NCBI RefSeq assembly: GCF_016432865.1
Contig: NC_067403.1
Span: forward strand, 252,774,001-252,838,000
Source: Antechinus flavipes
Lineage: Eukaryota
DNA length: 64,000 nucleotides
Direction of reading: 5' to 3'
The notes under the pieces are model-generated. The model did no database searches, had not been told where the DNA came from, and was given only the letters and a program-made list of their open reading frames with translations. Position 1 is the stretch's first letter, and every line of letters starts with the position of its first letter. Position numbers and translations under genes: made by a program. Below are positions 1-64,000 of this stretch, in pieces.

Positions 1-998
1 AAGCGGTGCACGTTGAAAGCCTTCCCTCCGTTCAAGGCCCAGGTTGGGGGCTAGGCGCCTACCCACAAAGCTGCCCCTGGCTGACGGCCCCCTCCTGCGA
101 GGTCCTCAGGTAATTACCCGGTCCCTCCTACCTAAAGCACCATTACTCGCATCCAGCTTCTGCGAGGAGGGTCCCTCGGGCTCTCCCAGCCTCCCCCCCA
201 GCCCTTACCTGGACTGCTCTCAGAAGGACTCGAGGGCATCCTCCAAGCTGAGGCCAGCATGACACAGAGCAGGGACGCACTTAATGTTCCTCGAGGGCTA
301 ACTCCCAGACCCACATCCCCTTCTGGTGCTCCAAGTCCAAAAAGCAGCGCCTGCTTACGTGACTTGGCCAGGTTAAGCCAAGAGGCAAATACAGGGAGAA
401 TGCACAGAGTGGGCGGCACCGGGAGGCTGGCAAATGAGCCCGAGGAGTCGTCTCCTCGTGTCTTTTGTAGGCCTCCGGGAGCCTGGCAGGAGGGCGCAGG
501 ATCATTCTGCAGGACCAGAGAACCACAGAACTCTGGGAAAATCGGCGCCTCGGCTGCCCTCTGCACGTTCTGACCACTTGGCAAAAGGAGGAGGGAAAGA
601 AAGTTAGTGGAGTCATACATTAGGCAAAGGGAATGGAGGAGAAACGGAGGCAACCTCCAAGGCACAAGGTGCCTGCCTGGAGGAGCTAGGGGGAGGAAGG
701 CCGACCAGCCTACAGCACAGGAGGGTTGGCCAGCCAAAGCAGACCGGGCAGTGGGCTGGGCCTGGGAGATGAAAACAGAGAGAGGCAAAGGAACCCAAGT
801 TATCCAAATCCGGACCAATCTCCTGGCTGGGACACCACCCTCAGATGCTAAGAGAGGAGGGGCAGAGGTGCCCCAAATAGCGACACTGCCGTACCCAGGG
901 GTGGCAAGGAGGCGTTCGCCGCTGGGACCGGGCGGCTGAATTCCAGCCAGGCCAGGCAGAGAAGCAGAAACAATGGGCTCTTTCCTCTTGGATTCTAC

Positions 999-1004
999 TT
1001 TATT
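999..1004 (-). terminator. DDB1 polyadenylation signal AATAAA
   Basis: TTTATT on + strand about 580 nt past the DDB1 stop. Confidence 0.75.
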
Positions 1005-1583
1005 TGGTAAAACTCAGAAACCAACAACCCGTTTGCTTCCCCCACTCTCCTTGTCCCTGAAGGCAGCAGCTCCCCCAGAGAGCTCTGGGGTCTCCGTCGC
1101 CCCATGGCCTGGTGGTCACGGACTGAGCGAGGGAAGCTCTCAGAGGCAGCAGTGGGAAGGCAAAAGGGGGACCTGGCTTCAAAGACAATGAACCCCGCCC
1201 ACCCCCCACCCCCAGGAAATCCAAATACAAAGATCCTAGAGAACAGGGAATGAGGGAGACCAACGGATCTTCCCTTCAGCCACAGAGCTACGAAAGAGGA
1301 CAATTGGTCAAGACCAAGGCTTGGTGGTCCCCGGTGACAGGTGAAAACCCAGGCATGAAAGTACTGTCACCCCCAGCCCATTTCCATTATCTCTAGTGAG
1401 CTGGCGTTAGTTCCCAAAAATGCCCCACGCCCACAGAGGGCAGAGGGTGGCTCCTGGGGCTGTTGGACAGCTGGCTTGGGGAAAGGGGGTTCCCCCTCCG
1501 CTAAACAAAGAAGGGGGTGGGGGAAGACTCCAGGTGCAAAACATGGAGAGAGGTTCTAGGAAGGGGGGATCCCGGCCAGATGG

Positions 1584-28800
<27,217 letters not shown>

Positions 28801-30578
28801 CATTTTTCAAAATACATGCAAGGACAGTTCTCGGCATTTCCGACAAAACCTCGTGTCCAGATTTTCTCCCTCCTCCCCGCCCTCTGCTGGACGGCAAGGA
28901 ATCCGGCATGGGCCAAACATGGGCAGTTCTACCCATATGGCCCCGATCCTGCTGCACACCCAAAACATCCGATCAAAAGGAAATAAAGTGAGAAAAAACG
29001 AGCAAACAACCAAAAAGGTGAAAACGCGGCACCGCTGCTCGCGCAGCCCCGCGGTCACCGGGCATCCGGGGCCTCTTCCTGCGCATGCACTTTAGATGCG
29101 TTAATTAGCCCATTACATTTAAGCCGTGACCCTGACACTTGTTAAGCACCTGCTGAGTACCGGGTCAGGGCGGGACTCGGAGAAGGAGCAGAGAGAAGCC
29201 TTAGATAAGACAAACCGCCGCCTTTGGCGCTGCGGAGCCGGTGCCTTTGTTGAGGTTCCGAAGGAGACACCAAAAGACGGGGTCGCAGACCCGGCGTCTC
29301 GAGGTGTCGCAGAAGGATTTTCAGGACTGAGCTGATGTCCCCGGCGAGGGACAAAGTTCATTGTCATTGGAACGCTCAATAGGCCCCCCTGCCCGGACTT
29401 AGGAGGGTTTGCCCTTGAGGGCCCCCATAGACCCCCACCCACCCTGTAACCAGGACCAGCCTAGCAAAGAAACCGGCACGTGCCCCACCGGACAGCTGGG
29501 GAAGAAAAGCCCGATTTTAGTCCCCCAGAAACTATCATTTAAGCGTCTAACTCCGAGCATCTCTGGCTCTGCTGTCCAGCCTGGCGTTGTGCCCCCTGGC
29601 CTCTGACCCCAGCGACCCACAGTAACACTGGTAGGAACCTTCAGAAGATCAGGAAAGCGCCCTACGGTTCCCTACAGTTCAGTGGGTCACGGCCTGCCAG
29701 CCATCGGGAAGGCCGAGGGAGGTTTTGGACTTGACTCACTTCCTGGGACCACCTTTGTTCTCTGTTTTCCTAGAGAGAAAAGTCTAAAAAGGTTCTTAGA
29801 CTGGAAGAAAGGAAAGACTATTTCTTCCTCATTTCCATTGAATTAAAAGGGGGGATTCCCTAGGCTTCCATACAATGTCCGCTTCCTTCTGCCCCCGGCG
29901 CCCCCACATCTCTGCCAAGAGGAGGCTGGCGGGGCTGAAGTCCCCGTTCGTACCATCTCTTTTTTACAGCCGGGGGTTAGCCCAAAGGGGTTAAATGGCC
30001 TGTTCTGAGTCTCGCAGCCAGTAGTGACAGGAAGGACTCGAACCCAAGGCCCTGACTGCGCCGTGCACCGCTGCCGGGTCCAAGAGCAGCCTCCGGAGCC
30101 TAACAACCGGTGCTTGTTTGCTTTGTTCCCCTTGGCTGGGGGGCGGGGGGAGGGTCACTGGGCAGCACGTGCTGCCCAACCTGGGATGCCCCTTGGGCGC
30201 CTGCTCCCGCTGGCACGTGTTCCCCGGGTGGATTTTACCACTGCCCAGGGAGCGGATCTGGGCCATGTGCGGACTTTGGCCTTTCTTCCCCTTGCCTTCC
30301 CCACTCCATGGCCGAGCCACGCGCTAGAGTTTGGACTTAGACCAAGGTCCCAGGTGGGAGCGGGATCCCAGCAGGCAGAGAGCCCACGCCAGTGCCAGCA
30401 GACTTGGCCCAGCTCAGCCCCTTCACGAGCCAGCCCCCATCCGTCCGGCCCTCCAAATACTGCTCCACCTCCCATAAAGGGCCACTCTTCTGTCTCCCTA
30501 GGGCTGGAGTGGCCGAACAGCCCCTGAGCCACCCGTGGTTCCCTGAACTGACAGGAGCCTCCTGGAAACCTTGCAGCC

Positions 30579-38029
<7,451 letters not shown>

Positions 38030-38319
38030 TTCCCCCGGAACCTCTGGGTGCGGCTGCATCTCTGCCCCGACCTAGCCCCAGGGGGCTTCTCCGCCTTTTG
38101 GGGAAAGGCCTTTGCACAATCATATGTTAAATGCATAAAATAATCAGATTCCAGAGGAAGTCGGTCACCCGGCAACCTAAGGGTCAAAGTAACGCGCCCC
38201 CACATGGCTCTTTCCAACAACAAGATGATTCAGGCCCACGATCTTGTGCTGACCTACACCCAGAGAGGACTGTGGGAACACTGAGGGTGGACCACAACCT
38301 ACTGTTTTCACTTCCTTTG

Positions 38320-38565
38320 TTGTTTGCTTTTTGTTTTCTTTCTTGTTTTTCTTCTTTTTGATCCACTTTTTCTTATGCAGCAAGATTTTTAATTTTTAAA
38401 ATACACCTGTTTTTACCATGTTTAACATATATTGGATTGCCATGTAGGGGAGGGGGTGGGGAGAAGGGGGAGAGAAAATGGAATGCAAGGTTTTGCAAAG
38501 GTCAGTGTTGAAAAATTATCCTTGCTTACGTCTTGAAAATAAAATTTCAATTAAAAAATAAAGTG
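38320..38565 (+). mobile_element. L1 3'-end fragment downstream of the TKFC stop
   Basis: tttaacatatattgg...gcaaggttttgcaaaggtcagtgttgaaaaattatccttgc...ttgaaaataaaa closely resembles the L1 tail at 20850-20990. Confidence 0.75.
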
Positions 38566-39946
38566 TAAAAAAATAGAAGACTGGAAAACTGAAAAAAATA
38601 ATAATAATGACATCCCCAAATCCTGCATCCAGGCCCCAGGTTAGGAGCCACCCTTGAAGGTACCGTTCCCTTCACTCAATCACCCAGGAGGAGGCCGGCC
38701 TTCTGGGGCCAAGGGCAAGCTGGCTTCGGAGCCCTGTTCCAGGCCCGGCCAGCCCTGCTCCCCATCGGCCCTGCTCCTCCCCGCCGGCCCTGCTCCCCGC
38801 TGGCCCGTCCTCCCAGGGAGTGTGAGGGCCTGGCAGGGCCTCCCGCTGGCTGGTGCCACATCCAGACCCATCAGAGTTAACACTTGTTTAAGGATCTCTC
38901 GGAAGCCTACTTGTCAGCCCGGCAGAGCTGACCCCATCAGTCATCTGTGGCACAATGTGGCGGCTCCCTCCTCCCTCCCTCCCCTGCGTGACCCCTGGTC
39001 GCTCAAAGCCCGAGCCAGAGATGGACGCCCGGCTTGTCTGAGCCTGGACTGAGTTGGGAATCGCCAGATTTGAGCCGGGTACCCTGGGTTTCCTCGGAGC
39101 TCACGCCCAGCACGTACAAGCACGCCCATGGGCCGTCTCCGATCCAGACTCGTCTCAGATGGGCCCCCGAGCCCCACATTCTCACAGGCCAAGTCACACA
39201 CAAGCTCCGTCCTTCCATCTTGCAAGGGGAGGGGCCGGTGGCAGGAAGAGGGGCCAGCCCAGAGGCTTGTGGGGCAGGCTCAGGCACATCTCCGGTGCCA
39301 CCAGAGGAGGTGATGATGGAGAGCGCCCCAGGGGAGCCCCGTGGCCCAGCCTGGTCTCCATCGGAGCCCTCCCCAACCTCACTGGCCCCTCTGATGTGAC
39401 ACCTGTGGCCACAGAAGATGCATCATGGGGGTCTTGACCACGCTCTGGTACGCGCCCTAAGGGAGGATCTGGTGGGAGCAGCAGAAGGCAGGCTGCACGG
39501 GCACGGGCACGGCGAGGGCATGATCTGAGCCAGCCTGGAAGTCCGGGAGCCACAGACTGGCCACGTACCTGGGGAGAGCCATTTCCCCTCGGTGCCCCCA
39601 GCCGCTAAGACCGAGGGGCCGGGTAACTGCCGTCCTGTCTCGGCGGAGGAACCGCACAGACTGCCTGCCAGGCTCACCGTGTGCCCGCTGGCCGGAGCTG
39701 CCCTGGCACAGGGAGCGCCCGGCCCAGATCCCCTTCCCACACGGGCACATCTGGCTAGCCCGGGGCCGCAGCTGCCCAGGCCGTGCTGGGCTCCCCAGAT
39801 CTGAGCCGGCTGAGACCTCGCGGGCCGCCCCGGCCAAAAGGCCTCCCCAGCCCAGTGCTGGCGGGCCCAGCCAGGGAATCGGGTCAGAGGTCAGGCGTCA
39901 GCAGGCTGCAAGTCAGACTTACGGAGCAGAAAAGCAGGGAAACAGC

Positions 39947-39952
39947 TTTAAT
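39947..39952 (-). terminator. Candidate CYB561A3 polyadenylation signal ATTAAA
   Basis: TTTAAT on + strand about 1.25 kb past the stop. Confidence 0.5.
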
Positions 39953-40715
39953 GGGAAGAAGAGGTCAAAGAACACAATTAAATCCAAAAGGGGCCAACAT
40001 ACAAAGTGCTTCCCTCAGCGGGGCAGGAGGAGCCGGAACTCAGGACAGGGGGCCAGAGGCCACGCCGCCCCTGCCTTCCACACCTGCCCCCAGAGGCCAC
40101 GCCGCCCCTGCCCCTCTGCCCGCAGCGCGGGTGCTCGGCTCCAAACACAACCCTTAGCACGTTGGTTTCCCCTTTTATCCCCTTTTGAATGTGCGGAAAT
40201 CCTCGGCCTGGAAACCTGAGGGTCTTGGAGCCTTCAGAACACACCGAAAACCCTCGGCCCGGCCCCACAGCGGGCCTGCTGATGCCGACCGCTCGCCGAG
40301 CCAATCCCCGGCCGACTGCTCCCCCAGAGGCCGCGGGCTCTCGAGGGCTGGCCCGGTCACCCCCACCCGTCTTCCCTCTGGGCCCGGAGAGTCTGAGTCC
40401 TGGGCCCAGCCAGGCCCCCTTTGGGGGGGAACGAGGAGAATCCCCCCGGAAATGGAGAGGGCAGGTGAAAGCCTCGATGAGGGACCTGGCACTTTACAGG
40501 GCTGCGGGGGAAGTCCGGCCGTGGGCGGCTCTGGAAGCCGGGCAGTGGAGCCCCCGAGGAGTGTGAGAAGTCACCGAGGAAGGCTGCGGGGGCCGGGAGC
40601 GAGGCCGACTGGAGCCGAAGCTGGGGGGGCAACGGTCATGGCGCCCCCTGCTGCTCTGCAAAGGGCTGGGAGAGAGCAGAGGGCCTCCCTCCCCCCAGGA
40701 CTGTGGGCCCATGCA

Positions 40716-40995
40716 CACCCAGGCCCGGGACGGTGGGGGGGGGGAGGGGCGCCGCCGCCCAGGCCCGGGACGGTGGGGGGGAGGGGCGCTGCCGCCCAGG
40801 CCCGGGATGTTGGGGGGGAGGGGGCGCCGCCGCCCAGGCCCGGGACGGTGGGGGGGAGGGGCGCCGCCGCCCAGGCCCGGGATGTTGGGGGGGAGGGGGC
40901 GCCGCCGCCCAGGCCCGGGATGTTGGGGGGGAGGGGGCGCCGCCGCCCAGGCCCGGGACGGTGGGGGGGAGGGGCGCCGCCGCCCAGGCCCGGGA
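40716..40995. repeat. 37-40-bp GC-rich minisatellite, about 7 periods, in the presumed CYB561A3 3' UTR
   Basis: aggcccggga at 40721, 40761, 40798, 40836, 40873, 40911, 40949, 40986, with two unit variants (cggtg, tgttg). Confidence 0.95.
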
Positions 40996-41195
40996 GGTAA
41001 CAGATGGGGACAAGGCTCCGCGTGACGGAGTTGGCACAGAGACAAACGAGCAGGGACTCACGGGGAGCCCGACAAGGCCCCGAGGACGGGGGCCGTTGCT
41101 GTCCGGGAGCGGACCCCGTGGTCAGCGAGCGGGACAAGCAGGGGGCAGGGCCTGGGGAGCAGGGACAAGGCGGCTGCTCCCGGCGCCCTCGGGGC

Positions 41196-42914
41196 TCACT
41201 GCGCTTCGTGCAGCAGGGGCTGGGGAGAGAGTTGAGGGGACGGGGTCACGGGCCCGGCTCAGGCTGCAGAGGCCCAGCCCAGAGCCACGCCAGGCGTCCG
41301 GTCAGGGCCATGCCCTCCTCGTCCCCACGTGCCCCGGCCCTTACTCAGCCCGGCCGGGCTTGGAGGGAAAAGGCCTGAAAGACCTTCCTGGGCAATGGGG
41401 CCCCTGCCTTCTCTGACTTTCCCCGGACGGGCTGAGGGAGACCCTGCAGAACCAGGCCCCGCCCCCCCTCTGAGCCGGCCTCTCCCCCCCTCCCCCCCCA
41501 GGTTCGCACCTGTCTGTCCGTCAGGAGGCCCGGCTCAGGCCGCTTCCAGGACGAGACCAGGAGCACGTAGAGCACCAGCACCACGAAGGCGGCCACCAGC
41601 ATCCCGGTGAGGTTGGCAAAGCGGGCCTCCGGAGGGAGGCTGGAGTAGGGGGCAGTCACGTTCTTCCTGTGGGCGACAGGGTCTTCCTGGGGTGGCTCTC
41701 GCCGGTGCGGCCCCTCCCCCCGGAAGGCCGGGGCCCGGAGACTGGCCGGAGAAGGCCGGCCGCTCTGCTCGGCCCCTCTTCTCGACCCCCCCGAGGACAG
41801 CGGCCGGTGAGCCCGGTGCCCATGCTCGGGGAGGGGGGGCCGGAGGCACATCGCTGCCCCCCGGAGAGAAAGGCCCCCGCAGGAGACTCACAGGCTGAAG
41901 AAGAGCTTCTCGTTGATTCCGGAGAGGACCGAGGCCATGGACAGGGTCAGGATGGTGGCCCCGAAGAAGACGTGGGCGGGCTTGAGGAGGCTGCGCAGGC
42001 CCTGGGACGCCCAGGGCAGCAGGAAGACGGAGAAGCCCAGGAGCCACTGAGGAGAGACCCCGGCCCGGGAGGGCAGGGGAGGGTCAGCCGGGTGCCCCCC
42101 AGCATCTTCCCGCTCCCGGGGGGCAGCCCAGCCCCGCCCCCGGGCGCTCAGGCCCCTCCAGAACGTGCCCGTTCCCTTCTGGTCCCGCCTCTGACACAGG
42201 CCTGAGCCCCCACCCCGGCGGAGAGCCCCGGCCCTGTGGTCGGCGGGGCTTCGGGGAGCCGGGGGCACCCACCTGGCCGGCGAACAGGGTCACGGCCGCG
42301 ATCCCCAGCCAGCTGTGCAGGGAGTAGAGGTGGGCGATCTGGTTGTGCTGGTGGAAGCGGAAGACGGCCACCAGCCCCAGCACGGCCAGCGTGAAGGCCG
42401 CCAGGTGCAGCGCGGCGTGGAGCACCTTCCAGGGCAGCTTGGGGCCCACCCAGGACTGGGGCAGGCGGTACACCAGTGAGGCTGCGGGGAGACCAGGGGC
42501 CGGAGCCCGGCCAGGCTCAGGGCCTGCGCCAGCCCGGGGCGGGGGGGCCGAGGGGGACGCTGGCGGCTGCCAGGAACCAGCCCCGGGCCAAGGCTTCCCG
42601 TGAGACGGAGCCCTTGGAGCCCCCCGGCCCCTGCCCTCGCCCCCCCGCTCCTGAGCCCCCGGGGAGCCCGAGGGGCCCGCGGCCACGGCACAGACGGGCT
42701 TTGCCCTCCCCGGGCCCCGTCCCTACTCACCCGCCCCATAGACCACCACCATGCCGGCCACCATCAGGACCGGGTGCCAGTTGAACATGCGGCTGCTGTT
42801 GTCCCAGGCGAGGCCGCCGCGCCAGTGCTGCACCCAGTAGATCACGAAGAGCAGGCAGAGGGAGCCCAGGGTGCCCAGGGCCAGGGAGGAGACATAGAAG
42901 TGGCCCCTGGCCAT
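41196..42914 (-). CDS. CYB561A3: Lysosomal cytochrome b561 ascorbate-dependent ferric reductase, 242 aa
   Basis: Exons 42914-42731, 42481-42273, 42046-41892, 41666-41510, 41219-41196 sum to 729 nt. Cyt b561 motifs FNWHPVLM, LYSLHSW and HVFFG are present; the C-terminus is TDRQPLLHEAQ* with a dileucine-like motif. Confidence 0.97.
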
Positions 42915-45900
42915 CGCGCTCCTGGGGAAGGCAGAGCCGTCACTCCCTCCTCGGCAGGGCCCCCTTGTGGGTGGGTGAGTCAGGTGGGGAGGAGGCGCCC
43001 GGTGCCCAGCAGTGCCCGCAGCCGAGCGCACAGAGGCTTTGCCGGGCGAGGGAACGCGAGGTTCAGGGCCGGGGGGGCGCCGGGGGCACACGTCACAGCC
43101 CCGGAGGCCGCCCTCGGCCGCCCACCTGCCGCCCCGACTTCTGCTTTCTCAGCCTCGAGGGGAACTCCGCAGGAACAGAGAGGCCGGCCTGCGGCCCACC
43201 GGGCCTATTTTGGGATCTGCCCACGGGGCTGCTCGGAAGGGACCTCGGGGGGAAGGCCAGCTGGGCTGGGGCACGGGGCAGGGCAGAGGGCCCCGCCTTT
43301 ATCTTCAGCCAGGATGGGGCCGACGTGCCCTCGGGCACCGCGCGGCCTGTGCCAGGCTGGCACCTTGGCCACCGAGGGTCCCAGGCCCAAAGTGGATCAG
43401 GCTGCCAAAGGGCAGAGCGAGACCAACCCAAACCCGGGGGAGGCCCCGAGTCCTTTCTGGGGCGCTGGGGACATTGACAAAGCCCCTGCTGTGCCAGGCC
43501 CTGTGCCAAGTGCTTTCCAGGAGTCTCTCGTCAGATCTTCGCAGGCCTGGGAGGCAGGTGCCCGGGGCCCCCGTGAGGGGCCCAGCTAGGAAGGGTCTGA
43601 GGCCACATGTGGGCCCTCTGGTGCCCCGGTGGGCGGGGTGAGGGCATGCGGGCACAGGAGGCAGCCAGTGGGCCAGGCTGGCGGGGAGGGCACACGGGGT
43701 GCCCAGAGAAGTGGAGGCGGACGGTCAAAGTTCCCAATGCCAGGCTGCCTATTTGCCCAAAGGCAGGAGGGAGTCCCGGGAGATGGCAGGGCCTGACCAA
43801 GCACCGGAGGGTGGCCGGGGAAAGCGGAAGCAGGGGGGTCGATGGGGAGGCAACGGGGGCCTCTGGAGGCCTCGGCTCCTCTGCTCCCCCCTCGCAGGCA
43901 GGCTCCAGGTCCTGACTGCTCCGAACACGGCCTGAGCTCGCAGGAAGGAGCTCCCGGGGCTCGCCCGCCTCTCCCTTGGGGCCCCGCCAGCTCCCACAAA
44001 CCCGCAGCTGGGGCAGGGGAGCCGAGGAGCGGGCACTGAGCCAGCGAGTCCAGGGTGGGCTCCAGAGGTCAGCCAAGGGCCCCCAAGAGCCTGGCACAAG
44101 ATCACGCCCCGGATTCTGGCAGCAAGGCCGTTTTCCCATCAGGCTCGGGGGCTTGTGGCCCCTCGGCTGGACCATCCCATGGGCTAAGGCACACGAGGGG
44201 TCACTCCCCGCCCCAGCAGTCCCAGCTACGGAAACCGAGGCTACGCAACCTCTGCCATCTGCTCTGCCCCCCACGGGGGCCTCTGGATGTGACCGGAAAC
44301 ACCCCGAGCCTCCCTGCCCGGGGGGAGGCCACGGCGGCCCCTGTGAGTCCCCTCACCTACGAGATGTCCCGGGCTGGCGTCTGCACGTCGCCCCCCGGCT
44401 CCCGCCTGCCCTGCCCTCCCAAGGCTGCCAGAAGCGGGGCCTCCCCGAGGGCTCCACAAGGCCCTGGGGGCTGCTCAGCCGGGCCCCCCCAGCCCGGGCT
44501 CTCTGAGGGCAGGGACCGTCTCCCTTGGGCGCCGCAGCCTCGGGCCCAGCGCGGAGCCTGACACCAGGAGCCGGGCATCCTCCTGCCGCCTGTCCGGGAG
44601 CAACAACCTCGGCTCCCGGGAAGGGCCGCGGCCCCCACCGCCCAGCGCCCCGCCAGGGGCTCCCCGCTCGCCTCCCCTGCGGTGGACACCCGGGCGGGGA
44701 CCCCGACCCCAGGAGGAAGCGGGAGAGCACGGCCCGATCCTGACTCGGGACAGGGTGCACCGCGGAGTTCACAAGGCCCTCGCCCTGCGGCGGAAGCTGG
44801 GCCTGGGTGGCTGCCAGAGCAGGAAACAAGGGCCGCCCGTTCCCCTTTTCTTAAAAAGCCAGACGGCCAGAGCCCGGAGGCCGAGCCGGCCAGGCCGCGA
44901 GCTTCTCCTCGGCGCTGACGGGATCCTGGGGCATGGGGGGGCAAGAGGCGGCGGCTCAGAGAGCAGGCCGCGGCCAAAGCAGCACCGGGCGCCCCCGCCC
45001 CCCATTCCTTGGCTGGTAGCTAAGTAGAGGCGGCTCCCAGCGCCCGCGGGGAGAGGCCCGGCCCATCCCACCGCCCGCTTTGGGGAAGGACAGAGGGATT
45101 CTGGGAGAGTCCGTGGGGGAAAGCGCGATGGGGGGCAGCTGGGGGAGCCGGCCTGTGGCCCCCAAGTGGGGCAAGAAGGGAGCGCGAGGCGGCAGAGAGA
45201 GGATCGCGGAGGAAGAAAACCTTCCCGGAGCGCTGGCTCTCCAAGCCGAGGGGGGCGGGGGCGGGCGGCGGCAGGGGCTCCTTCTAACCGGGCAAGGCGG
45301 AGGCTCTCGGCCGGGACATTAAGCGGCCGGCACACGGCGGGCACTGCACCAGGCGGGGGGATCCAAAAAGCGGCGAAAGCGCGCTCCTGCCCTCAGAGAG
45401 CTCACGCTCTAATGCGGAGACACGGGAAACCGACGGGGACGAGTGATCTAGGAAATGGCCGCGAAAGGCTGTGTGGGAGCGGGGACTCTGGGGGGCAGAG
45501 GCGGGGATCAGAGAGCCCGCGGCAAGGACGGGAAAGGCCGGAAGAAGGGCTCTGAAGGCCAAGCAGAGCTGTGGTTGGTTCCTGGGGGACAGGAGCCACT
45601 GAAGCTTCTCCGCTAGCGGTCAGGGTGGTACTTTAGAGAAGCCCTTGGGTGGGGGGAGGATGGACTGGGGTGGGAGCGGCTGAGGCAGGCAGACCCTCCC
45701 CCCGCCCCTACTCAGGGCTGCAGTAGGGGGCGACTGTGTCAGAGAGAAGGGGAAGAGGCGGCACAAGTGCCACCAGCAGGCGTGGGCCGGGGCTGGACAG
45801 AGAGGAAGAGGGAGGGAGGGGTCCTAGGGTGGGTGTTCTAACGGAGCTCCGGCACCCCCACCGCAGGTAGCGGAGCCCTTGAGGATGTTCAGCGGGGGTT

Positions 45901-46559
45901 TCCTTGCAGAATTGGACGTTCCCTTCTCGAGTCCGTTTGATGGATGAGGAAACTGAGGCACACAGCTCACAGCGTTTTGTGCCCCCTGGCGGTCCCACAT
46001 GGAATGACACTGCCCACAAAGCAGACAGGCTTACCCCCACCTCCCCCCAAGGGGAGAAGAAAGTGTCCAAGTCTCGGGGCTGCCCCAACTCCGGGCCAGG
46101 AGACCTTGGGGGAGCGGGCAAGGAGCGCACACTGCTCTGGGTGGGGAGATGAGCCCCCTAGACGGGGGGGGGGGGGGGGGGCCGAAGAAGGAGGTCCCCC
46201 CCGCCCCGCACCCCACGTGATGGGGCATTTCCTTGAATTCCACCTCCTTCCAAAGTAAGAGCATTAACCACGCCCAGGCCCAGCTCGATCCCGGCCTGGC
46301 CACCCACGTGTCCGGACTAATCACTTCATTCACTTCATTCAACCTTTTGGCCTCGAATTTTTTTATCTGCTGAATGGATCTATTTGGTTGCTGAAGGGAG
46401 ATAGGCTGAGCGGTCTCTCCCAGCTTTCCTGTTTCCCCACCTAGAGGCTCTCGGGCCTCTAAGATTCCTACTGCTCCTAACTCCTGTCACCTGATTAGGT
46501 CGATGGCCCCGGGCCCACGAGAGCCCCAAGCAGGGCAGCCCCCTCCCCAACCCACTACC

Positions 46560-47450
46560 CACAGCACGTGACAGCTAGAGGCCGTCCCAGGGGCTTCTGG
46601 GAAATGGAGTCCCAGCCCCTCAATCACTTACCCGAGACCGCCTCCAAAGAGCCGCCAAGATGCCCCGCCTCTCCCTTTTTATAGTTTACCAGAACTTCCG
46701 GCTTCGCGCGGATTAGTTAGGGTGATGGAGTCTTCTGTTTCCCCCTCATCCAGACGGCCACTTCCCTGAGAGAACTTCCGGTCGCGCGCGAGGCAGCCTG
46801 GAGAATGGAGTCCAACCTCTTAATATCCCTACAGATAACTTCCGGTCCCGCGCGAGACAGTCTGGGAAATGGAGTCCTGGAGTTCCTCCTGCCTACCTCT
46901 TATCAGCCTGACTGCCTGTTATTATTCCTTCCTATAACAACGTTCTTCGAATGAGGCAGCCTGGGAAATGGTGTCCTACGCTCCCGCTTGAGCTCCCTTC
47001 CCACTCTTAGTATCTTTCCACTGCACCCTGCACGGGACAAGAACTAGGTGGCGGGCGGAAATGCAGCGGCCGGGAGGGGCAAAATTTTAGCAAAATGAGA
47101 GGGAAAGAAAATGGGACTGATTGATGAGCGCTTTTGTTTGAGGGGTAACGAACATGGCCGCCGGTTGGCCCATCGAGAGGCCCTGGGGGGGGGGGGGGAT
47201 TGATGGCTAGAGCGGCTCCGGAGCCTGCGTCCACACGCACTTCCGGGATTTAACGCGCCCTCCGGAAAGCGGGAGGCGGGTACTTTGGAGTTTCTATGAC
47301 AACCTAGGATGGCGGCACCGGGTGAGGGCCAGAATTGCGGCTCGGCAGCGCGGGGAGTGGGCAGCGGGGAGCGGCGAGGGGAGGACTGACTCTGGGGCAG
47401 CCGAGGTTTGTTGGGACAGGTCAGCCGCCTCGGATAGCTGTTGACGTCCA
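46560..47450. promoter_or_regulatory. Bidirectional CYB561A3/TMEM138 promoter
   Basis: CpG-rich. ETS sites ACTTCCGG at 46694, 46774, 46838, 47239; CTGGGAAATGGAGTCC-type ZNF143/THAP11-like sites at 46597, 46798, 46862, 46961. Confidence 0.8.
47290..47303. promoter_or_regulatory. RFX X-box at TMEM138 exon 1
   Basis: GTTTCTATGACAAC (reverse GTTGTCATAGAAAC) fits the 14-bp RFX consensus at a ciliary gene. Confidence 0.8.
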
Positions 47451-47785
47451 CGGCCCGGCAGGGTGACCTTGGGCCGGACGCTGTCCCCTCGAGCCTCAGT
47501 TTCCCTTTCTGCACTATGGTTGCACATCCCTTTCCGTAGCGCTCTTCATGTGAGTCTGTCAAACGGAGGCTCGCGTCACAAGTCCCAGACGGGCCGGCGT
47601 GCTCATCCCCAGACCTTCCGTGGGTTGTGTCAGCTGGGCTGAGTGTCGGGGCGCCCGCCGTCCCCAGACTGGCTGACGGACTCCCCCTCCCCCTCTCGCC
47701 CCGCAGGCGCTTGGTCGCAGACTGGCAGAAGCACTCGCGGGGGTCCCGAGGCTTGACGCGTCCCCGTGGGGGATGCCCCCCCAAG

Positions 47786-50700
47786 ATGCTGCAGACCAGC
47801 AACTACAGCCTGGTGCTGTCCCTGCAGCTGGTGCTGCTGCTCTACGACCTGCTGGTGAACGCCTTCTCGGAGCTGCTGCGCGCCACCCCCGTGATGCAGC
47901 TGGTGCTCTTCATGTGAGTCCCGCCCTGCGCCCGGCCGACTTAGTGGGAGGGGGTGGAGCGTGCCTTCGTAACCCCCCCTCCCCCTCCTCCCGCTGTGGT
48001 ACCGCTGGTGCTGCTGGGAGTCCCGTCCTGGGCCGCGGAGGGGGCCCTTACTGAGGCTGGTGCCGCCGGGAGTCCCGTCCTGGGCCGCGGGAGGGGGCCC
48101 TTACTGTCCCGTCCTGGGCTGCGGAGGGGGCCCTTACTGAGGCTGGTGCCGCCGGGAGTCCCGTCCTGGGCCGCAGAGGGGGCCCCTTACTGAAGCTGGT
48201 GCCGCCGGGAGTCCCGTCCTGGGCCGCGGGAGGGGGCCCTTACTGAGGCTGGTGCCACTGTCAGTCCCGTGCTGAGCCGCAGAGGGGCCCTTTACTGAGG
48301 CTGGTGCCGCCGGGAGTCCTGTCCTGGGCCCCGGAGGGAGCCCCCTTACTGAGGCTGGTGCCGCCGGGAGTCCCGTCCTGGGCCCCGGAGGGAGCCCCCT
48401 TACTGAGGCTGGTGCCGCCGGGAGTCCCGTCCTGGGCCGCGGAGGGAGCCCCTTACTGTCCCGTCCTGGGCCACAGAGGGGACCCCTTACTGAGGCTGGT
48501 GCCGCCGGGAGTCCCGTCCTGGGCCGCGGAGGGAGCCCCTTACTGAGGCTGGTGCCGCCGGGAGTCCCGTCCTGGGCCGCGGGAGGGGGCCCTTACTGAG
48601 GCTGGTGCCACCGGGAGTCCCGTCCTGGGCCGCGGGAGGGGGCCCTTACTGAGGCTGGTGCCACTGTCAGTCCCGTCCTGGGCCGCGGAGGGGGCCCTTA
48701 CTGAGGCTGGTGCCACCGGGAGTCCCGTCCTGGGCCGCGGGAGGGGCCCCTTACTGAGGCTGGTGCCACTGTCAGTCCCGTCCTGGGCTGCGGAGGGGGC
48801 CCTTACTGAGGCTGGTGCCGCAGGGAGTCCCGTCCTGGGCCGCGGAGGGGGCCCTTACTGAGGCTGGTGCCACTGTCAGTCCCGTCCTGGGCCGCGGAGG
48901 GGGCCCCTTACTGAGGCTGGTGCCGCCCCCCGTCCTGGGCCGCGGAGGGGGCCCCTTACTGAGGCTGGTGCCGCCGGGAGTCCTGTCCTGGGCCGCGGAG
49001 GGGGCCCTTACTGAGGCTGGTGCCGCCGGGAGTCCCGTCCTGGGCCGTGGGAGCAGCCCTGACTCCGGGAGGGCCCTGCTAGGCTGGAGTTGGCGGGCAG
49101 CCTCCCATCGGCCGCTCTCCTGACAGATCCTTGCTCATCTTTTGCTTGTGCCTCTGCAGCATCCAAGACATCTGTATCCTCTTCAACATCATCATCATCT
49201 TCCTCATGTTCTTCAACACCTTCGTGTTCCAGGCTGGGTTGATTAGCCTCCTCTTCCGAAAGTTCAAAGGGACCATCATCCTAACGGCCATCTACCTGGC
49301 GCTCAGCATTCCCCTCCACGTCTGGGTCCTGGTAAGCAGGGGGGCGGGTGGGAGACGGGCTCGGGCAGCCAGGCCGGGGCCCTGCCCGCGTTCTCCCCTG
49401 CAGGAGGGAGGCAGGAGCCCGCCCAGGGGCTGCCTCCGCCCCATCATCTCGGTGTGGTGCTCCCTCGGCCCGGCCCCCTCCGCTGCCTCTGCTGTCATCA
49501 TTTTCCCCCTAGTTCTGCTTTCTTCACTTTGCATCAGTTTACGTTTTCTTGCCTGTTCTGAAGCCATTATTTCACAGACCACGGTAATGATTTTCATTTA
49601 CCTGCATGAGCCGTAGTTTGGAGCCGTTCCTCCACGGAGAGATGTTTCCCGTTTCCAGTTCTTGGCTATTACAGGGAGCACTTGTAAATATTTATATGAG
49701 ATCTTTCTATTGGTCCTTGGTCTCCCTGGAGATGGGAGTTTCTTCCAGCAGCAAAATTTCTGGCTTAAAAGGTAGAATAGTCACTCCTTAGTATAATTCC
49801 TCGTTTCCGATGGCTGGACCGATGCCCAATTTCACCCCAGAGTGTTGCTGAGTGGGTCTCTCTGTTGCCCTTAATGGCTTTTTTGGTCACCTCGGCTGAT
49901 TTACCAGGCGTGAGGTGAAATGGTGGATGCTCTTCGTGTCTTCCTATTTGTGACTTGGAGCAGGCTTTCCTGCAGGGTCAGGAGGACACCCCGTGCCTCA
50001 GGCCTCACGCAGCGCCGGGTGCTGGGTGCCGGGCAGGGGGCCCGCACAAGCCAAAGCGAGTCCCTCCCTGCTTGCGCCCCCTCCTGTATGGTTAGAAAAT
50101 CTAGCCTAGAAAACGCCATTCGTTTTCCGGATCATCCTTCACAGGCGTCGTCCGCAGGCAAGTCGCCAGACCAAGTTTCCCCGCCGCCAGCCCTTTGGCT
50201 GACACTCTCCAACCAGCGGATGCCCGCGGTTTCCTGCAGGTCCAAAGGTGTAGCCTCCTTTTCCCAGGGTGACCTGGAAGGAGAGGGGCCATTTTCTGAC
50301 TTTGTCCTCCCACGTTAAGGAAGTGGTGGCAGTAAAAATGGAAGCATCCTCGGTGACTTTTGAGGTCATTGTAACTAAGGTGTGACGTGGGTGAGACGCT
50401 GTGCTAGGGACGGAGAATGCGAGGTAAAAAACCGCGTGTCCCCCCCTCTTCCTGTGAGGAGGTTATGTTGTCCTGGGGAGACACAGCATGTCAACAGGAG
50501 GAAATCCCAAGTAGGTTCTCGAGGGAAATGACGCGAATGGCCAGCGATGTCAGGAAAGACCTCGGAGAGGAGGGAACAATTCCCACGGTGCATTGTGCAG
50601 GAAGGGAGAAGGTAGAGTCAGGAGGGAACAGATGTAAGGACATCTTGTGCAAACGCAGGAGAGGTGGAGGGCCACGAGTCAGAGAACAGCGAGGGGGATG

Positions 50701-53700
50701 AGAAATAAGGCAGGAAAATGAAGGTGGAACCCTGTGGTACGGTACCCACAGAATCCCAGAGCCAGGCTTTTGTATTTATCCTAAGGTAGTGGCTACCTTT
50801 GATCGGATCAGCATTTCAGGAATAGCGGTTTGGCAGCTATTTGGAGGATTGATTATGGGGCAGAAAAGAAGTAAGGAGACCCCCTGGGTCTCTTCCAAAA
50901 GGCCAAGTAAGAGATGTGGGGCCTCGCGTTAGGTTAGAAGCTGTGTCCGTGGAGAGCCGGGCACTGGGGAGCTCGAGGAGAAGGAGAAGGGGCAAAGCCC
51001 CCTCCACTTCAGGGAGTATCCTGCGCTTGGAAACTCAGGAAGCTGCATGAAGTTTGGAGGAGGATGCAGTGACTTGGCAGCCATTTGGAATAGAGGCAAT
51101 GGAATAATAGCTTTAATTCTGAACACGTCAGCACAGTACCTTGCATACAGTAAGCACTTAATAAATGCTTCTCCACTCCTTCCAGCTGGGTTTGAGATGT
51201 GTATAGGACATCCAGGGCAATTAATAACACGAGACGGGAATCCTGGATGAATTTAAAGATTCGCAGTCATTTGTTTGGAGATGATAATGGAGTGTGGAGG
51301 AGAAAAGCAAGCTGGGAACTCAGGCTTTATGAGGAGAGTGTGGATAATGATTTAATCAGAGAGTTAGAAAAAAGGGCCCAAGAAGAGAAAGAAGTATTAC
51401 AGAAACTAAAAGGAATTGCGAAAATTTCCACGAAAGCTCATGTTTCATACTCACGAAAGAGAAGCCGTAAGGGTAAAATTAGTTTAAAGAAAGCATAGTG
51501 AGAGATTAAGAGAAGTTCTCTGGGGCAGCTCAGCAAGACCTGAGTTCAAATCCGACCTCAGACACTTAGGAGCTTGTGACCCTGGCTAAGTCATTTGCCT
51601 TTCTCCCATTCCCCCTCAAAAGAAGAAAAAAAATTCCTTGAGCAATCAAGAGGGAAAATAAAAGGACAACAAGCAGGAGATATTTGCCGCTGTCATAGAA
51701 GAAACTGAACGCAGAATCCCCAGTGAAGAGGGATTTCTTAGAGAGAAGTCCTCCCGATAACACCGTACTGGTCACATGGAGCCCCAGAACATGGCAGGGC
51801 CTCCTAGAAGAAATCCATAATCATTCAGAAGATTTTGCTGCAATCATCCATACGGGGAAAAATAAGTGGACGAAAACTACCTGTTGTGGCAGACGGTCAT
51901 ATGGACAATCTATTACTGTGTACATAAACATGTGGATATATATATAGAGAGAGAGACAGACAGACAGACATGTATGTGTGTCCATGTGTATGTATGTATG
52001 TGATGGTGCAGAAAATAGCAAAGCTTTCTTAAGAACATCACTTATCTCCCAGAAACAAGGGCTCATCCCATTTTTAAAAAGAGTTTCATATTTAATGATA
52101 ATCTTTTGTTTTTACATCATCTCTATTTCCAGTGAAATCACCAGCCGTTGCTCTCTCCCTTTCAACAGAAATTTAGAAAGGGGAAAAGAACAGCCCGGCC
52201 ACTCACATAGCCTCGGCCCGCTGCATGGACAGTGCCCACAAGGCATGAGTCGTGAGGGGAGCTCACCCTGGGAGTCCTCATGGCACGTTCATTTGGGCGT
52301 GCCTCAGAGGGCAGAGGAGGCGGCAGGGAGGGGGCAGCCCGTGAGACGGTGGGACGAGAGGTGGAGACCGGGCCCCCTCCGAGGCCTGCTGGCTGGCTGC
52401 GTGCCCCAAGATGAGAACTTGCCAGCAGGAGCCCGCCCTCCACTGGGAGCAGAGACTTCCCCCGTCTCAGAGAAGCGAGGGGACCTGGATCCTGAGAGGA
52501 CTGGAACTCGGTGCCCTTTACTCCAGGTCCAGCTCTCCTTGCTCTGTTCAAAGCTGCTGCTGCAGCGGGCAAACCCTGGGTGTGCCGAAGCCCCTGCCCA
52601 TGGGGTCGGCCTCCTGAGAACAGATGTGGGGGGAACGTGACATCTGGGAGGTGCCCGCTGACTGGCACACTGACCTTTCTGGGAGTCTCGACCCTGACAG
52701 CCAATGTAAAGTCCGCCCCCTTCCCCAGGATTCCCTTCCTCTGAATTATTGAGGAGGAGGAAAAGACCTGGGGCAGGGCTGGGATTCCCGGTCCCTCCCC
52801 GCCTTGGGCCCTCTGGGATCGATTCCATCACCGTGGATCCTCCCAGCCCCCTTTCTCAGCAGCAGAGGAGCAGGGCTCACAAGCGGGAGGCCGGCTAGGG
52901 CCGATGAGATGGCACTAAGCTGGCAGAGCTGCCACCGGCCGGGGACATAAGAGGATTTTCTGGGATCTTCAGGCTGAAGCCAAAATAGGTTCTGCTTTTC
53001 CTTGCCAAAGCTGCTGAGCCGAGCGGTTTCATTCTGAGTACACTCGAGCCCTTGGCCTCTAGGAGCAGAGGTTAGGGGGGAGCCGGCCGGCCCCGCGGTC
53101 CAGGAAAGGGGGCTCGGCTCCGGGCCTCTCCTCCCAGTGAGTGAGAAGCGCTGAAGTGTTTGACAAAGCATTGCATGGGGAAGGACTGAGTTTTCCTGGG
53201 AAAGTGTCCCCGGGAGCAATCTGTGGGCTCGGGGAGGTGGGGGCTCTGAACGGCCGGGCCCTGCAGTGGGAGGCCTCAGCTTGGTGAGCCCCGGGCGCAG
53301 GGGGCCATCAGCGTGGCCAGCACGGAGCAGTCCAAGAGAGGATGGGGGCTTGTGGATAGGGCAGAGAAGAGCTGGGCCCGATTGGCCCATTCAGGCCGGG
53401 GCTGCAGATGGAGCCAGGCCCGGGGGCAGGACGCCTCTGATGGCCGCCTTTCCCTCCTTTAGAACCTGCGCTGGAAAAGCTCCAAGCCGTTTATCTGGAC
53501 GGATGGCCTTCAGACCCTGTTTGTGTTCCAAAGGCTGGGTAAGGACCACATTCACCTCGGGCCTCTCCCTTTCCCCAAGGAGTATCCCACCCAGCAGGAG
53601 TGTTCTGGCCAGTGGCTCGGCCCCCTCCCTCCCCCCGCGCAGTGCCGTTCCTCAGCCTCGGGGTGCCGGGGGGCCAGTGTCATCTCCCCAAAGGGGCGGC

Positions 53701-53857
53701 TGGAGGGGGAGGACCCCTCAAGCCCCTTTCTCCTCCTCCCCCAGCTGCCGTTCTGTATTGCTACTTCTACAAGAGGACAGCCATTCACCTGGGGGATCCT
53801 CGGTTCTACCAGGATTCTCTGTGGCTGCGCAAGGAGTTCACCCAAGTCCGAAACTGA
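47786..53857 (+). CDS. TMEM138: Transmembrane protein 138 (ciliary, Joubert syndrome gene ortholog), 162 aa
   Basis: Exons 47786-47913, 49160-49331, 53463-53538, 53745-53857 sum to 489 nt, from [14 protein letters not shown] to [16 protein letters not shown]. Non-coding exon 1 ends at 47321 and exon 2 starts at 47707. Confidence 0.97.
47995..49050. repeat. About 52-54-bp GC-rich minisatellite, about 20 units, TMEM138 intron 2
   Basis: Unit gaggctggtgccgccgggagtcccgtcctgggccgcggagggggcccttact, with a gccactgtcagtcc variant and some truncated units. Confidence 0.95.
49600..49960 (-). mobile_element. Old L1 ORF2 fragment, antisense to TMEM138
   Basis: Resembles reverse-strand L1 text (ggctggaccgatgcccaatttcaccccagagtg, ttggtcacctcggctgatttaccaggcgtgaggtg). 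Confidence 0.5.
51520..51600 (+). mobile_element. Marsupial SINE fragment (MAR1/WSINE-like)
   Basis: ggggcagct...agacctgagttcaaatccgacctcagacacttag...tgtgaccctggctaagtcattt. Confidence 0.7.
51936..52002. repeat. Compound microsatellite (TA)(GA)(GACA)(TATG)
   Basis: Read directly from the sequence. Confidence 0.85.
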
Positions 53858-54150
53858 CCCGGCAGCCGGGAGCCGCACCTGCCCCACCGCGAGGATCCTG
53901 GGGGGGCTCTGAGTTCAGAGGCGAGCTCACTCTCCCCAGCCCCCCCAGTCCCTCTTCCCCACAGCTTCCTTTCTGCAATGACAGCTTTTATTAAAGCAAT
54001 TTTATGGAGCGCTGGGGCAACATCTGCCCTCCCCGGTGGGGCCCGGGGTTCAAGAGTAACGCTGGCACTCCGGCGCCAGCTCCCCCAGACACTTGGCACT
54101 TGGCGCTTTTCTGCCCCAGAATCCTTTTGTACGGTTTTTTAAAAGTAGGA

Positions 54151-54156
54151 AATAAA
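54151..54156 (+). terminator. TMEM138 polyadenylation signal AATAAA (upstream ATTAAA at 53990-53995)
   Basis: Canonical hexamer about 300 nt past the stop, followed by T-rich sequence. Confidence 0.7.
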
Positions 54157-55695
54157 TGTATCCTTTTGCTGTAAATTTCCAAGGTTCTTTTATCTGTTTG
54201 TGCTGGTGCCGGGGCCTCATTTCCTTCGGTTCTGGCCTCCGCGACTTCCCTGCAGGGCCGGCCTCAACTCTTTGACTACCTAAGTGAAAACGGGGATTTG
54301 GGGCTCAGGGACCTTTGCCCCGCCATCTTGGGCGCTAGCGAAGAGCCACACTGTGGTCGGCCCCGGCCCCCGGGGAGCCCAGGCAGGGCCTGAAGCACAG
54401 GGTCGGCCCCCAGCGTCTGTTCCTTGTGTGGCTGTGGACGGCGTCTCAGAGCCTCGGTTTCTTCCATCTCTAAAATGGGGGCGATGCTTTTCAGAAAGTC
54501 CTTTGCAAAATTACCTTGCTTTGCTCATACAAAGTGGGCACGGGGGGCACCATCTTATGAGGATTCTTACAAGGTGCCAAGTCAGTGGAATTGATGAGAG
54601 AACGATTCTCTAATTTACATGTACTTAGTACTACTACAATTCCACACGCTTCACACCTTGAAGAGAGCAGGTATAAGGAGGAGCTGACAAGCCCACTAAA
54701 GGACAAGCCCCCTAGAAGCTCTCGGAGCCAGCCAGGATTCAGCCGAGGAGATTCACAAGCCAGAGAAGGCAGCTTAAGCTCCCGGATCCAGGGAGAGAGA
54801 GGCCTCAAAAAGCTAACAGGGCCCCAGGAAAAGACAAGACTCGGAAAGAGACAATAGAGGATTTTGGCTGCCCAAGAGTAACTGAAACTAAGGCTGCTCC
54901 CAGAAGCCCCCAAGATACCGCTCCCAGAGAACATATTTTAGAGAGGAACATTACACCGTCTGTCCAAGTCACTCTGGGGAATGGAGAGGCCCGACACTTA
55001 GCTCTTTTGGGGGGGCCTGTGTGTGCATCTGACATCACCTGCTGGGGAGGAGGGGCTGCAGAGGGGGAGGGGGCCTGCGGGGTTGGGGTGGGGGATGCCA
55101 TCCATCCTTACCTCCGAGATGCTGCTGCTAAGTGGGGGCTGGGGCTCCTGTTAGAGGTGAAAGGGACCATACACACGAGGACATTGAGGCACACAGGGCC
55201 AGAGGTCACGAGCTCCCCCATCGAAGCCCAAATGCCATCTCCTCCTCCTCTCGGAAGGAAGCCCATCTACTCACTGGGGGAGGGGAGGGCTCTGGACTGC
55301 CATTGAGGAAGGCGGCTTTGGGCTCGGTCCTGCAGCTCAGAGCAGACTCCAGGCCCTTGGGAGAAGAGATCAGGCAGCTGTGAACTGCTGGGTTCGAAAG
55401 AGGGAGGAGGAGCGGGGGCTCTTCACGGCCTGCCTCAGTGTCCCCACGTGTGCTGGGGAGCAGGGAGGGGCATGATCAGCTCAGGAGAGCTGAGGTCTGG
55501 GGAGGGGCTGCACAGGAGGAGTCCTGAGCCCCCTGAGGTCGCCCCAGCCTGTCTCCGCCTCCGCCCCGCCTTTCCCCAGGCGGAGGCCCCGCCCTCGCTC
55601 AGAGCAGCTGGCCTCCGCGCATGCTCCGAGACTGCGTCCATCGAGTTAAGAGGCTGCCAGCTAGAGCAGCCCTTCCGGCGGGCGCCGCGGCAGCA

Positions 55696-55709
55696 GTTTC
55701 CATGGGGAC
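55696..55709. promoter_or_regulatory. RFX X-box at TMEM216 exon 1
   Basis: GTTTCCATGGGGAC (reverse GTCCCCATGGAAAC) fits GTYNCCATGGNAAC, 9 nt upstream of the start codon. Confidence 0.8.
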
Positions 55710-55718
55710 TGACTGGCG

Positions 55719-57949
55719 ATGGCACCGCGAGGTGAGCTGCCCGAGGTGTGTGAGTCTCCGCGTTCGGGGACCCCCGCCCAGCCCTCGGTTTCCCTATAGG
55801 TCCAAGGGGAGGAGCGCGCTGGCCACGCTCGTAAACGCGGGCGGGCCGGGCGGGCAGAGGTCGGATGGCGAGGGAGGTAGGGGAAGCACGCGGCCTCGCG
55901 GCCCATCGCCCTCGGGTCTCCCCCTCCAGGCCGCCGGCTGTCGTCCATCTCCCTGGAGGTCCTGATCTTTCTCAATGGTTGGTACAGCGCCACCTACTTC
56001 CTGTTGGAGCTTTTTGTGTTTATGTACAAAGGTGAGCTCGAGCGACCCTCTCCCCGAGGTGAAGCCCCTTCCCTCCTCCTGGCCCCGCCCTCTTACTCTT
56101 AACTTTGCCGCTCCACGCCTCTGGCCCCGCCCCAGCATAGCTCCACCTTTCCATTAGCTTTACTTGTCCTGTCCCTCTCGGCCCCCGCCCCTTCTTAGCC
56201 TCGCCAGTCCCCGCCTCCTGGTCCCACTCTTTCCTAGCTTTGCCCATAGACACCCCTCCTGGCCCCACGCCTCCTGCTCCTAACATTGCCCCTCCATGTC
56301 TTCTAGCTTAGGCAAGTCCACGCCTCTCAGCCCCACCCCCAGCATAGCCCCGCCCCCTGTTAGCTTTGCCCCTCCCCGTCTCCTAGCTTTGCCTGTCCAT
56401 ACCTCAGCCCCACCCCCAGCATAGCCCCGCCCCTCTGTTAGCTTTGCCCCTCCACGTCTCCTACCTTTGCCTGTCCATACCTCAGCCCCACCCCCAGCAT
56501 AGCCCCGCCCCTCTGTTAGCTTTGCCCCTCCACGTCTCCTAGCTTTGCCTGTCCATACCTCAGCCCCACCCCCAGCATAGCCCCGCCCCTCTGTTAGCTT
56601 TGCCCCTCCTCTCCTAGCTTTGCCTGTCCACGCCTCTCAGCCCCATCCCCAGCATTGCCCCACCCCTGCTGTTAACTTTGTGGTCCACGCCCCCTCCTGG
56701 CTCCACCCCTTATGTTCTTAACTTTGCCCCTCCACGGCTCCTAACTTAGGCAAGTCCACGCCTCTCAGCCCCACCCCCGGCATAGCCCCACCCCTCTGTT
56801 AGCTTTGCCCCTCCCCATCTCCTAGCTTTGCCTGTCTATACCTCAGCCCCACCCCCGGCATAGCCCCACCCCTCTGTTAGCTTTGCCCCTCCCTGTCTCC
56901 TAGCTTTGCCTGTCTATACCTCAGCCCCACCCCCAGCATTGCCCCGCCCCTGCTGTTAGCTTTGCCCCCCCACGCCCCCTCCTCTCCTTGCTTCGCTTGG
57001 ACACGCCTCCTGGATCCACCCCCAGATTGGCCCCGCCCCCAGGGCCCTGCCCGTAAACAGATGGAGGTGCTTTCCCAGGTGGGCCCCGTGCCACCTTGGG
57101 TGAGTCTCTCCCCCTGCCCTGCACACGCTGGTCATTTTCTGCCTCTTCTCCGGCTGGCGCCAGGGCTCCTGTTGCCGTACCCCACAGCCAACCTGGTCCT
57201 CGATGTGGTCATGCTCTTCCTTTACCTGGGCATCGAAATCATCAGGCTCTTTTTTGGTGAGTGGCCTGCACTGCTCCTGCCCCACCGGACACTGTCCCGG
57301 GCCTGAAGCTGCGCCATGGCCCCCGGGGAGCTTGGGGAGGAGCCACCATGGAGGACTCGCCCAATGAGGAGCCTCCTCTCCTCTCCCCCCACCCCAGCCC
57401 CCCAGCAATGGGCTCCTTTCCAAAACCCTTCACAGGCACTTGGGGGTAGCTGTGATTGTCCCAAGTGCTCCTTTTGGGGAGGAGGGAGGAGCCAAGCCTC
57501 CTGACTCGGGACCCCAAGTCTGGATGACACTGGAATCGGCAGCTGGGTGGTCGGGCATCCCCTGGTGGCCTGGTAGCTCCTGGAGGGGACGCCATAGGGC
57601 CTTTCTTGGACATGTCTTGACAGCTACAAAAGGGAACCTCTGTCAAAGGATGATGCCCCTTGGGATCAGCTTGGCCATGACCTTTCCATCCGCCATGATG
57701 GCTTTCTATTACTTCTTGGTGCAGACCTATGTCCTGCGCCTCGAAGCCGTGATGAGTGCCATCCTGCTCATTTTCTGCGGCTTGGAGCTGGTGCTGGAGG
57801 TGTTCACCCTCGCCACCTTCAACAGGTACTTCTGCCTCCCTCTGGGAGGGTCTGGGGAGGGGGAGGGGGGCGGGCAAATGGGGAGGCCAGCTGCTACCTT
57901 CTGGTCTCTAACCTGCTCCCTTCCTGCCCCTAGCATGGACGCATATTGA
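55719..57949 (+). CDS. TMEM216: Transmembrane protein 216 (ciliary transition zone, MKS2/JBTS2 ortholog), 141 aa
   Basis: Exons 55719-55731, 55930-56031, 57164-57256, 57624-57825, 57934-57949 sum to 426 nt: MAPRGRRLSS...LPYPTANLVLDVVM...QTYVLRLEA...NSMDAY*. Confidence 0.96.
56060..56960. repeat. C-rich hierarchical minisatellite (78-bp higher-order unit), TMEM216 intron 2
   Basis: ctcagcccca at 56403, 56481, 56559 gives a 78-bp period. Shorter tagctttgcc-containing subunits have degenerate flanks. Confidence 0.92.
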
Positions 57950-58376
57950 AGGACGAGGCCTGTTGAGGCCGGCGACAGGCCCCCTGGCGCCCCAGAGGCG
58001 CGGGCTCTCAGGGAGGCTGGCGGCGTCTCCTCCCGGATGGCGAAGGGCACACGGCCCTCTCCCAGGCCCTCGAACCCCGTCCTTGCTCGGCACTCCCAGA
58101 GCGCTGGGTCCGAGTCGTCTGCGTCTCCTAGGCTCCTGGCTTGCGTTAGGCCCCACGTGCCCTTTGTGTGTGTCTATATGTGTGTGTCTATATATGTGTG
58201 TGATCCGTCCCCCCAGAAGCCCCAGGGCCTGCCTTTCACAAGGATGTTTTCTTCCACTAACTCCAAACCAAGCTCTCATTCCATTCATTCCCTTCCGAAG
58301 GGACCAGGCAGCAACACTCAGCAGCTCGGAGCGGTCTTTTCTTACGCTGTGTCTTGGGACAAACACACTATTTTAC

Positions 58377-58382
58377 AATAAA
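58377..58382 (+). terminator. TMEM216 polyadenylation signal AATAAA
   Basis: Canonical hexamer about 430 nt past the stop, followed by T/G-rich sequence. Confidence 0.75.
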
Positions 58383-59879
58383 TATTTATTTTCTGTTGTG
58401 GGGGCTGCTGCCCTTTCCTTATGGCCCTTTCTCTGCACGAAGCCCGGGGGCCCTGGCAGCGGGGCACCCCGAGAATTTCGGCCTCTCTTCCTCACCAGGA
58501 CTTGCTCTGGCTGGTCCCTGAGAACCCGGGGCTTTCCAAAAAGTTTCATTTCATTGGATTCTGGGGCAAGGCTGGAGGCAGACAGACGGGGACGAGAGAC
58601 AGGACAGCTGGGGGGAGGGGAGGGATCTTCTGACCAGCACTTGGAGCTACTGCTCCATCCCCCAGTTGTTCTCTCGCTGCAGGCTACCAGGTCTACCTCC
58701 TCTTCCTCTTCCTTTCTTTAGATTCCCGAGGTCTTCCCAGGCTGGGAGACTTGCACCAAGTCCCGTCCCTTCGGTAAACCGGCCTCTCACAGGAAAACCC
58801 CAAATCCACACATCTCCCCTAGAGGGGCTGGACCTTCAGGGGGTTACTGCCTTGCTTTTCTCCACTGTGGCTTTAGCACTTGGGACCTTAGCACTCCCAT
58901 TTGGGAAAAAGGAACCCACGGGCCTTCTCACAATTGGACGTGAAACCTCATTTCATTTGCACGTTGCCACTACGGGCACTTAAAAAGGCAAAGGCTGTCA
59001 GGCAAACCCCCAGTTCGTTAGGATACCCCTGGATCCTGACCTGACCCAACACCCTCGCAGCCTGACTTGGAATTGACTGATTGATGGAGGCCAACGGGAC
59101 CTAGGAGTTCACCTAGTTCAAGCCCTATTTTATAGAAGCAAACAGACCCAGAGAGGGGCAGGGATTTGCCCGCCAGCATGCTGATCCTTGGGACTTGCCC
59201 CCGCTTCCCCATTCTGCCACCCCCGCCGGCTGGGTGAGTGCTTAACCGTAAAGTTCTCTGTTTCAGTTTCCTTGGGGTCTCTGGGAGCAGCCTTCCTTTC
59301 AGTTGTCATCACAAATGCAGCCAGGGGTTAAAGTTTAAATCCTTTATTATCTCCTTCAAAGTCTTGTCTCCTTCACTTGGGGCTCGGCCTGTTTTTCTGG
59401 AAGCCCATCTCTCTCCTTGGTTCCGAGTGCTTGAGCTCTGCCCTCTGAATCTCCCCGACTCCAAAGGTTTGTGCTTCTGCCTCCGGCCACAGCAAGGGCG
59501 GCCGTTGGACTGAATCTGTCTCGGCCTCTGAGAGCTTCTAGTGCACTTGTCCTGGCCCTGGGAGCTTCTTGCTTATATGCCCCACGCGAGTACAGACCAA
59601 TCATCATATCGCTAGGAAACCATTATTTGTTGTAGGGTTAAATCAATACTAAACTAGATTTAACCATTGTCTCAATTCCACTTAGTGTCTTGTTTCAAGT
59701 TGTGGCCCATAACACTCCACTCTGCTTACAAGCCCCAAACCCGGCTCCTCCCTTTGCTACCCAAGTAACCAGAAGCACTTCCTCCTCCTGCCCAGGAAAT
59801 GGCGGTGCTGCCTTTGTAAGGCCGGGTCCTGTTACCCCAGCTTCTCTCAGAACTGTTAGATGGGATGCTTAGACCACCT

Positions 59880-60090
59880 GGGAATTAGGATGCTGCTAAA
59901 TGCTCAGCACGAGACCACCAGGGGGCGCCATGGCCTCAGACATTTGCTAGCTGGGATCCTGGGCAGGCCAGGTCACTCTCCCAGCCTCAGTTTCTTCATT
60001 TGTAAAATGAACTGGAGAGGGAAAGCAAACCACTCTGCCAAGAAATCCCTGGTGGGGTCCCAAAGGGTCAAATCCACCTGAGGTCACTGG
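59880..60090 (+). mobile_element. MIR/MAR1-type SINE fragment
   Basis: gcctcagtttcttcatttgtaaaatga...gcaaaccactc...gccaagaaatcc...ggggtcc. Confidence 0.65.
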
Positions 60091-60349
60091 GCCACGAGAA
60101 TCTGAGACTGCCGGTGGCCTGCGCCCTGGATTCCCCCCCTCCCCACCCCCTCGATGATCGTTTCCCAATACCCCTTTACTACACCCCCCCTCCCCCAAGT
60201 ATCCCGGGGGCACCCAACGCTCCTGCTGTCAGGCCGGGTCGCTCCTTGGACACTGTTGCTTGGGGAAATTGCCTGTGATGGAGGAAGGCGCCAGGGGAGC
60301 CCTTTAAGAGTCAAACCCAAAGCTCGACACGTGTCTCCAATGCAGGGTC

Positions 60350-62075
60350 CATGAAACAGCTCACACCCCATTTATTATTGAAAATATTTTGTTACAAAAG
60401 GAAAAAAAAAGCATACAATGCAGTATAAAAGATTGACAGCGTCATCAAGTTTATTACACAATTTCCAACCTATCAGAAAGAGACAAACAAATCGAATCAC
60501 CGACAACAGGGGGACGGGGCCTTGGCCTTTTTTTCCCTCAGGTATTTTTCTTTTGCTATCTGGAAATAAAACTAAAAATTGTGTCATTAAGTAAAAAAAA
60601 AAACACAAACTCTCCGGGCAAACGGATTTCTGGTATTTTACGGTTTCTTCCTCGAACAACAGTCACCTCATTTGGTTTTCTCTACATTTTAAAAAGACAT
60701 CGGGAGCTGCTCTCTGGAGAAGAGCGCCACTGAACACTCGAGACTGGGGAAGCCCGGCTCCTTGGAGGAAGTGGGGATGGGACGGGGGGACGAGGGGAGG
60801 GAGCCACCACCCCTTCCCTCTGTCCCAAGGGAATGTGTCTCTGACCCTGGGGAACTGTCTCTGTGCTGACCGAAGTGTGAGAGGCCGCGGCTCTCCCGTG
60901 CCCTCTGCCTGAGAAGGCCCGGACTAAGTGCGGGTGCCCTGTGGGGGATGTGGAGGTAGCCCTGGAACCACCAGTGTGGAGAAGCCTAGTTGCCATGGGT
61001 GGGATTCTCTGGGACCATCACCCCAGGGAACCCGGCGGCTGCAAGCTCGGCTCTGGCTCTTTCGTGGACTTTCCTGGAGGGGCGAGGGGGAGGCCAAAGG
61101 CCAAAGAATCCCGGGGACAGTTTCCGATTCTGGAAGCCGGCGCCCCTGGCCGGCGGCCTGATGGCAGGCGCCTGCTTTCATGGCTCTTTTGGAAGGAAAA
61201 GCTTTGAGAAGTGGTCAGTGACTAGGCCCCTCTCTCCCCCCTGCTCCTGTAGCCTCTGGCTGGGATCGCCGCTGCCAAGGTGGGGATGTGTTGCAGTGCC
61301 TTCCTCTAAAACAAGGAAACGGCCCTCTTGGGGCAAGGGCTCAGGGGAAGAGCGCCTGTCAGAGCTTGTTAATTCACGAGCAGCAAGCAAGCAAAGCAGG
61401 GAGAGGCGGGTGCAGACACCTGACAGGTCTCTTGTTTGCCAAGGGACCAATGGGACCAAGGAAACTGGGAGTGCTGGAGGCCTCACGCCTTCCCCGGGAG
61501 ATCAGGAGAATAACCGTCAAGGAGAGAGGAAGGCAGAACAAATGAGGGCAGAAAATGCTTCTTCCTGCAGGTCCACCCCAAAGGGCTGAGAGGGCTCTGG
61601 GGTTGGAGGCACCACCCTGCAGGGGGAGGAGGCCCAGGTGGACACAAAATGGGGACCCCTTTGGTGGGTTTCTGAGAGGCTTTCCCACCTGCCTCAAGCT
61701 GCTCCCAGAAAAATACGAACCTCACAAGTTCCCAAGAAAAAGAAAGCACCGTTCTTTTGGAGTCCAAGCATTTGTGGATCGTGGGCCCAGCTACAGTCTA
61801 CCTTCTTCCCTTTCTCTTCTCTTGCCCCTCCCAACCCCAACCAGTCTTTCAGCCCTTTCCCTAGGCAAGCAGGGTCATGCCAGGGCCTGGGGAGGGCTGG
61901 GGAGGGTGCCAAGCTCTCTTCGGTCTGGTGGGGCATCAGGTGTTCCCTGGGTGTCTGGAGGGAATTGGGGGGCTTGGGAGAGGGGAAAGGGGTGGAGCGG
62001 CCTCCGTCCTTTAGTCCTGATCGAGGTGAGGAGATGCAAGTCCATTAAAAAAAACATTTACTTCCAACCAGACTC
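60350..62075 (-). other. CPSF7: Non-coding terminal exon (3' UTR) of CPSF7; coding exons lie beyond the window
   Basis: Strong acceptor cccccttctgctgttctcattgcag|GAGTCTGGTTGG at 62075 and AATAAA at 60450-60455 and 60371-60376. Identity rests on conserved synteny (CPSF7 follows TMEM216) and remembered UTR similarity, not on coding sequence. Confidence 0.7.
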
Positions 62076-63833
62076 CTGCAATGAGAACAGCAGAAGGGGG
62101 GAGGGAGAGAAAATACAAGTTAGAGATTTATATTTGATTATCTGGGGATTATCTGGATTATCACCAGCATTTTCTAAAGCAGGAAGCCCACGAGGTCAAA
62201 GGATGCTATGGAAAGCAGGAGAGAACATAATTTTGCATGACGGAAAGAGAGGAAAAAAAGGAAAAAGGCCTGGCTGGACTATTCTGAAGCAAATGATGAC
62301 AAGAGCTCAGAAGGACTCTACTGAGATCGGCTCTTGTGGACACCTTAAAAAGGGCCGTGTGACTGCCGGCTCTCCCGGACGACAAGGTCAAGCCGTGGCG
62401 GGAGAGAGACACAGCAAGAGGCTGACTGGTCACAGGCGCTATCAAGGAAAGAGAAAAGGGAACGGCTCCATCTGCTGGAGCCCGGGGCAGCCAGCGCCCA
62501 GCGAGGGATCCTGGGGACAGTCCTGCCCTGCTCACAGCAGGGGGGCCACCAGCTTGGGAGAGCAAACACAAAGTATCCTTGGAGGAAAAGCCCAAAGACA
62601 TTTCCAAATCACACTGGAAAACGAGGTCCAAGGACCAGTTAGATTATAAAACTCTCCCAAGGCGACAGCACCAGTTATGGCTCAAAAAATGGCAGGGCGA
62701 GGACAAGCGCACAACAGAACCCAAGTTGTGTTTCAAAGTCAAAAGGCAGCCCCCATAGCCCCCCGCTCTGTTTTGGGCCAGGCTACGATGGCTCCCTGGG
62801 GAGGGGGGCGTCTTCCGCAGCAGGGGCTGGCACCCACGACCTGCTCAGGCTCAAAGGCAGAGTTCTGGTCAGTGCTGAGAAGCTGCAGATAATCCCAGAA
62901 GAGGCTAATTAGTCTCGTGGGAAAGAATTCAAAACAGGCTTCAGGCCTCCCCAATGTTAAAGGGATGAGCAGCTATATTACAAAAGGATGCACAAATCTA
63001 TTCCCTTCTTAAGTCAAATACAGCAAATACATGTGTGGCGCTAAGGAAAGAGGAGGCCTGGACTGGAAGTCAGAGCAGAGAGGTAGGAAGGGATGGCAGC
63101 CTGAGCCAGACTTCTACCCCACTACCACGTCCGCCCACTACAAGCTGAGACCAGTCACTCGCTCTCTTCCAGAGCACCTCTGAGGCCCCCAAAGGTCACC
63201 CAGCCCACCTGGGTGCAGCTTGCACTGTGAGTGTTTCTGACAGCAAACCCAGGAACCTGAGCATGAATCTCATTCTAACAAGTCACTGGGCCTTTTTGTT
63301 CCATTTCCTCCTCTGAAATGTGGGATTGGACTAGCTGACTAGATGGTCCCACGTTATTTAATGAAGAATCCACAAGCCAGAAAATACTACAGAACCCTTC
63401 CACAAACATCTACTGTCCATTTTCCTATTTTAAAGGCTCCTCCCCTCCAAAGTAGCAAAGCATCGAAAAAAACACATGTGTTCATTTTATAGGTGGGAGT
63501 TATAGTTAGGTGAAGTAATGATGAAACAAAGCAACGAATCCATTCACTCAGTTTAGCTCATTCAGACTGGATTAAGAGTGTCTAAGAAATTGTTTTTCCT
63601 GAGACAAAAGGGTCAGAATGGCTATAAAAATGAGGAGTTTATCTCTAGGAGTCTGAAGATCATTCTTGAGTAGCCCTGAATAATGTACCAAGTGGCCAAA
63701 TAAATCACGTCCTATCCACAGTCTTAGATTACCCTCAAGTGATCAGAAAAAAGTACACATGCAAATGTCATCTACTGAGTATTCCTGCCAAACTCAAAAA
63801 GGAAGTTGATGGTTTCAAAGGAAATGAGATGGA

Positions 63834-64000
63834 GCCTCATTCTAAACCAACCGCTGACTCCCTTGGAGTGAGTTTTAAGTGGAGGCTGGAAAGACCAAAG
63901 ATCCTTGGGAGAGGAGTCCCATACATAGGCCTCATTCTAAACCAACCGCTGACTCCCTTGGAGTGAGTTTTAAGTGGAGGCTGGAAAGACCAAAGATCCT
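63834..64000. repeat. 95-bp tandem duplication running off the window end
   Basis: gcctcattctaaaccaaccgctgactcccttggagtgagttttaagtggaggctggaaagaccaaagatcct starts at 63834 and 63929. Confidence 0.92.

What the first reader, a model, noticed from the sequence alone, without database searches (positions are those of the whole stretch)
57615..57640. TMEM216 encodes Ala at human Gly77 through the same exon-first G>C change recalled as a Meckel allele
Seen: exon 3 ends TTT TTT G|gt and exon 4 starts ag|CT ACA AAA GGG AAC, so the split codon is G|CT (Ala) in IRLFF-A-TKGNLCQR. Recalled knowledge: human reads IRLFF-G77-TKGNLCQR, and c.230G>C (p.Gly77Ala, first base of that exon) is a reported pathogenic TMEM216 allele thought to act partly by mis-splicing. 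The neighbouring disease residues R73 and R85 are conserved here. Inference: this is a compensated pathogenic deviation, so Ala may be tolerated and the human disease may be a splicing defect. A second AG 9 nt downstream (57631-57632) would give an in-frame FF-G-NLC isoform lacking three residues.
Basis: partly seen in the sequence, partly recalled or inferred. Interest (0 to 1): 0.75.

Follow-up and report, generated by a model that had tools for sequence, protein, structure and literature searches.

The report
Marsupial TMEM216 carries human disease allele
In Australian marsupials the normal ciliary gene TMEM216 starts exon 4 with the same G-to-C change (Gly77Ala) that causes Meckel syndrome in people by disturbing splicing, yet the exon is still spliced at the usual site, so this is a real but familiar kind of tolerated disease variant.

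Summary
The window is Antechinus flavipes. Its TMEM216 has five coding exons at 55719-57949 (+). Exon 3 ends TTT TTT G|gt (57256) and exon 4 starts ag|CT ACA (57624), so the split codon is GCT, Ala, where other vertebrates have Gly77.

It is not an assembly error.
- The spliced protein equals RefSeq XP_051820173.1.
- Two DNA runs read C at 57624.
- An RNA contig joins 57256 to 57624.
- Nine Australian marsupial species of three orders have Ala. Dromiciops, opossums, monotremes, eutherians, sauropsids, amphibians and fishes have Gly.

Gly77Ala is a Meckel variant. TMEM216 chr11:61165246 G>C is curated among 106 exon-first-nucleotide variants shown by experiment to disturb splicing.

Both the splicing effect and the Ala must be tolerated there, so the two cannot be told apart.

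I found no change shared by the clade at the 3' end of intron 3. Its pyrimidine runs are short (3-8) in every species. The only other clade-wide derived change in exons 3-4 is Leu95Met (57677 T>A), a candidate compensator.

I found no evidence for the +9 AG isoform. This is a new member of a known kind, the compensated pathogenic deviation, of moderate interest.

The parts
55719..55731 (+). TMEM216 coding exon 1 (ATG GCA CCG CGA G), followed by donor gt
   Evidence: Sequence. The spliced product equals XP_051820173.1.
55930..56031 (+). TMEM216 exon 2
   Evidence: Weak Pfam PF09799 match (E 0.063). The loose end of the RNA contig of X17 before 57162 carries the end of exon 2, which gives the exon 2-exon 3 joint.
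57164..57256 (+). TMEM216 exon 3. It ends TTT TTT G, and its last base is the first base of codon 77. Arg73 codon is at 57244-57246.
   Evidence: PF09799 match with E 1.2e-05. Same length, with ag before and gt after, in five other marsupials.
57257..57623 (+). Intron 3 (367 nt, GT..AG). In its last 25 nt the longest pyrimidine run is 8 and there are 15 pyrimidines in all. Position -3 is C.
   Evidence: The RNA contig of run X17 skips exactly 367 nt with GT..AG ends.
57624..57625 (+). Exon-first C and the T after it. With G at 57256 they form codon GCT = Ala at the human Gly77 position. 57624 is the counterpart of human c.230G>C.
   Evidence: C in the DNA contigs of X1 and X3. C in Sarcophilus, Petaurus, Macrotis and the Trichosurus retrocopy. 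G in Dromiciops, Monodelphis, Fukomys and Sorex.
57624..57825 (+). TMEM216 exon 4 (202 nt). It encodes TKGNLCQR...TLATFN. Arg85 codon is at 57647-57649.
   Evidence: PF09799 match with E 2e-14. dN/dS of 0.12-0.24 among marsupials.
57631..57632 (+). Second AG, 9 nt inside exon 4. It is formed by the Lys79-Gly80 codons AAA GGG, and no use as an acceptor was seen.
   Evidence: K72 and G73 (141-aa numbering) are invariant in 58 vertebrate sequences. No FFGNLC-type isoform among the stored proteins. No such joint.
57677..57679 (+). ATG = Met at the human Leu95 position. The T>A change at 57677 is the only other derived change in exons 3-4 shared by all the Ala77 marsupial sequences compared at DNA level.
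57826..57933 (+). Intron 4 (108 nt, in frame and free of stops)
   Evidence: ORF 57440-57949.
57934..57949 (+). TMEM216 exon 5 coding part (C ATG GAC GCA TAT TGA). A poly(A) signal AATAAA lies at 58377-58382.
47786..53543 (+). TMEM138 coding exons (47786-47914, 49146-49331, 53463-53543) directly upstream, head to tail with TMEM216
   Evidence: tblastn with the TMEM138 part of P0159.

Best explanation
This is the functional TMEM216 gene of Antechinus flavipes. A G>C change at the first base of exon 4 (Gly77Ala) arose once, in the common ancestor of the Australian marsupial orders after Dromiciops split off. It has been fixed ever since.

Shown here:
- the exon is still joined to exon 3 at the canonical acceptor (57256|57624);
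- the gene stays under purifying selection;
- the other disease residues are kept.

The same change in people is a Meckel syndrome allele that is curated as disturbing splicing. The marsupial state is therefore a tolerated, possibly compensated, pathogenic deviation.

Inferred, not shown: in marsupials exon 4 is recognised without a G at the exon-first position, although the pyrimidine tract is short. Ala is an acceptable small residue at the cytosolic end of transmembrane helix 2. The single co-fixed change, Leu95Met (T>A, 53 nt further into the exon), may help either at the protein level or at the RNA level.
For: Identity of the locus.
- 4231/4231 nt identical to A. flavipes CM028222.1.
- Spliced protein equals XP_051820173.1.
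- PF09799 match and TMEM138 directly upstream.

Distribution of the change.
- Ala77 and Met95 occur in Antechinus, Sarcophilus, Sminthopsis, Macrotis, Vombatus, Phascolarctos, Petaurus, Trichosurus and Notamacropus.
- Gly77 and Leu95 occur in Dromiciops, Monodelphis, Gracilinanus and every other vertebrate cluster retrieved. By motif the counts are 129 G/L, 1 G/V and 20 A/M. By alignment, 132 of 137 have Gly.
- At DNA level the exon-first base is C in four Australian species and one retrocopy, and G in Dromiciops, Monodelphis, Fukomys and Sorex.

Splicing.
- The RNA contig of run X17 joins 57256|57624 with GT..AG ends.
- RefSeq 141-aa models in eight species read FF-A-TKGN.
- The intronless Trichosurus retrocopy carries ...ATT GCT ACA..., a fossil of that spliced mRNA.

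Constraint.
- Exon 4 dN/dS is 0.12-0.24, including pairs inside the Ala clade.

Human allele.
- PMC12779253 and FexSplice Table S1a.
Against: - RNA support in this species is one 88-nt contig with only 30 nt on the exon 4 side. It comes from a coded organism whose exon 2 differs from the window by one base, so it may be another individual or a close relative.
- Contigs give no junction counts, so splicing efficiency and minor isoforms are unknown.
- No compensating change has been demonstrated. The 3' end of intron 3 shows no change shared by the clade.
- The AF2 model puts residue 77 at the very end of helix 2 and residue 95 two turns into helix 3. This does not suggest direct contact.
- I could not read Valente 2010 itself. 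What the human allele does to the mRNA is known to me only through the FexSplice curation and the HGMD 'CS' class.
Confidence: 0.85

Rival explanations
1. Assembly or sequencing error, or a private polymorphism, at 57624. The animal would really have G (Gly77).
For: None found. Run X1 may be the assembly's own source and so is not independent.
Against: Run X3, from another coded organism, differs at 12 positions and 3 indels over 57000-58159 and still reads C at 57624. Independent assemblies of Sarcophilus, Petaurus and Macrotis have C. Nine species have Ala in their protein models.
Confidence: 0.01
2. Ala77 would be harmful in the ancestral protein too, and is rescued in Australian marsupials by the co-fixed Leu95Met. 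This would be an intragenic protein-level suppressor, the classic form of compensated pathogenic deviation.
For: Leu95Met co-occurs with Gly77Ala without exception: 20 A/M, 129 G/L, and no A/L or G/M. It is the only other derived, clade-wide change in the 295 nt of exons 3-4. Gly77 and Leu95 are otherwise nearly invariant from sharks to mammals. The two residues sit on neighbouring helices 2 and 3.
Against: Both changes map to one stem branch, so this is a single evolutionary coincidence and not statistical covariation. In the AF2 model (mean pLDDT 72, and 58-69 around the loop) residue 77 is the second-to-last residue of helix 2, while residue 95 is the ninth residue of helix 3. They are about two turns apart in depth. 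No coordinates were available to measure a distance. The human allele is curated as a splicing variant, so a harmful effect of Ala itself has not been shown.
Confidence: 0.2
3. Ala77 is functionally near-neutral in any TMEM216. The human allele is pathogenic only through mis-splicing, and the marsupial intron 3/exon 4 context tolerates a non-G exon-first base.
For: The FexSplice curation places the human variant among those shown by experiment to affect splicing, and HGMD classes it as splicing. Gly to Ala is the smallest possible side-chain change. The marsupial junction is used normally (and the retrocopy). The pyrimidine content of the last 25 nt is somewhat higher in marsupials (14-19) than in the two eutherians examined (12 and 15).
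Against: All marsupial acceptors have pyrimidine runs of only 4-8 nt. This is inside the range (10 or fewer) that Fu et al. 2011 (PMC3105431) found predisposed to aberrant splicing after an exon-first mutation. Petaurus (C) and Monodelphis (G) share the same last 8 intron bases. No intronic change is shared by the clade. Gly77 is invariant in every non-Australian vertebrate TMEM216 retrieved, which argues that Ala is not freely neutral.
Confidence: 0.45
4. The dominant acceptor in this species is the AG at 57631-57632, giving FF-G-NLC, so Ala77 would rarely be made.
For: That AG is followed by G, the preferred exon-first base. It lies only 9 nt downstream of an acceptor weakened by C, and the product would be in frame.
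Against: The only RNA joint seen is 57256|57624. All RefSeq models and the Trichosurus retrocopy contain A-T-K. No FFGNLC isoform occurs among 163 proteins. The deletion would remove the invariant Lys79. The AG is an unavoidable by-product of the Lys-Gly codons and is also present in Gly77 species.
Confidence: 0.03

Closest known systems
Human TMEM216 c.230G>C, p.Gly77Ala (Meckel syndrome type 2; rs386833830, ClinVar 200, HGMD CS103901; Valente et al. 2010)
   Same: Same gene and same codon. Same G>C change at the second codon base, which is the first base of the exon after a phase-1 intron. Same resulting codon GCT in Antechinus, Sarcophilus and Petaurus.
   Different: In people it is a rare recessive disease allele curated as disturbing splicing. 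Here it is the fixed wild type of a whole clade, the exon is spliced at the canonical site, and the gene is under purifying selection.
Compensated pathogenic deviations (human disease variants that are wild type in other species; e.g. PMC6606640 and the work it cites)
   Same: A human pathogenic state is the normal state in an orthologue that is otherwise well conserved. One co-fixed substitution (Leu95Met) is a candidate suppressor.
   Different: Most described cases are treated as protein-level effects. Here the human allele is a splice-affecting exon-first-nucleotide variant, so tolerance has to hold for the RNA as well as for the protein. No compensator has been shown.
AG-dependent 3' splice sites vulnerable to exon-first-nucleotide variants (Fu et al. 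2011, PMC3105431; FexSplice, PMC10531444)
   Same: The intron 3 acceptor has a short, broken pyrimidine tract, with a longest run of 3-8 in eight therians. That matches the class described as needing G at the exon-first position.
   Different: In Australian marsupials the site works with C at that position and without any lengthening of the pyrimidine run. This is an apparent natural exception to a rule derived from human minigenes.

Membership tests
TMEM216 orthologue (Pfam Transmemb_17, PF09799) | Significant match to the Transmemb_17 profile | tested here: met
   Exon 4 gives E 2e-14 (54.5 bits against a cut-off of 26) and exon 3 gives E 1.2e-05.
TMEM216 orthologue (Pfam Transmemb_17, PF09799) | Best hits are proteins named TMEM216, and the spliced product equals an annotated TMEM216 | tested here: met
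   All named hits are TMEM216. The spliced product is identical to XP_051820173.1.
TMEM216 orthologue (Pfam Transmemb_17, PF09799) | Conserved synteny: TMEM138 directly upstream on the same strand | tested here: met
   TMEM138 exons lie at 47786-53543 on the + strand. Macrotis has the same neighbour.
Compensated pathogenic deviation | The variant is reported as pathogenic in humans | tested here: met
   PMC12779253 names Gly77Ala as a Meckel syndrome variant. FexSplice Table S1a gives HGMD and ClinVar ids. ClinVar itself and Valente 2010 could not be read.
Compensated pathogenic deviation | The same state is wild type and fixed in another species' functional orthologue | tested here: met
   Nine species in three orders carry it. 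Exon 4 dN/dS is 0.12-0.24.
Compensated pathogenic deviation | A compensating change in the carrier lineage neutralises the harmful effect | not testable with these tools
   There is only a candidate: Leu95Met at 57677 T>A. No shared intronic change was found. Cell or minigene assays are needed.
AG-dependent 3' splice site (Fu et al. 2011) | Uninterrupted pyrimidine stretch of 10 nt or fewer in the last 25 nt of the intron | tested here: met
   The longest run is 8 in Antechinus and 3-8 in the seven other therians examined.
AG-dependent 3' splice site (Fu et al. 2011) | Loss of G at the exon-first position causes aberrant splicing | tested here: inconclusive
   The canonical joint is present in RNA and in a retrocopy. 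Contigs give no proportions, so partial mis-splicing cannot be excluded.
AG-dependent 3' splice site (Fu et al. 2011) | Requirement for U2AF35 in spliceosome assembly | not testable with these tools
   This is a biochemical assay.

The most novel reading that the evidence does not exclude
The Australian marsupial TMEM216 acceptor is a natural, roughly 50-million-year-old exception to the rule that a short pyrimidine tract needs G at the exon-first position. The single co-fixed exonic change (T>A at 57677, Leu95Met) would be the suppressor that made the G>C change viable, acting on exon 4 recognition, on helix 2-helix 3 packing, or on both. If so, a one-nucleotide suppressor of a human Meckel allele could be read straight from comparative genomics and tested.
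Probability: 0.15. Interest if true: 0.65.

Novelty: new member of a known kind. Interest (0 to 1): 0.4.

Why it matters
It bears on how the human allele (ClinVar 200) should be read. A whole clade lives with Ala77, which fits with, but does not prove, the amino-acid change being benign and the disease arising from mis-splicing. That would make the allele a candidate for splice-directed correction.

It also gives a clean natural test case for rules that predict when exon-first-nucleotide variants break splicing. The same base change sits in the same exon, with an equally short pyrimidine tract, and has opposite outcomes in two mammalian lineages. Exactly one co-fixed exonic change is available to test.

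As a by-product, the paired changes G77A and L95M separate the Australian orders from Dromiciops.

It is still one site, and the general phenomenon is well known.

Tried and rejected
- Valente et al. 2010 could not be read by PMC id or by DOI. Three literature searches for G77A, Gly77Ala and c.230G gave only one useful paper. The hydrocephalus review and the MKS cohort paper did not contain the allele.
- I first took the window for Sarcophilus because of a 100% hit over exon 4. I rejected this after DNA comparison: 87% identity to the devil locus and 100% to Antechinus flavipes.
- Runs X11 to X14 looked like holders, but X11 laid only low-complexity 31-mers.
- I looked for a compensating change at the acceptor, in the last 80 nt of intron 3, in the pyrimidine runs, at position -3, in intron length and at the exon 4 donor. 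Nothing was shared by the C-bearing species to the exclusion of the G-bearing ones.
- No consensus branch-point motif (yNyTrAy or CTrAy) was found in any species.
- The third protein search returned 539 hits but listed only 120, all vertebrate TMEM216. TMEM17, TMEM80 and invertebrate homologues were therefore not examined for Ala at this column.
- The AF2 model gave secondary structure but no coordinates, so the distance between residues 77 and 95 could not be measured.
- Two look-ups of encoding contigs (Vombatus, Gracilinanus) and one of Loxodonta found nothing.
- No human DNA was fetched or compared.
Full report
**What is in the sequence.**
Reading the window gives a five-exon gene on the + strand.
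- Exon 1 coding part: 55719-55731.
- Exon 2: 55930-56031.
- Exon 3: 57164-57256.
- Exon 4: 57624-57825.
- Exon 5 coding part: 57934-57949, with an AATAAA at 58377-58382.

Exon 3 ends TTT TTT G followed by gtgagt. Intron 3 (367 nt) ends gtcttgacag. Exon 4 begins CT ACA AAA GGG AAC. Arg73 (57244-57246) and Arg85 (57647-57649) are present. The second AG is at 57631-57632. The three larger exons all match Pfam Transmemb_17.

**Which organism.**
A word search with the stop-free ORF 57440-57946, scored on the exon 4 part, returned only TMEM216 proteins. The best hit was a Sarcophilus isoform, so I first took the window for the devil. DNA comparison corrected this. The devil locus (L006) is only about 87% identical, while the Antechinus flavipes locus (L007, GCA_016432865.2, CM028222.1) is identical over all 4231 nt. 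The spliced translation equals RefSeq XP_051820173.1. TMEM138 lies directly upstream on the same strand.

**Is the C real?**
- In one search a DNA contig of run X1 is identical over 57000-58500. It may be the assembly's own source.
- A contig of run X3, a different coded organism, differs at 12 positions and 3 indels over 57000-58159 but not at 57624.
- Independent assemblies of Sarcophilus, Petaurus and Macrotis also have C as the first exon base. Dromiciops and Monodelphis have G, and so do the eutherians Fukomys and Sorex.

An assembly error is excluded.

**How old and how wide.**
The 163 TMEM216 proteins retrieved split cleanly.
- Ala77 with Met95 (human numbering) occurs in Antechinus, Sarcophilus and Sminthopsis (Dasyuromorphia), in Macrotis (Peramelemorphia), and in Vombatus, Phascolarctos, Petaurus, Trichosurus and Notamacropus (Diprotodontia).
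- Gly77 with Leu95 occurs in Dromiciops, Monodelphis, Gracilinanus, platypus, echidna, all eutherians, reptiles, birds, amphibians, coelacanth, lungfish, shark and ray-finned fishes.
- By motif the counts are 20 A/M, 129 G/L and 1 G/V, with no mixed A/L or G/M state.

On the usual marsupial tree, with Dromiciops as sister of the Australian orders (my own knowledge, not tested here), this is one change on the stem of the Australian radiation. By my own estimate of the divergence times, that is some 50 million years or more ago.

Exon 4 dN/dS is 0.12-0.24, including pairs inside the Ala clade. Arg73, Gly80, Asn81, Arg85 and Leu114 are kept. The gene is therefore functional and constrained.

**Which acceptor is used.**
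- The RNA run X17 has an 88-nt contig that joins 57256 to 57624, skipping 367 nt with GT..AG ends. Another of its contigs runs from exon 2 into exon 3.
- The contig has only 30 nt on the exon 4 side. The exon 2 piece differs from the window by one synonymous base, so the RNA may be from another individual or a close relative.
- RefSeq 141-aa models in eight Australian species all read FF-A-TKGN.
- Trichosurus has an intronless copy of CDS positions 27-426 (L004 8262-8661) that reads ...TTC ATT GCT ACA AAA.... It is a retrocopy, and so a fossil of an mRNA spliced at this acceptor with C as the first exon base.
- No protein or isoform lacks Ala/Gly77-Thr78-Lys79, and no joint to 57633 was seen.
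- The AG at 57631-57632 is the unavoidable product of the invariant Lys79-Gly80 codons. It is equally present in Gly77 species, so it needs no special explanation. Minor use cannot be excluded, because contigs drop rare forms.

**The human allele.**
- PMC12779253 names TMEM216 Gly77Ala as a Meckel syndrome variant from Valente et al. 2010 and counts the residue among the most conserved of the TMEM17/TMEM216/TMEM80 family.
- Gly (GGN) to Ala (GCN) can only be G>C at the second codon base, which is c.230. The numbering agrees with c.253C>T = R85X in PMC3579735.
- Supplementary Table S1a of FexSplice (PMC10531444) lists chr11:61165246 G>C in TMEM216 (HGMD CS103901, rs386833830, ClinVar 200, reference Valente 2010) among '106 splicing-affecting Fex-SNVs'.
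- By the paper's methods these are first-nucleotide-of-exon variants for which RT-PCR of patient material or a minigene showed aberrant splicing.

That the allele acts on splicing is already curated knowledge. I could not read Valente 2010 itself, so I do not know the exact aberrant transcript.

**What the comparison can and cannot say.**
The marsupials carry the same nucleotide at the same exon-first position, so they face the same splicing hazard. The locus shows that both effects are tolerated in that lineage. It does not separate them.

Fu et al. 2011 (PMC3105431) found that a run of at least 10-15 pyrimidines is needed for normal splicing when the exon-first G is lost, and that runs of 10 or fewer predispose to exon skipping. 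The longest pyrimidine run in the last 25 nt of intron 3 is as follows.

| Species | Exon-first base | Longest pyrimidine run |
|---|---|---|
| Antechinus | C | 8 |
| Sarcophilus | C | 6 |
| Petaurus | C | 5 |
| Macrotis | C | 7 |
| Dromiciops | G | 8 |
| Monodelphis | G | 4 |
| Fukomys | G | 3 |
| Sorex | G | 4 |

Every species falls in the vulnerable class. This agrees with the human allele's behaviour and makes the marsupial state an apparent exception. Total pyrimidines are slightly higher in marsupials (14-19 of 25) than in the two eutherians (12 and 15). Position -3 is C in seven of the eight and was not printed for Sorex.

**Search for a compensator.**
- An alignment of the last 80 nt of intron 3 shows no reliable column that separates C-bearing from G-bearing species, apart from the exon-first base itself.
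- Petaurus (C) and Monodelphis (G) even share the last eight intron bases.
- The donor of intron 4 and the length of intron 3 do not separate the groups either.
- In the 295 nt of exons 3 and 4, three positions distinguish the groups. These are 57624 (G>C), 57677 (T>A, Leu95Met) and 57780. At 57780 the Australian clade keeps the Gly that eutherians also have, so that one is not derived.

Exactly one derived change, Leu95Met, travels with Gly77Ala. It could act on the protein or on exon recognition, since it lies 53 nt into the exon.

An AlphaFold2 model of the Antechinus protein was built from 58 sequences (mean pLDDT 72, pTM 0.58). It has helices at 5-40, 46-71, 80-101 and 105-139. Ala77 (residue 70) is the second-to-last residue of helix 2. 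Met95 (residue 88) is the ninth residue of helix 3. They lie on neighbouring helices but about two turns apart in depth. Confidence in the loop is low (58-69). Because both changes sit on one branch, their co-occurrence is a single event and not evidence of coevolution.

**Verdict.**
This is a fixed, ancient, clade-wide state and not an error. It is a tolerated pathogenic deviation, a well-known kind of phenomenon. The unusual point is that the human counterpart is a splice-affecting exon-first variant and that the marsupial acceptor looks no stronger. I rate it a new member of a known kind with moderate interest. In the library I could search, no top-ranked paper mentioned TMEM216 together with marsupials.

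The decisive work is at the bench: junction counts from raw RNA-seq, base-swap minigenes, and cDNA rescue with G77A with and without L95M.

Noticed in passing
L006 (Sarcophilus harrisii), about 48 nt upstream of the exon 4 start; window counterpart near 57574-57577: Two devil gene models (P0152, 157 aa, and P0001, 122 aa) use an upstream acceptor ag|GTCACTGG 48 nt before the canonical one. This inserts 16 in-frame residues (G-HWRGRHRTFLGHVLT-A-TKGN). That acceptor has G as the first exon base. In Antechinus the corresponding AG lies 47 nt upstream and would be out of frame. Whether use of this site reflects a canonical acceptor weakened by C is unknown.
   Followed up: partly
L004:8262-8661 (Trichosurus vulpecula, CM021910.1): This is an intronless copy of TMEM216 CDS positions 27-426 with an intact reading frame. 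It is annotated as the last exon of a 165-aa 'TMEM216-like' gene with a new 5' exon at L004:1001-1129. It carries Ala77 and Met95 and also His at Arg73, which is a human Joubert/Meckel substitution. It is probably a retrocopy. Exon 4 dN/dS against the other species is 0.15-0.33.
   Followed up: partly
window 56286-56968 (intron 2 of TMEM216): A GC-rich tandem repeat with a 78-bp unit, in two blocks of about 5 and 2.6 copies (91-95% matches). It is full of CCCCGCCCC and CCCCACCCC boxes.
   Followed up: no
window 57826-57933, and ORF 57440-57949: Intron 4 is 108 nt, in frame and free of stops. The 3' part of intron 3 is also open in the exon 4 frame. Retained-intron transcripts would therefore escape nonsense-mediated decay and encode longer proteins. 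A 172-aa Sarcophilus UniProt model (P0147) reads on from exon 4 into intron 4 (…TFNRYFCL…) and lacks the SMD(A/T)Y end.
   Followed up: no
Proteins P0153-P0157, P0159, P0162 (turtle, lizards, birds, echidna): These are 262-325 aa gene models named TMEM138 that carry both PF14935 (TMEM138) and PF09799 (TMEM216). They are read-through fusions of the two adjacent ciliopathy genes. In Macrotis the called TMEM138 coding range ends less than 500 nt before the start of TMEM216 (L003).
   Followed up: no
L003 (Macrotis lagotis): The bilby TMEM216 is very GC-rich, its intron 3 is only 85 nt, and its exon 4 dS is about 1.0 against every other marsupial, with raised dN (0.17-0.23). This looks like a fast-evolving locus, possibly affected by GC-biased gene conversion. 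Its Ala77 codon is GCC rather than GCT.
   Followed up: no
window 26000-50000: A long stretch of 60-73% G+C lies upstream of TMEM138/TMEM216. This is unusually high for a marsupial genome.
   Followed up: no
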